Notes under the pieces: model-generated
Seen by the model: the letters and a program-made list of their open reading frames with translations, nothing else
Told to the model about the DNA's origin: nothing
Databases searched by the model: none
Shown: piece after piece, positions 1-64,000 of the stretch
Layout of the letters: every line of letters starts with the position of its first letter
Position numbering within the stretch: position 1 is the stretch's first letter
Made by a program: the position numbers and the translations under genes
Origin: Promethearchaeia archaeon
GTDB lineage: Archaea > Asgardarchaeota > Lokiarchaeia > Sigyniarchaeales > SOKP01
DNA: 64,000 nt
Reading direction: 5' to 3'
Assembly (NCBI GenBank): GCA_029856145.1
Contig: JAHQWK010000031.1
Location: 1 to 64,000, forward strand

Positions 1-759
1 ATTTTTAATATCGCTCAAGAACTCTACAATAATGGTAAATTAGAAGGCATTTTCTATGAGGGTGAGAGAAGGACGTTATTTTATACCCCTAAGGGCATTA
101 CCAGTCTTATTAAAAAACATCAAATTTACTTTTCATATTCTGATCTGTTTCCAGGGAAAGAATTATCAGAAAAAGATATTGAACTTATCACCAGCCTTAT
201 CAAGAAATTACTTACCAATAAAAAATTAAAGGGAAAATTCGATGAAGAAAGACACAAATTCTCCAGCTATGATACGATTTATGCCCAGAATACTGAAGAC
301 TTAATACGCCGATTTAACGATTTAATTTCGGAATATTTCCAAGAATTTGAAAAAACACACCTAAAAATTAAAGAGATTCTACTAAAGGAAGAAGAAGTTA
401 TTCGCCCTCAAATTGTTTCGACCATCACAAAAATTATTAACAACATCCAATCATATTTCACGTTTTGGGGCAGTGAAATAGACAAAAATTTTTACAAAGC
501 CAATAAAGTCCTCAATGAAATATACCCCAAACCAGAAGAAAAGGAAGACCAGAAGAATCTGGAAAAATTTACACTCCAGGATGAACCTGAAATTCAAGAG
601 TTATTAACTATATTTGACGGGTGGACGAGCTTGTTTAATACTCTGGAGCAGAAATTTAAAAGTGTAATATTCCATAAAAAACAGCTGCAACGTGAACCAA
701 ATAATCTTGAGAGTAAACGAGCATTATACGAATTATTGAAAGAATTAAAAATGGATTAG
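1..759 (+). CDS. 5'-truncated hypothetical protein with tandem winged-helix/PCI-like motifs and a helical C-terminus
   Basis: Frame 1 is open from base 1 to TAG at 757-759 (missing from the ORF track). Two motifs, ELYNNGKLEGIF and KLLTNKKLKGKFD, resemble the PCI/WH C-terminal 'L..G.L.G.(I/F)D' pattern. Confidence 0.7.
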   Translation: MFNIAQELYNNGKLEGIFYEGERRTLFYTPKGITSLIKKHQIYFSYSDLFPGKELSEKDIELITSLIKKLLTNKKLKGKFDEERHKFSSYDTIYAQNTEDLIRRFNDLISEYFQEFEKTHLKIKEILLKEEEVIRPQIVSTITKIINNIQSYFTFWGSEIDKNFYKANKVLNEIYPKPEEKEDQKNLEKFTLQDEPEIQELLTIFDGWTSLFNTLEQKFKSVIFHKKQLQREPNNLESKRALYELLKELKMD

Positions 760-979
760 AAATCTGAATGAGATGCTCTAATTATCATATTACATTTTTT
801 ATATTTAAAGGAAAGAATTCTCTTCCTCAGGTTGAGTTTATTAATCTGTCGCCCCCTTCTCTTATAAAACTAGCAATTTCTTCTTAAATCCCTAAGATTA
901 AAGATTTTTTCTTTAAATAATCTCAAAAGATAGATAGTCCAACTCAATATCAATTTGAAAAATATGCAAAGGTAGTTGT

Positions 980-2809
980 ATGGCTTCCGAAAAAGATTTT
1001 GGGATAAAGAGGAGCCCAACTCAGAATCCTCGAAAAAGTCCTGTAAGAGAGACTGAACCCCAAAGGAGAGAGTGTTATATACAGACGAAATTCCGTGAAG
1101 ATATAAGACATATCAAGAGTTATCTACATACTGATATCACTAAATTTCGATTAGGAAACCCAATTATTAAGGAATTTATGTGGAATTTTCAAACTACATT
1201 TAATACTGCTCACCTTCAATCTGTCTCATACTTTCTTACCACATTAGGTTTTAGAGAAAAAGTGGATGAAAATATGCCAAGTTTAACTGTATTTCGCTTT
1301 TCTCTCCCTATTGAAGAGCAATCCATCCATGTAAAAATTACTGAGCAGACAAGTAGAATTATAATCCATGCTCATCTGGACAGAAAAATTCATACAGAAT
1401 TTAAGTATAACGATTTTACCACATATCTTTTATCTGAATTAGAAAAATTCTTGCGAAATATATACAGACCATCATTTATGAATCGCCAGATGAGAATAAC
1501 GCCTCAACCGTTAAGTGAGTCAGAGCTTCAAGAAATCCAAGAAGAACAAATGTACACAGAAATCACCTCAGAGACGAAATTTTCACTTATCAAGAAAATT
1601 AAATTTCAGTTTACACAATATATTTCTGAGATTAAAGCCCAAAGTTTCGCTGAGTCAAAATCTCAGAAAAGATTCATCTCAAGTAGAAGAATGTTTGAAA
1701 TAGCATTTAGCTTAATAACCTCTAATATAAATCAAGAAGATAATCACCTTTTAGAACAGATAGAATTCAATATAAAGCTTTTTCTTTTTGGTGAAATAAA
1801 TATAATTTATCCTGAATTACGAGTATCATATGAAGAATCAATTAGACCAGAAGAACCCAAGGGTTCTAGTCCACGATTTTTTCCTAAGATCCCCGTAGGA
1901 AACAACACAATAACAGAAGAGACTACATTAAGCCCTCTTTCTGAAAATTCGGATCGCTTACAAAGAACTAATCCCCCAGAAAAAGTTAGCAAAGAAAAGC
2001 AAGGCACCATAAGTAATACAAGATATGGAGAATCTATAAGAAAAGCTCCATTCGTAAGAGATGGTAAGAAAGAAGAAAAGATTGATTCTGAAATTACAAA
2101 GCGAGATCAAAGGATTAATTTTTGGAAGCATGAAGTTCTTTCCAAATTTGCAGAGCTATTAAATGAGGATTATGAAGAAGCAAGAATGAACAATAGATAT
2201 GCGATCAATATTAACAACGTTAGGAATAACGTAAGAGATTACTTTCGAAAAACAATTAAGTCAGAATCCACCGAAGAACAAGCTCATTTTAAGAAAGCAT
2301 TAGAAATTCTGGATTCAAAACAGGTTCAATCTCACTTTAATAAAGCAAGAAAATATTTAGAAATTGTAGTAAATGAACAAGTTGAAACTGAAAATCGTGA
2401 AAAAGCTGAATTTAATACCTTTTTCAAAGAATTTTTGAAAAGAAAGTTTGAAGAATGCTATAATAAAGCTTACATGGAAGACCGATATGATCTAGATATA
2501 AAAAACGTTAGATCTCAAATAATTACTTCCTTAGAGAAGGAAATCATTGAAGAAGAATTCCAATTTGTAGATAATTATATTAATAATGCTAAAAAGCATC
2601 TTTGGTCCAAAGATTTTGAGAGAGCTTTTAGAGATTTGAGAAAAAAATTAAAAACAAATATTGAAAAGTCTAGGTATAAGGCTCAACGCGAGAAGGAAGA
2701 AAATAGAAAGTATAAGCTTAATAGTTCTTCTTGGGTTTTGGGCTTCATATTAGGTTTTTCTCTATTGGTTTTTGGCATTCTAGCTATTATAATTTATCTC
2801 CCAAAATAA
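980..2809 (+). CDS. hypothetical tail-anchored protein with an internal ~95-aa duplicated helical domain
   Basis: 609-aa ORF. Single C-terminal hydrophobic segment WVLGFILGFSLLVFGILAIIIY. Repeat pair RYAININNVR / RYDLDIKNVR. Confidence 0.75.
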   Translation: MASEKDFGIKRSPTQNPRKSPVRETEPQRRECYIQTKFREDIRHIKSYLHTDITKFRLGNPIIKEFMWNFQTTFNTAHLQSVSYFLTTLGFREKVDENMPSLTVFRFSLPIEEQSIHVKITEQTSRIIIHAHLDRKIHTEFKYNDFTTYLLSELEKFLRNIYRPSFMNRQMRITPQPLSESELQEIQEEQMYTEITSETKFSLIKKIKFQFTQYISEIKAQSFAESKSQKRFISSRRMFEIAFSLITSNINQEDNHLLEQIEFNIKLFLFGEINIIYPELRVSYEESIRPEEPKGSSPRFFPKIPVGNNTITEETTLSPLSENSDRLQRTNPPEKVSKEKQGTISNTRYGESIRKAPFVRDGKKEEKIDSEITKRDQRINFWKHEVLSKFAELLNEDYEEARMNNRYAININNVRNNVRDYFRKTIKSESTEEQAHFKKALEILDSKQVQSHFNKARKYLEIVVNEQVETENREKAEFNTFFKEFLKRKFEECYNKAYMEDRYDLDIKNVRSQIITSLEKEIIEEEFQFVDNYINNAKKHLWSKDFERAFRDLRKKLKTNIEKSRYKAQREKEENRKYKLNSSSWVLGFILGFSLLVFGILAIIIYLPK

Positions 2810-2924
2810 ATCAAAAAGATTTGAAATTAAATCACGTTTAGATTAGAGTTACTATCAGGGTAATTTTTATTATTAAATTTTTTCACTCTAGAGCCTTATT
2901 ACTGTTTATACACTTGATATAATT

Positions 2925-2995
2925 GGTTGTAGAAAAATCCTATATGAATGCTTGTGGTGAGCATAATATCTTTTTCTCATAGGGTTTTTACAACC
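2925..2995. repeat. imperfect inverted repeat enclosing a hairpin (possible small RNA or cis site)
   Basis: GGTTGTAGAAAAATCCTATATGA pairs with TCATAGGGTTTTTACAACC. Internal ATGCT-N7-AGCAT hairpin. T-rich tract follows. Confidence 0.55.
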
Positions 2996-3065
2996 TATTT
3001 TTCTTTTGTGTGACTTTTGCTTTTTCCGTGTCACGTTTTATATATAATATGATAAATTAACCCAC

Positions 3066-3138
3066 ACCACCTTTTTATATACACAATCTTCCTTCAATTC
3101 ATATTCAAATTTACTTAAAATAGGAGGGTAAAGGCAAA
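3066..3138 (+). promoter_or_regulatory. TATA-box promoter and Shine-Dalgarno
   Basis: CCACCTTTTTATATA about 65 nt upstream of the ATG, and GGAGGG before the start codon. Same layout at 4501-4578. Confidence 0.5.
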
Positions 3139-3714
3139 ATGCAAGATAAATTATCAAGTAAGCCAGATCTTATTATTTTAGGATTCGACAACACACTTTA
3201 TGAGAATCCTAGCCGTGAATATTCCATCAATATTAGGGAATATAAAATTTTACCTGCTAACTATTTCTTTCAGCAGTTAGCACAATCAGTAGAAATATTT
3301 TCCAAATTCGAATTTGCTCACAATACTCAATTTTATCTCATGAGTAAACGCCCAGATTACCATCAAAAGACCATTCTTAACTTGCTTCATACTAAAGGAT
3401 ACAAAATTGATAAGTCCTATTTCTGGAACTATAATTTTTTTAAAGATCCTCATGTGCGAGTCAATTTCGACCAAAATAAATTCAAAATTCGCTATTGGTC
3501 AGAAAAAGTGGGTTTAATTCACTCCCTACATCGTTCTAACAAGTTTCATTCCATCACAGTAATAGATAGCAGTAAGGTGATTTGCTCCATGTTAAAAAGC
3601 CTTCATTATAAAACTGTGAGGTCAGAGATTAGAGGGTATCAAGTCTTTTTCGAGCCTTTTAATCAACAATCAAATTCTCAGTTAATAGAACGTGAGGCGA
3701 TGATACATGGTTAA
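3139..3714 (+). CDS. HAD-superfamily-like protein, probably catalytically degenerate
   Basis: ILGFDNTLYENP matches HAD motif I (hDFDNTL) with the nucleophile Asp replaced by Gly. VIDSS lies at motif IV. Strong SD. Confidence 0.6.
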   Translation: MQDKLSSKPDLIILGFDNTLYENPSREYSINIREYKILPANYFFQQLAQSVEIFSKFEFAHNTQFYLMSKRPDYHQKTILNLLHTKGYKIDKSYFWNYNFFKDPHVRVNFDQNKFKIRYWSEKVGLIHSLHRSNKFHSITVIDSSKVICSMLKSLHYKTVRSEIRGYQVFFEPFNQQSNSQLIEREAMIHG

Positions 3715-4057
3715 GAATTGTCATGGGTTTATTCCTAAGAAGTACAAACCGAAACCACTATATTATCGACAGCGTAAGGAGAATTGGTGTGCGATATTTC
3801 AAGTTCCTCAGACACTAATTCATTATGAGATTCAGATATTTGCCGATTTCATGGATAAATTCCGTACTGGGAAGTATCTTTATCTTTACAAGAAAGTGGA
3901 CGGAGAAAAAAGACAGAATCTTGATAGCTTTACTTCTATTAAATCGGCAATGGAGCGAATGCGAGAGGAAATGGATCTTCCCCCTGAAGAATTTCTTGAT
4001 AAATCAGATGCACAATTTTGTGATATATCTAAATGGACACATGGAGGATTAAAATAG
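3707..4057 (+). CDS. hypothetical protein
   Basis: 116-aa ORF overlapping the upstream stop by 8 nt; GAGG SD. Confidence 0.65.
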   Translation: MVKNCHGFIPKKYKPKPLYYRQRKENWCAIFQVPQTLIHYEIQIFADFMDKFRTGKYLYLYKKVDGEKRQNLDSFTSIKSAMERMREEMDLPPEEFLDKSDAQFCDISKWTHGGLK

Positions 4058-4061
4058 GATT

Positions 4062-4295
4062 ATGCCTGCAATTATTCGTTTATATGAACGCAATGAGGAG
4101 TTAGTTGATTCCACCAGAGGAGAGTGTCCCGATTGTCCTAAAGGATTGCTTTTTATAGACATTGATAAGAGTTTTAAATTAGTTGTTGGGAATAAAGATT
4201 TTAGCTTTGATGTTATTGTTTGTGATAGATGTGATTATATTCTACTTGAGAAATGGATTTCTCCAACAGATAAAATTAAAATTAATTCTGATTAA
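4062..4295 (+). CDS. small zinc-ribbon protein
   Basis: CPDC...CDRC pair; GGAGG upstream. Confidence 0.65.
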   Translation: MPAIIRLYERNEELVDSTRGECPDCPKGLLFIDIDKSFKLVVGNKDFSFDVIVCDRCDYILLEKWISPTDKIKINSD

Positions 4296-4500
4296 GCAGG
4301 TGATCCCATGCCAACTTTTAGCTCTCAGAAAAGGTTGGAAAAACATAATTTAATAAAATAAATATAATTTGAATGAACACTTGCCTACTACTTTTTTTCT
4401 TCTTTCTTCAGGTGAAAATTTCAATATGTAATTTAGTTCATTCAGATCATCATGCAAGATAATCATCCTTATTTAAATAGACGAAAATCTGAAAATTATC

Positions 4501-4578
4501 CCACCATTCTCTTATATAAGTAAGAAATTACTTTATACTATATCGAAATCAAAATAAATAAAGGAGGGTTAAGAAAGT
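4501..4578 (+). promoter_or_regulatory. TATA-box promoter and Shine-Dalgarno
   Basis: CCACCATTCTCTTATATAAG, then AGGAGGG 10 nt before ATG 4579. Confidence 0.5.
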
Positions 4579-4986
4579 ATGGAAATTGAAAATTATGAAA
4601 TTACTCCGGAAGGAGAAATCATTACATTCAGAAGGCAACAAATCCAAGAAAGTGGGAAAGAAAATTGTTGCTACGCCTTATGGCAAGACAATCGTACTAA
4701 ACACCTTATTTTTGGACTTTTGAATTCTGCGAAGACATACGGTGTTGGAATTTCTGTGAATGATCACCATAACCTTATTATTAATCATATTCAAAAAATA
4801 ATCAATTCAAAGAGTGTGTTTGTAATGTATCGGTATATTCCAGCTCCACCCGAAAGCTACGGAAACGGTGTTGTGTGCGAAATTATTCCTAAAGAAGTCA
4901 AAACTGAAAGAGAAGTTTCCGATGATGTTATCTCCCAATTCAAACAAATTTTACACATATTAAATGAGTACAAGGAGTGTATCTAA
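4579..4986 (+). CDS. hypothetical protein
   Basis: 135-aa ORF with strong SD. Confidence 0.7.
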   Translation: MEIENYEITPEGEIITFRRQQIQESGKENCCYALWQDNRTKHLIFGLLNSAKTYGVGISVNDHHNLIINHIQKIINSKSVFVMYRYIPAPPESYGNGVVCEIIPKEVKTEREVSDDVISQFKQILHILNEYKECI

Positions 4987-4989
4987 AGG

Positions 4990-5298
4990 ATGGAAGGTAA
5001 TAGGTTAGAACAAGAAATTAAGAGTTTGATGAATTTAGGGTACACCACCCTTATTTCACAGCATTCTAAAGATATTGAAGAATTTAAGACACAATCCAGT
5101 AAATTTCAAAAAATTCTTAAACTCACATCAAATGATGTTAAACAGCATCTTCATTTTAATTGTCCTGAATGCAATAATCCCATGAAAAGAAATATCTCAC
5201 TTACCACTCATAAAATTTATTGGTTTTGCAAATGCTATGGTCATTCTTTTGACACATTAGAGTTAATCCATATAATTAATCGAAAGAAAAGAAGATAA
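4990..5298 (+). CDS. small zinc-finger protein
   Basis: CPEC...WFCKC motif; starts 3 nt after the previous stop. Confidence 0.65.
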   Translation: MEGNRLEQEIKSLMNLGYTTLISQHSKDIEEFKTQSSKFQKILKLTSNDVKQHLHFNCPECNNPMKRNISLTTHKIYWFCKCYGHSFDTLELIHIINRKKRR

Positions 5299-5324
5299 AA
5301 TAAAAATAGAGGACATAGAAGAAA

Positions 5325-5579
5325 ATGAATGATATTCCAATCCTTTCCAACCTTGAGAAAAGAATTATATTGGTATTAGGTGAAGATTTACATTTCTATA
5401 ATGAAGTAAGCAGATACACGATAACCGATATTAACAGAATTTTAAATGAATTCAACCAAAAATATAGTAACCCCATTAGGTTTTCCCCACCATCTTCTAC
5501 AGTTAAGAATCTGCAAAATAAGGGCTTAGTAGATTCTGTATCCGATACGTTTCAAGGCAGAAGAAGTGATGATAAATGA
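5325..5579 (+). CDS. winged-helix DNA-binding protein, possibly truncated
   Basis: LSNLEKRII... SSTVKNLQNKGLVDSV is a wHTH-type pattern; GAGG SD. Confidence 0.55.
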   Translation: MNDIPILSNLEKRIILVLGEDLHFYNEVSRYTITDINRILNEFNQKYSNPIRFSPPSSTVKNLQNKGLVDSVSDTFQGRRSDDK

Positions 5580-5715
5580 TAATGGTATATATCAAGGAAA
5601 TGTTAAGCATTTCAGAAAAAAAAATTAAATCCATAAATTTTTTAATTTGTGATCCCTTTATTATTTTACAAATAGATTATGTAATTTTTTAAGAACTTAA
5701 ATTCACATAAGAACA

Positions 5716-7089
5716 ATGAAGTGGAGAATAGCTTTTGATATTTCTCATAAACCAAGAGGTAAAATTGATGAAAATCTTACTGAACTTCGAGATTATCTAA
5801 ACTCAAATGATTTTATATGTTATAATTTTTTAGAAGTACCTATTACAGAAGATTCTTTAACACCGTATGATATTCTTGTTTTTGTATGCCCTGATTTTGC
5901 CAGACTCTCTTCCCTGGAAATAACAGCAATTGTAAGTTGGGTTAAGAATTCAGGAGGAGGAATATTATTATTATCACATGCGGGAGGAGATAGAGGGCGT
6001 GGAAGTAATTTATCTGAAATTTCAGAACAATTCGGAATTGCTTTTGAAAACGATCAGGTTTTAGATAATAAAATAAATTTAGGATTAGAAAATATCCCTT
6101 TAATTTCAATATTCAATATACCTCATCCAGTTACTACTGGAATAGGTACTTTATGCTATCGATCGGGGTCTTCTCTTTCTATTATCGGAAGTGGTGCTTT
6201 TTCAATAGCAGATTCAAATGAAACATCTGAACCCTTTTCTTGTCCTCTTATCTGTGTTTCTGAACCAGAAAAAGGAAGAGTCTGTTGCATTGGAAGTTAT
6301 GAATTATTTAGGGATAAAATAGGAGGGGGTTTTCAATGCAATGATAATCCCCAATTAGCATTAAATATTTTTAAATGGCTTGTTTCTGACTATCGAATGG
6401 AACTAAGAGCTAATTTAGATGTACCTGTGCCTATTCCTCAAACATCTGTTACTCCACTAGAAGTACCAGAAGAAACAGAGATTTCTACCTCTTATGTTTC
6501 TCCAGAGAAAAGAACAATAGATATTGATTTTTCAATGAAGATTACTAAAAAAAGTGAATTAGTAGAGCTATTAAAAATATTTCAAAATCAAATTAATACA
6601 ATACAATCTACAATAGATAAATTAATTGAAAAAACAATTGCTTCAGAAAATGAAATTTTTGAAATAAAAAACTCAGAAGTTACACAAAATTCTGAACTTG
6701 TTAAACCAATTGAAAAAGTTAAAAGCGGAGTTTCTCAAGTTGATGAAAAGCCTAGGGATGAAATAACGATTCAAGAAGAACCTACATTAACAGCTTTACC
6801 TCAGAAACCAGATAGTTTGAAAAAAGAAGATATAGAATCAGAAGAATCTTTAAAACCACCCCCTAAACTTAAAACAAAAGGTAAAACTAAAAAAGAATTA
6901 AAAAATGAAAAACAAGGCTTAGAAACAAAATTAACTTCTGTTCAAGATTTAATGAAATTCATTGATAAAAAACACTCATCAGGAAAACTGAATAATAATG
7001 AATATGAAAAACGCTCTAAAAAACTCCAAAGCGATTTAAAGAAAACGAAAAAAAAGATTGATATTATCAACAAGCTTTTAGAAAAATAA
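5716..7089 (+). CDS. GIFT/IFT52-like (GATase1-like, DUF4350) domain protein with coiled coils
   Basis: GGGILLLSHAGGDRGRGSNLSEISEQFGIAFENDQV resembles the IFT52 GIFT core; GRVCCIGS and DNPQLALNIFKWL are also present. Pro-rich linkers and C-terminal coiled coils. Confidence 0.7.
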   Translation: MKWRIAFDISHKPRGKIDENLTELRDYLNSNDFICYNFLEVPITEDSLTPYDILVFVCPDFARLSSLEITAIVSWVKNSGGGILLLSHAGGDRGRGSNLSEISEQFGIAFENDQVLDNKINLGLENIPLISIFNIPHPVTTGIGTLCYRSGSSLSIIGSGAFSIADSNETSEPFSCPLICVSEPEKGRVCCIGSYELFRDKIGGGFQCNDNPQLALNIFKWLVSDYRMELRANLDVPVPIPQTSVTPLEVPEETEISTSYVSPEKRTIDIDFSMKITKKSELVELLKIFQNQINTIQSTIDKLIEKTIASENEIFEIKNSEVTQNSELVKPIEKVKSGVSQVDEKPRDEITIQEEPTLTALPQKPDSLKKEDIESEESLKPPPKLKTKGKTKKELKNEKQGLETKLTSVQDLMKFIDKKHSSGKLNNNEYEKRSKKLQSDLKKTKKKIDIINKLLEK

Positions 7090-7181
7090 ATTGAATACAA
7101 AAATCTTTTACAATCTTTTTTTATTTAACTATTACATCTCTGATTGTAATGATTATTAATTTGTATAAATTTGGAAGAGTC

Positions 7182-7601
7182 TTATTTTATCACATCTGTT
7201 ATAAAGCAAGTTTCTACGATCTTTACTCCTTTTATTGGGGAAATTTTTTCTTCAATTAAAGGATTAAATTTTTCAATCGATTCGATTTCTACTTTCATAA
7301 ATAATCCACAATCCCCAGAAAGTCTCCAAATATTCGTTATTTCTTCAATTTCCAATAATTCTTTTAAAATCCTTTTAATTTCTTTGAAATCAGGCTCCAC
7401 TTTTACTGTAGCTCTAGTACGTGGTTTATTATCGATGCTATATTCAATAGTAAATCTTTTAATGACTCCCTCCTCACTCAATTTTTTAACTCTTCTTCTA
7501 ACTGTTGCTTCAGTCTTCCCTACATTTTCAGAAATATCATTAAAGGACATCCTACTATTTTCTTTAAGTAATTCCAAAATTTTAAGATCAACAATATCCA
7601 T
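7182..7601 (-). CDS. Lrp/AsnC family transcriptional regulator
   Basis: MDIVDLKILELLKENSRMSF...TVRRRVKKLSEEGVIKRF HTH followed by a RAM domain. Confidence 0.93.
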   Translation of the reverse strand: MDIVDLKILELLKENSRMSFNDISENVGKTEATVRRRVKKLSEEGVIKRFTIEYSIDNKPRTRATVKVEPDFKEIKRILKELLEIEEITNIWRLSGDCGLFMKVEIESIEKFNPLIEEKISPIKGVKIVETCFITDVIK

Positions 7602-7939
7602 TATGTTTAAATCACGAATTGAACTTTTTATTCTTTTTTATAAATAATTCTTTTTAATTATTAAATATGATGAATCATTTATCAAATTTTATTTAATTAA
7701 AACTTCAATTTTATTCTTTTTTTGCAAAATTTTGTTTACATTATTACAACCTTATGTCAATAAAATCTAATAATAGTTTATCAATACATTAATATTCATA
7801 TCCTATTTTTCTTTTTTCATCAATTCAAAATAATTAATTAAGAAATTTAAGAATTGGTTGTGTTGATGATTCAATTACTGAAATAAACAATTTTGTTTTC
7901 TAAAAGTAAAGAAAAAAATAAGCAAAAAAAAATATTCCA

Positions 7940-9994
7940 TTATTTTCTTTTTGAGATTAACAGTAGAACAATACCAAGAACTCCGACTACGCTAATAACT
8001 CCTCCCGCTATTGTGAATATAAAGAAGATATTATTGCCTAACGTGTAATTATCTACTGGTAAATTTGCTTGAGCTTGTATATTATCTAATACTAGAGTAT
8101 CTCTGATATTTGCTAACCATGATAGGATTGCATCCATTTGATCATAAGTTAGTGAAGTATCATAATAAGTAAGTCCTACTCTCACACTTGAGGTATTAAT
8201 GTGTTCTAGTAAAAAATTATATGCACTTCCGTTATCCATTGCACGAAACCAGTATGATATACCTTTCCAATTAACTAAAGAATAATCTTCATCTACATTC
8301 CATAACAAGTATGTTGTGTAATAAGAAATATTGCTTTTCGTTGGAACACCTATTTCCCATCCACTAATAGACGGTATTCCTTGAAATGGCACTATATCCA
8401 ATCCATCTTTGTAGATACTACCGTTCGACCATTGACGATAAAATTCAATTTGTGTATATGTGTACATTCTAGTTCTGGTATAACGCCAAGTAATTGAAGG
8501 AGTGATATTATATCTCAATGTAGTAAATAACCAGTCATTTATCATGTTGAATTGATCTAAATCCAAATTAAAAGTAGTAATTAATTCGGTCTGAGCGGTG
8601 GAATCTCCTTCATACGCATCAATCCATTTAATAATCCCATTTCTATCAATGAATGATGAAGTGTTTGATGGGTCAAGGAGAGCAAGTGCTGAAGCTACTG
8701 AAATATTTGATTTTGTTGGAATTCCTATTTCAAAGGGCTCTACATCTTCTCTTAGATTAAACCCTTCTTTTATCTGTGTACCATTAGCCCATTGTTCTAC
8801 ATATAGAATATCAGAATATTCTTCTATTGACATTCCAATTCCTATTGGATCTGGGAGGGTATAAATTAGCTCAACTATGTTATTTCTTATAGTAACGAAT
8901 AACCAAGAATAAATTCTACTTGTTGATGCATTATTTAGTTTAAAAGCAGTTTTTAGTCCATTTTGAACAGATAGATTACCATTCCTCGCAGCGAACCATT
9001 TCAAAATCCCTTCATCGTTAACAAAAGATGAACTATTCAGGGGATCCCAGAGATTCATTGCTGAAGTGTAATTAATGTTTGTTGGATCATTTATACCAAC
9101 TTCTAAACCAGTTAAAGTGGATGTGATATGTTCACTAAAATACATTAAATCGAATCCACTTAATATCCAAGATGCATTAGCCCATTGATCATAGAAGACA
9201 AGTTCGGCATATGTTTCAAGTTCCATTGGAGCATAATCATTTTTTACTATAACATCCCATAAGTATGTAGTAATATAAGCTGAAAAATTTTGGAGCTGAC
9301 CAGATGACCAGGTACAATTGTAGACAGTCTGCATTAATGATCTATTAGTATCGATATCATCTTTAGCGTTATAATAAAATTCAAGCCAATCTGAAAGTTC
9401 AGTTCCATAGGTAAGATCATTAAACAATCCTGGGTAATCTGTATCATTATATGTTCGCCCCAATAATAGATATCGCGCAGCTGCAATAGTGTAATTAAGG
9501 CTTTCTGTACCTCCCATCATATGTTCTGAAACACCTTCTATTGTAGAGTAGTAATCATCTTGAAATGTATAATTGTTGAAAAATATTTCTCTTGCAAGAG
9601 GTAATGTGGTTGAATTATACGTATTAACATCAGATATTGTATTAGCAATAGCTGAAGCAGCTCTGGATGCGTTAATATATTCTGGTAAAAGTTCAAGTGT
9701 TACATTTTTAAGATATAATAAAGTTGAGGGTATACCATAAACTAACGCAAAATCCCTTTCTATCTCAATAATGTGCGTATCGTATATTGCTGGAAGGACA
9801 TTATAAATTCCTAGGCCGAGATAATTAGCTTCCATATCGGAGTTAACCTCATCTTCTAAAGTAATTAAAAAAGGTGAAACCTGTGCATTAACGGTATCCC
9901 GTAGATAAGCTTTAATGAACAACCCAGAAGGGATAAGTCCTAATCCAATGATTAATAGAATTAATGATAAGTTTATTTTAGATTTATATAGCAT
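7940..9994 (-). CDS. two-TM membrane glycoprotein with a large repeated extracellular domain
   Basis: N- and C-terminal TM helices, three QW(A/S)N...EIG.P...NI...GI..W repeats and many N-x-S/T sequons. Confidence 0.8.
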   Translation of the reverse strand: MLYKSKINLSLILLIIGLGLIPSGLFIKAYLRDTVNAQVSPFLITLEDEVNSDMEANYLGLGIYNVLPAIYDTHIIEIERDFALVYGIPSTLLYLKNVTLELLPEYINASRAASAIANTISDVNTYNSTTLPLAREIFFNNYTFQDDYYSTIEGVSEHMMGGTESLNYTIAAARYLLLGRTYNDTDYPGLFNDLTYGTELSDWLEFYYNAKDDIDTNRSLMQTVYNCTWSSGQLQNFSAYITTYLWDVIVKNDYAPMELETYAELVFYDQWANASWILSGFDLMYFSEHITSTLTGLEVGINDPTNINYTSAMNLWDPLNSSSFVNDEGILKWFAARNGNLSVQNGLKTAFKLNNASTSRIYSWLFVTIRNNIVELIYTLPDPIGIGMSIEEYSDILYVEQWANGTQIKEGFNLREDVEPFEIGIPTKSNISVASALALLDPSNTSSFIDRNGIIKWIDAYEGDSTAQTELITTFNLDLDQFNMINDWLFTTLRYNITPSITWRYTRTRMYTYTQIEFYRQWSNGSIYKDGLDIVPFQGIPSISGWEIGVPTKSNISYYTTYLLWNVDEDYSLVNWKGISYWFRAMDNGSAYNFLLEHINTSSVRVGLTYYDTSLTYDQMDAILSWLANIRDTLVLDNIQAQANLPVDNYTLGNNIFFIFTIAGGVISVVGVLGIVLLLISKRK

Positions 9995-10189
9995 AATAAA
10001 TATTTTGAATTGTATAATATTATTAAATATTTCTACTGAAAATACAATGAATTCTTTTATTGAAAATTCATCAATTATTTGATTTTGATAATATATAATA
10101 ATCTAAAGTAATTAATTGGATCTTTATTGTGAAAAATCTTTTTTTATAAAAAAAAACTTTTTAAGGAGTCTATATTAAAATGATTAATT

Positions 10190-10747
10190 ATGCAGAAAGT
10201 AACAATTTTAAAATTTTTTCTACCCATTGCAATCTTGGCTAGTATTTTTTCAGGACCTCTCTACAATCTTTTATTATTCTTAAATATCTGGGTTATTGAA
10301 ACTCATTGGTCACTTTTTTTTGATCCCATATTCTTTTCAACTTTGATGGCTTTGAGTTTTATTCTATTTACAGTAATATTCATTATTTCAACAAGATATA
10401 TCGAAAAATTAATGAAAGAACAGTTCATGATCTTAGGGATACTCTTAATAGGTTTTTGTTGTATTTTTGCTAGTTTAATTTGGGTATTGGAAATTGTTAT
10501 AATGGTATTTTTTATTACTAGTGCAGCAACCGCTTTCCTAATTCCTATATTTCTTAAATATACTTCTAATATAGCACAAAAAAAGTATGAAAACAAACAA
10601 CTATCATTCATTTTACCGTTAAGTGCATTGATTTGGATCTCTATTTCGTTTCTACTATTTAATATGATTGGAATACATTGGAGATTTCTTTACTTAATTA
10701 CCGGCGTTATCAATATTTTATCATCATTAGTATTTGTATTTATATAG
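10190..10747 (+). CDS. membrane protein, half-MFS-like (~6 TM)
   Basis: Highly hydrophobic 185 aa ending IGIHWRFLYLITG, similar to the MFS N-domain GWR motif. Confidence 0.6.
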   Translation: MQKVTILKFFLPIAILASIFSGPLYNLLLFLNIWVIETHWSLFFDPIFFSTLMALSFILFTVIFIISTRYIEKLMKEQFMILGILLIGFCCIFASLIWVLEIVIMVFFITSAATAFLIPIFLKYTSNIAQKKYENKQLSFILPLSALIWISISFLLFNMIGIHWRFLYLITGVINILSSLVFVFI

Positions 10748-10943
10748 ATTAAAACTTTGAAGAATAAAATCACATATTCGAAATTGCTAATAAGCAAATA
10801 ACAGATATCATTATTTTTTTCTTACTTTATGATAAAAATCATAGCTAATTCTAAAGAGAGATAATATTAATACTATCCTTAATATTATTATTTAATACAT
10901 TAATTCTTTCAAATCAGTATGAAAATGTTAGAGGGGTAAAATA

Positions 10944-11744
10944 ATGTCAAATGAAATCCCGGACAATGTAAAGGTATCTTTAAGATCCATAGGTCTTACC
11001 GATTATGAGATCTCAATATATCTCACATTAATAAGTAAAGGACCTATGGATGCAAGAGAGCTTTCTGATGCTTCTGGTGTCCCATATTCAAGAATTTATA
11101 ATATACTAACTCAACTTGAGAAACAGAAAATGTGGCTAGTTAAAGAAGAAGAATCGAGACCTAGTCGTTATTTTGCTAAAAGTCCTGATGAGGCATTGGT
11201 TATTGCGAAGAAACAATATAGTGATAGTTTTTATGAACATTCAAATAGAATAATCAATACGTTAGCACCAATTTATCAATCTCATGATACTCCAATTAAA
11301 ATTGCTCTTTATATTCATCGTGGTAGGGATGTATGTATTAATAAAGCATTATCATTGATTAATTTGGCAAAAACTGCTATATATCTAGTCTCTACCAAAT
11401 ATGAATTTTTGGAAGTGTTTTATGAGGATATAAAAAAAGCAAGAGCACGAGGTGTAACTGATTTAAGGCTTCTCATAGAAGCCGAAGCTTTAGAAGATAA
11501 AAAATTCCGTAGCTTAATTAAAAAATATGCTTCACTCTGCGAAATAAGATGGAGAGATCAAATATTTGGAAGTGCAGTTATTATAGATGAAGGGGAAGAT
11601 GCGTTTATTATGCTTTCGGAGAGCTTTTTCCCTAAAAAAATGTCGTATTTTGGTGTTTTAACCGATCATGTGGCTTTTGGCCCTGCTTCTTTGTATTACT
11701 ATGATTATCTTTATAAATCCGCAAAGGAAGCCAAAATAGATTAA
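10944..11744 (+). CDS. TrmB family transcriptional regulator
   Basis: GLTDYEISIYLTL...ELSDASGVPYSRIYNIL HTH plus a PLD-like effector domain. Confidence 0.92.
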   Translation: MSNEIPDNVKVSLRSIGLTDYEISIYLTLISKGPMDARELSDASGVPYSRIYNILTQLEKQKMWLVKEEESRPSRYFAKSPDEALVIAKKQYSDSFYEHSNRIINTLAPIYQSHDTPIKIALYIHRGRDVCINKALSLINLAKTAIYLVSTKYEFLEVFYEDIKKARARGVTDLRLLIEAEALEDKKFRSLIKKYASLCEIRWRDQIFGSAVIIDEGEDAFIMLSESFFPKKMSYFGVLTDHVAFGPASLYYYDYLYKSAKEAKID

Positions 11745-11790
11745 ACTTATTTTGAATAAAAAGAGAAAAAATTGATTGTTAAAATCCTAA

Positions 11791-12255
11791 CTATTTTAAA
11801 AAAGTGCGCTTACCTAAATAAATAAAAAGTTCTGATAATTCAAAAATTGTTAAGGGCATTATTAACTGAGCCATACTTGTACGAAGTTCCTCTTTATCTT
11901 TTCCTGCTAGTATTAATCTTCTTATATCTTCAACGTAATCATCCATATTCAAGAATAATATCTCGATTTTATCAACTCCTGTCAATTCTTCGATATCCTT
12001 ATCTAAGTGCTCTTCAACTTTATTAAGTAACCCTAATTTTAACTTTGGGCTTAAATCATGCTTAATTATAAGACGGTTCATCTCTTCGATAATAATATTT
12101 AAGCTTAAGTTCCAATCGGCATTTTCTGTATATTTTGGAATCAAAATTTCACTAATTATAACCTCAAATAGAGTAGTTGGTGTTTTTTTATCAAAATCAA
12201 CTTCTGTACCATTACTTAACTGGATTTTTTTTACCTCTGACATATCAAATCTCAA
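11791..12255 (-). CDS. hypothetical protein (start may be ATG 12243)
   Basis: 154-aa ORF with normal composition and no recognised motif. Confidence 0.7.
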   Translation of the reverse strand: MRFDMSEVKKIQLSNGTEVDFDKKTPTTLFEVIISEILIPKYTENADWNLSLNIIIEEMNRLIIKHDLSPKLKLGLLNKVEEHLDKDIEELTGVDKIEILFLNMDDYVEDIRRLILAGKDKEELRTSMAQLIMPLTIFELSELFIYLGKRTFLK

Positions 12256-12440
12256 CTTAGTTGATTATTTTTGTTAATTCTTAATAATTAATGGACTACG
12301 ATATAATAAATATTTTTATACTCAATATAAATTAAAAACTTTCAAAAATTAAAATGTACATGTTTATAATTTTGATTCAAATAAATTAAAAAAATGTTGT
12401 TTTAATAAAATTAATTAAAAATCATTTAATGATTTGACAT

Positions 12441-13580
12441 ATGAATAAATTCGAAAAAGCTCAAAAATTACTCCAAGTTATAAATGGAGATGGGTGGTTA
12501 ATAATTTGTAATGAAGATAATGATATTCATTCCCGTTATTTATTAGGAGTTGGTTCTCATGCTCTTCATGCGATTTTTATTGCTGCTGATGGAAAACATA
12601 AGGTTCTTCCTGTAGTAATGGAAGCAAATATGATAAAAAATTCATTTGAGGAAAAAGGAATTGACGCAGAAATTATTCCCTTTAATTCTTTAAATGATTT
12701 TGTTGAAAAATTAAAGCCTATTGTCAACAAACCTAAGATAGCTCTCAATTTTGGAGAGAATATTTTTGAGTCAGACGCAACTTCATATGCAGATTATATA
12801 CCATTTGGGACTCATCTAGCTTTACAAAAGTTGGCACCAAATACAAATTTTATCTCAGCAGCACCTATTATATATGAACTTAGAAGTGTTAAATCACCAA
12901 AAGAATTAAAAGATTTACGGAATGTATGTAAAGCTACTATTGAATTATTAGAAACTATTCCAGATATGGTAAAAGTTGGGATGACAGAACGAGAAGTCAT
13001 GGCGAAATTAGAATATGAATATTCAAAAGTAGGAAAACCTTCTTTTCCGGCAATAGTGGCTACTGGAAAATATTCTGCGGACCCCCATCATAATAGTTCA
13101 AACGAGAAAATAAAACCTGGGCCTCTTTTAATTGATACAGGAATGCAGATTGAGGATATGTGTTCAGATATTACTTGGACTTACTGGGTGGGTAATAATC
13201 CTCCAGAAGAATTTATAGATGCGTATAACGCATTATATGAATCAAAAGAAATTGCTAATAAATTTTATATTGATGGTACTCCAAGTCGTCTACCCGCTAT
13301 AAAGTGTCGTGAATACTTAGCTGAAAAAGGCTATGATCATGAGAAATTGTTCTTTCACGGGTTAGGGCACGCATTAGGTTTCGAAGCTCACGGTGTTGGT
13401 CCTCGAGTAAGCTGGAAAGCTCCTGAAAATTCTATACTCAAAGAAAATATGGTATATACAAATGAACCAGGGCTATATTGGATCGAAAAATGGGGAATTC
13501 GGCTAGAAGACGATATTATAATTGGGAAAGAAAAATGCGAACAAGTAACTTACAATCCTAAAGACCCTATTGTGATCTAA
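12441..13580 (+). CDS. Xaa-Pro peptidase (M24 family)
   Basis: PHH, DTG...SDIT, HGLGHALG, NEPGLY and GIRLEDD metal ligands. Confidence 0.93.
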   Translation: MNKFEKAQKLLQVINGDGWLIICNEDNDIHSRYLLGVGSHALHAIFIAADGKHKVLPVVMEANMIKNSFEEKGIDAEIIPFNSLNDFVEKLKPIVNKPKIALNFGENIFESDATSYADYIPFGTHLALQKLAPNTNFISAAPIIYELRSVKSPKELKDLRNVCKATIELLETIPDMVKVGMTEREVMAKLEYEYSKVGKPSFPAIVATGKYSADPHHNSSNEKIKPGPLLIDTGMQIEDMCSDITWTYWVGNNPPEEFIDAYNALYESKEIANKFYIDGTPSRLPAIKCREYLAEKGYDHEKLFFHGLGHALGFEAHGVGPRVSWKAPENSILKENMVYTNEPGLYWIEKWGIRLEDDIIIGKEKCEQVTYNPKDPIVI

Positions 13581-14000
13581 AAGCATAGCAGTTTCAGATC
13601 TCTATCTGGGAATATTACTGGTAAAAAATGAAAAAGACGGAAACCATGATACCCCGAAGGAAGATAATTCTATTATAATTTTCCATCAGTTAATGAAAAT
13701 AAAGACCATGAAGACCAAAAATTTAAGGAATTTGAAAAGATATTTTTTCCAAATGAGAATTTAAAAATTTTAAACATTTTCAAATTAAAAACATTTATCT
13801 TTTATGTAAAGAAGCTCTAATTTATTAGTCCGAAAAATAAATTTAACCCAATTTAATAAATCTATTTATTATATTGTTACTTCTATCAGAATAAGCTAAA
13901 TTTTAAGAATTTTCTACAACTATGTTTCTATACTTCAAAGTCATCTTTGTCATGTGAAAAAAAAGGAAATTCTTAAATATGAATAAATTTCAATATATAT

Positions 14001-14207
14001 TGTCAAAAAATATTTAAAAGGAACGGAACACCATGATCAAAAATATATTCTTATACCTAATGCCGTTAAATCGGCTAAATACCTCAGCGGGAAGAGATTT
14101 TTTCTTCTCGGGGCAAACCCTTAACCCTGTTATTAGATAAATACGTCTCCTCTTTTTACAATTTTGAATATCATGGTTTCCGCTTCTTTCCTACTCCTTT
14201 TTTGACA
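14001..14207 (+). ncRNA. putative structured non-coding RNA or inverted-repeat element
   Basis: Ends pair over ~45 nt (TGTCAAAAAA...CGGAACACCATGATCAAAAAT with ATTTTGAATATCATGGTTTCCG...TTTTTTGACA). Three internal hairpins. BRE/TATA-like AAAAGGAAATTCTTAAATA about 25 nt upstream. Lies between convergent genes. Confidence 0.55.
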
Positions 14208-14334
14208 TTTCGGTTTAATGACTTAACTAGATCTGTTTCATTACAGAATTTAATGAATATCACTTTTAAATCTTTTTATAAAGGCAAAAAATTCTAAATA
14301 ATAATTAAATATTTTTTTTTCTAATTTGATACCA

Positions 14335-15528
14335 TTAAGCTTTACTCAAATTAGGTAGAAATTTCTCATCTGAGATTTCAATCAGAGATTTTGTATAATC
14401 AATAATTTTTTTCGCAATTTCAGGATGAGAAAGCATTTGAACTTCTACTTTTTCACCCCTATCCCACAGTAAATAGGGTGTATCTTCATAAGGGGCATTT
14501 TCTTTAGCTTCTTTTATCCAACTATCTGGTAATTCATTTTTTAATTCTACATCGAGCATTCTTGCTAAAAAAATTGTCCATGCTCTAGGGACTACAGTCA
14601 TTAAATAACCACCTCCTCCTAGTGCCAACCATTTATCTTGGCAATATTCACGGGCAGAAGTTTTCATAGTTTGAGCAATATCCCTGTAAACTGCCAGGGA
14701 GAAACCCATTTGAGTTAATGGGTCATCAAAATATGTATCAACTCCGAGCTGGGTTATTAAAATATCTGGAGCATATGCTTCTAATAATTTTGGCACTGTT
14801 TTTCGAAATAAATTTATGAATGATTTGTTATATGTTCCGGGAAGTAAAGGAAAGTTGATAGAAAAACCTTTTCCTTTCCCCTCTCCGATCTCACTAATAT
14901 TTCCCGTCCCTGGAAAGAGAAATCTTCCATCCTCATGATAAGATATTGTTAAAACGTTAGGATCATCATAAAACAACCATTGAACACCATCTCCATGATG
15001 ACAATCAACATCTAAATAGGCAATTCTAATATCTTTTTTTAAATTCTTAAGATGCTTTATAGCAACTCCAATATCATTAAAAATGCAAAATCCTGAAGCT
15101 TTTTCCTTCATCGCATGATGTAGACCACCAGCAGGATTAAAAGTAATTTTAAATTCTTCATCATTCCACACAGTATCAGCAGCTATAATTGATGCTCCGC
15201 ATACCAAAGCAGATGCTTCATACATCCCTTTAAAAATAGGATTATCTCCTGGACCTAAGCCATAACGATAAGGAATAATACTGCTATCTTTAGGATTTTC
15301 ACTTAATTTTTTTACAATTTCGACATAATCTGGCGAATGGAGTCGTTCAATTTCGTGTTGTGTAGCTAATCGCGGTTTCATGATCGTAAGTCTTTGGTGC
15401 TCTAAGAGCTTTAATTTTTCCATTAGACTATATGTCAACTTAAGTCTTAAGGGTCTTAAAGGGTGATCTTTGCCAAAGTTGTATTTCTGGTAATCCTCAG
15501 TATAAATTATACCGACTCTATCTACCAT
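14335..15528 (-). CDS. histone deacetylase / AcuC family Zn-dependent deacetylase
   Basis: HPLRPLR, GGLHHA, SGFC, DCHHGDG and GGGGY motifs. Confidence 0.95.
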   Translation of the reverse strand: MVDRVGIIYTEDYQKYNFGKDHPLRPLRLKLTYSLMEKLKLLEHQRLTIMKPRLATQHEIERLHSPDYVEIVKKLSENPKDSSIIPYRYGLGPGDNPIFKGMYEASALVCGASIIAADTVWNDEEFKITFNPAGGLHHAMKEKASGFCIFNDIGVAIKHLKNLKKDIRIAYLDVDCHHGDGVQWLFYDDPNVLTISYHEDGRFLFPGTGNISEIGEGKGKGFSINFPLLPGTYNKSFINLFRKTVPKLLEAYAPDILITQLGVDTYFDDPLTQMGFSLAVYRDIAQTMKTSAREYCQDKWLALGGGGYLMTVVPRAWTIFLARMLDVELKNELPDSWIKEAKENAPYEDTPYLLWDRGEKVEVQMLSHPEIAKKIIDYTKSLIEISDEKFLPNLSKA

Positions 15529-15723
15529 AATTGTGATTAAAAGTAGAAATCCTATTAATTATATTAATGTAAATTATAATTCTCTTTTAATTTTCTAGGT
15601 AATAAATGATAAATTCGAAAAAAAGTAGTAATAAATATGAGAACTTGTATTATCAAAATATCATAGAAAAAAATAAACGTATTTGTAGATAGTTCATATA
15701 AAATTATTTTCCATCTTAAGAGA

Positions 15724-16278
15724 ATGAGCCAAAACTTTCGAAAATTCATCACTCGAGTCGGCCAACAATCTGAATTTAAACCTCTCAAAAACCAATTACT
15801 TAATTATTTAAAAAAAGAGAGCGAAAATAAATATAAAAATTACCCTCGGCTTTTAGAATTAATGCAAAATTATTGGCCTCAATACAAAGAACGTTCTCGC
15901 ATTTCTCATCTCTTAATAGAGCATCATGAGGAAATCTTTTCCTTTTATTTGAATTCCTTTTTTCATTTTCGGAAGAGAGGCTTATCATTTTCAGAACCAG
16001 AAGCTCCAACTCCTGTTGATTTTAAATTAGTCTTTAAATATCATTATAACGATAAAGAAATCGAAGTTATTGAAGATGTAATAGGGCAGTTAAATATTCA
16101 AACAAGTACAGAATCTATTCTGAAAAGAATTTTCATATTTACAATAAGTTCCTTCGGTTTTATGGTCGAGCAAATATTTGGAAGACCTTTTGCTTTCCAG
16201 TTTTTTGATATATCAGCAAATTCTCTTCCTAATAATGAATGGGAAGTAGTAGCAATTATTTCTGGAAGAGAACAATAA
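15724..16278 (+). CDS. hypothetical protein
   Basis: 184-aa ORF, no recognised motif. Confidence 0.7.
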   Translation: MSQNFRKFITRVGQQSEFKPLKNQLLNYLKKESENKYKNYPRLLELMQNYWPQYKERSRISHLLIEHHEEIFSFYLNSFFHFRKRGLSFSEPEAPTPVDFKLVFKYHYNDKEIEVIEDVIGQLNIQTSTESILKRIFIFTISSFGFMVEQIFGRPFAFQFFDISANSLPNNEWEVVAIISGREQ

Positions 16279-16300
16279 ATTAGAATTTGATTATCTTTAC

Positions 16301-16729
16301 TTAACCCTTACTAAGAAATGAGCTTAAATCCATCATATCATCCCCTCGTTTCACTTGTATCTTTGATTTTATCCCTTTGGCTTTCCGTTCTAAATATATA
16401 ATTGCATCGAGGGGTATTTTTCTTGGAACTCCTCCTCTACTTTGGATTATTGCTAACAAATAATCTATATTTTGTATCACATCAGGACTTATAAGCTCAT
16501 TATAAACGGCTTGGTATACATAGGGTTCATTATTTTCTATATTCTTTAAATGATTATATGCCTCTGGAACTAAAACAACTTTTAATACATAATCAATTTT
16601 TTCTGAAATTGACACAATTCTTTCCTGAGCTGCTTCTTTTCTTTTTTTAGCCTCCATCAATACCTTCATTTTTCTCATTCTAATTTTCTCTAATTCATGT
16701 TGGTCAAGATTATTTTCGTTCTCGTTCAT
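16301..16729 (-). CDS. PDCD5/TFAR19-like DNA-binding protein
   Basis: ELEKIRMRKMKVL...VLVPEAYNHL...KIQVKR pattern. Confidence 0.7.
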   Translation of the reverse strand: MNENENNLDQHELEKIRMRKMKVLMEAKKRKEAAQERIVSISEKIDYVLKVVLVPEAYNHLKNIENNEPYVYQAVYNELISPDVIQNIDYLLAIIQSRGGVPRKIPLDAIIYLERKAKGIKSKIQVKRGDDMMDLSSFLSKG

Positions 16730-16968
16730 AATTCTTCTTTCTCCTTCTTCGCTTTTATTGATCCGCAGCTCTTAATAATTTAAAGTATTAATATTTAATC
16801 CATTTTTTATAATTAAAATAATGAGGCTATAAATAAGAATTTTGTGTTGGTTAAGATGGAATTTGAATTGGATGAATAACTAAACATATTAAATCAATGG
16901 ACTTAAAATTTAAATTGAAAAAAATAATTTTTTTTTTAGTCTAATTTTTATAAAAAAGTCTGCTTAAT

Positions 16969-18894
16969 ATGAAATCTAAATTTCATGTAAATTTTATTTT
17001 AATTTTAATATTCGTGTGTTTTAATGGTATTTTTTATTTGGACCAACATCCATTAATTTCGGATGAAATATTCAGAGTTCCAGATAACACTAAGAATGAA
17101 TTCAATAAACTTCCTAAACCATCCTCCATTGATGGAGAATTCTCTCATTATAATATTTCAGTTATTTTTGATCCATCCACATCAAGCGTTTTTGGAAATA
17201 TGACAGTAAATTTTTATAATAATGATCCTATTAATATTACTCGAATTCCCTTCCACCTATTTTTATCTGGTATGCAATACCTGAGCAGAATGGGAAATAC
17301 TGAAATTTTAAATGTTCAAACCATTAGTCAACCTAAAACTCCTTTAACTTTTGAAGTAAATGAAACCGCTCAGCTTTTATGGGTCAATTTAAACACAGAA
17401 TTAAAATCAAATGAACGAGTATTCTTTGAAATAGAGTTTAATTCAGTTATACCAGATGGAGGAATCGATAGAGCAAATTCCCACGGCTCAGGTAATAGTA
17501 GAATATATAAATTTTCCTGCTTTTATCCCATGCCATGTGTTTATGATAGCTTTGATGCATGGAATACAGATCCTTATTTAGCAGTCGGTGATCCTTTCTA
17601 TTATGATATGGCGTATTATAATGTTTTTATTGAAGCTCCTTATGATTTTGTAATTGCAGCCACAGGAAAATTAATAGAAATGCAAAACAAAAGCGAGACA
17701 ATTATTTATCATTTTGATCCATTATATCCTGTACGAGAAATTACATTTTCAGCATCACAATGGTTTATTGAAGAATCTACTTCAATAAGTGGAGTAATAG
17801 TTTCTACCTATTTTTTACCAAAATCTCAATCCTTGTGGCAAATAAACGCATTAAATTTTAGTAACCAAGCTTTATTTTTGTTTAATGATACTTTTGGCGA
17901 ATATCCCTATCCTACATTGAATATTGTTGAAGAATATACACATTATGGAGGAATGGAATACCCTTGCCAAGTTTATATTAGCGAATCAATTGATAGTTGG
18001 TCAGATCCCCTCTTGTATTTAGAAAAAGTTATTGTCCATGAAATCGGACATCAATGGTGGTATAATTTAATCGGGAATGATGAAATTGATTGGGGCTTTT
18101 TAGATGAAGGTCTCACTTGTTGGTCGACAGATTATTATGGAGAAATAATACATGGAAATTGGGAATATTTTCAATATTATCCATATATCGACGAAGTAAG
18201 GACATATCATTTAATTGTGGGATTACCCTCAAAAATAAATAGCTCTGTTTACGAATGCATTGACACAGGAATGGATTACTGGTATATTGCTTATCATAAA
18301 ACTCCACTGATTTTTGAAAAATTGCGTAAAACTATTGGAAATTCATATTTTCTTGCTGGATTACAACGATATTTTGAAGAAAATAAGTTTAAAATCGCTT
18401 TATTATCAGATCTACAACAAGCTATGGAAAGTACATGTGTTTTTTCGTTGGACTGGTTCTTTTTTTCCTGGTTTGATAACCTATATATTCCCAAATATAA
18501 TGGTAAATATAATTTTCTTAACGAAGATCAAACATCCTTATTAATAACAATCAATGATCTTAATGAACCCTTAAATAATTATGTCTACTATCAACAAGTT
18601 CAACTTATAATTGAAAATGCTAATGAGATTATTTACAATGAATGGATCTGGATAAATGGAACCACAACTATTGAAATATCGTTAAGTAGCAAACCCGTAA
18701 CAGTGAGGTTGGAATATGGGGATGAAGTAATAGTCCAACTAAATTCACCTTATTCAACTTTTTTATATATAAAATTGGAAGAAATACCAAATATTTCTGG
18801 CTATAATATAAGTATTCTAATTTTTTGTTTATTACTGATATCATTTCTATTTAAGATGTATTCATTTCATAGAAAAAATAAATCTAAAAATTAA
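16969..18894 (+). CDS. secreted, membrane-anchored M1 family aminopeptidase
   Basis: Signal peptide, GGMEY, HEIGH...FLDEG and the catalytic Y (AYHK). C-terminal ISGY + TM + basic tail is Loki-CTERM-like. Confidence 0.9.
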   Translation: MKSKFHVNFILILIFVCFNGIFYLDQHPLISDEIFRVPDNTKNEFNKLPKPSSIDGEFSHYNISVIFDPSTSSVFGNMTVNFYNNDPINITRIPFHLFLSGMQYLSRMGNTEILNVQTISQPKTPLTFEVNETAQLLWVNLNTELKSNERVFFEIEFNSVIPDGGIDRANSHGSGNSRIYKFSCFYPMPCVYDSFDAWNTDPYLAVGDPFYYDMAYYNVFIEAPYDFVIAATGKLIEMQNKSETIIYHFDPLYPVREITFSASQWFIEESTSISGVIVSTYFLPKSQSLWQINALNFSNQALFLFNDTFGEYPYPTLNIVEEYTHYGGMEYPCQVYISESIDSWSDPLLYLEKVIVHEIGHQWWYNLIGNDEIDWGFLDEGLTCWSTDYYGEIIHGNWEYFQYYPYIDEVRTYHLIVGLPSKINSSVYECIDTGMDYWYIAYHKTPLIFEKLRKTIGNSYFLAGLQRYFEENKFKIALLSDLQQAMESTCVFSLDWFFFSWFDNLYIPKYNGKYNFLNEDQTSLLITINDLNEPLNNYVYYQQVQLIIENANEIIYNEWIWINGTTTIEISLSSKPVTVRLEYGDEVIVQLNSPYSTFLYIKLEEIPNISGYNISILIFCLLLISFLFKMYSFHRKNKSKN

Positions 18895-18932
18895 ATTTTA
18901 AAATTAGTTATTTTATTTATATTAAAGAAGAG

Positions 18933-19086
18933 TGGTCCCTCCCCCCGGAATCTAGTGGGATTCGATTCAAATCCTTATTTCGAGCCGGGGACCGCTCGGT
19001 TTCGGCTGACGTAACTTCATTAGCTACAAGCTTTAGTTCGCGATATTATCTACAGCCGAGCACTCTGACCACTGAGTTAGGGAGGG
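18933..19086 (-). tRNA. tRNA-Tyr(GTA) with two introns (37/38: 19001-19049; T-loop 59/60: 18950-18978), CCA encoded
   Basis: Acceptor stem CCCTCCC/GGGAGGG, D stem ACTC/GAGT, anticodon stem CTCGG/CCGAG, T stem CCCGG/CCGGG. C1-G72 and A73 are Tyr identity elements. Removing the 49-nt and 29-nt inserts gives 76 nt. Confidence 0.93.
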
Positions 19087-19301
19087 ATTATTTTCTAAAT
19101 TAATTAATTATAGAATTAATATATTTTTTACGTTTTTCTAAGTTAGGATTAGAATTCTGCTTTATAAGATTATTAACCTAAAATTTTAACACTGAAAAAC
19201 CACAAAATACTTTTGTTGTGAAAAATTTTTAATATATTAATCTATAATTTTATAAAATTAAACTAATATAACATTTACAATTTAAATGCAAAAATAAAAG
19301 A

Positions 19302-19823
19302 TTGGTGATAATCATCAGAGAAGAAACAGACTATACTGAAGCAATCGAGGCGTACAAAAATGAACCCCTCGTGATTTTAGAACCGTGGGGTAGAAGTATT
19401 GATCATTTAAGACTTACCATTATTGGGAAAAAGGGAACCCCATATTCAGAAGGCAAGTTTGTATTTGAGATAAAATTCCCTGAAAATTACCCTTTCGCTC
19501 CTCCTTACGCATACGCAGTGACTTTAATGTGGCACCCTAATATTGATTCTTCAATTCCACCGGGAAAATTAAATATCTGTTTAGATTTAATTAATCCAGA
19601 TTTAGTAGGAAAAGTAGATGCTAGCACAGGAGCTTCTGGTTGGACTCCAAGCAAAACACTCACAAATATTATAGAAGCATTAAAGGGTATGATGCATGTT
19701 GAACCTCCCTTCTTTAATCCAGGAGATCCATTAAATCATGAGGCGGGAGAGCAATACTTTAGAGCTCAGAAAAAATTCGAGGCGAAAGCTGCCGCCTGGA
19801 CTAAGAAGTATAGCATGGACTAA
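19302..19823 (+). CDS. ubiquitin-conjugating enzyme E2
   Basis: GTPYSEGKF, YPFAPP, WHPNI, catalytic ICLDL, WTPS, PLNHEA and WTKKY. Confidence 0.95.
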   Translation: MVIIIREETDYTEAIEAYKNEPLVILEPWGRSIDHLRLTIIGKKGTPYSEGKFVFEIKFPENYPFAPPYAYAVTLMWHPNIDSSIPPGKLNICLDLINPDLVGKVDASTGASGWTPSKTLTNIIEALKGMMHVEPPFFNPGDPLNHEAGEQYFRAQKKFEAKAAAWTKKYSMD

Positions 19824-19915
19824 AGGATATTAATTATTTTTTATCTTCTATTTTTATTTTTTAAGTTTTAATAATTTTGGTGCAAAATATTAAAGATATC
19901 ACCTTATAGATTAAT

Positions 19916-20521
19916 ATGAATGTTTCATTCAAGAACACAGAGGTCATAGTTTTCGATTTAGATGGAACAATCGTTAATTTAACAGCTGATTGGATGTCTT
20001 TAAGAGACATTTTAGTTGAGATGTATAGAGAACAATATAAGGAAGATTGTAATTTTGAAAGGGTTTCAACCTGCCTTAATGAAATTGTCCAAAAAGAAGA
20101 TGAGGAAACCTTACAAGACTTTATTAGTGTCATTCGGGAGTATGAGCTTGAAAACATAAAGGATACCCAACTTATCGAAGAGACTATTTATTTCATTAGT
20201 AACAAAGAGTTATTTGGCGTCAATAGTGAAGTAAAATTTGCAATACTATCACTTAACACTAGAAGTACTATAATACGAGCTTTAGAACTCGCAAATATCT
20301 ATGATAAAATAGATCTTATAGTAGGTAGGGAAGATGTGAGGAGATGGAAACCTGCACCAGATGGTCTTTTAAAGATTCAAGAATATTTTAAGATGAAAAA
20401 GGAAGAGATGATCTACTTCGGAGATTTGGAGAAAGATGTTCTAACGGGTAAAAATGCTGGAATAGAGGCATACTTAATAGATGAGTTAATAGAACTAGTA
20501 AAGAAAAAACATACATACTAA
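19916..20521 (+). CDS. HAD family hydrolase (phosphoglycolate phosphatase-like)
   Basis: FDLDGT, KPAP and GDLEKD motifs. Confidence 0.9.
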   Translation: MNVSFKNTEVIVFDLDGTIVNLTADWMSLRDILVEMYREQYKEDCNFERVSTCLNEIVQKEDEETLQDFISVIREYELENIKDTQLIEETIYFISNKELFGVNSEVKFAILSLNTRSTIIRALELANIYDKIDLIVGREDVRRWKPAPDGLLKIQEYFKMKKEEMIYFGDLEKDVLTGKNAGIEAYLIDELIELVKKKHTY

Positions 20522-20552
20522 TAAAAGTTTAGCACTCTTTTTTCAAGTCTTT

Positions 20553-21107
20553 CTATACTTTTATAAAATTAAAAACCTCATCTATCCTCTCAACAAATTT
20601 AAATAAACCTATGCTAGATATTTTTCCTACTATTTCATCATCTTTAAAATGATGATCATCTACTGAGAGCCACCCCTCTTTTGTTAAAACACGGTGTAAC
20701 TCTTTTAAAATACTCTCTGTATCTGAGAGATCATGATAAATATCTAATAATAAAACGACATCGATTATGTTATCTTCTAAACTCGTATCGCAATCAGTTA
20801 AAATAGTTTCAACATTTTTAAGGTTCTTTTCTTTTGCCCTCTTTTTTACCTCTTCGATTGCTAAAGGATGAATATCAGCAGCATAGACTTTTCCTGTGTT
20901 ACCAACAACCTCTGCTGCCGTAATTGAGTAGCTACCTGGCCCACAACCATAATCTAGTACAATACTCCCCTTTTTAATTTTGGTTTTCTCGATTTTATTT
21001 ATTGGGGGATATTTCTTATCACGTTTTTTAAAATGTTTTTCCATAAACTTAAAATGTGTATTACCCATTGGCTTATCTTTTTTAGATTTTTCTTGAATTG
21101 CTAACAC
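20553..21107 (-). CDS. class I SAM-dependent methyltransferase
   Basis: VLDYGCGPG, VYAADI and ELHRVL motifs. Confidence 0.9.
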   Translation of the reverse strand: MLAIQEKSKKDKPMGNTHFKFMEKHFKKRDKKYPPINKIEKTKIKKGSIVLDYGCGPGSYSITAAEVVGNTGKVYAADIHPLAIEEVKKRAKEKNLKNVETILTDCDTSLEDNIIDVVLLLDIYHDLSDTESILKELHRVLTKEGWLSVDDHHFKDDEIVGKISSIGLFKFVERIDEVFNFIKV

Positions 21108-21146
21108 CTCTTTTGAGATATAAGTATTAATATAAAAAAAAAATTA

Positions 21147-22739
21147 TTACATAAAAGTGATTATAACGTTATATTTTTTAATTTCTGATTCTGTGAGGGC
21201 CTTTCCTAAAGGAGTTATACTAATAATATCGTTACTTTTTATTTTTAATGAAGTCAATTTAACATCTGGATCTTTCATTGAAGGCATATAAGGATTCCAA
21301 TAGATTTCTTTAGTCATTGGATTGGTTATCATCCATAATTCTGGATCTAATTCATAACCAGTTATTTTCATTGCGTTAAAAATATAACCCACATCTGCAT
21401 CAAATGGTACAACAATCTGCACATTTTCTTCACCTTCAATTTTTCCACAAGCAAGGCAATCCTCCCTTTTTATAATATTCAAATGATCGAATTGTCCATA
21501 TATCCCATTATAATTTACATAAGGAGGATCCATTGGTGCTCCAATATTCCTACCATTAACCCTAAATAGTAGTTTTAAGGTTTCTTGAGATTGGATACTT
21601 GCTATAACAGAGCTGACTGTTTGTATTGCAGCGATTTTATTTCCAAGAATATTTTCCATTTCTTCAAATTTATAGTCTGGTCCAAAAGTTTCTTTTATAT
21701 TTTGTTTCCATTCCTCAATTTCTTCTTCATTTAATGTCTCTCTTTTTTCTTCGGGTAAATTTTCATTAAAGACTCTTTCTCTTAATTTTTCTAACTCTAC
21801 TTGAGCTAATTCCTTGAATTTAAGTACTTCATCATCTAAATTAAGATCTGGTTTATGGCCATAACTTTTTTCAAAATTTACTTCAGCTTTTATGACACAA
21901 TGATTTCGATTACGTGGTAAGCCTTTTAATGTGCATGCTGCGACGAGTTTATCATCAGCAGGAGGTATTGGTACTAAACACCTATAACAAGGAGTTTGGT
22001 CTAATAATTGAGGAGCATATTTCCAATCAAAAACCATTTCAATTTCTTTTCGAAACCTTTTAATTAATGGTGATATTTTCTCTGCTTTTATCCTTTCAAT
22101 TTCTTCTTCCAATTCTTCTATTCTTCTCTGTGCTTCAAAGTAATTAGGATATTCCCTTTCTGTTATTTCCCAAAGTCTGGCTTCGACTAAATTCTCTATC
22201 TCTCTTTCTTTTTTTTTATATTGTAATTCAGAACCTTCAGGAATTACAATCTGTACATGACCCTCAAAAGCATGCGTAGCTCCTTCGACCATAGGTTTTT
22301 TTAGTCGAAGACATATTTTATTTAAGTCTAATCTAGCATTAAAATTGTCTAAGGCAGCAACTACTATATCAGATTCTTCATAAACAGACATTGGTAATTT
22401 TTGAAGCTTCTCAAAATAATAGTCGACCTTGAGATAAGGATTCATCTCCTTCAATTTTTCAGCGGCAACTTCAGCTTTAGGACGACCCTCATCACCAGGT
22501 TTGAAAAGCATTTGTCGTGATAAATTGGATGTTTCAATAGTGTCTAGATCAACAAGAATCAGTTTCCCAATTCCCATAAGAGCGAAATCTTTAGCTATTT
22601 CGCAACCTAAGGCGCCTACACCAATTATCATAATAGTTCCCTTGTCTATAATCTCTTGATCCCAGCCATCAATTAATTGTTGACGGGCATACATTCGTGC
22701 CTTAACAATATCCTCAGTTTTATCAGTCATATTAAACAA
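21147..22739 (-). CDS. ubiquitin-like activating enzyme E1 (UBA3/UBA2-like single subunit)
   Basis: GVGALG, DLDTIETSNLSRQ and ALDN motifs. Zn pairs CYRC/CLAC. Catalytic ACTLKGLPRNRNHC. C-terminal ubiquitin-fold-like domain. Confidence 0.92.
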   Translation of the reverse strand: MFNMTDKTEDIVKARMYARQQLIDGWDQEIIDKGTIMIIGVGALGCEIAKDFALMGIGKLILVDLDTIETSNLSRQMLFKPGDEGRPKAEVAAEKLKEMNPYLKVDYYFEKLQKLPMSVYEESDIVVAALDNFNARLDLNKICLRLKKPMVEGATHAFEGHVQIVIPEGSELQYKKKEREIENLVEARLWEITEREYPNYFEAQRRIEELEEEIERIKAEKISPLIKRFRKEIEMVFDWKYAPQLLDQTPCYRCLVPIPPADDKLVAACTLKGLPRNRNHCVIKAEVNFEKSYGHKPDLNLDDEVLKFKELAQVELEKLRERVFNENLPEEKRETLNEEEIEEWKQNIKETFGPDYKFEEMENILGNKIAAIQTVSSVIASIQSQETLKLLFRVNGRNIGAPMDPPYVNYNGIYGQFDHLNIIKREDCLACGKIEGEENVQIVVPFDADVGYIFNAMKITGYELDPELWMITNPMTKEIYWNPYMPSMKDPDVKLTSLKIKSNDIISITPLGKALTESEIKKYNVIITFM

Positions 22740-22878
22740 ATCTTATTTTTTATGATTATAATATTATTATTTCAAATTCAAAATATAAACTCTTTTAGTT
22801 GCTTTCTTACTAACAAAAAGTAATTAAGATTAGTAATAATCACTTTTAAACTTAATAAGATAGAAATAGATAAATAAT

Positions 22879-25800
22879 TCACTTTTTCTTCTTTTCAGTT
22901 GCTTCTTTAATCATTTTTTTAAGGCTATCAACTTTTTCTCTCTCTTTAGCTTCCTCTAATTTTTCTTGGAAATCTCTTTTCCCATCTTCCTTCTTCGCTA
23001 TTTCATCCATAAGTTCTTGTTTAATTTTTATTAAATTTGTCATCTCCTTGCGAAAGTCTCTTGCTTTAGCTTTAACCTTTATTTTTTGCTCTGATTCCGC
23101 TAATTTTTGTTCTTTTCGACTTTCTTCAATCAAACTTATTATATTATCCGCTAATTCACCAACTTCTCCAAGTGTCTCTTTTAATTCAGCTCCTTCTTTT
23201 TCTCTACGCTTTAATTCTAAAGATCTTTGTTCTTCTAATTGTTCTTGAATGCCTTTGATTCTCACTTCTTCTTTAATAACTCTTTCTTCTAATCTCTTAG
23301 TATTTTTAATTTCTGTTTCAATATATTTTATTTCTTCATCCCAACCAATTTCTTTGAACTTAGTGATGGCAGAGTTAAAAATTTCATATGATTTGTCAAA
23401 ATCATGGTATGCTGCCCATTTTTTCCCTTCATCAATAAGTTTTAATCCATCATCTCTTATCTGTTCCGCTTGCTGCCTTTTAATAACCAAATCTCTATAT
23501 TGACTTTCTTGTTCTCGTTTCATTCTTTCTTGCTCTAATCGTCTTCTTCTCACTTCTTCTTGAAATATAGCATATTCATTTTCCCTCTGTAAGCGTACTT
23601 GTTCCTCCAATCGTCTCTTTTCAAGAAAATTAGTTTGTTCTTGTTGCAGATCCTTAATTAATGTATCTAAATTTCTAATTTCAGGTTCCCAGCCAATATT
23701 TTCTGCTAAAATGTGTCTTGCTTGAATATATAATGAAATTGCTTCATTGTAGTTAGGTATATGATGTCTCAAATATTTTCCCGCTTCTTCTAACAGAGAA
23801 TATGCTGATTCCCTCACACTCATTTGTTTTTGTATTATTTTTTCTCGCTCCTGAAGAGCTAATTGCTGAGCTTCCTTTTTTTCCCTTTCTTGCCTCTTTC
23901 TTTCCTCAATAAGCATAGATAATGCTCTTTCTTCATCTAGTTTTTCTAATTCTTTGTGAACTTCTAAATTTTCTAATTCAATTTTTTGATTTTTCAATTT
24001 ATTAATCTTAAATATCATGTTGCTAATTGAATCAGTTGGAAATTGCATCTCATTTAATATAATTCCTGCTCTTCTATAACATATTACTGCATTATCATAA
24101 TTTTGTTCTTTTAGAAATTTTTCTGCCTCATCTAAAATCTTGAATGCTTGTTCCTTTCTCTCTTCCAGTCTTGATTTCAATTCTTCCATTTTAAATATTT
24201 CCAATTCCTTTCCTTTCAATCGTTCTTGTTCAACCCGTAAATTTTCTGCCATTTTTTGTTGAAGTTCCCATTCTTCTCGTTCTTTTTGCGTTCTTAATTT
24301 TAAGTCATTTTGCTTTTGTAGTTGAGATTCTCTTTTTTTCTCTTGGACTTTAAGTATTAATTCTCTGATAGTATCAGTTGGAAAGGCAATTTCATTTAAT
24401 ATTAATTCAGCTGCATGGTAGTATTCGAGAGTTTTATCATATTGTAATTGTTTCATATAAATTTCTGCTTCTTCAAGAAGACTGAAAGCTTGATCTTTCC
24501 TTTTTTCCATAAAAGCATGAGATTCTTTTTGAGTCTCAATTTCTATCTGTTTAGCTTTCAATTTAATCTCATTAATCTTCATATTTTTTGTTATCTGTTG
24601 TTGGAAATTAAATTCTTCTTGAGCTTGTTGAAGTTGAATCTCTAGGTTCTTTTGTTTTGTTATCAATTCTTCCTTAATTTTTTCCTGAACCTTATGAATC
24701 ATTTCTCTAATCGAGCTTGTAGGAAACCCAATTTCATTTAATATCAATTCTGCTTGCCTATATTGTTCAATTGCTCGGTTATATTGCTTTTGATTAAAAA
24801 AATTTTCAGCAGTGGATAAGATTTCAAATGCTTCTGTTTTGCGCGTTTCCATTAATTGTTTTATTTTTTCTTGTTTTTGGATTTCTATTTTTTTTGTTTT
24901 TAATCTTTCTTGTTCTCTTCGCATATAATTAGAAATTTTTTTCTGGAATTGTTCTTCTTCATGTTCTCGTTGCTTTAATGATTCAATTTCAAATTCTTTC
25001 TCTCTTTCTATATCCCTTTTTCTAACTTCAATTGCTTTTATAGTGTCTTGAAGCAGCTTTAAATAATCACTTGTCCACCCAATTTCAGATAGGAAATTCA
25101 TGGCAATTTGATAGTTCTGTAATGCATTATCATAATTCTTTTGATGAAGTAAAGTATATCCGTTATCAATGAGTTTAAAAGCTTCTTGCTCTTTTTCTAA
25201 ATTTTGAGTAGTAAGTAATTCTTTCTTTTGAAATCTTTCTCTTTCTTCTAGTGCTTTTATTCTTTCACTCTCTCTTAAAATTCTTATTTTTTCCATGAAA
25301 GCGTAGTTTTGTTTTTCCTTTTCTATTGCTTCGCTGATAGATTTCTGTTTTATCAAGTCCTTTTCTCTTTTCTTCCCTTCAATATCTTTTATTGCTTTAT
25401 TTATGATTGGAATTTCTTTAGTCCATTGAATCTGAGCAAAAATATTAGCAACACTTTGATAAAGTTCAATCGCATCATCTAATTTACCTAAGGAAATATA
25501 ATTTTGAGTTTTTTCTAATATATTAAATGCTTCTTCCTTCCTAGTTTCCCTGTAAGCAAGTTCTTTTTCTCTTTCTCTAAGTGTGATTTCTTTTCTCTTT
25601 AACTCTTCACGTTGTGATTTCATTTCTCTAATAAGTTTTTCTTGAAACACTCTCTCTTGTTTTTCCTTTTCTATAGATGATTGTAAATTTTGTTGCTTTC
25701 TAATCTCAGCTTCTCGCTTTTTATCCTCAACTGCAATAATGGAATTTTGAATTAATTCTATTTCTTCATCCCACTCAATGACTCCAAAAATGTCTGTTGC

Positions 25801-28800
25801 TTTATGATATAACTTAATTGCTTCATCATAATTTCCTTGTTCAATTTGTTGTTGAGCTTCTTCAAGCACATTAAATGCTTTTTCTTTTTCCTGTTCTTGG
25901 ATTATTCTTAATTCTTCTTCTTTCTTTAGTTTCTCTTGCTTTTCTCTCATTTTGTGTTCTTCAAATTCTATTTTCTTTAGAATTTGCTTTTGAAATAGCT
26001 CTTCTTCTTGCTCTCTTCTTATTTTTAATTCTAATTCTTTAAATCGATTTAAATCCTCTTCTCTCTTTTTCTCATGAATTTTTGAAATCATCTCTCCAAT
26101 AGCTCCCGTGGGGAAATTAATTTGATTTAATATTAATTCTGCTTTATGGTAATTTTCAATTGACTTTTCGTATTCTCCTTGAATTAATAGAGTTTGCGCA
26201 TCATCCATTATCTTAAACGCTTCTGACTTACATTCTTCCATAAGTTTTACTAAATCTTCTCTTTTTTGTATGACTATTTTTTTTTCTTGTAGTTTTTTCT
26301 GTTCTTTAAGCATATATTCACTAATTTTCTTTTGAAACAAATCTTCCTCTTTTTGACGTTTTAATGAGATCTCAAAATCTTTTTGTTTTTCCTTCTCTTT
26401 CTCTTTCTCTCTTATTTTGATTGTTTGAATTATCTCATTTAATAATTTTAAATATCGTTCCTCCCAACCAATATCTTTTAGAAGGTCTATGGCTTTATTA
26501 TAATTAGCTATAGCGTTATTGAAACTTTCTTCTTCAAAGAGTTTGTCTCCACTTTCTATTAAACTAAATGCTTTTTGCTGTTTAGCTAAATTTTGGGCAG
26601 AAAGTTGTTTTTGTTTTTCAAATACTTCTTTCTCTTTCAAGAGTTCTGTTTTTTCTCTTTCTGTTTGATATCGTATCCGTTCAATAAATGCTCTATCTTC
26701 AGCTTCTTTTCTAATTGCCTTCTGTAAAAGCTTTTGTTTATTAAATTCATCTTGCCTTTTTTTATCTTCAATAGAATGGATTGCTTCTTGGATTATTGGG
26801 ATTTCTTCAGTCCATTGAATCTGAGCGAACATATTTGCTACATTGTAGTAAATTTGAAGGGCATCATCAATCTTTCTTTGAAAAAGGAAATCCTGAGCCA
26901 TTTCCAGTAAGTCAAAAGCTTCTTGTTTCTTTCTTTCACGATATGCAAGTTCTTTTTCCTTTTCTCTAAGTACAATCTCTCTTTTCATTAATTTATAATG
27001 TTGAACTTTCATTTCTTTTGTGATACGTTCTTGAAATGCTTTTTCTTGTTTTTCACGCTCTAATTCTGCTTGAAATTTAATTTGATTTTGTATATCTTCT
27101 TCCTTCTTTTTATTTTCAATCTCTACTATAGAATTTTGGATGAGATTGATTTCATTCTGCCATTGAGCATCAGCAAAAAAGTTAATAGCATATTGAAGTA
27201 TTTCAATAGCTTTATCGAAATTACCTTCTTTAACATTATTTTGTGATTCTTCGAGTAATTTAAAACCTGCTTTTCTTCTTTCTTCACGATATTTTGATTC
27301 TTTCTCACGTTCCATTAATTCAATTTTCTTTTTCTTTAATTGTTCACGTTCTTGCTGTAAATATTTTGAGATTTGTTTTTGAAACTCTTCATCTTTCTTT
27401 TGTCTTTCAATAGTGTCTTTTAATTCTTTCTTTTTCAGGATGTTCTGTTTTCTTTTTAGTTCTTCAACATCTCTTATTGAATCTTCAATTATTGGAACTT
27501 CTTCAGCCCATTGAATTTCGGCAAATATATTTGCGGCATTCTGATAATTTAAGATCGTATTATCATAATCACCTTTTTTTAGGAAATCTATAGCATAATC
27601 TAAGAATTCAAAGGCAACATTTTTCCTATGTTCAAATAATTTGATCTCTTCTTCACGATCTTTAATAACGATTTCTTTCTTTTTTAAGCGATCACGTTCT
27701 TTATTTATTTGAGTAGCTATTTGCTTCTGAAAATCTAATTCTTCTCTGCTTCTTTCCTCTAATTTCTTTTGATCTTCATATTTCTTGCTAAGCTGTGAGT
27801 GTTTAAGCTTTTCTACGTTTGAGATTGTATTTTGAATCATAGATCTATAAGGTTCCCAACTGGGCCCTAAATCTGTGAGGATTGGTAAAGCTTTATAATA
27901 TATATTTATAGCCTCTTCAAAATTCTTTCCCTTTAGAATTTCATCTGCTTTATCTAATATTTTAAACAGATCTTCTTCTTTCCTTACGTCATCTCTCCTT
28001 TTTTCTTCATAATCACTTCTTTTTTTGTCTAATTCTTTTGCGGATTCAATGAATTGGTCCTTTTGTTTTTGATATATTGAATCTTGAAGTGTTCTTAAAT
28101 CTCTTTGTCTTTTCTCTTTTAATTGATTAGAGATTTCTTCTCGGTTTTGTTTATTTTTTACATTTTCAATTAAATTTGTAATTGGTTGGATATATGAATC
28201 CCACTCTATCGATCTAAGAAGTCGAACTGCTTGATTTAATTTATCAATTGCTTGATCATATCTTTTTTCTCTTTCAAGCCTATTTCCAATATCTATTAAA
28301 TTAAATGCTTTAAGTTGAATATCTTCCTCATGTCTTTTCTTCGTTACAAAATCAATTAATCTTTCTTTTTTCAGTTCTGCCTCTTTTTCTAAAATAATTT
28401 TCTGTTCTTCAATGTCACTTGTCAATGGTAATGGCTTCTCTACTTGATGAGCCTCAAATTCTAATTTACCTTTCTTAAGCGTTTCAATTAATGTTTGAAT
28501 TTTTTGAATTTGAACATTCCAACCAATAGAATTCAATAATTCCACAGCCCTTTCATAGTTCATTATCGCGTTATCAAATTTCCTATCTTTTTCAAACATT
28601 TTAGCAGCATCAATATGAGCAAATGCCTCATCTTGTATGTTTTCTTCATGTTGTTTCTTTGTCCTAAACTTCTCTAGGATTTCTGCTTTTTCGACACTAC
28701 TTTTTTGCCCAAACATGCCAACAACTTGGGGTTTCTCATCAGGAACTATTTGACGTACTTCTTTTTTTAATTCAGTTTCCTGTCGTTGATATTGTTGATC

Positions 28801-29247
28801 ATATTTTTGTTGTTCTGACTCTCTTGCAAGCTCATTAATTTTTGATTTTAAATTCTCTAATTGGCTTTCAGTCCAACCGGCATCAGCTAACAAATTAATA
28901 GCAGATAAGTATTGCTGAATAGAATCTTCAAAAAAACCATCAAATTCCAACTTCTTCGCTCCTTCTAGTAAAGTAAAAGCTTGATCTTGTAATTGCTCAA
29001 TTTGTGCTTTAGTTTGAGTTCGCTGATATAATGTTTCTTTTTGAATAAAATCTTTTAATTCGCCAATTCTATCATAAATTTCTTGAATTCGATGCATCAA
29101 AAATCCACTTTGTTTAAGAAAATCAGCTGCTCTTTGATAATTTGAGATTGCTTCTTCTATATTTTTCTCTCCTTCAAATTTTTGAGCAATTTCTAACAAT
29201 TTTAAAGCTTCTTGTGCTAAAGCTTCAGGATTCTGCATTTTTAACAA
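22879..29247 (-). CDS. giant helical repeat protein (18 MIT/TPR-like modules joined by charged helices)
   Basis: 2122 aa. Eighteen copies of AF.LL..A......g.y..Ai..Y..A..il..igW at ~116-aa spacing, separated by E/K/R/Q-rich helices. Confidence 0.85.
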   Translation of the reverse strand: MLKMQNPEALAQEALKLLEIAQKFEGEKNIEEAISNYQRAADFLKQSGFLMHRIQEIYDRIGELKDFIQKETLYQRTQTKAQIEQLQDQAFTLLEGAKKLEFDGFFEDSIQQYLSAINLLADAGWTESQLENLKSKINELARESEQQKYDQQYQRQETELKKEVRQIVPDEKPQVVGMFGQKSSVEKAEILEKFRTKKQHEENIQDEAFAHIDAAKMFEKDRKFDNAIMNYERAVELLNSIGWNVQIQKIQTLIETLKKGKLEFEAHQVEKPLPLTSDIEEQKIILEKEAELKKERLIDFVTKKRHEEDIQLKAFNLIDIGNRLEREKRYDQAIDKLNQAVRLLRSIEWDSYIQPITNLIENVKNKQNREEISNQLKEKRQRDLRTLQDSIYQKQKDQFIESAKELDKKRSDYEEKRRDDVRKEEDLFKILDKADEILKGKNFEEAINIYYKALPILTDLGPSWEPYRSMIQNTISNVEKLKHSQLSKKYEDQKKLEERSREELDFQKQIATQINKERDRLKKKEIVIKDREEEIKLFEHRKNVAFEFLDYAIDFLKKGDYDNTILNYQNAANIFAEIQWAEEVPIIEDSIRDVEELKRKQNILKKKELKDTIERQKKDEEFQKQISKYLQQEREQLKKKKIELMEREKESKYREERRKAGFKLLEESQNNVKEGNFDKAIEILQYAINFFADAQWQNEINLIQNSIVEIENKKKEEDIQNQIKFQAELEREKQEKAFQERITKEMKVQHYKLMKREIVLREKEKELAYRERKKQEAFDLLEMAQDFLFQRKIDDALQIYYNVANMFAQIQWTEEIPIIQEAIHSIEDKKRQDEFNKQKLLQKAIRKEAEDRAFIERIRYQTEREKTELLKEKEVFEKQKQLSAQNLAKQQKAFSLIESGDKLFEEESFNNAIANYNKAIDLLKDIGWEERYLKLLNEIIQTIKIREKEKEKEKQKDFEISLKRQKEEDLFQKKISEYMLKEQKKLQEKKIVIQKREDLVKLMEECKSEAFKIMDDAQTLLIQGEYEKSIENYHKAELILNQINFPTGAIGEMISKIHEKKREEDLNRFKELELKIRREQEEELFQKQILKKIEFEEHKMREKQEKLKKEEELRIIQEQEKEKAFNVLEEAQQQIEQGNYDEAIKLYHKATDIFGVIEWDEEIELIQNSIIAVEDKKREAEIRKQQNLQSSIEKEKQERVFQEKLIREMKSQREELKRKEITLREREKELAYRETRKEEAFNILEKTQNYISLGKLDDAIELYQSVANIFAQIQWTKEIPIINKAIKDIEGKKREKDLIKQKSISEAIEKEKQNYAFMEKIRILRESERIKALEERERFQKKELLTTQNLEKEQEAFKLIDNGYTLLHQKNYDNALQNYQIAMNFLSEIGWTSDYLKLLQDTIKAIEVRKRDIEREKEFEIESLKQREHEEEQFQKKISNYMRREQERLKTKKIEIQKQEKIKQLMETRKTEAFEILSTAENFFNQKQYNRAIEQYRQAELILNEIGFPTSSIREMIHKVQEKIKEELITKQKNLEIQLQQAQEEFNFQQQITKNMKINEIKLKAKQIEIETQKESHAFMEKRKDQAFSLLEEAEIYMKQLQYDKTLEYYHAAELILNEIAFPTDTIRELILKVQEKKRESQLQKQNDLKLRTQKEREEWELQQKMAENLRVEQERLKGKELEIFKMEELKSRLEERKEQAFKILDEAEKFLKEQNYDNAVICYRRAGIILNEMQFPTDSISNMIFKINKLKNQKIELENLEVHKELEKLDEERALSMLIEERKRQEREKKEAQQLALQEREKIIQKQMSVRESAYSLLEEAGKYLRHHIPNYNEAISLYIQARHILAENIGWEPEIRNLDTLIKDLQQEQTNFLEKRRLEEQVRLQRENEYAIFQEEVRRRRLEQERMKREQESQYRDLVIKRQQAEQIRDDGLKLIDEGKKWAAYHDFDKSYEIFNSAITKFKEIGWDEEIKYIETEIKNTKRLEERVIKEEVRIKGIQEQLEEQRSLELKRREKEGAELKETLGEVGELADNIISLIEESRKEQKLAESEQKIKVKAKARDFRKEMTNLIKIKQELMDEIAKKEDGKRDFQEKLEEAKEREKVDSLKKMIKEATEKKKK

Positions 29248-29443
29248 ACCCGTTAAGTATGATTTTGAATTATAAATAACATATATTTTTCTTACTTTAA
29301 TTTAACCACACTAAGTAATTAAATTTTTTATATTATGATAATTATTTTAACTAAATTATTGAAAAGGATTAATAATTTTTAATTTACATGAATATTGAAT
29401 CCAAATTTTTAAAATAAAGATTATTCATTAATGAAACTAAGAT

Positions 29444-31399
29444 ATGGAAATAAAAGAAAAAAGTATACTTATAGATTTTGAACCAATTTCAAGAAGGTTG
29501 TATGTTTCAAAAGAGAGCTCTATCTATGAATTATTAAATGAAATCAATATACCAATTAGATCTGTCTGTGGAGGATTAGGAAAATGTGGAAAATGCAAAA
29601 TTTTAGTTCAGAAAGGCCATGAATATCTGATTGGTCCAACTAGTAACGAACAAAATTTAATAAATGAAACAGAAATTGAAAATGGATGGCGTTTGGCTTG
29701 TGAAACGAAAATTAAAATAAGTATTAAACCACAATTAACCAAGGCTCAAACACCTCAGATCAGAATTTTTTTACCTAGTCAACTATTACTTGAAGATTTT
29801 AAGATTCTTACTTCAGGTATTAGTAAAAGTATAAAATTACAACCAACTATCGAAAAAATTTTCTTAAATGTAAAAAAACCATCATTAGAAGAACCTAATG
29901 CAGATTTTGAAAGAATAGAAAAAGAAATTATCCCTAAAATAAAAAATTTTAAGAAAAATAACAAGATTAGTATTGATTTTAATATTTTGAATGATATCCC
30001 GAATATCCTAAGAAAAAACCATCATAAAATCACATCAGTTTTATGGAATAACAGTAATATTATTGCTTGTGAGCCTGGTAATACGATTGAAAGCAACTTT
30101 GGTATTGCTTTTGATATTGGTACAACCACAATAGTAGGTTATTTATTAAATTTGAATAACAGTAAAATTTATGCTGTGGATTCAAAATTGAATAGCCAAA
30201 CCGCTTATGGGGAGGATTTGATAACAAGGTTAACATATATAAAAGAAAATAAAGAGAATCTTAACAAATTAAATTCTGCAGTAATAAATGATTTGAATGA
30301 GATTATTTCAAACCTATGTCGCAAGGCAAATATCAAACCTTCTCATGTTTATGAGGCCACAGTTGTAGGAAATTCTGTTATGCATCACATATTTTTAGGT
30401 TTAGATCCCGTTAACATTGGATTAAGTCCCTTTATTCCAGTTATTCAAAAAGATTTAAATGTTAAGGCAGAGAAGTTAAGACTTAAAATCTCCAAAAATG
30501 GAAATGTTTATACCGCGCCTATTATTGCGGGATTTGTTGGGGCTGATACTATTGGTGTAATACTCTCTTCACAAATTTATAATGAAAGACCACTTACTTT
30601 AACAATAGATATTGGTACTAATGGTGAAATAATTATTGGCAACCGAAACGGTCTATTTGTTGGTTCCTGTGCAGCAGGATCTGCTTTAGAAGGTGCACAT
30701 ATTGACGATGGAATGAGAGCTGCTGCGGGGGCTATAGATACTATTAAGATTGACACACAGAATTTAGATGTTTCTTATACAACAATTAAAAATAAGAAAC
30801 CAATGGGTATTTGTGGATCTGGATTAGTTGATGGTATAGCTGAGATGTTAAAATCGAAAATTATTACAAGAAGTGGCAATTTCAATCGAGAACTTATTGA
30901 TCAAGAAAGATTTATCAAAAAAGATAAAGAAATAAAATTTATTATTGTTGGTAAAGAAGAAACATCTATAGGTAAAGAAATTTCAATTAGTCAGAGTGAT
31001 GTACGCCAAATTCAAATGGCAAAAGCAGCTTTCTATTCTGGAATGCGAATTATTTTAAGTCATCTAAGAAAAAGTCTAAATATTGAGCAAATTTTCCTAG
31101 CAGGAGCTTTTGGGAATTATATCAATGCCCATAATGCAAAATTCATAGGCATGATCCCCGATATTCATGATAATAAAATTTTTCAAATAGGAAATGCTGC
31201 TGGAATTGGAGCACAACACTGTTTATTAAATAAAAATTTAAGAAATAAAGCACAAAGTCTTTTAAGCAAAATTAAATATGTCGAAATTGCCGTAGAAAAA
31301 AATTTTCAAAAAGAATACGTTGAAGCAATGTATTTTCCTCATTTAAACCTTGATTTTTTTCCAAATTTGCTTGAATATAGGGATATCCCTAAAAGATAA
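29444..31399 (+). CDS. ASKHA-domain reductive activator of corrinoid proteins (RACE/RACo type) with N-terminal [2Fe-2S]
   Basis: CGGLGKCGKC...RLAC, DIGTTT, DIGTNGE, GICGSG, LAGAFG and GNAA motifs. Confidence 0.93.
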   Translation: MEIKEKSILIDFEPISRRLYVSKESSIYELLNEINIPIRSVCGGLGKCGKCKILVQKGHEYLIGPTSNEQNLINETEIENGWRLACETKIKISIKPQLTKAQTPQIRIFLPSQLLLEDFKILTSGISKSIKLQPTIEKIFLNVKKPSLEEPNADFERIEKEIIPKIKNFKKNNKISIDFNILNDIPNILRKNHHKITSVLWNNSNIIACEPGNTIESNFGIAFDIGTTTIVGYLLNLNNSKIYAVDSKLNSQTAYGEDLITRLTYIKENKENLNKLNSAVINDLNEIISNLCRKANIKPSHVYEATVVGNSVMHHIFLGLDPVNIGLSPFIPVIQKDLNVKAEKLRLKISKNGNVYTAPIIAGFVGADTIGVILSSQIYNERPLTLTIDIGTNGEIIIGNRNGLFVGSCAAGSALEGAHIDDGMRAAAGAIDTIKIDTQNLDVSYTTIKNKKPMGICGSGLVDGIAEMLKSKIITRSGNFNRELIDQERFIKKDKEIKFIIVGKEETSIGKEISISQSDVRQIQMAKAAFYSGMRIILSHLRKSLNIEQIFLAGAFGNYINAHNAKFIGMIPDIHDNKIFQIGNAAGIGAQHCLLNKNLRNKAQSLLSKIKYVEIAVEKNFQKEYVEAMYFPHLNLDFFPNLLEYRDIPKR

Positions 31400-31628
31400 A
31401 AAAAAGAGTTTCAGATTTTACTTACTTGTTTCTATTTGTTTTTAATTAATTCAAAATCAATAGAAATGAATAAAAATTAATTTAAGGTTATGTAAAAATA
31501 TTTAAATTTAGAATTTATTTTATCTTTAATTTAGTCCATATTAAAAAATTAAATAAATTCTTAAATACCATTTATAATATTAATTTATATACACAACTTA
31601 AAAAATAGAACGACATGAGTGAAGCTTT

Positions 31629-32153
31629 ATGTCAAGTTTTAAACTAAAAGTATTATTAACTGGGGCAGCTGCTGTAGGAAAAACTAGCCTTGTTCAACGT
31701 TTTATCAAGAATAGATTCCAATCTAACTATAAATTAACTGTTGGTGTTGATATTTTAACTAAAGATGTTGAATTTAGGCAAGGAGAAATTGCTACATTGA
31801 GTATTTGGGATATTGGAGGTCAACAGCGTTTTGAGTTTATAAGATCAACATTTTACAAAGGTGCTGCGGGAACATTATTAGTATTCGATTTAACAAGAGA
31901 AAATACATATACAGAAATCCGAAAGTGGCTTACGGAGATAAAACAATTTGCAGGTGAAAATATTCCCTTCGTGTTAATTGGAAATAAAGTAGATTTAATG
32001 GAAGATGTGGGGGTAGTTATAGATCGGGATGAAGCTCGCTCTTTTGCAGAAAATGAGGGAAGTATTTACATTGAAACTTCTGCTAAGACGGGTATTAACG
32101 TTGATGAAGCTTTTACTGAACTCACCCGTCGAATTATTGATTCAAGAACTTAA
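31629..32153 (+). CDS. Rab-like small GTPase
   Basis: GAAAVGKT, TVGVD, WDIGGQ, NKVD and ETSAK motifs; no C-terminal prenylation Cys. Confidence 0.95.
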   Translation: MSSFKLKVLLTGAAAVGKTSLVQRFIKNRFQSNYKLTVGVDILTKDVEFRQGEIATLSIWDIGGQQRFEFIRSTFYKGAAGTLLVFDLTRENTYTEIRKWLTEIKQFAGENIPFVLIGNKVDLMEDVGVVIDRDEARSFAENEGSIYIETSAKTGINVDEAFTELTRRIIDSRT

Positions 32154-32298
32154 ATTCTGAAATTAAATTTAAATATCTAAGTTCACCGCTTTCTTTTAAA
32201 ATATTTGGTACTCTAAATATTAATTATATTTCATTAGATTAATTTTATTCATTTCAATTTGTTAAATAAAACTAAAATCTAATTATAAATTTATAATT

Positions 32299-33174
32299 AT
32301 GATGATTGATCTTCATTTACATTCAACAGTATCAGATGGTTCAGATACCCCTTCCCAGTTAATACATCAAGCTATGAATCTAAAATTAAAAGCGATTGCT
32401 ATAACCGATCATGATACGATAGCTGGTGTAGAAGAATTCTTGTCCATCGGAGAATTAAAAGAAATTATTGCAATTCCGGGAATAGAGATTTCAATTAGAC
32501 ATGAACCAAAAAGAGAATTAATAGATATTCACATTATTGGTCTAAATATCGATCATACCTCCACCAAACTGATTAATACGATTAACGATCAAATTGAAGG
32601 AAGACTAGAACAAAAAAAAGCTATTTGTAAACGTTTAAGAGAGGAATTTGGATATGATATCTCATTCGAAGAAGTAAAAGCAGTAGCTGGAAGCCTGGTT
32701 GTAGGGCGACCTCATATTGTTGAGATTATGAAAAAAAATAATCCTAAGAAAGTTCAAGGAAAATCTAAGAATGAATTATTCAAAATGATCAGTGTTGGCG
32801 GTACTGCATATGTGGATAGAGAAGTGGAGTTAAACCTTGAAGAATCAATTGAATTAATTAAATCCGTTGGAGGGATCCCCATTTTAGCACATCCAGGAAT
32901 TTATAATGTTTCTGATCATAAAAAATTTATAGAAATGTGTATTAAAGCTGGAATTAAAGGCATTGAAGTAGAATATACATATGCGAAAAATAGACCATAC
33001 TTTGGAACAGATAAATCCAAATGGGCTCAAAATTATTTTCCTGATTATTTCCGAAAGATTGCGAAAGAATATAATCTTATCAAATCAGGAGGATCAGATT
33101 ATCATGGAAAGAAAAAAAATATTATAATGGGAGAAGCCAATGTCCCAAATAAGTATTTAAAAAGCTTTATTTAA
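32299..33174 (+). CDS. PHP-domain phosphoesterase (TrpH/YciV-like)
   Basis: DLHLHSTVSDG, TDHD, GRPH, LAHP and GGSDYHG motifs. Confidence 0.93.
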   Translation: MMIDLHLHSTVSDGSDTPSQLIHQAMNLKLKAIAITDHDTIAGVEEFLSIGELKEIIAIPGIEISIRHEPKRELIDIHIIGLNIDHTSTKLINTINDQIEGRLEQKKAICKRLREEFGYDISFEEVKAVAGSLVVGRPHIVEIMKKNNPKKVQGKSKNELFKMISVGGTAYVDREVELNLEESIELIKSVGGIPILAHPGIYNVSDHKKFIEMCIKAGIKGIEVEYTYAKNRPYFGTDKSKWAQNYFPDYFRKIAKEYNLIKSGGSDYHGKKKNIIMGEANVPNKYLKSFI

Positions 33175-33204
33175 TTTTATGTTATTTTCAATATAATAGA
33201 TCTC

Positions 33205-35100
33205 TCATTCATCAAGCATGTTATCAATTTCTTGAATTTGCTCATCGATTTTATCCATCATTATTTTTACTTTATCCTTTTTATCTTTGAGTTCTTCTGA
33301 TGTTATTTCGCCTTTAAGTTCTTGCAAATCAAAATCCAATGTCATTTTAGTCAAATGCGTTTTCTTAATCTTTAGATCTATTAGAGATTGTTTCAATCTT
33401 TCTTTTTGTTGGGGAGTTATTATTGAAGGTTTTTTTTGTATCTCACTAGATAATGGCTCTTTTTTTATTTCACTAGATGATACTTCCTTTTGTATTTCGC
33501 TGGTTCTTGGAGTTATATTCTGTAATATTGGTTTTGATGTGGCTTTAGGGGCAATTGTACTTTTTGGTTGACTTGGAGGACTTGATTTTGCTTTTTCGTC
33601 CATTAATTTTAATGGTGAAACAGGTACAGGCGCTTTAGATTCTTCTCTTTTATTAAATTGACTATCTGAAGTCATTTTTAATTTAGATTTTGCATCCTCA
33701 GGAACAAATCTTACAGTTTTTGGCCTAGCCCTTACCATAAAATCTTCTGGGTTTAATTTTAAACGGAGAGATTCTTGCTTAATTTCAGATTCTATAGCGG
33801 GAGCTATCTCTTTAACATTTGTTTGTGTTTCCTGCAACTCTATGCTTGAACTTAAGATTATGGGAGGTTGCTCAACTTTAGGTGTTTCAATTGGTTTTGA
33901 TGGTGGTTGTTCAGGAGGTAATTTTGGAGGAAGTGGAGTTGTTTGGATGGTTTTTTCTTGAACTGAAGCTTGCTCTATTTTTTCCGGTGCTGTATATGTT
34001 TCAGGAGATTTCTGTTCTTCAGTTTCTATAGGAGTCGCTGGCACGGGTGGTGGAGCACCTACTTTTTTGAGCATATCTTTTATTTTTTGTGATTTTTCAA
34101 AAAATTCTCTGCCTAATGAATCATCTCCTAATTCTATACATAAATCACTTATTTTATCAAATAAAAAAGCTGCTTTATTAAAATCAGCATTTTTCAAGGC
34201 TCTCACTGCTTCTTCAGTAAATTTATCCCTTTCAAGTAACGGTTTTAAAAGAGGAGAGACTTCTGCACTCATTTCTAAAACGTCAGCTATTATTTGAATC
34301 ATTTTATCGCGATTATTAGGATCCAATGCAATCATGGAATAAGTTTTTAACCCTAGAATATTTTCAATTTGAACAGGGGTCATTGCTACTTTTAAGTCTT
34401 GTTTATTGCCTATTACAGCAGATTGAGCATTAGGTGCTTGTTCTTTAATTAATTCTAAGAAATATTTGCTTTTTTCAACATTTTCTAATGTAGAATTAGT
34501 AATTAGAAGTACTGCATCACTTCCCTTTATAAAATTATTCCATAAATAACTAAACTGCTCTTGACCCGCGAAATCCCATAGGTGAAAATGTAATTTTCCA
34601 ATTTTTATCGTTGCTATGTCTCCTGTAATTGTAGGTATATGTTGCATAGGAATTTCGTCTGCTTTGATTAATCTAGTAATTGTAGTTTTACCAACACCAG
34701 AAAATCCAATTAATGATATTTTTGGACGCAAATTTCTATGGATAGAATCTATAGTTGGATCAAATACTTCAAAAGTCTTGGCATCAAAACGATGTTGCAA
34801 AATATCTTCAAATAAGTTTAGGAACTCATTTTTACATTTAACTAGTTCCTTTTTTATATTTTCAAATTTATCTGTTAAGCTTGTAACAAATAAAAATATG
34901 AGATTTGCCTCTTTTTCTGTTATGAAAGAAACTCGAAATTTATAATAATCATGATAATCTATTTTGGATTCACTTCTTATCAATGCCTCATCAATGATAT
35001 CTTCAACTAAAAGATTTAAAGCCTCTTGTTTCATAGCTTTTCCAAAATGCCTATAATATAGAAGTTCATTTCCTCTGTACACAAACACTTGTCTTAGAAT
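33205..35100 (-). CDS. longin-domain + small GTPase fusion with helical, Pro-rich and coiled-coil tail
   Basis: N-terminal longin-like (I)LRQVFVY...LLYYRHF. G motifs GFSGVGKT, WDFAGQ and NKQD. The ORF track starts at 35088; ATT at 35100 is proposed as the start. Confidence 0.88.
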   Translation of the reverse strand: MLRQVFVYRGNELLYYRHFGKAMKQEALNLLVEDIIDEALIRSESKIDYHDYYKFRVSFITEKEANLIFLFVTSLTDKFENIKKELVKCKNEFLNLFEDILQHRFDAKTFEVFDPTIDSIHRNLRPKISLIGFSGVGKTTITRLIKADEIPMQHIPTITGDIATIKIGKLHFHLWDFAGQEQFSYLWNNFIKGSDAVLLITNSTLENVEKSKYFLELIKEQAPNAQSAVIGNKQDLKVAMTPVQIENILGLKTYSMIALDPNNRDKMIQIIADVLEMSAEVSPLLKPLLERDKFTEEAVRALKNADFNKAAFLFDKISDLCIELGDDSLGREFFEKSQKIKDMLKKVGAPPPVPATPIETEEQKSPETYTAPEKIEQASVQEKTIQTTPLPPKLPPEQPPSKPIETPKVEQPPIILSSSIELQETQTNVKEIAPAIESEIKQESLRLKLNPEDFMVRARPKTVRFVPEDAKSKLKMTSDSQFNKREESKAPVPVSPLKLMDEKAKSSPPSQPKSTIAPKATSKPILQNITPRTSEIQKEVSSSEIKKEPLSSEIQKKPSIITPQQKERLKQSLIDLKIKKTHLTKMTLDFDLQELKGEITSEELKDKKDKVKIMMDKIDEQIQEIDNMLDE

Positions 35101-35141
35101 AATCTTTCACCAGAACAATCAGAAAAAACTTTTCTTAAAAA

Positions 35142-35633
35142 TTAATTTGAAATATGTTTAACTAAATCTTTAATAATCGAGTATTTATCTTTTCTAATTT
35201 TTTCTCCTTCTAAAGATTCTTCAATTTTTGAAATTTCTTTTGAAAAATCAAACATAGAAAATTTTTTAATCTCCTCTTCTGTTATACTTACACTTAGTTT
35301 CTTTAAAAATACACTAATACTAGGCATAAATTTTGCCAAATTTACAGTTAAATCTAATTTGGAGATCAATATTAGTTGCTCACTAAAAGTAAATATATAA
35401 TTATATTTTTGTGCTTCTAATGCAAAAGAATTTATCTTTTTCAAATTTAATTCATTGGCAATTTCTTTAGAATTAGCAATCAAAGATAATATTGCCTGAT
35501 GAATAACTTTTCCTTTAGCAAATTCCTTTATTAATGAACCTAGTATAATTCCATATTTATTTGCTATAGCACATTCAGCGTTTAAGTCAGACTTTAACTG
35601 TGAGATAATTTCCTCGTAATTAATTTCCTTCAT
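35142..35633 (-). CDS. roadblock/LC7-like protein
   Basis: CAIANKYGIILGS beta-hairpin and roadblock-type helix/strand order; directly upstream of the longin-GTPase. Confidence 0.65.
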   Translation of the reverse strand: MKEINYEEIISQLKSDLNAECAIANKYGIILGSLIKEFAKGKVIHQAILSLIANSKEIANELNLKKINSFALEAQKYNYIFTFSEQLILISKLDLTVNLAKFMPSISVFLKKLSVSITEEEIKKFSMFDFSKEISKIEESLEGEKIRKDKYSIIKDLVKHISN

Positions 35634-35742
35634 CTTTAAGAGATATTGGTTTTAAATAAATAATGAAAATCTATTTATTTATATTTGTTTAGTTATTAGA
35701 CTCATTATACTAGTAATATTTTAATATTATTAAGAAATTGAT

Positions 35743-36540
35743 TTGAAAACTTACAGAACACATTTTTCAGAAAAAGAATCTGATATTTCTATTATATCTG
35801 ATTCAAAAAGAGCAATTTTAAAGGCAAAAGAGAGCTTTTATTTCCATCGAAGGAACTTAGAGAGATATATAGCAAAAGATAAAGATTTCCTTAATTCATT
35901 TTCTCCAATAAGAGTAAAAACAGAATTTCAAATCATTAATATTATGGCAGAAGTAGCAGAGATATGTGATGTTGGACCAATGGCTTCTGTAGCAGGAACA
36001 TTAGCAGATTTAATGTTAAATTCAATGAAAATTCAAAATACTGGCAAAAAATTTGATATTTCTCCATGCAAAATTGCTTTAGTCGAAAATGGAGGTGAAA
36101 TATCAATAGATACTGAAGAACCAATAACAGTTGCATTATATGCCGGAGAAAATGAATTAAACTTAAACATTGGTTTTTTAATAAGAAAAGAAGATTGTCC
36201 AATAGGGATAGGAACAAGTTCGGCAACTATAGGTCATGCAATTAGTTTAGGACAAGCTGATACGGCAACTATTTTTGCAAAAAATGCGGCGTTAGCAGAT
36301 GCAGCAGCTACTAAAATAGGTAATTTAGTTAAAGGAAAAGATGTGGAAAAATCTATAAATATAGGTTTAGATGCTATAGATAATATTGATGGTGTTATAG
36401 GCGCATTTATATCTAGAGAAAATAAAGTAGGTAAGACGGGAAAATTACCTAAATTAATTAAGATTGAAGGAAGTAAGTATCACATTTTAAAGAGGACAAA
36501 AGATTTTTCATTTGTTGGTGTAAATGAAATATTTAAATAA
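35743..36540 (+). CDS. UPF0280 / ApbE-like protein
   Basis: VGPMASVAG, VENGGEI, TSSATIGHAISLG and ADAAAT motifs. Confidence 0.9.
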   Translation: MKTYRTHFSEKESDISIISDSKRAILKAKESFYFHRRNLERYIAKDKDFLNSFSPIRVKTEFQIINIMAEVAEICDVGPMASVAGTLADLMLNSMKIQNTGKKFDISPCKIALVENGGEISIDTEEPITVALYAGENELNLNIGFLIRKEDCPIGIGTSSATIGHAISLGQADTATIFAKNAALADAAATKIGNLVKGKDVEKSINIGLDAIDNIDGVIGAFISRENKVGKTGKLPKLIKIEGSKYHILKRTKDFSFVGVNEIFK

Positions 36541-38818
36541 CCCAATATAAAGGAACCTCGTTACCACCCTCTGTTTTAGTAGAGCAAATTTTATTCAAAT
36601 AATTAAGGCTATAATACATTTCCATCTCTTCACTAGTTAAACGACCAAATAATTCTAAACTTGATATTAAAAGAAAGCTATCAGTTAAAATTACATAGAC
36701 ATCTGTTTCTAAATCCTCTTTTAGATCAACAAGTATATTCGTACCATTTTGAATATGCAGATTAGGGTTTAGATACTCATTTGATGCTGCAAGAAAAAAT
36801 ACAACTGAATTAAGTGAAAGACTTGCATTTTTTTCTTCAAAAGGATAATCATAATAAACTATAATTGAGCTCCATCCAAATTCTCCAATTACAACATTTT
36901 GATTAGGAGAAAAATCAGAATACCATTGGATGATACTTACTTCTCGTCTTTTCAAATTATAAAATTCAAATGAGGAATATATTTCATAATTTGTAGCTAA
37001 TAAGGAAAAGGAAACGATAAATACCATAAGAATTTTAATCTTTAAATGTTGGATTGATTTCGTTTTCATCAATTTATAGAAATAGGATACGAATCCAATA
37101 GAAATCATTATTGACGATAAATAAAAAATCCTAGAAGAAAACGTAAAAGAGCCTGTAAAGAAATCAAATAAAATACCCGCCATTAGGATAATTCCAAATG
37201 CTAATCCCCATAAGAATAATGGTTTTCCTCTAGGTTTATATTGGAATATTAGTAATCCCCATATCGCAAATGAGCAAATGATGATTATTTCAAGTCCAGT
37301 AAAAACAGCAATAAAGTCAAATTTAAATAAAAATAAATTTGCAATACCAAAAGTGAACGCTAAAATTATTGCAAATGTAAAAATAAGAGGAAACAAAAAT
37401 CTTTCTTCTATTTTTTTAAAAACTCTACTTTTTTTTCCCGATAAAATTAAAGAAAACCTTCCTTTAGTGAAATCCATTGATTTGCGATAATGTAAAAGAA
37501 CTAAAGCTTCCAATATTCCAATTAGAATAGTCCCAAATAAAATATAATACCATGGTAGACTACCTAATCTCATGAAAACGGTTAAATGCCCTGTACTTAT
37601 ATTTAAAAAATAAAAGATGACGAAAATACATAAACAAATACATAATAATATAAAATCAAAACCTCTCCTATAACTTTTAATAAAATAAATCGAATAAACC
37701 AATAAAAAAGAAATTAGAAAAATCATTGCGATTAATGAATGAATTAATATACAACTAATAAAGATACCAATAATTAAAAAGTAAGAAAAATACATATTTG
37801 AGAAAATTTGATTCTTGTGTGGTTCTTTTTCTTGAGTAAAAGATTGTAACCTTGTATATAAAAGAAAAAATATGGTAATTCCTTGAATTAGCGCTAAGCT
37901 GGAGGGCCAAAATTGAAACATCAAATTTAAGAATCCTAATGATGAAAATCCTAAAACAAAAATTCCAAATATTGCTAAGTTTTTATTCCTAAAAATCCTC
38001 ATAAAAAGGTTATATACTATAAGAGCGGTTATTGGAAACGTATAGAACATAAAAAATCTTGGTATTAAGATAATCTCCATACCTGAGAAAAAATAGATCA
38101 ATGCTCCAAAAATATGAAAACCATAAGTACCAAAATAATCACCTAAAGGTAAATAGTTAATATCAGTTATAAATTTAATAACTGAAATGTGCATCCAAGG
38201 GTCTGTGCCTATAAATATACTAGACCCAAAAACTCCCAAGATACAAAGTAGAAAGATAAAAATACCTAATAGAACTGAGTTTGAAACTCTAAACCTTTTT
38301 ATTAAACTTAAAATTGAAAAGTTATTAATAAAATCTTCCTTATCATCGGAAGTAAAATCATATTTAAAAGTATTAAACTTACCTTTTTTTATGTCGACAA
38401 TTAGAATCCAGAAAACGATTATCATGTATACGACTATCAATATTATAAAGAAAAACCATTCTGTTAAAGCAAATCCCAAATAAAACCCACTAATTCCTAT
38501 AATAATATAAAAGGATAAATTTGCAACAATCGTAATTGATAATTTTTCTAGAAAATTCAAATTTTTTTTTTTAAATATTATAAAAATTATCGGGTAAATT
38601 GGTAAAAATAGAAGGGTAAAGATTGCGCTGATATAAACAATAAAATGAAAAAACCAATTCAAAAAAGGAATTTCTGATAAACCAGAAACAATATTAAAAT
38701 TTATTATTTTAAGAAATACAAAAATTAAGGATATCGAAGATATTAGTATTAATACTAATTTAATCCTTACTTTTATATAAAAAATTATACAATTTAAATT
38801 CAAATTCTGAATTCTCAT
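36533..38818 (-). CDS. multi-pass membrane protein, probable GT-C-fold glycosyltransferase
   Basis: More than 12 TM segments; GTDPWMH luminal DxxxH motif; adjacent to the glycan cluster. Confidence 0.65.
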   Translation of the reverse strand: MRIQNLNLNCIIFYIKVRIKLVLILISSISLIFVFLKIINFNIVSGLSEIPFLNWFFHFIVYISAIFTLLFLPIYPIIFIIFKKKNLNFLEKLSITIVANLSFYIIIGISGFYLGFALTEWFFFIILIVVYMIIVFWILIVDIKKGKFNTFKYDFTSDDKEDFINNFSILSLIKRFRVSNSVLLGIFIFLLCILGVFGSSIFIGTDPWMHISVIKFITDINYLPLGDYFGTYGFHIFGALIYFFSGMEIILIPRFFMFYTFPITALIVYNLFMRIFRNKNLAIFGIFVLGFSSLGFLNLMFQFWPSSLALIQGITIFFLLYTRLQSFTQEKEPHKNQIFSNMYFSYFLIIGIFISCILIHSLIAMIFLISFLLVYSIYFIKSYRRGFDFILLCICLCIFVIFYFLNISTGHLTVFMRLGSLPWYYILFGTILIGILEALVLLHYRKSMDFTKGRFSLILSGKKSRVFKKIEERFLFPLIFTFAIILAFTFGIANLFLFKFDFIAVFTGLEIIIICSFAIWGLLIFQYKPRGKPLFLWGLAFGIILMAGILFDFFTGSFTFSSRIFYLSSIMISIGFVSYFYKLMKTKSIQHLKIKILMVFIVSFSLLATNYEIYSSFEFYNLKRREVSIIQWYSDFSPNQNVVIGEFGWSSIIVYYDYPFEEKNASLSLNSVVFFLAASNEYLNPNLHIQNGTNILVDLKEDLETDVYVILTDSFLLISSLELFGRLTSEEMEMYYSLNYLNKICSTKTEGGNEVPLYWVI

Positions 38819-38975
38819 TCTAATAAAAGCTTTTACTCAATTTTTAAATTTATTTGATAAAAATACAATATTAGTTTTTTAGCTTATTCTCTTATAATTG
38901 TTAAAAGATTTAATTGAGCCATCAATATTTCTCATTAAAAGAATATTAATTTTAATTTAAAATTTATCTTAGACC

Positions 38976-39947
38976 ATGTTGAAAAACAAAACTATTATAA
39001 TAACAGGCGCTGCCGGTTTTATTGGCTCCCACTTAACTGAAATATTATTGAAAAATAGTAATTTTTTGATATTGATTGACAATTTTAATGAATATTATTT
39101 AGGTAAAGAAGAACGATTAGAAGCGATATTAAGTAATTATCAAAGTAATAAAGATTATATTGTAATTAGAGAAGATCTCACAAAGAAATTATTTATTAAT
39201 AAAATTCATCATGAAATTGATTATATTTTCCATTTTGCTGCTCAAGCAGGCGTAAGATATTCGATTAATAAAGCAGCAGAAGTAACCCAGAACAATATTA
39301 TAAGTACAGTGAATATATTCGAATATGCTCTAAAAAATGATAAAATTCAGAAAATTGCTTATGCATCATCATCATCGGTATATGGAAATCCAATTTATAC
39401 TCCATGCGATGAAGATCATCCAAAAAATCCTATTTCACCATATGCAGTATCAAAATTATGTGGAGAACTCTATGCAGATTACTATTATAGAGAATATAGT
39501 TTACCAATTACATCATTAAGATTCTATACCGTTTATGGACCAAGAGGTCGACCAGATATGTCTATAAGTAAGTTTTTTAATTTTATGCTTAAAGATAAAG
39601 AGATCTCTATATATGGAACTGGTGAACAACTTAGAGATTTTACATATATATCAGACATTATAAATGGATTGATATTAGCATGTGAAAAGGATGCATCAAA
39701 TGGAGAAGCCTTTAATTTAGGTAGCTCAAATCCTATTAGTGTTAATGATTTAATTGAAAAAATGTACACTATAACGAATAAGCCAAAAAAAGTTAAATAT
39801 ATCGATAAACAACAAGGAGATGTTGATATTACATATTCAAATATAAATAAAGCTAGAAATCTTTTAAAATTCAGTCCCAAAGTTGATATTGAAGAAGGAC
39901 TAATGAATCAATATCAATGGCAAAATAAAGAATTATCAAAACATTGA
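38976..39947 (+). CDS. NAD-dependent nucleotide-sugar epimerase (UDP-glucuronate 4-epimerase-like)
   Basis: TGAAGFIG, AAQAGVRYS, SSSSVYG, YAVSK and FYTVYGPRGRPDM motifs. Confidence 0.92.
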   Translation: MLKNKTIIITGAAGFIGSHLTEILLKNSNFLILIDNFNEYYLGKEERLEAILSNYQSNKDYIVIREDLTKKLFINKIHHEIDYIFHFAAQAGVRYSINKAAEVTQNNIISTVNIFEYALKNDKIQKIAYASSSSVYGNPIYTPCDEDHPKNPISPYAVSKLCGELYADYYYREYSLPITSLRFYTVYGPRGRPDMSISKFFNFMLKDKEISIYGTGEQLRDFTYISDIINGLILACEKDASNGEAFNLGSSNPISVNDLIEKMYTITNKPKKVKYIDKQQGDVDITYSNINKARNLLKFSPKVDIEEGLMNQYQWQNKELSKH

Positions 39948-40146
39948 AAAATATATAAATTTTTTCCAATTCAGAAAAATAATTAATTTACATTTCAAAT
40001 TAAGCATCAATAACTTCTAAATCCGAATTAGTTTAAGAAATTACTAATTGAATAAATTTTAAATTTAATAATATTAATATTTATTAAGTAAAATTCTAAA
40101 AAACTTAACTTTAGAAAGTAGAGATAAAGCAAAAGGCGCCTTATTT

Positions 40147-41004
40147 TTGAAAACTTTGGATAATAAAATAAATCTTAATGCTTTTGTAAATGGGTTAAAA
40201 TCGACTAAGGGTAATTTTGAACAACTATATCAAGAGTTTTATGATTATCTAAAAGGTTTCAAAACTAAAGAAGATGACGTAATCTTAACAATTGTTTTAC
40301 CAATGCTAAACGAGGAAAAGACGATAAAAGCAATTTTAGAAAGTTTGCCTTATGACAATTCCATAGAGATTATTGTAGTTAATGATCATTCAACTGATAA
40401 CAGTCTAAAAGAAATTGAAAAAGTTAAATTAAATAGGAAGATCAGAGTAATAAATCATAAATTAAATAGAGGCTATGGAAGAGCGATAATTTCAGGAATT
40501 TCGCAAGCGAAAGGAGAAGTTATTGTAACTATAGATTCAGATGGTCAACATAGTCCTGATGATATTTTTAATTTAGTTAAGCCCATTTTTGAGGGGGATG
40601 CTGATTATACAATTGGTTCACGATATAAAGGAACTTACTTTTATAAATTACCTGTATTTACTAGAGTAGGAGAAGTTATTGTAGAAAAATTAATACAATT
40701 GCTTTTTGGGCCAAAAGTGGTGAATAATCAAACCGGATTTCGCGCTTTCAATAGAAAAGTTGTTCCAATTTTAAATAATACTAAATATCCTGGGTATGCT
40801 TATTGTACAGAACAAATTTTGAGAGTATCAATATTAGGGTTTAAAATAAAAGAATGCCCAATTAAAGTATATAGTCGTCAATTTGGATCATCAAAGATTG
40901 TATTAAGAATATTAGCTGGTAGAATTTTTTCATGCATAATCTACTATTATATTCAAAAAATTAAATTTATGATGAAAAGGACAAAAAGAATTAGTTCTCT
41001 TTAA
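40147..41004 (+). CDS. GT2 glycosyltransferase (dolichol-P-sugar synthase-like)
   Basis: PMLNEE, VNDHSTD, IDSDGQH, GSR and TGFRAF motifs. Confidence 0.92.
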   Translation: MKTLDNKINLNAFVNGLKSTKGNFEQLYQEFYDYLKGFKTKEDDVILTIVLPMLNEEKTIKAILESLPYDNSIEIIVVNDHSTDNSLKEIEKVKLNRKIRVINHKLNRGYGRAIISGISQAKGEVIVTIDSDGQHSPDDIFNLVKPIFEGDADYTIGSRYKGTYFYKLPVFTRVGEVIVEKLIQLLFGPKVVNNQTGFRAFNRKVVPILNNTKYPGYAYCTEQILRVSILGFKIKECPIKVYSRQFGSSKIVLRILAGRIFSCIIYYYIQKIKFMMKRTKRISSL

Positions 41005-41161
41005 AATCCTAATCCTTGTAATCTAAATTTATGTGTATTAAAAACCATTTCTGTTTATTATGAAATATAGTAGTATTTTGTTTTAGAATTATAACTGTTA
41101 AACATTAATATGTACCAAAAAAAACAAAAACTTTTTGAAATTTTAGTGCTATTAAAATTCT

Positions 41162-42232
41162 ATGAAAAAAATTATTACGTGTATCGGAATTCGGCCAGAT
41201 ATTATTCGCCTTTCCCAAATCATTAAAAAATTAGACTTATATTTCGAAAATATTCTTGTTGATAGCGGTCAACATTATGATTATAACTTAAATAAGATTT
41301 TTTATGATCAGTTAGGAGTTCGCAAGCCCGAATATAATTTAAATATAAAAAGTGGTACCCATGCCTCCCAAGTAGCAAAATTAATGATCGAATTTGAAAA
41401 GGCTTTAATTAAGGAAAAGCCTAGTTTTGTTGTAGTCTTAGGTGATAATAATAGTAGTCTGGGTTTTGCTTTAGCTACTTCAAAATTAAATATTCCATTA
41501 GTTCATATAGAAGCCGGAATGCGTAGTAAAAATTGGTTAATGCCTGAGGAGAAAAATAGAGTTATAATTGATCATTTAGCTGATTTGAATATTTGTTATT
41601 TGACTGAGCATAAAGGTAATTTACTGAGAGAAGGGATAAATCCTCGACGATGTTGGGTAGTAGGGAATCCAATTATAGATGTTGTTCACGCTGTAAAAAC
41701 GAATTTTAAACAAGATTCTCCTTTTTATTTGGTAACATGTCATCGTGCGGAGAATACTGAAAATGAAAAAAATCTGAGAATAATTATAACTTTTCTTGGA
41801 GAGCTCTATAGAAAGAAAAATGTAGAGATAAAGTATATCTTAATGCCTAAAACACAGCAAATGATGGAAAAATATGAGATAAATTTTCCAGAAGGTCTTA
41901 ATCCAATCCCTCCCCAAGGATTTCTTGAATTTTTAGGTATGGAAAAAGAAGCAGATTTAGTGATCTCCGATAGTGGAACCGTAGTTGAAGAGTGTGCCAT
42001 TCTAGGAACAGCTTGTCTTACTATTCGTGAAAGTACTGAAAGAATTGATCTAATTGAACTTGGAGTAAATGTATTAACAGGAATGGATCTAGAACAAATG
42101 TTATCTGCTGCTGAAATGGCAATATCCCGAAGGAGAGAACCAGTAACCCATTATGGCAAAAATATTGCTGAAAAAATATGCAATATTTTAATTGGAAATT
42201 CTTTGAATTTTTATAAATTTAGAGAGAGATAA
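41162..42232 (+). CDS. non-hydrolysing UDP-N-acetylhexosamine 2-epimerase (WecB/WbjD type)
   Basis: GIRPD, SGQHYD, HIEAGMRS, MPEEKNR, HRAEN, SDSGT and RESTER motifs. Confidence 0.93.
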   Translation: MKKIITCIGIRPDIIRLSQIIKKLDLYFENILVDSGQHYDYNLNKIFYDQLGVRKPEYNLNIKSGTHASQVAKLMIEFEKALIKEKPSFVVVLGDNNSSLGFALATSKLNIPLVHIEAGMRSKNWLMPEEKNRVIIDHLADLNICYLTEHKGNLLREGINPRRCWVVGNPIIDVVHAVKTNFKQDSPFYLVTCHRAENTENEKNLRIIITFLGELYRKKNVEIKYILMPKTQQMMEKYEINFPEGLNPIPPQGFLEFLGMEKEADLVISDSGTVVEECAILGTACLTIRESTERIDLIELGVNVLTGMDLEQMLSAAEMAISRRREPVTHYGKNIAEKICNILIGNSLNFYKFRER

Positions 42233-42241
42233 TATAGGAAG

Positions 42242-43144
42242 TTAAATTTGAAAAGTATCACTTCTCTCAATATAATCCAATAATTCATTTAGAGCAGTTT
42301 TTAAATCAAACTTACTAAATAAGGTTGAAAGTTCTTGATATTTGGTTCCTAGTGACCGGTCAACTCTTTCCTCTGGTTTATTTACACGATTAATTTTTAA
42401 TTTTTTATCAAATATATCATTAAAGATGTTCATTAATTCATATTTATTTACAATAGAATTAGGGAGAAAATGATGAACGTGTGAAATTTTTACTAATTTA
42501 TCAAAATAATTCATTTCAATTACTTTCTCACAAATTTGAGCAAATTGTAGAGTTGTTACACCGTTCCAAGTGTGATGTTCCCAACCACTTATTGTTCCGC
42601 TTTTCTTCTGGTTGAGGAACCACTCTAAAAGAAAAGTAACTTCTTTTTTTAATTCAGGACCAATAATTGAACATCTAATAATTAATGTTGTGCCATCAAA
42701 AACTTCTCCGAGACTTTTTGATTTTCCATATACATCTAAAGGATCATGAGGATCGTCTTCATTATAATTGCCTTTTTCCCCACTAAAAACACAATCAGTG
42801 CCTATTTGTACTACTTTTATATTATATTTTTTAGCATACTTTGCCAATTCCCATGGGAAATTTGAGTTTATCTTAATTGCACGAATAACTCCCGCAGGAT
42901 CATCATCTTTAGAAAAAGGTTTAGTTATTCCAATACAATTTATTATGTAATTTATTTTTAAATCAACAAACTTTTTTTGTTCTAATTGAGTTGTATCGTG
43001 AGCATCAAAAAGAAATACACGATTAGTTTGATATTTTGAGTTTCTAACTGTACCATAAACATTAAAATCATTGTTTTTTGATAGATAATCAAAAACCATA
43101 GCTCCTAACATTCCACTAACTCCGAGTACCAATATATTAATCAT
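42242..43144 (-). CDS. RmlD-like nucleotide-sugar 4-reductase
   Basis: GVSGMLG, TDCVFSG, YGKSK, SIIGPE and WNGVTT motifs. Confidence 0.88.
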   Translation of the reverse strand: MINILVLGVSGMLGAMVFDYLSKNNDFNVYGTVRNSKYQTNRVFLFDAHDTTQLEQKKFVDLKINYIINCIGITKPFSKDDDPAGVIRAIKINSNFPWELAKYAKKYNIKVVQIGTDCVFSGEKGNYNEDDPHDPLDVYGKSKSLGEVFDGTTLIIRCSIIGPELKKEVTFLLEWFLNQKKSGTISGWEHHTWNGVTTLQFAQICEKVIEMNYFDKLVKISHVHHFLPNSIVNKYELMNIFNDIFDKKLKINRVNKPEERVDRSLGTKYQELSTLFSKFDLKTALNELLDYIERSDTFQI

Positions 43145-43173
43145 TTTGAAACCCTCATATAATAAAATTCACT

Positions 43174-44589
43174 TTAACGATTCTCCACTTTCCAAACTTC
43201 ATCTCCCCAATAGTCTATTGGATAACGGTAATCATCGCCTTTACTTTCTTCTAAAGAACTTGTTGAAAAGAAAATAATTCGAGTGTCAGAGTCTAGTGCT
43301 CTAAATCCATTCGCGTACTTAGGAGGTATAAAAAGTACTTGAGGATTCTTATCAGAAAGAATAAATCTATTAATTTTTAAGTGTTTTGATGGTGATTCAA
43401 TATTATCTAATTTTACAGCAGCAACAATAGCGGATCCCTTTGCAACATATACATATTTTGCTTCGTTTAAATGGCCATGAAATGCCCGTATAGTATTTAT
43501 ACTGAAATTTTGAACCTGATAAAATCGTTTAACTCCATAAAAATTAAAATCATTAGCAAAGTTTAAGTTACCTCTATCATCAACAGCGATCCCTCCCTCA
43601 ATCAAGCGTAGATCTTTTTTGCCAATTGTTCGTGATATATTTACACGCTCAGCCAATTTAAGGTTAGAATAAATTCCTTTATGAAAATCTAAAACTGTTG
43701 GTGATTTGATGATTTCTTTAACTGCATCCTTAACAGTATATTTAAACTCAAATCCAGTATTTATAATCTTACTGCTATCTACCATGTAACTCCTTTTATC
43801 TACTATATTTCTATTTATCTCAATCTCACAATTCGTTATTTCTCTAATAATCTCTCCTAATTTCAATAAGCTAATATTTTCCCCTTTTACATTATAAATT
43901 CCACGCAAATTATTTTTAATAACATGAATAATAGCTCTAGAGATATCACGGATATGAACAAAAGGACGTTCCTGCTCTCCACCAAATACAGTTATTTTAT
44001 TAAATCTTGCAGCTCTCGCTGCGAATGTGTTGACAACTAAATCATAGCGCATTCTAGGACTCAATCCATAAGCTGTACCTAATCTTAGAATACAATGATT
44101 ATCATCACATATCTCTCTTATAAGGCGTTCTTGAGTATATTTTGTCTGCCCATAGAAATCAATAGGAAATCCTTCATCTTCTTCTTTTACAATAACATTT
44201 GGTTCACTTCCATAAATACTACATGTGCTAATATGGACAACAAATTTTTTTAGTTTCTTACAAATTTCAGCGATATTTCTTGTACCTATGCAATTTATAT
44301 CAATACTCAAATTAGTGTCTATTAAACAAGCGGGATCACCCACAATTGCCGCTAAATTCACTATAATATCGTAATTCTTAATAATCTTCTCAATCTGATC
44401 TTTATTTCGTGTATCTGCTTCAATAAATGGATTTAAGGGATGAAGATCCTTATAAAGATGATTATCTACAATATCAACTTCCCATTCCTCCTTTTTCATA
44501 ATCTCATATAATATACTTCCAATATACCCAAGTCCACCTAAAATCAATATTTTATTTGGCATAGTTCCTTCTGTCTGTTTTTTATTCAT
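43174..44589 (-). CDS. SDR epimerase/dehydratase fused to a C-terminal RmlC-like cupin
   Basis: GGLGYIGS, AAIVGDPAC and YGQTK in the SDR part; DDRG...RAFHGH...IPPKYANGF in the cupin. Confidence 0.9.
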   Translation of the reverse strand: MNKKQTEGTMPNKILILGGLGYIGSILYEIMKKEEWEVDIVDNHLYKDLHPLNPFIEADTRNKDQIEKIIKNYDIIVNLAAIVGDPACLIDTNLSIDINCIGTRNIAEICKKLKKFVVHISTCSIYGSEPNVIVKEEDEGFPIDFYGQTKYTQERLIREICDDNHCILRLGTAYGLSPRMRYDLVVNTFAARAARFNKITVFGGEQERPFVHIRDISRAIIHVIKNNLRGIYNVKGENISLLKLGEIIREITNCEIEINRNIVDKRSYMVDSSKIINTGFEFKYTVKDAVKEIIKSPTVLDFHKGIYSNLKLAERVNISRTIGKKDLRLIEGGIAVDDRGNLNFANDFNFYGVKRFYQVQNFSINTIRAFHGHLNEAKYVYVAKGSAIVAAVKLDNIESPSKHLKINRFILSDKNPQVLFIPPKYANGFRALDSDTRIIFFSTSSLEESKGDDYRYPIDYWGDEVWKVENR

Positions 44590-44858
44590 AGAGTATTATC
44601 TATGTTCTATTACTCATTTTATTACTAATTTAAATTCAGCTAATAATAAAAATTAATTCAATTTAATAATTTATTCATCGATAATACGTTTCTAAATTCT
44701 GTTTTCAATGAAGAAACCTAGATTTTATATTCCAAAAAGCTTTTATTTGTTATGTACTATCTCAAATTTTATATTTTTTACTGATTTTTTATTAATTAAC
44801 ATAAAATTTTCATTATTTTTTAAGATTTTAAATTTAATCTACTGATAAGAGTTATCTG

Positions 44859-46076
44859 ATGAATATTCTAGTTCTCCAAGAAACAGATTGGCTTACTCGG
44901 GGGCCAAATACACAACATCACGTTTTTGAGAGGATTTCACAAAATCCTAATATCAATATCACGGTTTATGATTATGATATTGATAAAATAATGCGTTCTA
45001 GTTCAATTTTCATAAAAAAACGTATCTTTACCAATATCCATCGTGCAGTAGATAATTCAAATATACGTATTATTCGTACAGGTCATGTTCAAGTTCTTTA
45101 TCTTAGAAGAATAACTTCATTAATTACAAATTTCTTTCACATGCTTAAATCAATCAGGAGAAATCGACCTGATATTATTGTCGGATTTTCCTTAACTAAT
45201 GGAATAATAGGTTTACTTTTCTCTAAGCTTTATAGTATTCCTTTTGTTTTTTATTATATTGACAAGCTACATACATTAGTAACTGTTCAATCAGTTAGAA
45301 TAATTGCTATAATCTTTTCACGTTTTTTGCTTAAGTATTCAGATAAGGTAATAGTTGTTACAAAATCCCTTCAAAAATATGTTTTAAACGAAGGTGTTAA
45401 GCCGAATAAAGTAAGCATTCTATTAAACGGGATCTCTTTGGAAAACACATTAATAAACAATAGTAAACTTGATACATTAAAACAGAAATATGCAATAAAA
45501 GAAGATGAATTTGTTTTATTTTTTATGGGATACTTATATGATTTTGCTGGGTTAAAGGAAATTATTGATTACTATAACACAGATGTAAAGACTGGTAAAT
45601 TAAAGTTTCGATTTATAATAGTTGGGGATGGGGGGATATATAAATCTTTAGTTAAATATGTTAAAGAAATTAAAGCAGATTGGGTAATCTTTACTGGTAG
45701 AATTCCTTTTTTTGAAATTACTGAATATATTGAATTAGCTGATTTATGTCTCATGAGTTTTGCTTTAAATGAGATTACTAGAGAAATAACTCCAGTAAAG
45801 ATTATGGAATATATGGCAATGAAAAAACCAGTCTTATCAAATAGTTTACCAGGGGTTATTAATGAGATTGGAAAAGATAATGGGGTGATTTATGCTAAAA
45901 ATCAACTTGATCTTATAAAAAAAATTGAAATATTAAGTTATAACAAGGAAAATTTAAAGGATATTGGACAGAAAGGTTACCGATTAATAGAAGATTATTA
46001 TACTTGGTCAAAGATCCTAAAAGACTTTAAAAGACTCATATTAAATGTAATAAAATTAAAGAAAATACGTGATTAA
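44859..46076 (+). CDS. GT4 glycosyltransferase
   Basis: PVKIMEYMAMKKPV motif, GT-B pattern. Confidence 0.92.
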   Translation: MNILVLQETDWLTRGPNTQHHVFERISQNPNINITVYDYDIDKIMRSSSIFIKKRIFTNIHRAVDNSNIRIIRTGHVQVLYLRRITSLITNFFHMLKSIRRNRPDIIVGFSLTNGIIGLLFSKLYSIPFVFYYIDKLHTLVTVQSVRIIAIIFSRFLLKYSDKVIVVTKSLQKYVLNEGVKPNKVSILLNGISLENTLINNSKLDTLKQKYAIKEDEFVLFFMGYLYDFAGLKEIIDYYNTDVKTGKLKFRFIIVGDGGIYKSLVKYVKEIKADWVIFTGRIPFFEITEYIELADLCLMSFALNEITREITPVKIMEYMAMKKPVLSNSLPGVINEIGKDNGVIYAKNQLDLIKKIEILSYNKENLKDIGQKGYRLIEDYYTWSKILKDFKRLILNVIKLKKIRD

Positions 46077-46199
46077 ATAAAAATTTGAAACCAGATTTAA
46101 TAAATATCAAATATTACAAAAATTTTTACCAATAAATTTTATTAAAATATATTAGAAATAGGTTTAACAAACTTAAGGACATCAAAAAAAGGATTTATT

Positions 46200-47387
46200 A
46201 TGAAAATCATTATTGTTATTTCTCATCTATCAATTTATGGTGGAGGTGGGAAATTTATTATGGATTATGCTAATAGATTCTCTGAAAAAGGGCATGATAT
46301 AACTATAGTTGCCATAAATATAGATAAAAATAATTATAAATTTGATGAAAAAATAAATCTTATAGAACTCGGGGGACCTTTACCGGCAAACCCTTTATTT
46401 TGGTTTGAATTCAATAAAATAAAAAAGAAATATCTAAGAATAATAAATAACATGGAAAGTGATTTAATTGTAAATATCCATTTTCCAACGAATTACTATC
46501 TCTCAAAGATGAAAAAAAACAATAAAATAAATTTTGTACATTATTGTTTAGAACCTTATCGTTTTTTTCATGATAAAACTTTTTATTCAAGAGCATCATT
46601 ATCCTTAAAACTAATCAGCCTTACTCTCAGAATCTTTTTCAAAAGGTATGATATTATTGGAATGCGTTCTGCTGCTGAAATTATTTATATCAGTAAATTT
46701 ACTGGAAGACGTGTAAAAGAGTGGTATGGTAGAAATGGTATTTTACATTATATTGGAGTTGAAACTGATAAAGTAATTGATAAAGATAATAAATTTGATC
46801 TAAGAAAGAGATTAAAACTAAGAGCTGAGGTTCCAATTATATTTACTTTAGGATTATCTACACATCTAAAAGGCGCTAAAGAATTAATTCATATTTTTGA
46901 AAGAATAATAAAAATAAACCCCGAAACGGTATTATTAATTGGAGGACGTCCAGCAAAAAGAAATAAAAAGATTATTAAAAAAGCCATAAAAAAATTGAAA
47001 ATCCCAAATCAAAACGTAATTTTTTATGGCTTTATTGAAGAAAATCTAATAGATTATTTTTATAATCAATCAACTTTAACCTTTTATACGGCAATAGAAG
47101 AATCTTTTGGCTTAATTCCGTTAGAATCCATGCTAAATGGTACTCCCGTAATTGCTTTTGAGGGAGGACCTTCAGAAACTGTTTTAGATGGTAAAACAGG
47201 TTATGTAATAAAAACAAATGATCTTAGTAGTTTTGCTCAAAAAGCTATCAGGCTTATAGAGGATAAAGATCTGAATAAAGAATTTTCTAAAAGAGGTAGA
47301 AAACATGTTATGAATAATTTCAGTATAGAAAAAGGTATATCCTCTTTAGAAATGATTTTGCAAAATATAATTAAAAAATATCATTGA
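46200..47387 (+). CDS. GT4 glycosyltransferase
   Basis: YGGG and EESFGLIPLESMLNGTPV motifs. Confidence 0.92.
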   Translation: MKIIIVISHLSIYGGGGKFIMDYANRFSEKGHDITIVAINIDKNNYKFDEKINLIELGGPLPANPLFWFEFNKIKKKYLRIINNMESDLIVNIHFPTNYYLSKMKKNNKINFVHYCLEPYRFFHDKTFYSRASLSLKLISLTLRIFFKRYDIIGMRSAAEIIYISKFTGRRVKEWYGRNGILHYIGVETDKVIDKDNKFDLRKRLKLRAEVPIIFTLGLSTHLKGAKELIHIFERIIKINPETVLLIGGRPAKRNKKIIKKAIKKLKIPNQNVIFYGFIEENLIDYFYNQSTLTFYTAIEESFGLIPLESMLNGTPVIAFEGGPSETVLDGKTGYVIKTNDLSSFAQKAIRLIEDKDLNKEFSKRGRKHVMNNFSIEKGISSLEMILQNIIKKYH

Positions 47388-47406
47388 TTTGATAAATATA
47401 TCTTTG

Positions 47407-48135
47407 TCATTGTTTAATTACAAAATCATTTGCTTCTTTAATAGAATTCGAATCAATAGGTTTAAAATAAGTATATCCTATTTGTTCTAAGAATCTAAAA
47501 CATTTTTGTTTAACTAGGGCACCATGAGTCTCTATTATTATTATGGGTTTATTTTTTATAAGAAAATTTTTTGCTCCTTCAAGAACTTGCAACTCTGCAC
47601 CTTCTACATCGATTTTTAATAGATTTGGTCTTATTTTCCTCTTTGTTATGAAACTATCGAGTGAAATTGTTGAAACACGTTGAGTTCCACTAGCATCCAA
47701 AGTGCCTTCAGCAACATTAGAAGCTGTTTTAAACCAAGAAAGCCCATTTTTATCCGCTACAGCACACGGGACAATTATCACATTTTTAACTTTATTTAAT
47801 TTGAGCATTCTATGTAAAAAGCTAAGATTACGAGGAAGTGGCTCAAAGGCGTAAACTAATTTAGAATATCTTGAGAAAAGTAATGAATAAATACCAATAT
47901 TAGCTCCAATATCAAAGCATATGAAATTTTTTGAAATCAGATCTGTCGTTATCTTTAATCGTTTTGGTTCACTAAGGTTGAATATAATAGAGATACCTTT
48001 TCCACTACCCGCAGGTGCCCCCATAATTAACTTATATCCTTTTAATGCTCCTCGTAATATTACTAAAGGCATTCCTGAAGGGATAAATTTTGTAAAAAGT
48101 ATAGAAAATTTGGAGATTAAATTTTTAAAATTCAC
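47407..48135 (-). CDS. FkbM family methyltransferase
   Basis: DIGANIG, AFEP and KIDVEGAE motifs. Confidence 0.93.
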   Translation of the reverse strand: MNFKNLISKFSILFTKFIPSGMPLVILRGALKGYKLIMGAPAGSGKGISIIFNLSEPKRLKITTDLISKNFICFDIGANIGIYSLLFSRYSKLVYAFEPLPRNLSFLHRMLKLNKVKNVIIVPCAVADKNGLSWFKTASNVAEGTLDASGTQRVSTISLDSFITKRKIRPNLLKIDVEGAELQVLEGAKNFLIKNKPIIIIETHGALVKQKCFRFLEQIGYTYFKPIDSNSIKEANDFVIKQ

Positions 48136-48458
48136 TTATCTCAACACTATTTTTTTTAATGATCTTTGAAATCTAAAGTCATTCCCTATTTTAAAATGCT
48201 GTTCTTATTTATTAATTCAATCTAAATGATTATATGTTAGTGATAAACTTTTATTTTTATCTAGTTTAGTAAAAAGTACAATTTTTAATAATTTTTTAGA
48301 ATTTTTATAATTAAATTAAATACAAAGCATTACTTATGAATAAATATGATTATGAATAACCTTATCCCTATAAATAGTGTAATAGAAGAAATTATTCGGG
48401 CTAAGGATCTTTAATAACAAGGATTTATAATTAAAAGCAAGAATATTGACGAGTACAA

Positions 48459-49727
48459 ATGATGAGTAAGATCCTAAAAAGCTTTTGGATAATATTAGAT
48501 AATCTTCCAAGATTAAAAGAAAGCATTTATAAATTTTATGCATGGAGAATTTTTGAAATCGTTCCATGGTTTAAAAAAATTATCTATAAATTTTATGATA
48601 AATTTTGGTATTTAGAGCTTTCTATTGATAGTAAAAATCAAGATCTCTCAAAAAATTTGCCTAATGAATTTACTATTGATATAAAACGACTGAACTACTA
48701 TATAGACTATAAAATTTATTTAAAAAATAAAAATCTTAATATCGATAAAAACTGGGATAATTCGAGCAATTTAAATAAGATTGAAGAGTCAAACGAGTTT
48801 ATTCTTCTAAAGGAACATTTTTTAAATAAAAAAAAATGGAAAGAAATTGATTTATATCATATTTTGAATGATCAATTAACTCAATATAAGAAGATAATTG
48901 AAAACTCTGGCGGAAATCAATTTGTAGAGTTATTAAATTCTCTAGATAAATTATATCAAAATTTTAATTTAGAAAAAATTAAAACTAAAATTAAAGTAGG
49001 TATTGGAAGTAGAGGGGAATTTATTTTAATAGAAGGAATTTTTTATGTTTCTCTTCTACGAATTCTTGATGAAAATATTATTCCAATAGTAGTTATTGTT
49101 AGACATCCCCAATGGATAAAATTTTGTAATGAATTTTTAAAATTTCAAGCAATCCATGGGGAAGTATATCAACCTTTAATACACCCTGATTTGAATTTGA
49201 AGACAGCTTATTATTCTGATGAACGCTTCAAAACTATCAAAGATAGTGTAAAAATTAAAACGGGGAATGTATTAGATATTGGGGCAAATTTAGGTTTTTT
49301 TTGTCATAGCTTTGAAGATCTTGGATTTAATTGTTATGCTGTAGAGGTTAGATCTAGTAATGTTTATTTCATGAAAAAATTAAGAGATATTGAAGGTAAG
49401 AAATTTAAGATTATGAATAAATCAATTTTTGATTTGAAAATCGAAAAAGAATTTGAGATTGTTATTGCTTTAAATATTTTTCATCATTTTCTAAGAGAAA
49501 AAAAGTTATATACTGAGCTAATTGAATTCTTGAAAAAATTAAAAATGAAAACTATGTTTTTTCAACCTCATAATCCTGATGAAAAAATTATGCAAAATTC
49601 TTATGTTAATTACAACAACCGTGAATTTGTTGATTTTATTATTAGGTTTTCATGTTTAAATAAAGCTATACTTTTAAATGAAAAAGTTGACAGTAGAAAT
49701 AGACCTATCTATAAATTAATTAAATAA
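48459..49727 (+). CDS. class I methyltransferase with a degenerate ParB/Srx-like N-terminal region
   Basis: VLDIGANLGFF and LNIFHHF in the MTase part; upstream segment IKVGIGSRGEFILIEG...IPIVVIVRH. Confidence 0.8.
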   Translation: MMSKILKSFWIILDNLPRLKESIYKFYAWRIFEIVPWFKKIIYKFYDKFWYLELSIDSKNQDLSKNLPNEFTIDIKRLNYYIDYKIYLKNKNLNIDKNWDNSSNLNKIEESNEFILLKEHFLNKKKWKEIDLYHILNDQLTQYKKIIENSGGNQFVELLNSLDKLYQNFNLEKIKTKIKVGIGSRGEFILIEGIFYVSLLRILDENIIPIVVIVRHPQWIKFCNEFLKFQAIHGEVYQPLIHPDLNLKTAYYSDERFKTIKDSVKIKTGNVLDIGANLGFFCHSFEDLGFNCYAVEVRSSNVYFMKKLRDIEGKKFKIMNKSIFDLKIEKEFEIVIALNIFHHFLREKKLYTELIEFLKKLKMKTMFFQPHNPDEKIMQNSYVNYNNREFVDFIIRFSCLNKAILLNEKVDSRNRPIYKLIK

Positions 49728-49735
49728 AGATAAAA

Positions 49736-51070
49736 TTATATATTAAAAATATCTTTTAAGACTATCCCGTCCATTTCTGAAGGAATAGGTTCTCCAATTA
49801 AATAGAGAATTGTTGGTGTAATATCGTATGGGCTAATATCTTTAATTTTATTACATTTTTTTATTTTTGGACCTTTGCATATAAAAACCCCAAAATTGTC
49901 ATTATGGCCTCCAGAATGGCCTGGATTGAAATCTATTATCTTATCCAGAGTTAACTTTTTTCCATTTGATAATATAACTTTAAAATTTTTATTATTTCCG
50001 AAAAAATCGTTTATTCTCACCATTAACTTTTTGGAAGATGATTTAATAATAAAAAGAGGTTTTCCATCACAGGTAATATTCTCCATAGTTCTCTCAAAAT
50101 CTTTGATAGAGCGTGATGAATCAGGTCTCATCTTAAAAATCACACTTTGGGTCATATATATACCATATACATCATAGTAGAAGTTTAATTCTCTAAGTAG
50201 GTAAAGAACATTTATAGTTCTAAAATCATCTCGATATTTTTTATCTATTTTATCAAAACCATGATCTGAGCAAATAAATAGATAGTAATTATTCTTTTCA
50301 GCAAATTTTTTAACTTTTCCAATAAATTTATCAACAATTTCATAAGCATTGGGAAGAACTTCACTATAATTTGATTTTTCCCCTTTACTTCTCCAATATA
50401 TATGGCTAAGTGTGTCGAAAGAATAATCAAAAAATACAGTAAAATGAGATTTATATTTCCTAAGTAATTTGTAATATAAATTTGTATGAATAATTAATTC
50501 AATTTCTTTTAGAAGATACATTCTTTCCTCTAATCCTTTTCGAAAAGTCAAAATGATACCTCTTTTTATTATATGTAACAAATTTTTAAGAGGAAAGTTA
50601 AATTTAATAAGTTTCCAAAAGATTTGAATTAAGAATTTAAAGGAATATTTTTCGGATCTTGCTCTCTTGTCCAATTCACCTATAAATGATAAATTTTTGG
50701 GATAGGTTTCCTTTTCTAATAATAAAGGGTTTGGAATACAGAAATCATAAAACTTTTTTGCACTCCAGACACTTAAAGGTCTATATACACCCACTTTAAA
50801 ACCTTTTAAATGTAAAATATCCCAAATTTGATCAGAGCATAAATCTTCTTCTTTAGAATAAAAATCTTTAATCCCATGTTTCTCTACCTTCTTCCCAGTA
50901 AAAATAGAACAAAAAATTTTAGGAGAACTTAAAAAATCTTCAGCTCGTAATACACCTGAAGAACCATTATCAATTAATTCCTTGAGGTTTTTACATTTAT
51001 TATTTTCTATTAACTCCTCAATTAGATTCCAACTTAGCCCATCTAAAGCTAAAAAAATAACCTTTTCCAT
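49736..51070 (-). CDS. alkaline phosphatase superfamily / type I phosphodiesterase
   Basis: ALDG, SSPKIFCSIFTG..HG, DTLSH, SDHG, GGH and DITPTIL motifs. Confidence 0.88.
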   Translation of the reverse strand: MEKVIFLALDGLSWNLIEELIENNKCKNLKELIDNGSSGVLRAEDFLSSPKIFCSIFTGKKVEKHGIKDFYSKEEDLCSDQIWDILHLKGFKVGVYRPLSVWSAKKFYDFCIPNPLLLEKETYPKNLSFIGELDKRARSEKYSFKFLIQIFWKLIKFNFPLKNLLHIIKRGIILTFRKGLEERMYLLKEIELIIHTNLYYKLLRKYKSHFTVFFDYSFDTLSHIYWRSKGEKSNYSEVLPNAYEIVDKFIGKVKKFAEKNNYYLFICSDHGFDKIDKKYRDDFRTINVLYLLRELNFYYDVYGIYMTQSVIFKMRPDSSRSIKDFERTMENITCDGKPLFIIKSSSKKLMVRINDFFGNNKNFKVILSNGKKLTLDKIIDFNPGHSGGHNDNFGVFICKGPKIKKCNKIKDISPYDITPTILYLIGEPIPSEMDGIVLKDIFNI

Positions 51071-51349
51071 TAAATTCTGATATTCTTTTATTAGTCTTAA
51101 TATTAAATGTTATATCTTGTTTTCCATTTTTAAAATATAATTTTAAATCATTCCTTTTTGATAAAATTAATTCTTAAGATTAACAGAAGATAGAAAAATT
51201 TTTTCTGATCTAAATATAATTAAAATAATATTGAAAATAGTTAATTTAAATCAAATATTATTATATTTACATTTTCTTTTAATCAGAAAAATAATATCAG
51301 ATAAAAGAATTGTCTTTAAATAAGAAAAATAAACCAGTTCGAAATTAAA

Positions 51350-52861
51350 ATGAGAAATAAAGAAGAGGCTTTTAAGAGTTTTTTCATAATTTCAATCTCT
51401 TTAATCGTTGCATTTATTTCTAATTTTCTAATTGTTTTAATATTAACCCATAATTTTCCTCCAGGAGAATATGCGGTGTATCAATTTTCACTAACTTTCT
51501 TAACATTTTTTACAATTTTTTCAAATGTGGGCTTGAGTACAACAATAATACAGCAATTATCAGCGGAAAAAGATAAGGGATCCAATAAAATTGTTAAATT
51601 ATTCTCTGAGGGGTTAAAATGGATTATTTTGTTTACACTATTATTTTCATTAATTCTTTTTTTTTTATCCGATCTATTTGAAATATTTTATGAAATGCCG
51701 GGTTTAGGGCTCGTTCTTAAGTTTACATCCTTAATTCTATTTACTAATAACATAGTTAATTATTTTGAAAGTGTATTTCAAGGACTTTGGAATTTTAAAC
51801 TTTTTGCCATTTCATTTATCTTCTCTAAAGTGATAAAAGTAGTTATTGTTTGTTTTATACTAATCATAGATATGTCATTGTTTCAAATTATTGCGTTATT
51901 TTCCATTGCGTCATTAATTCAACTGACTGTAATTTTAGTTTTTTCTCAAATAAAATACAAGTATTTATCTTCTATTTTTACTTTTAAGCGGGAACTTACC
52001 AGAACTCTTTTAAAATTTTCAGTCTTCATTTTTTTATATGTATTTCTTCAAAATCTAATAACTAACTCAAATCAATTTATTTTAGCTGCTTTTGTTATTC
52101 CTGCTGAATTAGCTCATTATACAATCGTTCTTTGGATGATAGTTAGTTTCTCCATCCCAGCAATAATATTTTCAAGATTTATACTTCCTTATGTGTCTCA
52201 TTATATCCAAAAAAAGGGAGAAGAAAGAGGAAAAATTCAGACAATGTATAATTTAATTTTTAGATATGGTTTGCTTTTAACCATTCCAATATCTTTTTAT
52301 TTTCTATTTTTCTCAGATCCTTTGATTGCATTAATTTTTGACCCTAGTTATTATCCAGTATCTAATTATCTTAAATTGTATATATTTTTCTTAAATATAA
52401 ATATAATTGATGTAGCTGGGGGGCATTTCTTGTGGGCTTCTAATGAACCAAAGCTTGTTTATAAACTTTATGCTGTTACCTCTTTTTTCACAATCACTCT
52501 AAGTTTGATCTTGATTCCTCTGTTTTATACATTTGGAGCAATAATATCTATCATGATTCCACACTCAATATATACAATATATTCAACTATGTTAGCAAAA
52601 AAGAAAAATAAAATAGAATTTGACTCAAATATGTTTTCCACAATATTTAAATATATAATTTCAGCATTTTCTGTGATTTTATTCCTTTATCTAATCAATT
52701 TAGTTTTTCAATTTAATCTAAATAATATAATTATTTTAATATCTTTTTCAGGAATATATTTTGGTATGTTTTGCATTATAATCTTATTATTAAGGGCGGT
52801 TACTTTCACTGAAATTAAAGATTTCATTAATGTATTGAAAAATTCAATTTCTAAAAATTAA
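51350..52861 (+). CDS. oligosaccharide flippase (Wzx/MOP family)
   Basis: ~14 TM segments, GEYAVY...NVGLST pattern, located in the glycan cluster. Confidence 0.9.
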   Translation: MRNKEEAFKSFFIISISLIVAFISNFLIVLILTHNFPPGEYAVYQFSLTFLTFFTIFSNVGLSTTIIQQLSAEKDKGSNKIVKLFSEGLKWIILFTLLFSLILFFLSDLFEIFYEMPGLGLVLKFTSLILFTNNIVNYFESVFQGLWNFKLFAISFIFSKVIKVVIVCFILIIDMSLFQIIALFSIASLIQLTVILVFSQIKYKYLSSIFTFKRELTRTLLKFSVFIFLYVFLQNLITNSNQFILAAFVIPAELAHYTIVLWMIVSFSIPAIIFSRFILPYVSHYIQKKGEERGKIQTMYNLIFRYGLLLTIPISFYFLFFSDPLIALIFDPSYYPVSNYLKLYIFFLNINIIDVAGGHFLWASNEPKLVYKLYAVTSFFTITLSLILIPLFYTFGAIISIMIPHSIYTIYSTMLAKKKNKIEFDSNMFSTIFKYIISAFSVILFLYLINLVFQFNLNNIIILISFSGIYFGMFCIIILLLRAVTFTEIKDFINVLKNSISKN

Positions 52862-53029
52862 TTTCTATAAATAATTTTCAAATTTTCTCTTTTTTCAATT
52901 CTAATGCATATATTGAAACGAGAAAAATCAAAAAATATCGATTTCCTTTAAATATATTCTAAGATGTACAAATACATTTAAGAATAGAGTTTATTTTTTT
53001 AATAACGAATAAAAATTATTGGTCTTAAT

Positions 53030-54685
53030 GTGACTTTTATGGATAGACAAAGAATATTAAGAGAAGCTCAAAAAATTTCAAAACAATTTTCATTTTGGAT
53101 GGTTTCGGGCGATATATCACACTTATATGGATACGTTTATGAAACTCCTGAAAAAAAATATGAGTTAGAAATTAAATTCAATGAAGAATTTCCAAATACT
53201 CCGCCACAATTAATTTATCATAATGATATTAATGAATTATTAGGTACTTTTCAGCTCAATTTCTTAAATAATTGGACACCTAAATCCGATGTAGTTGATA
53301 TTGTTCATGAGCTTAAAGAGGCTATAGAAAAAGCTTTAGATATACCAAAAATGATTTCTGAAAAAATTATGATTCCCATTGAAGAAGAACATGATACTTC
53401 TGCTGAAAAAGAAGAATTTTTAACACCAGATCTAAATGCGTATCCACCAGATTTTGAATATAATGAATTTATTACCCCTTTAGATCCTACCAATGATATT
53501 TTTTATACATCAAAAGATCTCAAAACTTCAATAATTGAGAATTCAGTTGATGAATCTAAAACTCCTCTCCGACAAGATTTTGTTGATGAAGGAGCACCAA
53601 TTAGTGTTGAAATCAATACTGAATTGAGTTTAATTCAGCAAGAATATGCTTATGATCAATACAATACTAAAGAAGCTGAAATAAATGTTTATGTTACTAT
53701 AACTCTTACAAGTACATTTATAATTACAATAGATTTTACGAGGTTCCCAGAAAGACCAATTATTACATTCCCAAATGAATTAGGCAAAATTTTAGGGGAC
53801 CCTTACAAAACTTTGGACACTTTAAGACAATGGGATTCTAAAAAACCATCTCATATTATTGATATCCTGCATGAGTTAGAGAAAAAATTATTTTTCATTA
53901 AAGAAATTGAAGTTCAATTAAAAAAAATATCAGGAGAATATCAATGTGAAAAGATCCCTAATAGCTTGACTGCTCTAAAAGTTCATTTATTAACCTACGG
54001 TTTTAAAGAATATAATTTGAGTATTGATCTTGAGGCTTATCCTAAACCATCAACTATTGATTTATCATCAGAGTTGCAGGAAATCATTCATATCCCAATT
54101 ACAGAATTAAACACTTATAAAAATTGGAAAGAGAATGAGTCTGAACCAGTAGAAATTTTAAGAGAAATATCTTGGTTAGTTGATAAAAATTCAAGAATTA
54201 ATTTTGAAATTGATTTATTAAAAGATCATTACAAAAATATAAAATATGACCCATTAACAGCAACTTTACACATCGAAATGAAAGGTAAAATGAAAACTGA
54301 AGATCTTACTTTTGAATTTCAGATTAATTTGCCAATTGATTATCCAATGAAAATGCCTGAAGTGAGAGTAGTAAATGAATTTGAACTTGAAGCTCATGAA
54401 AAAATAAAGAATGATTTACATGCTTCCTTCAGTGACTTCTTTGGAGAATGGACGCCCTTTAGTTATCTTATTGATTTATTTAATTTAATTTCTAAAAAGA
54501 TTTTCGAAGTATCAGTAGTTTCATGTGTCATATGTCATAAAATTGAATGCCCTAGCTGTACAAAAAAAATAGCTGGTGAGGACAATTGTCATGCGGAATG
54601 CCCACATTGTAATCGAGCATATCATAAACACTGTTGGGAACAAACAATTAAATCATTTGGCAAATGTGGTTTCTGTTTAAGGTAA
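53030..54685 (+). CDS. multi-UBC/UEV-fold protein with a C-terminal RING finger (FANCL-like putative E3 ligase)
   Basis: Four (F/Y)P..P...W repeats without a catalytic Cys. C-terminal CVIC..CPSC..CPHC...HKHCW...FGKCGFC. Confidence 0.8.
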   Translation: MTFMDRQRILREAQKISKQFSFWMVSGDISHLYGYVYETPEKKYELEIKFNEEFPNTPPQLIYHNDINELLGTFQLNFLNNWTPKSDVVDIVHELKEAIEKALDIPKMISEKIMIPIEEEHDTSAEKEEFLTPDLNAYPPDFEYNEFITPLDPTNDIFYTSKDLKTSIIENSVDESKTPLRQDFVDEGAPISVEINTELSLIQQEYAYDQYNTKEAEINVYVTITLTSTFIITIDFTRFPERPIITFPNELGKILGDPYKTLDTLRQWDSKKPSHIIDILHELEKKLFFIKEIEVQLKKISGEYQCEKIPNSLTALKVHLLTYGFKEYNLSIDLEAYPKPSTIDLSSELQEIIHIPITELNTYKNWKENESEPVEILREISWLVDKNSRINFEIDLLKDHYKNIKYDPLTATLHIEMKGKMKTEDLTFEFQINLPIDYPMKMPEVRVVNEFELEAHEKIKNDLHASFSDFFGEWTPFSYLIDLFNLISKKIFEVSVVSCVICHKIECPSCTKKIAGEDNCHAECPHCNRAYHKHCWEQTIKSFGKCGFCLR

Positions 54686-54990
54686 AAGTGATTTTCATTT
54701 ATATTTAATTTATCATTAGTATTCAGAATTGAATCGGTTAATATACTTATTTTCAGTAGAATTAAATTTAATTGATTATTGTTCAACTTTTAAAAAATTT
54801 GAAAGAACTAAAAAATGATTTTGTTCACAGGAATTCTAACTTAGAATAATGCCCAATTCAAAGATAGAACCTTCTATTGAATGATATTATGTTATTCTTA
54901 AATTTAAAGTCCCCATATATAAGTTTTTAGATGAATTAATTAAATTTTTTAATTTGTACTTATTATTATAAACATTCACATTTTCACTAG

Positions 54991-57900
54991 ATGGTTTTCG
55001 TGGAAGAATTGGATAAAAAACTGAATTTAATAGATCTAGAAGAAAAAATCCTAAATTACTGGAAAGAACAAGATACATATTCTTTAATTAGGAAAAAAGA
55101 AGAAGGAAAGGAAATTTGGCGATTTATTGATGGACCTCCTTATACTACTGGAGCCATTCATCTTGGAACAGCATGGAATAAGATTTTAAAAGATTATTTA
55201 ATAAAATATAAACGGATGAATGGTTTTAAAGTTACAGATACACCCGGTTATGATACTCATGGATTACCAATCGAAGTTCAAATGGAAAAGGAATTAGGTA
55301 TTAAAAACAAGCAGGAGATTCAAGAATATGGTATAGATAAATTCATTAAGAGCTGTAAGGAATTCGCTTTAAAAAACTTAGCAATAATGAATGTTCAGTT
55401 TAAAAGATTAGGCTGTTATTTCTGGGATTGGGAAAATCCTTATATCACTTTTAGAAATAGTTATATTGAGGGAATATGGTGGACTTTGAAGAAAGCTTGG
55501 GAAAATGATTTACTTTATAAGTTTTATCGCCCTTTAAATTGTTGCCCTCGATGTGCAACAGCTTTAGCAAAACATGAGCATGAATATAAAAATATTAAGG
55601 ATACAAGTTTATTCTTAAAAATTAAATCAAAAGATATAGATGATACATATTTTATTATTTGGACTACTACACCTTGGACATTGGTAGCTAATTCAGCGAT
55701 AATGGTAAATCCTATTGCAGAGTATGCTAAAGTTTATATAGAAGATCTTAAAGAATATTGGATATTATCAAAAAATTCAATAACCCATTTAATTTCTGGG
55801 GAATTAGGTCATAAATATAAAATTATAGAAGATTACTTTGGAGAAGAATTAGAAGGAAAAAAATATATACATCCTTTATTGGATGAGGTTCCGTACCAAC
55901 GAGAACTCGCAAAAGAAAATGAAAAAGTCCATTCAATAATCCTTTCTGAAGAATATGTTTCAGCATTAGAGGGAGTTGGCTTAGTTCATATGGCACCCGG
56001 ACATGGACCTGAAGATTTTGAAGTCGGTGTAGCAAACAATATACCGATTTTCAATCCTGTAAGTATTAGAGGAATTTATAAAAAAGAGGCAGGACAATTC
56101 TAGGGAATGTATGTTTTTGATGCCAATAATAAGATTTTAGATTTACTAAAGAAGAAGGGAATGCTTATTTTAACTAATGAAATCGAACATGAGTATGCAC
56201 ACTGTTGGAGATGTGATTCAAGATTGATTTATAGAGCTACACATCAATGGTTCTTTAAAACAGAAAGTTTAATTCCAAAATTACTTGAAAAGAATGAAGA
56301 AATATATTGGATACCTGATTGGGCTGGAAGTAGATGGTTTAAAAGTTGGCTAACGACTCTAAAAGATTGGTGTATATCAAGACAACGCTTTTGGGGTATT
56401 CCTTTAAATGTTTGGATATGTGATAATGAAGAATGTGAAGATATTATAGTAATTGGATCTAGAAAAGAATTACAGGATATTGCTGGGGAATGTCCTGAGG
56501 ATTTACATAGACCTTGGATAGATCAAGTTACATGGAAATGTAAAAAATGTAATAAAGGTACCATGAAAAGAATTCCTGATATTCTAGATGTATGGTTAGA
56601 TTCTGGATCAGTTATGTGGGCCGCTCAAGAAATTTATGATGGTGAGAGTCATTATGATACTTGGGTGCCAGCAGATTTTATAATAGAGGGAAAAGATCAA
56701 ATCAGAGGATGGTTTAATAGTTTATTAAATAGTGCCATGGTATCCTCAGGTCGTAAGAATTACAACGCTTGTTATATGCATGGTTGGGTGTTAATGGAAA
56801 AAGCTAAAATGAGTAAATCAAAAGGCACGGCAATAAATCCTGAAGATCTTATAGAAGGTACAATTCCAGAACTACAGAAAAAAAAGTCTTTCTCTAATAT
56901 TAAAGGAGCTGAAACATTTCGATTTTATTGTATCGGTGTAACTCAACCTGGTCGAGATTTCAATTTTAATCTTAAAGAATATACGGATACATACAAAACT
57001 ATTAATACAATTTGGAATGTCTATGTGTATGCCAATGAAAAACTTAATTTAGCTGAATTCAATCCCTCAAAGAATAAATTAGATATAAAAATGATAAGTA
57101 GATTAGATAAGTGGATAATCTCAAGATTAAATTCTGCTATTAAGAAGATAACAGAATTGTCAGATGAATACAAGCTTCCATGGATTACAGGGGAACTAAG
57201 AGATTTAATTGTAAATGATATAAGCAGATGGTATATAATGTTAAATCGAGAAAAACTCGATATATATTCAGAAGATCCTAATAAATTATTAATAATGGCA
57301 GTTCTTTATCGCGTGTTGTATCAGGTTTTATTATTATTAGCACCCATTAATCCAATGATAAGCGAAGAAATTTTTCTCAAAATGTTTAAATCACACTTAA
57401 AATCAATTGGTTTTGAAGAAACAGAAAGCATTCATTTACAAGATTGGCCTGAATATGATGAGGAAATGATTCAATTAGAATTAGAAAAACAAATGCATTT
57501 TACACAGGAATTAATAGAAATTATTAGGGCAATAAAGGGTGAAAACAGAATAAGATTACGGTGGCCAAATAAAAAAATCATTATAGAGGCAAAAGAAGAT
57601 ATGCCGGAAATAGAATTTCCTGAGATTATTAAGAAAGTTGGAAATGTAAAAGAATTAGAAATAGTAAAATCAGTTAAACCGTCAGATCATTTTATTAAAG
57701 CTGAATCTAAATTCTGTAACGTTTACTTAGACACATCTATTGATGATGCCCTATTATCTGAACGAATAGTAAATGATTTGATAAGAAATATTCAATTTAT
57801 CCGCAAAAAACACGGATATAAGGTTGGAGAAAAAATAATCTTGAAGATAGGAACTGAAACTGAATATTTGAAAGATTTTCTTGATAGAAATCAAAGAATA

Positions 57901-58137
57901 ATTGTAGAAAAAATAAATGTTGAAAACCTTGAAATCCTCTCTGAAGATCTTTCTGAAGAGAAAAATACAATTTTTGGCTATTTAAATACATGCCCAAATA
58001 GAGATTGCTCTGCGGCTTTAAAAGATAATATAATTACGAAATTAAAGAAAACACCTGAAATCGAATGCCCACATTGTAAATCTAAAATAAACGCGAATAT
58101 AATTAAAACAATTAAATTTAATTTTAAGAGAAAATAA
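54991..58137 (+). CDS. ileS: isoleucine--tRNA ligase, interrupted by one in-frame TAG at 56101-56103
   Basis: DGPPY...HLGT, GYDTHGLP, WTTTPWT, HMAPGHG, DWCISRQRFWG, EGKDQIRGWF and KMSKS motifs. The two ORF-track halves are in the same frame (1048 codons). Confidence 0.93.
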
Positions 58138-58154
58138 TTTTCTTACTGAATAGA

Positions 58155-59198
58155 CTAAACTCCATATTTTTTATAATAATCTAACCAATACTCAAACATA
58201 TCTCTGAGAGTTTCTTCTATCGGAATCGAAACATCCCATCCTAATTCATTTTTAATTTTTGAATTATCCCCAAGAATAACATCTTCATCAGTCTTTCTTA
58301 ATTTATGGGAGACGTTTTCCTTTACTTCAATTTTTTTTAAAGAAAAACTTAGAGCAATATCTAAAATTTGGCGAATTTGAAGCTTTTTGCTAGAGCAAAT
58401 ATTATAAGTTTCTCCAGGTATTCCCATTGTTGCTGCTAACCAAATTGCTTTAAGTGAGTCTTTTATTTCAGTAAAATCCCTATAAGGCTCAAGATTTCCC
58501 ACTTCTATTACGGGTTCTGACAAACCTAATTCGATTTGTGCTACTTTTCTAATAAAATCTGAAGTTGCATCTCCTTTCCTTCTAGGACCTGTTTGATTAA
58601 AAAATCTAAGATTGATAACTTCAATTCCAAAATTAATAAAATATTGACGAGCAAGTAGTTCAGTTGCTACTTTACTAATTCCATAAGGATGAATCGCTAA
58701 TAGCGGATCAGATTCTTTTAATGGTCTATTGATTGATGTAGTCGTTCCATATTCCGCACTTGTGCAAGCAACTATAACTCTAGTTTTAATATTATGTTTT
58801 TTAATTGCTTCAAATACATTTATAGTTCCTATTACATTTGTTTCTATAGTATCCACCGGGTCTTCCCATGAAGGCATTACTAATGGTTGTGCTCCAAAAT
58901 GAAATAAAAATTTTGGTTTAGTTTCTGCTATTATTTTTTCTAATAATTGAGCATTTTTTATATCGCATTCAAATATTCTTAATTTTTTATTATTAGTTGG
59001 GATTTCAATGTTTTCGTTGAAAATTCTTGTCTTTTCATTTTCTGAGAAATTTAGTTTTTCATCTGTATAATGAGATAAATTTCTATACATTTGATTAGGT
59101 CTCTCTAAACCATATACCGTATAATTTTTTTCAATACAGAAATCAGTTAGATGAGACCCTATAAAACCGTTTGCTCCTGAAATGAGTATTCTTTCCAT
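58155..59198 (-). CDS. GDP-sugar SDR of the GMD/RMD family (probably reductase or epimerase)
   Basis: GANGFIG, HFGAQ, CTSAEYG, YGISK and VGNL...RDF motifs. Confidence 0.85.
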   Translation of the reverse strand: MERILISGANGFIGSHLTDFCIEKNYTVYGLERPNQMYRNLSHYTDEKLNFSENEKTRIFNENIEIPTNNKKLRIFECDIKNAQLLEKIIAETKPKFLFHFGAQPLVMPSWEDPVDTIETNVIGTINVFEAIKKHNIKTRVIVACTSAEYGTTTSINRPLKESDPLLAIHPYGISKVATELLARQYFINFGIEVINLRFFNQTGPRRKGDATSDFIRKVAQIELGLSEPVIEVGNLEPYRDFTEIKDSLKAIWLAATMGIPGETYNICSSKKLQIRQILDIALSFSLKKIEVKENVSHKLRKTDEDVILGDNSKIKNELGWDVSIPIEETLRDMFEYWLDYYKKYGV

Positions 59199-59230
59199 TT
59201 TAAAATCCTAATAATTTTTATTCAAACGTT

Positions 59231-60364
59231 TTATTTTAATAATCCTTTTTCTTTTAATTCTAACATAGCCTTATGTGAATGTTCTTGAAAATCCTCTTTT
59301 TGAATTTTGATCCATTCTATTAAATCCTCTATCCCTTCTTTAAAAGTAATTGTTGGTGAAAATCCTAATTTATTTTTTATTTTAGAAATATCTGCAACGC
59401 AATGTCTAATATCACCAATTCTAAATTGCTGGTTATAAATGGGATTTAATTTTGGATTTATTTTCTTTGAAATAATTTCTGCAACTTCCTTTATTGTAAT
59501 TGGTGTGCCTGTACCAACGTTAAAAATCTCACCATTTGCAGCATTTTTTTCTATAGCAAGAATTAAGGCTTGACACACATCATTTACATTTACAAAATCG
59601 CGTGTTTGATTTCCGTCCTCAAAAACAATTGGAGGTTTTCCATGAAGTGCTCTGGTGCTAAATATTGAACAGACTCCTGTGTATGGGTTTGAAAGGGCTT
59701 GTCTTGTACCATAAACTAAGAAAAATCTTAAAATTGTTGTATTAATTCCATACGTATTACCAATCATAAAACTCAGTTTTTCTTGAGCTTGTTTAGAGAA
59801 GGCATAAATTGAACTAGGATTTAATGGTGAATTTTCATCAGTCAATAGAGTTTTAACTTTGGATCCACATTTAGGGCAATTAAGCTCCCAATCTTTATGT
59901 TTCAATTGATCTAATAATCTTAATTTTGGGAAAACTACTCCACATTTATTACATTGAGATTTAGCTTCTCCATATACCGTGTTAGAGGATGCTATAATAA
60001 CTTTTTCAACATTATGTTCACTATTTACTAATATATCAAACAAGTTCGCCAAACCATGTATATTATTGTCAACATATTTTTCTATTTGATACATTGATTG
60101 TCCAACACCAACACTAGCTGCCAAATGAAAAATAATCTCATTCTCTTTTACTAAATCCTCCAATTTTTTATAATCAGTTACCGAACCTCGGAAAAATTTA
60201 GAATCTTTATTTAAGTAAGAAGGAGGATTATCAGTTTTTCCGTGGACTTGTTCTTCTAAAGTATCAAGAATTGAAACTTCATACTCCTTTTGCTCAATTA
60301 ATTTATCAACTAAATGTGATCCAATAAAACCTGCTCCACCAGTAATTAATACTTTTTTTGTCAT
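59231..60364 (-). CDS. NAD-dependent epimerase/dehydratase with a Zn-ribbon insertion
   Basis: TGGAGFIG, VGVGQSMY, CNKC...CPKC insert, YAFSK and QALSNPYTGV motifs. Confidence 0.9.
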   Translation of the reverse strand: MTKKVLITGGAGFIGSHLVDKLIEQKEYEVSILDTLEEQVHGKTDNPPSYLNKDSKFFRGSVTDYKKLEDLVKENEIIFHLAASVGVGQSMYQIEKYVDNNIHGLANLFDILVNSEHNVEKVIIASSNTVYGEAKSQCNKCGVVFPKLRLLDQLKHKDWELNCPKCGSKVKTLLTDENSPLNPSSIYAFSKQAQEKLSFMIGNTYGINTTILRFFLVYGTRQALSNPYTGVCSIFSTRALHGKPPIVFEDGNQTRDFVNVNDVCQALILAIEKNAANGEIFNVGTGTPITIKEVAEIISKKINPKLNPIYNQQFRIGDIRHCVADISKIKNKLGFSPTITFKEGIEDLIEWIKIQKEDFQEHSHKAMLELKEKGLLK

Positions 60365-60582
60365 AAATTGTTTTTAAATCTAATTTTAGATGTTTTAATT
60401 GTTCATAAGTTTTTATTGAAATTAAAGAATATGATAAATGTGAAACATTTTGGAGAGTATTTACTGAATTTAATTAAACTAGAAAACAGATAAGTTATAA
60501 AATTAAATAATAATCAAATTTTTTAACGATTTAATATGAAAGAATTTGATATAACAATATTTTACCACTAATAGAAAAAACT

Positions 60583-61593
60583 ATGATTATTCGTTCAAAA
60601 GCACCATTTAGAGTTAGTTTTGGCGGTGGAGGAACAGATATGGCTCCATATTGCATTGAACATGGAGGATGTGTTATAAGTACAACGATAGACCGTCATG
60701 TCTATATAACTCTGAAACCTAGAACTGATAAAAAGGTATCCCTTTTTTCAATTAATCTAAATAGACAATTTATTTTTGAAATTGGAGATAGGGATTATTC
60801 TACCGAATTTGAATTATTCAAAGGTATTTTTAATGTTTTAGAAGTGAAAGATGGATTTGATATCATATTTTATTCAGAACTTCCTGTTGGTTCTGGAATG
60901 GGAGGATCATCATCTTTGTCTGTGGCATTAATAGGTGCTTTAAATACATACTACAAATTAGGACTTTCTAAATATGAAATTGCTCAAAAAGCATGTGATA
61001 TTGAACGAATTGAGTTAAAACAGAAAGGAGGATATCAAGATCAATTTGCTGCAGCTTATGGGGGTTTTAATTTTATAGAATTTACAGATGATGTAAATAT
61101 AGTTCCCGTAATTGCTAGCGAGGAAATGATCAATGAGCTCCAATTTCGTTTAATCCTATGTTATGTAGGAGGTTCTCATTTCTCTTCTAACATCCAAGAT
61201 GAAGTATTAAAAGGTTATGAAATTGAGAAAAAAACCTATATGGAGGCCATGCAAGATTTAAAAAACGTTGCTCATTCTATGAAAATTATTGTAGAATCCA
61301 ATAATTTAAATCGATTGAATGAATTTGGACAACTCTTACATGGAGGATGGTTAGCAAAAAAGAGTTTAAGCAATAAAATATCTAACAAAAATATTGAAAA
61401 TTTTTATATAACTTCAAGGAAGTTTGGGGTTCTTGGAGGAAAATTATTAGGCGCTGGAGGTGGAGGACATCTATTACTCTTTTCAGATTCTAGCAAGAAA
61501 CATATTGTTATTCAAGAGTTGGAAAAAATAGGTGGAGTAATTGTTAATTTTCATTTTAACCCTAAAGGACTTGAAGTGTGGAAAATAATTTAG
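60583..61593 (+). CDS. hddA: GHMP kinase, D-glycero-alpha-D-manno-heptose-7-phosphate kinase-like
   Basis: APFRVSFGGGGTD, PVGSGMGGSS, GYQDQ and KLLGAGGGG motifs; next to gmhA/gmhB. Confidence 0.85.
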   Translation: MIIRSKAPFRVSFGGGGTDMAPYCIEHGGCVISTTIDRHVYITLKPRTDKKVSLFSINLNRQFIFEIGDRDYSTEFELFKGIFNVLEVKDGFDIIFYSELPVGSGMGGSSSLSVALIGALNTYYKLGLSKYEIAQKACDIERIELKQKGGYQDQFAAAYGGFNFIEFTDDVNIVPVIASEEMINELQFRLILCYVGGSHFSSNIQDEVLKGYEIEKKTYMEAMQDLKNVAHSMKIIVESNNLNRLNEFGQLLHGGWLAKKSLSNKISNKNIENFYITSRKFGVLGGKLLGAGGGGHLLLFSDSSKKHIVIQELEKIGGVIVNFHFNPKGLEVWKII

Positions 61594-61625
61594 AATTATT
61601 ATAACTTAATAAAAGAGATGATAAT

Positions 61626-62192
61626 ATGGAAAATGAAATTATTTCAATTTTAGATGAGAGTATTAAAGTTAAAGAAGCAATAAAAAACTTAACACCGACT
61701 ATAGCAAAAATCTCCGAAGCAATAGTAAATGCTTATAAGAAAAAGAAAAAAGTTGTTCTCTTTGGTAATGGTGGAAGTGCTGCAGACGCACAACATATAG
61801 CTGCTGAATTTGTGGGAAAATTCTACAAAGACCGAGATTCACTTCCTTCTTTAGCATTTAATACAAATACTTCTGTTCTTACAGCAACAGCTAATGATTA
61901 TGGTTATGATTTAGTATTTGAAAGGCAAGTATCTTCGTTTGTAGAGAAAGGAGATATTGCTATTGGAATTAGCACTTCTGGTAATTCACCGAATGTGATA
62001 AAAGGTTTATTGAAAGCTCATGAGAAAGGAGCAGTAACAATAGGCTTTACAGGCCAAAAACCAAATAAAATTGAGGAAATAGCTGATCTTTGCTTAAAAA
62101 TACCATCAACCGATACTCCAAGAATCCAAGAAGGGCATATAACAGTAGGACATATTATATGTTATTTAGTTGAGAAAGAACTTTTTGAGTAA
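61626..62192 (+). CDS. gmhA: D-sedoheptulose-7-phosphate isomerase
   Basis: GNGGSAADAQH, ANDYGY, STSGNS and RIQEGH motifs. Confidence 0.95.
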   Translation: MENEIISILDESIKVKEAIKNLTPTIAKISEAIVNAYKKKKKVVLFGNGGSAADAQHIAAEFVGKFYKDRDSLPSLAFNTNTSVLTATANDYGYDLVFERQVSSFVEKGDIAIGISTSGNSPNVIKGLLKAHEKGAVTIGFTGQKPNKIEEIADLCLKIPSTDTPRIQEGHITVGHIICYLVEKELFE

Positions 62193-62202
62193 TCGATTAT
62201 TT

Positions 62203-62838
62203 ATGAAAAAAATTGCAGTTTCTATTCATGCTATAGAAAACTTTACTGTGGATATTTTAAAGGGGCTGGAAGGTTTCGATTACATTCATGTAGATTTCAT
62301 GGATGGTATATTTGTAAATAATAAAAATAAAAATCTAGATGTTTTTCAAAAAATAAAAGAAACTTATAATATTCCTATAATAGCCCATTTAATGGTAATT
62401 AATCCATTTGATTATATTAAAAAAATTATTAATTATATTGATATATTCTTATTTCATTTTGAAATTGATAATAATAAAGATGTTATAATAAAAGAAATAA
62501 GAAATTATAATAAAAAAGTTGGTCTTGCTATAAATCCAGAAACAAATATTAGTGAAATTATACCCTATCTAAATAAAATTGATCTTATCTTAGTAATGAG
62601 TGTAAAACCTGGTTGGTCAGGTCAGAAATTTCTAATGAGTTCTATAGAGAGGGTAAATAAATTAGCTCAATATAAGAATAAATATGATTTTATTATTGAT
62701 ATTGATGGGGGAATTAATCTAACAAACGCAAAACTATTAAAAAACACAGATATATTGACAAGCTCAAGCACCATTTTAAAAGCTAAGGATCCCAATAAAA
62801 TTATTAAATTGCTTAGATTTTCTGATGAAAATGAGTGA
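62203..62838 (+). CDS. rpe: ribulose-phosphate 3-epimerase
   Basis: HVDFMDG, HLMV, HFE, MSVKPGWSGQKF and DGGI motifs. ATG 62203 is preferred over the TTG overlapping gmhA. Confidence 0.9.
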   Translation: MKKIAVSIHAIENFTVDILKGLEGFDYIHVDFMDGIFVNNKNKNLDVFQKIKETYNIPIIAHLMVINPFDYIKKIINYIDIFLFHFEIDNNKDVIIKEIRNYNKKVGLAINPETNISEIIPYLNKIDLILVMSVKPGWSGQKFLMSSIERVNKLAQYKNKYDFIIDIDGGINLTNAKLLKNTDILTSSSTILKAKDPNKIIKLLRFSDENE

Positions 62839-63373
62839 AAAAAAGAGAGCTATTTTTTTGGATCGAGATGGGGTAATTAACAAAGAAGTTGGTTATCTTT
62901 CAAATCCAAATAATTTTAAATTTATTGAAGGATCAATTGAAGCTTTAAACATTCTTAAGCAAAAAGGTTTCTTACTTATTGTTATTACCAATCAAGCTGG
63001 TATAGCACGGGGTTTTTTTACAGAAGAAACACTTAGAGCAATTCATGATAAATTGATTAAAAGATTAAAGCAAGATGGAATTGAATTAGATGATGTTTAT
63101 TATTGTCCTCACCATCCTGACTTTACTGGTCCATGTGATTGTAGGAAACCAAATCTGGGGATGATTTTAAAAGCCGAATTAAAACATAATATTGATTTAA
63201 CTAATTCATACATGGTTGGAGATACATTAAATGATATTCAAACAGGTAAAGCAGCAATATGTAAAACTGTTTTAGTCTTAACAGGTTACGGAAAAGAGGA
63301 ACAAAAAAACATTGGCTCTATAATTCCGGACATGATATTTAAAAACTTAAAAGAATTTGCTATAAATATATAA
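62825..63373 (+). CDS. gmhB: D-glycero-D-manno-heptose-1,7-bisphosphate phosphatase
   Basis: FLDRDGVIN, TNQAGIARG, CPHHP, CDCRKP and GDTLND motifs. Confidence 0.95.
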   Translation: MKMSEKKRAIFLDRDGVINKEVGYLSNPNNFKFIEGSIEALNILKQKGFLLIVITNQAGIARGFFTEETLRAIHDKLIKRLKQDGIELDDVYYCPHHPDFTGPCDCRKPNLGMILKAELKHNIDLTNSYMVGDTLNDIQTGKAAICKTVLVLTGYGKEEQKNIGSIIPDMIFKNLKEFAINI

Positions 63374-63416
63374 AACAAATAATTATTATAATCATCAAAA
63401 TTAATCGTGAAGAAAT

Positions 63417-64000
63417 ATGAAATTTTTTATAGACACTGCTAATTTAGAACAAATCAAAGAAATGCAGGAACTTGGAATAATTGATGGGGTGACTACTAAC
63501 CCAACGCTTTTAGCAAAAGAAGGGGCAGACCCCATGGAACAATTGAAAAAAATCTGTGAAATTGTTGATGGACCTATAAGTGGAGAAGTTATAGGATTAA
63601 CTACAGAAGAAATGGTTAAAGAAGCTCGTGAATTAGCTAAAATTGCCCCAAATATAGTAATCAAGATTCCTTTTACGAAGGATGGTATTAAAGCTGTTAA
63701 AATTCTTGAACCTGAAGGAATAAAAACCAATGTAACTCTTGTTTTTTCACAGAATCAAGTTTTAATTGCAGCTAAAGCTGGAGCATCTTATATAAGCCCT
63801 TTCATAGGAAGGTTAATGGATAATGGCCAGAATGAAATTGATTTTCTTTGGGAATCTATGGATATTTTAAATGCATATGATTTTAAATCTGAATTAATCG
63901 TAGCCTCTGTGAGAAATACCAGACATGTTATTGAAGCCGCTAAAATAGGTGCACATATAGCTACAATTCCTTTTTCTGTACTTGAAAAAATGTTCAAACA
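63417..64000 (+). CDS. tal: transaldolase / fructose-6-phosphate aldolase family, 3'-truncated by the window
   Basis: Missing from the ORF track. MKFFIDTAN...GVTTNP...IKIP...NVTLVFS...YISPFIGR...ASVR. Confidence 0.92.

Follow-up and report, generated by a model that had tools for sequence, protein, structure and literature searches.

Introduction

In Methanosarcina, the small RNAs sRNA154 and sRNA41 mask the ribosome-binding sites of several trans-encoded mRNAs by means of anti-RBS sequences (PMC5867862, PMC3510493). The published substrates of archaeal bulge-helix-bulge (BHB) splicing are tRNA, rRNA, the cbf5 mRNA and one 5' UTR, that of HVO_1309 (PMC7714728), and the tRNA introns of Asgard archaea were gained repeatedly by a route that is not known (bioRxiv 10.64898/2026.10.13.758758). 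In our literature searches we met neither a description of a regulatory small RNA from Asgard archaea nor a report of internal BHB introns in any small non-coding RNA apart from tRNA and rRNA.

Here we analyze a locus in a window of 64,000 nucleotides (the whole stretch of DNA that was studied) from the genome of a Lokiarchaeia archaeon. We conclude with high confidence that positions 14001-14207 are a real, uncatalogued and family-wide non-coding RNA gene, the source copy of which carries a relaxed BHB intron. As to its function, we favor on balance a trans-acting anti-Shine-Dalgarno (anti-SD) sRNA that works like the Methanosarcina anti-RBS sRNAs.

Locus and strand of the RNA gene

The gene lies between two convergent genes, an M24 peptidase gene on the plus strand and an HDAC gene on the minus strand, in agreement with the preliminary description of this DNA. 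It is a single-copy gene in the source genome, a draft assembly of 32 contigs that is 97% complete. The neighboring genes differ among homologues, the HDAC operon being on either side or missing, and the RNA gene therefore stands alone. An Rfam search with gathering and E-value thresholds, with and without the intron, gave no match over the element, as had been expected, and no description of the RNA was found in the literature searches. The RNA belongs to no known family. Its gene, stem, promoter, strand and intron anatomy, as well as the complementary sites in mRNA leaders, were established by computation. The features are as follows.

13936..13961, plus strand: conserved operator; inverted repeat TTTKTC-N4-GAMAA at 13946-13960 with an upstream TTTTCC-like half site
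13961..13979, plus strand: BRE and TATA box (TATA at 13972-13979)
14001..14207, plus strand: predicted precursor RNA of 207 nt, 177 nt when spliced, with putative ends
14001..14010, plus strand: arm of a lineage-specific outer helix, pairing with 14198-14207
14016..14043, plus strand: 5' arm of the conserved closing stem, with 17 pairs; 90-94% of cells are paired and 15 pairs show compensatory changes
14045..14057, plus strand: core segment A (ATATTCTTATACC), near-invariant and mostly unpaired
14062..14075, plus strand: variable hairpin between two TACC copies; the sequence turns over and the fold is kept
14079..14086, plus strand: core segment B, 5' exon part (ATACCTCA), with the anti-SD motif ACCUC; invariant
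14087..14116, plus strand: BHB (tRNA-type) intron of 30 nt; 10-bp inner stem, central helix ACCU/GGGC, 3-nt bulges
14117..14137, plus strand: core segment B, 3' exon part, the proposed seed; two AACCCU repeats with a 7-nt period, invariant in 12 genera
14145..14157, plus strand: segment C with TCTCCTC, an anti-SD motif for GAGGAGA, and a U tract; conserved
14161..14191, plus strand: 3' arm of the closing stem, pairing with 14016-14043, followed by a pyrimidine/U-rich tail

The minimum free energy of 14001-14207 on the plus strand was -53.1 kcal/mol (z = -5.3), a value reached by none of 200 shuffled sequences. The minus strand folds comparably (-56.2, z = -4.1), and the strand therefore had to be decided by evidence other than folding. 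The conserved promoter and the BHB motifs fix it as the plus strand. The preliminary description had named the same strand.

Closing stem and core

The ends of the RNA had been reported to pair, and they do so in two blocks, 14001-14010 with 14198-14207 and 14016-14043 with 14161-14191. The outermost 10-bp helix is restricted to the source copy and a few close relatives, and the core of the RNA family measures about 145-150 nt, compared with the 207-nt precursor of the source genome. The closing stem covaries. Double changes were found in 18 of 20 pairs, with 90% paired; none of 500 shuffles and none of the slid controls equaled this result, and the signal collapses on sliding. The stem contains both G-U and compensatory pairs. 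An ATG is conserved inside its 5' arm, and the pyrimidine/U-rich tail behind its 3' arm is likely to be the terminator. About 400 nt upstream, at 13633-13651 on the plus strand, there is a second copy of the 5'-arm motif, with 14 nt of complementarity to the 3' arm of the RNA. It is absent in the nine relatives checked and is possibly a remnant of a duplication.

Within the stem, the C/U-rich core is almost invariant across the family and predicted to be unpaired, and it shows almost no substitutions, synonymous or otherwise. The mean unpaired probability predicted for the proposed seed is 0.86. The hairpin GCCG-TTAAAT-CGGC, reported earlier, is present at 14062-14075 and its fold is kept among relatives, with the exception of genus g19, from which the hairpin is missing. 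As for the possible partners of the ACCUC motif, GAGGT in the source genome has its maximum at -14 to -11 relative to start codons. The core also resembles U12-intron signals or the 5' end of U1, a resemblance that we take to be due to chance.

Other parts of the fold first drawn did not survive comparison. For the inner TTAT..CTAATG stem no covariation was seen; in g19 one of its arms is missing, and introns interrupt it in relatives, so that it is unsupported. The GGGAAGAGA hairpin, listed as RNA structure, is the stem of the 30-nt intron and is missing in most relatives; the GGG-GCAAA-CCC hairpin straddles an intron/exon junction and is not conserved. Much of the multibranch part is the BHB intron, which had been overlooked. 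Removal of the intron leaves one large open loop without a conserved apical stem, and the 6S-like stem/bubble/stem architecture that had been suggested is not borne out.

Promoter and operator

The BRE/TATA motif noted at 13961-13979 is real, in that homologues share a TATA-like box, which in the different genera mostly lies 28-52 nt before the stem. The operator is present upstream of nearly all homologues examined. Its weight matrix found only 29 sites scoring at least 13 in the source genome, and the presence of a dedicated operator suggests that the RNA is conditionally expressed. The gene has its own promoter, is intergenic and contains no conserved ORF, as is expected for an anti-SD sRNA.

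Two further groups of operator sites in the source genome are worth noting. The top-scoring sites on contig C9, at 305604 and 307791 (L165), precede a pair of GNAT-like paralogues, and a membrane-protein gene is next to each of these genes. Judging from these sites, the two genes likely belong to the same regulon as the RNA gene. On contig C23, near-duplicate operator-promoter-leader units at 73572 (L366) and 76285 are separated by about 2.7 kb; one is followed, after a leader of 230 nt, by the gene of a 740-aa secreted-type protein, and the other has no gene close behind it.

BHB intron

Deletion of 14087-14116 restores the invariant core, so that the insertion is precise in comparison with intronless orthologues, and most relatives have no insert. 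Among relatives, we found 27 inserts of 28-33 nt in 26 of about 105 genomes, at nine core sites within about 50 nt; two of these sites, A9 and A10, lie in core segment A. All 27 inserts formed a BHB motif with an inner stem and at least three central pairs on the plus strand, and 21 of them had four, compared with none on the minus strand and with a null (5000) that gave a mean of 2.4 and a maximum of 8. The intron of the source copy has three of four central pairs and a 10-bp inner stem. The outer exon-exon helix is 0-2 bp in nearly all inserts and 0 in the source copy. The motif is therefore a relaxed, not a canonical, BHB. The source genome encodes two EndA catalytic-domain genes, RtcB and Lsm, and two of its tRNA introns measure 29-30 nt.

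A 278-nt contig from run X1 corresponds to 13969-14276 minus exactly 14087-14116, with no other difference. The run is labelled metatranscriptomic and may be DNA. Since this is so, and since the contig starts upstream of the TATA box, it represents either cDNA of the spliced RNA or, in a near-identical strain, an allele that has no intron.

It is worth noting that introns at the same site in two g20 loci (L072 and L074) share their ends with 14087-14116 across genera, and that the intron family B19 spans g1 and g20. Comparison of these sequences suggests either old introns with many losses or transfer.

Distribution among Asgard archaea

A covariance model detected homologues in 105 of 126 genomes, covering 12 genera of one Lokiarchaeia family, and nearly always in one copy. 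No homologue was detected in 24 genomes from the other families of the class, and a broader model (R2) gave nothing significant in 26 other-family genomes (best E 0.08). BLAST found a homologue in 32 of the 36 genomes of the genus. When an exact 18-nt core was searched in 185,579 species genomes, the matches were mostly in Asgard MAGs (labelled Promethearchaeota or similar), with a few bacterial chance matches. Phylum-wide motif counts beyond the family were near the control, two small families excepted, and the viral contigs searched held no homologue. The family-wide single-copy conservation, together with the covariation, the own promoter and the variable neighbors, supports a stand-alone plus-strand ncRNA, which had been one of several readings offered at first.

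Several individual cases were observed. One genome (G093, L104:582-1209) has two tandem copies of the RNA gene, each with its own promoter, and another (G092, L082/L083) has one long-hairpin copy and one diverged paralogue with an altered seed. A contig labelled Nanopelagicaceae bacterium (L300, DATKTW010000080.1) contains a complete copy of the RNA and is probably a mislabelled or misbinned Loki contig.

Candidate target mRNAs

Complementary sites were found in the leaders of three genes. The V4R-domain gene (target 1) was first found in the operator scan of the source genome through the shared operator, and its leader contains a complement of the core that covers the SD. It ranks first of about 2,900 genes of the source genome for duplex formation with the seed. 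The Ras-like GTPase gene (target 2) has the same operator in the source genome and ranks 11 in the same scan; one of 12 shuffled seeds, however, also placed three operator genes in the top 24. Both targets were picked by their score in the source genome and the orthologues counted are not independent; with this limit, AGGGT is kept in 15 of 21 V4R orthologues despite variation in its distance from the SD, and a GGGTT doublet matching the 7-nt period of the seed is present in 16 of 24 GTPase leaders. The median seed duplex of the V4R leaders was better than those of all 300 shuffled seeds. The V4R site is missing from tandem paralogues and from other genera.

Target 3, found by pattern search, is a conserved hypothetical gene with a perfect 16-18-nt seed complement covering its SD. 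The site is perfect in three related g20 genomes, has one mismatch in a fourth and is decayed in two sister genomes. The chance expectation in the leaders of 135 family genomes is about 0.001 for an 18-nt match and about 0.05 for a 16-nt match. The gene (L458:500-946, minus strand, G075) encodes a protein of about 140 aa that is conserved in 110 of 134 family genomes and matches no Pfam family.

We computed the net binding after opening costs instead of co-folding, which cannot model pairing into a closed loop. The spliced and unspliced values were -15.9 and -3.2 kcal/mol for the V4R leader, -7.7 and +6.3 kcal/mol for the GTPase leader, and -28.4 and -14.0 kcal/mol for the target 3 leader. The seed is interrupted by the intron, and the net binding computed for the leaders is 13-14 kcal/mol weaker before splicing.

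None of these targets is family-wide: targets 1 and 2 are limited to genus g1, and target 3 is limited to one g20 subclade. Strong duplexes across the source genome were no more frequent than with shuffled seeds, family-wide target patterns were no commoner than control patterns, and no specific target of segment C survived testing.

Other candidates were rejected. The hdrB gene has a 16-bp match in the source genome, but only its GAGGAG SD is conserved, the rest being the K/E-rich tail of the upstream gene; an apparent enrichment of Hdr/Mvh targets was dropped on the same grounds. Recurrent 23-24-nt bipartite sites were mostly explained by coding constraint or by antisense position to ORFs, the V4R gene excepted, and a Csl4 match is probably within coding sequence, the start behind it being mis-called.

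The V4R gene of the source genome (L367, contig C23, about 14260, minus strand) seems to start, in most orthologues of the genus, at a conserved ATC or ATT codon 5 nt past a GAGGTG SD. The other orthologues start with ATG or TTG. A non-AUG start is possible in this gene.

Function and alternative explanations

We propose that an operator-controlled promoter of its own drives transcription of the RNA and that the end-to-end stem would hold open a C/U-rich loop with the anti-SD-like motifs ACCUC, two AACCCU and UCUCCUC. In the source genome, EndA and RtcB would first excise the seed-splitting 30-nt intron. The spliced loop could then pair with G/U-rich sites in several mRNA 5' leaders, often over the ribosome-binding site, and this pairing would most likely block translation. 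We infer the transcription, the splicing and pairing in the cell, the repression and any chaperone role of Lsm from the features described above. The anti-SD reading requires a conserved and accessible seed, and the seed is conserved and predicted to be accessible. Several facts weigh against this reading: no target is common to the whole family even though the core is invariant throughout it, neither the genome-wide duplexes nor the family-wide target patterns exceed their controls, the invariant seed leaves no compensatory seed-target change to compare, and any C/U-rich loop pairs trivially with SD sequences.

The invariance of the seed throughout the family, the dedicated operator and the candidate targets named above, among them a Ras-like GTPase, make post-transcriptional control testable in archaea related to eukaryotes. 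With this intron, tRNA-type splicing would reach a small RNA that is neither tRNA nor rRNA. The nine independent sites of insertion within about 50 nt, and possibly a pair of near-identical sequences with and without the intron, also offer a compact system for the question of how introns arrive. Since every intron found falls in the seed, the tRNA-splicing endonuclease and RtcB might switch the sRNA on in intron-bearing lineages, although we regard such a gate as improbable. If true, splicing without a spliceosome would serve as the switch of a regulatory RNA in Asgard archaea, with a logic like that of HAC1/XBP1 activation in eukaryotes.

There is another interpretation, in which the RNA is a protein-binding scaffold or decoy. 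The invariant single-stranded repeats would titrate an RNA-binding protein, a ribosome-associated factor or RNA polymerase, in a CsrB-like or 6S-like manner, and the leader motifs would be mRNA sites of that protein or chance. Four short repeats on an open loop, exactly invariant throughout the family although no mRNA target is common to all of it, are what this interpretation would predict, and a single copy with its own promoter is compatible with it. A decoy, however, would share its motif with the mRNA sites, yet the leader sites are its complement. The lack of a conserved apical stem leaves no 6S-type mimic of an open promoter, and the source genome has no TROVE/Ro60 match. We consider the decoy unlikely.

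The tRNA-like conservation and the frequency of introns (nine sites, in 26 of about 105 genomes) would also suit a housekeeping guide or chaperone acting on a stable RNA, in rRNA processing or modification or as an aid to the splicing of mini-introns in this lineage. The longest complement to 23S rRNA and to partial 16S rRNA outside the 3' half, however, is 9 nt, within the shuffled range of 7-12, and complements to the SRP and RNase P RNAs are also at most 9 nt. No C/D or H/ACA boxes were seen, the RNase P and SRP RNAs are at other loci, and the dedicated operator suggests conditional expression. Such a housekeeping role is therefore quite improbable.

A MITE or another DNA-level element (an origin, a dif site or an operator array) with an incidental fold is very improbable. 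The source copy has TGTCA..TGACA ends and many homologues are close to contig ends, yet the TGTCA ends are not conserved and the element is single-copy in the source genome and nearly always in relatives, contrary to the MITE that had been considered. Moreover, G-U and compensatory pairs and strand-specific BHB introns imply an RNA.

The core could also be viewed as about two telomere C-strand repeat units beside a boundary hairpin, as in a telomerase-like template RNA. We take the core and the adjoining hairpin to resemble the template and boundary hairpin of ciliate telomerase RNAs. Many telomere-like repeat arrays in metagenome contigs match the complement of the core exactly, and a size of 150 nt, a closing stem and a single copy are compatible with this view. 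No RVT_1 reverse transcriptase was found, however, in the 97% complete genome (control positive), nor a tandem TTAAGGG array in the 32 contigs of the draft; the partner search by PF12009 had no positive control and is uninformative. No covarying pseudoknot was seen, the hairpin is missing in g19, and the complementary sites sit in mRNA leaders. A telomerase-like RNA is thus extremely improbable.

Equally hard to maintain is a fold-back mRNA for a 20-25-aa peptide, the type I toxin-like mRNA once suggested, since for all the conservation of the ATG in the 5' stem arm neither frame nor peptide is conserved: the ATG-to-core frame is 0/1/2 in 9/24/27 homologues and the across-hairpin frame in 36/9/15, the peptides are unrelated and some have 2-3 aa, and the core is almost without substitutions.

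RNase P and SRP RNAs, neither of which had been recognized in the element at first, were rejected on the basis of the Rfam search and of their own loci, the SRP RNA being on contig C23 and the RNase P RNA at a separate locus in 29 of 36 genus genomes. The source assembly has no RNase P match, apparently because that locus is unassembled; it also lacks most rRNA, and ARAGORN called only 19 tRNAs in it, several with implausible introns. A Y RNA was rejected as well, since the source genome has no Ro60/TROVE partner (PF05731; control positive).

Comparison with known systems

Like 6S RNA, the RNA is about 150-200 nt long, single-copy and closed by a long stem. Unlike 6S RNA, it conserves only this stem and an optional small hairpin, with no second stem beyond the bubble, and gives no Rfam match. 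With ciliate-type telomerase RNA it shares its size, the closing stem and a hairpin that precedes about two C-rich repeats of telomere-like sequence, and it differs in that no reverse transcriptase, repeat arrays or pseudoknot were found for it.

Three other systems are comparable as well. In the Cuckoo/CcsR RNAs of Alphaproteobacteria (PMC4615179, PMC8034643), repeated and unpaired C/U-rich motifs are likewise read as anti-SD. Cuckoo RNAs have CCUCCUCCC in the loops of hairpins and often occur in several copies, whereas the present RNA is single-copy with ACCUC and AACCCU in one open loop. Like sRNA154, sRNA41 and sRNA162 of Methanosarcina (PMC5867862, PMC3510493), it is a conserved intergenic archaeal sRNA. 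It differs from them in its one large stem-closed loop, a seed invariant in 12 genera, tRNA-type introns and targets that are predicted only. Compared with published archaeal BHB introns (PMC7714728), the host is a small ncRNA outside tRNA and rRNA, and the canonical outer helix is mostly reduced to 0-2 bp. In other respects the inserts are like archaeal BHB introns: they are hairpins of 28-33 nt with a 4-bp central helix and 3-nt bulges, patchily distributed and located at many positions.

Follow-up and report, generated by a model that had tools for sequence, protein, structure and literature searches.

The genome of an uncultured Asgard archaeon (Loki-type) carries a single gene for a giant protein of 2,119-2,122 residues, which we regard, with moderate confidence, as a cytoplasmic all-helical rod that would act as a length-defining scaffold or tether and stay in register either with a periodic partner or with itself. 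The gene occupies positions 22879-29247 of the window, that is, of the whole stretch of 64,000 nucleotides analysed, and all of its features described below lie on the minus strand. New here are the exact spacing of 71 residues between neighboring bundles, the existence of length classes that differ by whole modules and the finding of the family in one Asgard order only. A literature search, extended to terms within a paper on ESCRT diversity, found no description of this protein or of DSAG12_01611, a distant relative in Promethearchaeum syntrophicum.

The reading frame (22879..29247) counts 2122 codons from a TTG and is open throughout, with the stop codon at 22879-22881. The true start is likely the ATG at 29238, giving 2119 aa, because a database entry of 2119 aa is identical and the orthologues suggest the same start. 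An assembly artefact is ruled out, and the frame represents one real gene: it is spanned by contigs from a separate metagenome study, as fragments of 2.0-2.2 kb that show 0-1 differences, and it occurs in ten genomes of the genus, where the alignment of eight full-length copies has 1-4 internal gaps from end to end. In a library labelled metatranscriptomic and flagged 'probably DNA', exact short contigs were found at 22639-22824, 25715-25962 and 28065-28320, which is a weak hint of transcription; among the sequencing runs listed as holding the gene there is no RNA run. Over the whole protein, the Kyte-Doolittle mean of 19 residues peaks at 0.7, revealing no transmembrane segment, and neither Pfam nor NCBIfam finds an enzyme domain, in agreement with the initial annotation on both points. 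A phmmer search of the PDB sequences with the complete protein gave no match, and the NCBIfam family Amuc_1098 was dismissed as a compositional match far below threshold (30.8 bits vs a cut-off of 750).

The protein is built of 18 modules, at residues ~37, 114, 231 and so on to 1950. This number, already proposed from inspection of the sequence, was recovered independently by a profile constructed from 12 modules, which finds 18 of 18 in the gene with E values from 2e-49 to 1e-5. The pattern of helices 1 and 2, followed by a W or FP turn, had been attributed to every module; it holds for modules 2-18, while module 1 has G-F at the turn. The conserved head (28816..29223) consists of bundle 1 (aa 9-67) and bundle 2 (aa 86-144), joined by a spacer of 18 aa with a period of 76-77 aa. 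Spacers otherwise measure 49-59 aa. Pro and Gly occur in spacers 2 and 3, which are probably non-helical, and a semi-conserved motif, PQVVGMFGQK (28702..28731), lies within spacer 2. Bundles 3 (aa 203-261; 28465..28641), 4 (aa 312-370; 28138..28314), 5 (aa 422-480; 27808..27984) and 6 (aa 540-598; 27454..27630) follow. Modules 7-10 (aa 610-1118; 25894..27420) form a four-module block and are paralogous to modules 11-14. Specifically, the second copy of the block begins with module 11, whose bundle spans aa 1119-1177 (with both flanking spacers aa 1072-1232; 25552..26034), and is completed by modules 12-14 (bundles at aa 1235-1293, 1351-1409 and 1468-1526; 24505..25545). Modules 15-18 (bundles at aa 1581-1639, 1696-1754, 1814-1872 and 1922-1980; 23308..24507) precede a conserved helical tail of 142 aa (22882..23307), characterized by the motifs GEVxxLAxxIxxLIE (23125-23169) and FRKEMxxLIKIKQEL (23011-23055) and by the C-terminal sequence VDSLKKMIKEATEKKKK (22882-22932).

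Structure prediction gives the same picture for single and for tandem units. The AF2 model of module 11 with its spacers (pLDDT 91) contains helices at 2-65, 69-85 and 89-160 of the model, in which a short three-helix bundle (48-65, 69-85 and 89-106+) is formed and helices 1 and 3 continue unbroken into the spacers. When modules 7-10 were modelled as one piece, the same free-standing bundle, with a helix 2 of 17 aa, appeared in all four modules, and unbroken connecting helices of 93-94 residues were predicted at 88-180 and 321-414. The low pTM of this model (0.28) is as expected for an extended chain. To this second AF2 run a MAFFT alignment of overlapping four-module segments added little depth, having matched them by offset and not by module homology. 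One of the three modelled spacers is broken by AF2, at aa 862-868 (pLDDT <50), so that hinges may exist in the rod; the 'LSAQNL/LLTTQNL' ends of the spacers were considered as a hinge and rejected, the sole predicted break being elsewhere. No solenoid-like global match was found, all large alignments having an rmsd >40 A. A solenoid would be made of stacked 34-aa helix pairs, whereas here every 116 aa supply a single helix pair with its cap, and a continuous helix lies in between. In other words, the modules are predicted as isolated bundles on continuous helices, not as the stacked TPR solenoids that would have spoken against the first interpretation of this protein.

A strict regularity emerges from the comparison of relatives. 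Among 120 of them, successive bundle cores (I99 and the following F54) lie exactly 71 residues apart in 1501 intervals; within the bundles the distance from F54 to I99 takes values of 43 to 48, and the intrabundle loops vary. Orthologues at 55-79% identity show 1-4 internal gaps over 2120 aa. Length differs between genera by whole modules only: relatives can be grouped by module number into classes of 14, 18, 20 or 25, which have block patterns of 116/116/116/117/114 in common, and shorter forms exist. Head and tail are common to all compared forms of 9-25 modules. The module profile detects the family in one Asgard order, in 40/40 genomes of one family and 2/3 of another, and in 0/158 genomes searched from other families. 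Distant relatives are present in closed genomes from the sister family and, as DSAG12_01611, in P. syntrophicum. These data, together with the continuous helices of the AF2 models, bear out the spectrin-like periodic connectivity put forward initially, and the idea of a scaffold or ruler gains support from the 71-residue spacing and from length change by whole modules only.

With regard to the kinship of the bundles, the initial annotation described them as MIT-like, a claim that can be retained in part. The whole protein reaches 79.9 bits against Pfam MIT (PF04212) and MIT domains stand at the top of the Foldseek list, albeit with E values of 0.1-1; the best geometry is that of the NRBF2 MIT structures 4zey and 2crb (probability 0.99-1.00, rmsd 2.2-2.3 A, 75 columns). 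Moreover, hhalign of the module profile with the MIT domain of the lineage's own Vps4 gives 88.6% over 39 columns of helices 1-2 only, and it is these two helices that are probably homologous between the two proteins. On the other hand, no module passes alone (maximum 26.4 bits vs a cut-off of 30 bits), the sub-threshold matches, present in 12 of the 18 modules, fall mostly on profile positions 2-36 of 66, and in the VIA structure comparison TPR proteins (Z 10.2-10.6) and MIT domains (Z 9.2-9.8) tie. The same signals bear on the possibility that the protein is a multivalent organiser of ESCRT-III, whose 18 working MIT domains would bind the C-terminal MIM helix of two ESCRT-III proteins while the rod templates or bundles their polymers. 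In this respect, both ESCRT-III proteins of the genome end in helices, LEKELNRLK and LKDEIDKLR, that we take to be MIM1-like. Against such a function, the matches mostly concern helices 1-2, the part in common with TPRs, the module profile was found in one order only among the genomes searched, and there is no genomic association with ESCRT genes in this genome, where the Snf7-family genes (C22:63568 and C9:414931) and Vps4 (C22:64376) are located on contigs other than that of the giant gene (C31). The neighbors of the latter are instead RACo, E1, methyltransferase, HAD hydrolase and E2 genes, and in the loci checked across the family its positional orthologue lies between RACo and the E1 gene. 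This conserved synteny most simply reflects shared ancestry; an operon with the ubiquitin E1 was rejected, as a subtilase gene on the opposite strand separates the two in other genera. The listed modes by which MIT domains bind MIM elements of ESCRT-III include the groove H2/H3 or H1/H3, each human MIT protein in the screen has one MIT domain or a tandem pair, and MIT folds also bind non-ESCRT partners, those of ULK1/2 not binding ESCRT-III (PMC9477494). On balance, an ESCRT-III organiser appears improbable. Still less credence is given to an ordinary TPR adaptor devoid of special architecture, the reading implied by the database annotation 'tetratricopeptide repeat protein'. The TPR sequence motif is indeed present, Pfam TPR_2, TPR_11 and TPR_1 score 46-48 bits over the whole protein, the module profile matches consensus TPR proteins in the PDB and the look-alikes in the ESM Atlas are TPR-labelled clusters only (scores <0.9); the PDB matches, however, are limited to 22 residues, a 71-residue helix lies between neighboring helix pairs and no stacking is seen in the AF2 models, which makes this explanation very hard to sustain.

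The spacers, in turn, allow one to weigh the possibility of monomeric beads on a string, in which free single alpha-helices would serve as an entropic or elastic spring and the modules as ligand-free stabilising knots. Single alpha-helix (SAH) domains are characterized by a very high content of E, K and R, few hydrophobic residues and dense opposite-charge pairs at i/i+4. E, K, R and Q are abundant in the spacers, which stand in the AF2 models as isolated continuous helices devoid of intrachain packing. Nevertheless, the initial description of the spacers as E/K/R-rich is correct only to the extent that they are charged: E, K and R account for 47% of residues (50% with D), and large hydrophobic residues (I/L/M/F/V/W/Y) for 26%, while the density of opposite-charge i/i+4 pairs is 0.04-0.29 per residue. 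In addition, conserved hydrophobic columns line one face of the helix, as in the unit of module 11, where F1201, L1205, M1209, L1216 and L1223 form a one-sided ridge and I1221 a further column on another face. Since composition and salt-bridge density differ widely from those of ER/K SAH domains and this ridge is present, the label of rigid single-alpha-helix spacers, originally applied, finds no support as worded. Furthermore, orthologues conserve the sequence of the spacers and not their composition alone, with an identity at the greatest distance of 49% vs 60% in the bundles, and the length is held constant to the single residue, a precision for which a spring would have no need. A chain of this kind is thus considered unlikely. 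A canonical a/d coiled coil in the spacers was also rejected, as heptads assigned by eye fit only an 'a'-type stripe every 7 residues.

In the preferred reading of a registered rod, each unit of ~116 aa is predicted as a short three-helix bundle of MIT/TPR type (1.5 TPR), whose helix 3 extends as one continuous helix of ~93 residues and becomes helix 1 of the neighboring bundle. Given their 26% of large hydrophobic residues and their conserved one-sided ridge, the connecting helices are probably not free single helices; they may pack on another copy of the protein, in a coiled-coil-like manner or with the ridge inserted into a bundle groove, or on a periodic partner. A need for register is proposed to explain why insertions and deletions are excluded from the connecting helix, even though the fixed repeat length could in principle reflect the folding or stability requirements of the monomer instead. 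Head and tail would represent end-specific attachment parts, and the central array an expandable shaft. At 1.5 A per residue, the unit would measure ~11 nm and the whole protein, if straight, about 190-200 nm (~0.2 micrometres); the oligomeric state, straightness and real length of the rod are matters of inference. A prediction of the rod reading is that length should be proportional to module number.

A bolder version, to which we assign a low probability, sees the protein as a ruler registering on itself or on a filament, in which the bundle groove would take an amphipathic helix and the number of modules would set a cell dimension. That is, the helix in the groove might be the spacer ridge of a neighbour chain, yielding antiparallel pairs or cables; alternatively, the groove might take a site that recurs at ~11 nm intervals along a cytoskeletal polymer, considering that four subunit rises of an actin-like filament amount to about 11 nm. 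The genus-specific 14, 18, 20 or 25 modules would then correspond to a cellular dimension of roughly 150-280 nm, anchored at its ends by the conserved head and by the MIM1-like, poly-lysine C-terminus.

Several known systems resemble the giant protein in part. MIT domains, such as those of Vps4/CdvC, katanin p60, MITD1 and calpain-7 (PF04212), are likewise free-standing TPR-like three-helix bundles of ~60 aa; here, however, 18 copies are present, long helices extend from both ends of each one, and the alignment leaves out helix 3. In NRBF2/Atg38 the last helix of an MIT-type bundle also leads into a long helix, and the coiled coil of NRBF2 dimerises, but this is a single unit with no periodic array. 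ER/K SAH domains share with the giant protein long charged helices that stand alone in the monomer model, and differ from it in the composition of the spacers and in their conserved ridge. Nebulin-type rulers, made of many simple modules with a strictly fixed period and super-repeats, and varying by whole modules between lineages, offer a parallel in design, although they have no sequence or fold relation to this protein, whose filament partner is only hypothetical. No relatives closer to eukaryotes are known than the Asgard archaea, whose organisation of cell shape and protrusions is little understood. A parallel in connectivity is found in spectrin-repeat rods (spectrin, nesprin and bacterial EzrA), long rods arisen by repeat duplication, in which tandem three-helix bundles of ~106-116 aa are joined by the continuation of the last helix into the first helix of the next (PMC3646009). 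In spectrin, unlike in the giant protein, each of the three helices extends over the entire repeat; with a helix 2 of only 17 aa, the bundle of the giant protein would cover ~18 residues and leave ~55 residues of the connecting helix unsupported in a monomer, and Pfam spectrin (PF00435) is not among the matches at E<=1. If the reading proposed here is true, a conserved rod of ~0.2 micrometres with a residue-exact period and genus-specific lengths would qualify as a candidate for a ruler or tether of the cytoskeleton, and would represent the design principle of spectrin and nebulin outside eukaryotes, realised with bundles of MIT/TPR type.

The main new result obtained for the giant protein, a predicted chain of 18 modules in which three-helix bundles are carried on long connecting helices, is the rigid periodicity, with a fixed 71-residue distance between neighbouring bundle cores. 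Specifically, when the distance from the helix-3 core I99 to the helix-1 core F54 of the next module was measured in 120 relatives (2083 module matches), it was exactly 71 residues in 1501 intervals; the others, head-specific ones among them, spread over 30-77 residues. Within the bundle, the distance varies from 43 to 48 residues in the same relatives through loop indels, and indels are therefore allowed in the loops and barred from the connecting helix. Pairwise identity among modules is just 20-50%, and same-genus orthologues, 55-79% identical, show only 1-4 internal gaps across 2120 residues. At 1.5 Å per residue, 71 residues correspond to 10.7 nm, that is ~11 nm per unit, and a straight giant would be ~190-200 nm long.

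Comparison of repeat counts across Asgard relatives, as proposed in the initial annotation, revealed mainly whole-module length classes, with 14 (~1641 aa), 18 (~2120 aa), 20 (~2335 aa) or 25 modules (2927 aa), together with shorter forms, ~1078 and 625 aa long. The classes have period blocks of 116, 116, 116, 117 and 114 in common and differ by blocks of ~four to six modules; modules 7-10 and 11-14 of the giant are a duplicated block of this type. Compared forms of 9-25 modules retain both the head, made up of modules 1-2 with a period of 76, and the 142-aa tail. In these forms the C-terminus, VDSLKKMIKEATEKKKK in the giant (22882-22932, reverse strand), follows the conserved pattern [LI]x[KR]M[IL]K[ED]...KKK; its likeness to the MIM1-type helices that end this genome's two ESCRT-III proteins is loose, and the segment could be an MIT-binding or membrane/polyanion-binding end.

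The gene occupies 22879-29247 of the reverse strand as one open frame of 2122 codons with a TTG start at 29247. An identical 2119-aa database entry and the orthologues begin three codons downstream, at the ATG at 29238 (MQNPE...), which is probably the true start. An assembly artefact is ruled out, as contigs of a separate study span the gene in 2.0-2.2-kb pieces with 0-1 differences and the giant is present in ten genomes of the same genus. In addition, near-identical genes occur in marine-sediment and subsurface metagenomes from several studies. In databases the named entries come from Asgard MAGs under the label Promethearchaeota or Lokiarchaeota, and the protein itself is termed 'hypothetical' or 'TPR repeat protein'.

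The 18 modules, initially placed by eye on the sequence, are all recovered by an independent profile built from twelve modules of eight genomes (alignment A1), with E-values from 2e-49 to 1e-5. Their pattern, in agreement with the two helices and turn of the initial annotation, is A.F.LL..A....L.....YD.AI..Y..A..IL.EI., followed by a turn with W (FP in modules 10 and 14-16) and by I..I...I..IE.KKRE. The proposed lack of a transmembrane segment and of an enzymatic domain also holds, the Kyte-Doolittle 19-mer mean peaking at 0.7 and Pfam and NCBIfam returning no such domain.

In the AlphaFold2 model of module 11 with both spacers (aa 1072-1232, 96-row alignment; mean pLDDT 91.2), helices run over 2-65, 69-85 and 89-160; the bundle proper spans ~18 residues, beyond which helices 1 and 3 extend directly into the spacers. 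A four-module model (m4f31e2ed0b67, modules 7-10, aa 610-1118; pLDDT 78, pTM 0.28) contains the same bundles, linked by unbroken 93- and 94-residue helices (88-180, 321-414), with a single low-confidence break at aa 862-868. The modules are thus predicted to be unstacked, not piled into the TPR solenoids that would have refuted the initial annotation, and the spectrin-like periodic connectivity advanced earlier survives. No solved structure resembles the whole four-module piece, the large alignments having rmsd >40 Å. Its best Foldseek match is chain 9y6s_6y of the axonemal 96-nm doublet-microtubule repeat (E 9e-3, prob 0.99, but rmsd >40 Å), and further matches are 8glv_Lf and 8j07_d3 (rmsd >40 Å).

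The MIT-like character of the modules stands in part. Pfam MIT scores 79.9 bits on the whole giant (cut-off 30), several TPR families reaching ~47 bits, but none of the single modules attains the cut-off, the best being module 1 (26.4 bits) and module 11 (24.7 bits); a sub-threshold match is found in 12 of the 18, mainly over profile positions 2-36 of 66. With the single-unit model, the best Foldseek matches are the MIT domains of VPS4A/B, NRBF2, Sulfolobus CdvC, katanin p60 and calpain-7, all at E 0.1-1. An aligner independent of Foldseek puts the two families level for this model, with Z 10.2-10.6 for the TPR proteins LGN, Pins and SMYD3 and, for MIT domains, 9.8 (katanin), 9.5 (MITD1), 9.4 (2w2u) and 9.2 (VPS4A). 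The module profile matches VPS4A MIT at E 0.015 and, along 22 residues, consensus TPR proteins; it also aligns at 88.6% probability with a Vps4 N-terminal MIT profile drawn from 26 genomes of the order, although the alignment covers just helices 1-2 and the turn. Each module is fairly described as an orphan '1.5-TPR' three-helix bundle with the MIT type of fold, probably related to both MIT and TPR domains.

The spacers are 49-59 aa long, apart from the one linking modules 1 and 2 (18 aa). The rigid single alpha-helices initially proposed for them are not borne out: they contain 47% E+K+R (50% with D), 12% Q and 26% I/L/M/F/V/W/Y, a composition unlike that of ER/K single alpha-helices, with 0.04-0.29 opposite-charge i/i+4 pairs per residue. 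Moreover, column analysis of 96 units identifies conserved hydrophobic positions, of which F130, I134, M138, L145 and L152 (model numbering) share an 80-degree arc, forming a one-sided ridge ~3.4 nm long by manual geometry. Spacer sequence is nearly as conserved among orthologues as bundle sequence, with 49% versus 60% identity between the most distant ones. Pro and Gly occur in spacers 2 and 3, which are probable linkers; in spacer 2, PQVVGMFGQK (28702-28731, reverse strand), semi-conserved in several of the length classes as 'PQ[VI]V.[AM]FG.K', is a possible linear binding motif.

The module profile occurs in all 40 genomes of the family and in two of the three from a sister family; 158 genomes from the other families of the phylum (25 families searched) gave no match. 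The giant gene is flanked by a RACo gene, transcribed divergently, and a ubiquitin-type E1, and has a positional orthologue in the genera whose loci were checked. The order RACo, giant, E1, then methyltransferase, HAD and E2 (19302-22739 and 29444-31399; loci L039-L046) is conserved in genera of the family, and in the sister family RACo also has the 625-aa short form nearby. Because RACo is divergent and, in other genera, an opposite-strand subtilase separates the giant from E1, the gene looks monocistronic, and this synteny says little about function. The wider superfamily comprises 290 cluster representatives (E<=1e-10) and includes lines that keep rigid periods of their own of 58, 66, 78, 116, 120 or 127 aa (proteins P0261 58, P0183 66, P0130 78, P0133 116, P0158 127). 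The 127- and 116-aa periods differ by exactly 11 residues, three helical turns, which hints that helical phase is preserved when spacer length changes. This genome also encodes a second giant built in this way (1525 aa; contig C9, L048:2425-7002, reverse strand), which has modules with a 'C.YP..I.IY......GW' core and periods of ~116-126 aa, the first exceeding the Pfam MIT cut-off (31.3 bits); judged from translations, it adjoins genes resembling a proteasome alpha subunit and a Ras-like GTPase. DSAG12_01611 of Promethearchaeum syntrophicum (2547 aa) is nearer to it than to the first giant, and closed genomes of sister families hold relatives of 671-2551 aa.

The best-supported reading is that the giant is probably a length-defining rod or scaffold, in which bundles would be strung on continuous helices as in spectrin, with the conserved head and tail as end-specific parts on either side of an expandable shaft. 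The residue-exact connecting helix and the whole-module classes imply that spacing, and probably helical phase, matters; a need to keep many modules in register would explain the ban on indels. Since the connecting helices are too hydrophobic for convincing free helices and bear a conserved ridge, we infer packing on another chain or a periodic partner, for which an antiparallel pair, each bundle docked on the partner's ridge, would be a geometrically self-consistent candidate. A spring with free single-alpha-helix spacers is unlikely, fitting the data less well than a rod or scaffold, and an ordinary TPR adaptor, also a poorer fit, is very improbable.

A role as organiser of ESCRT-III has in its favour only the fold resemblance of the modules and the MIM1-like ends of this genome's two ESCRT-III proteins, and it is quite unlikely given the narrow distribution of the profile and the lack of linkage to ESCRT genes, the two ESCRT-III genes and Vps4 lying on other contigs. 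MIT folds also bind non-ESCRT partners (PMC9477494).

Literature searches found no published description of the giant, nor of an architecture in which 18 MIT-type bundles are set at an invariant helical spacing of 71 residues and the number of modules is specific to the genus. The building block itself is already known, and the kind of protein to which the giant would belong is that of the repeat-rod proteins.
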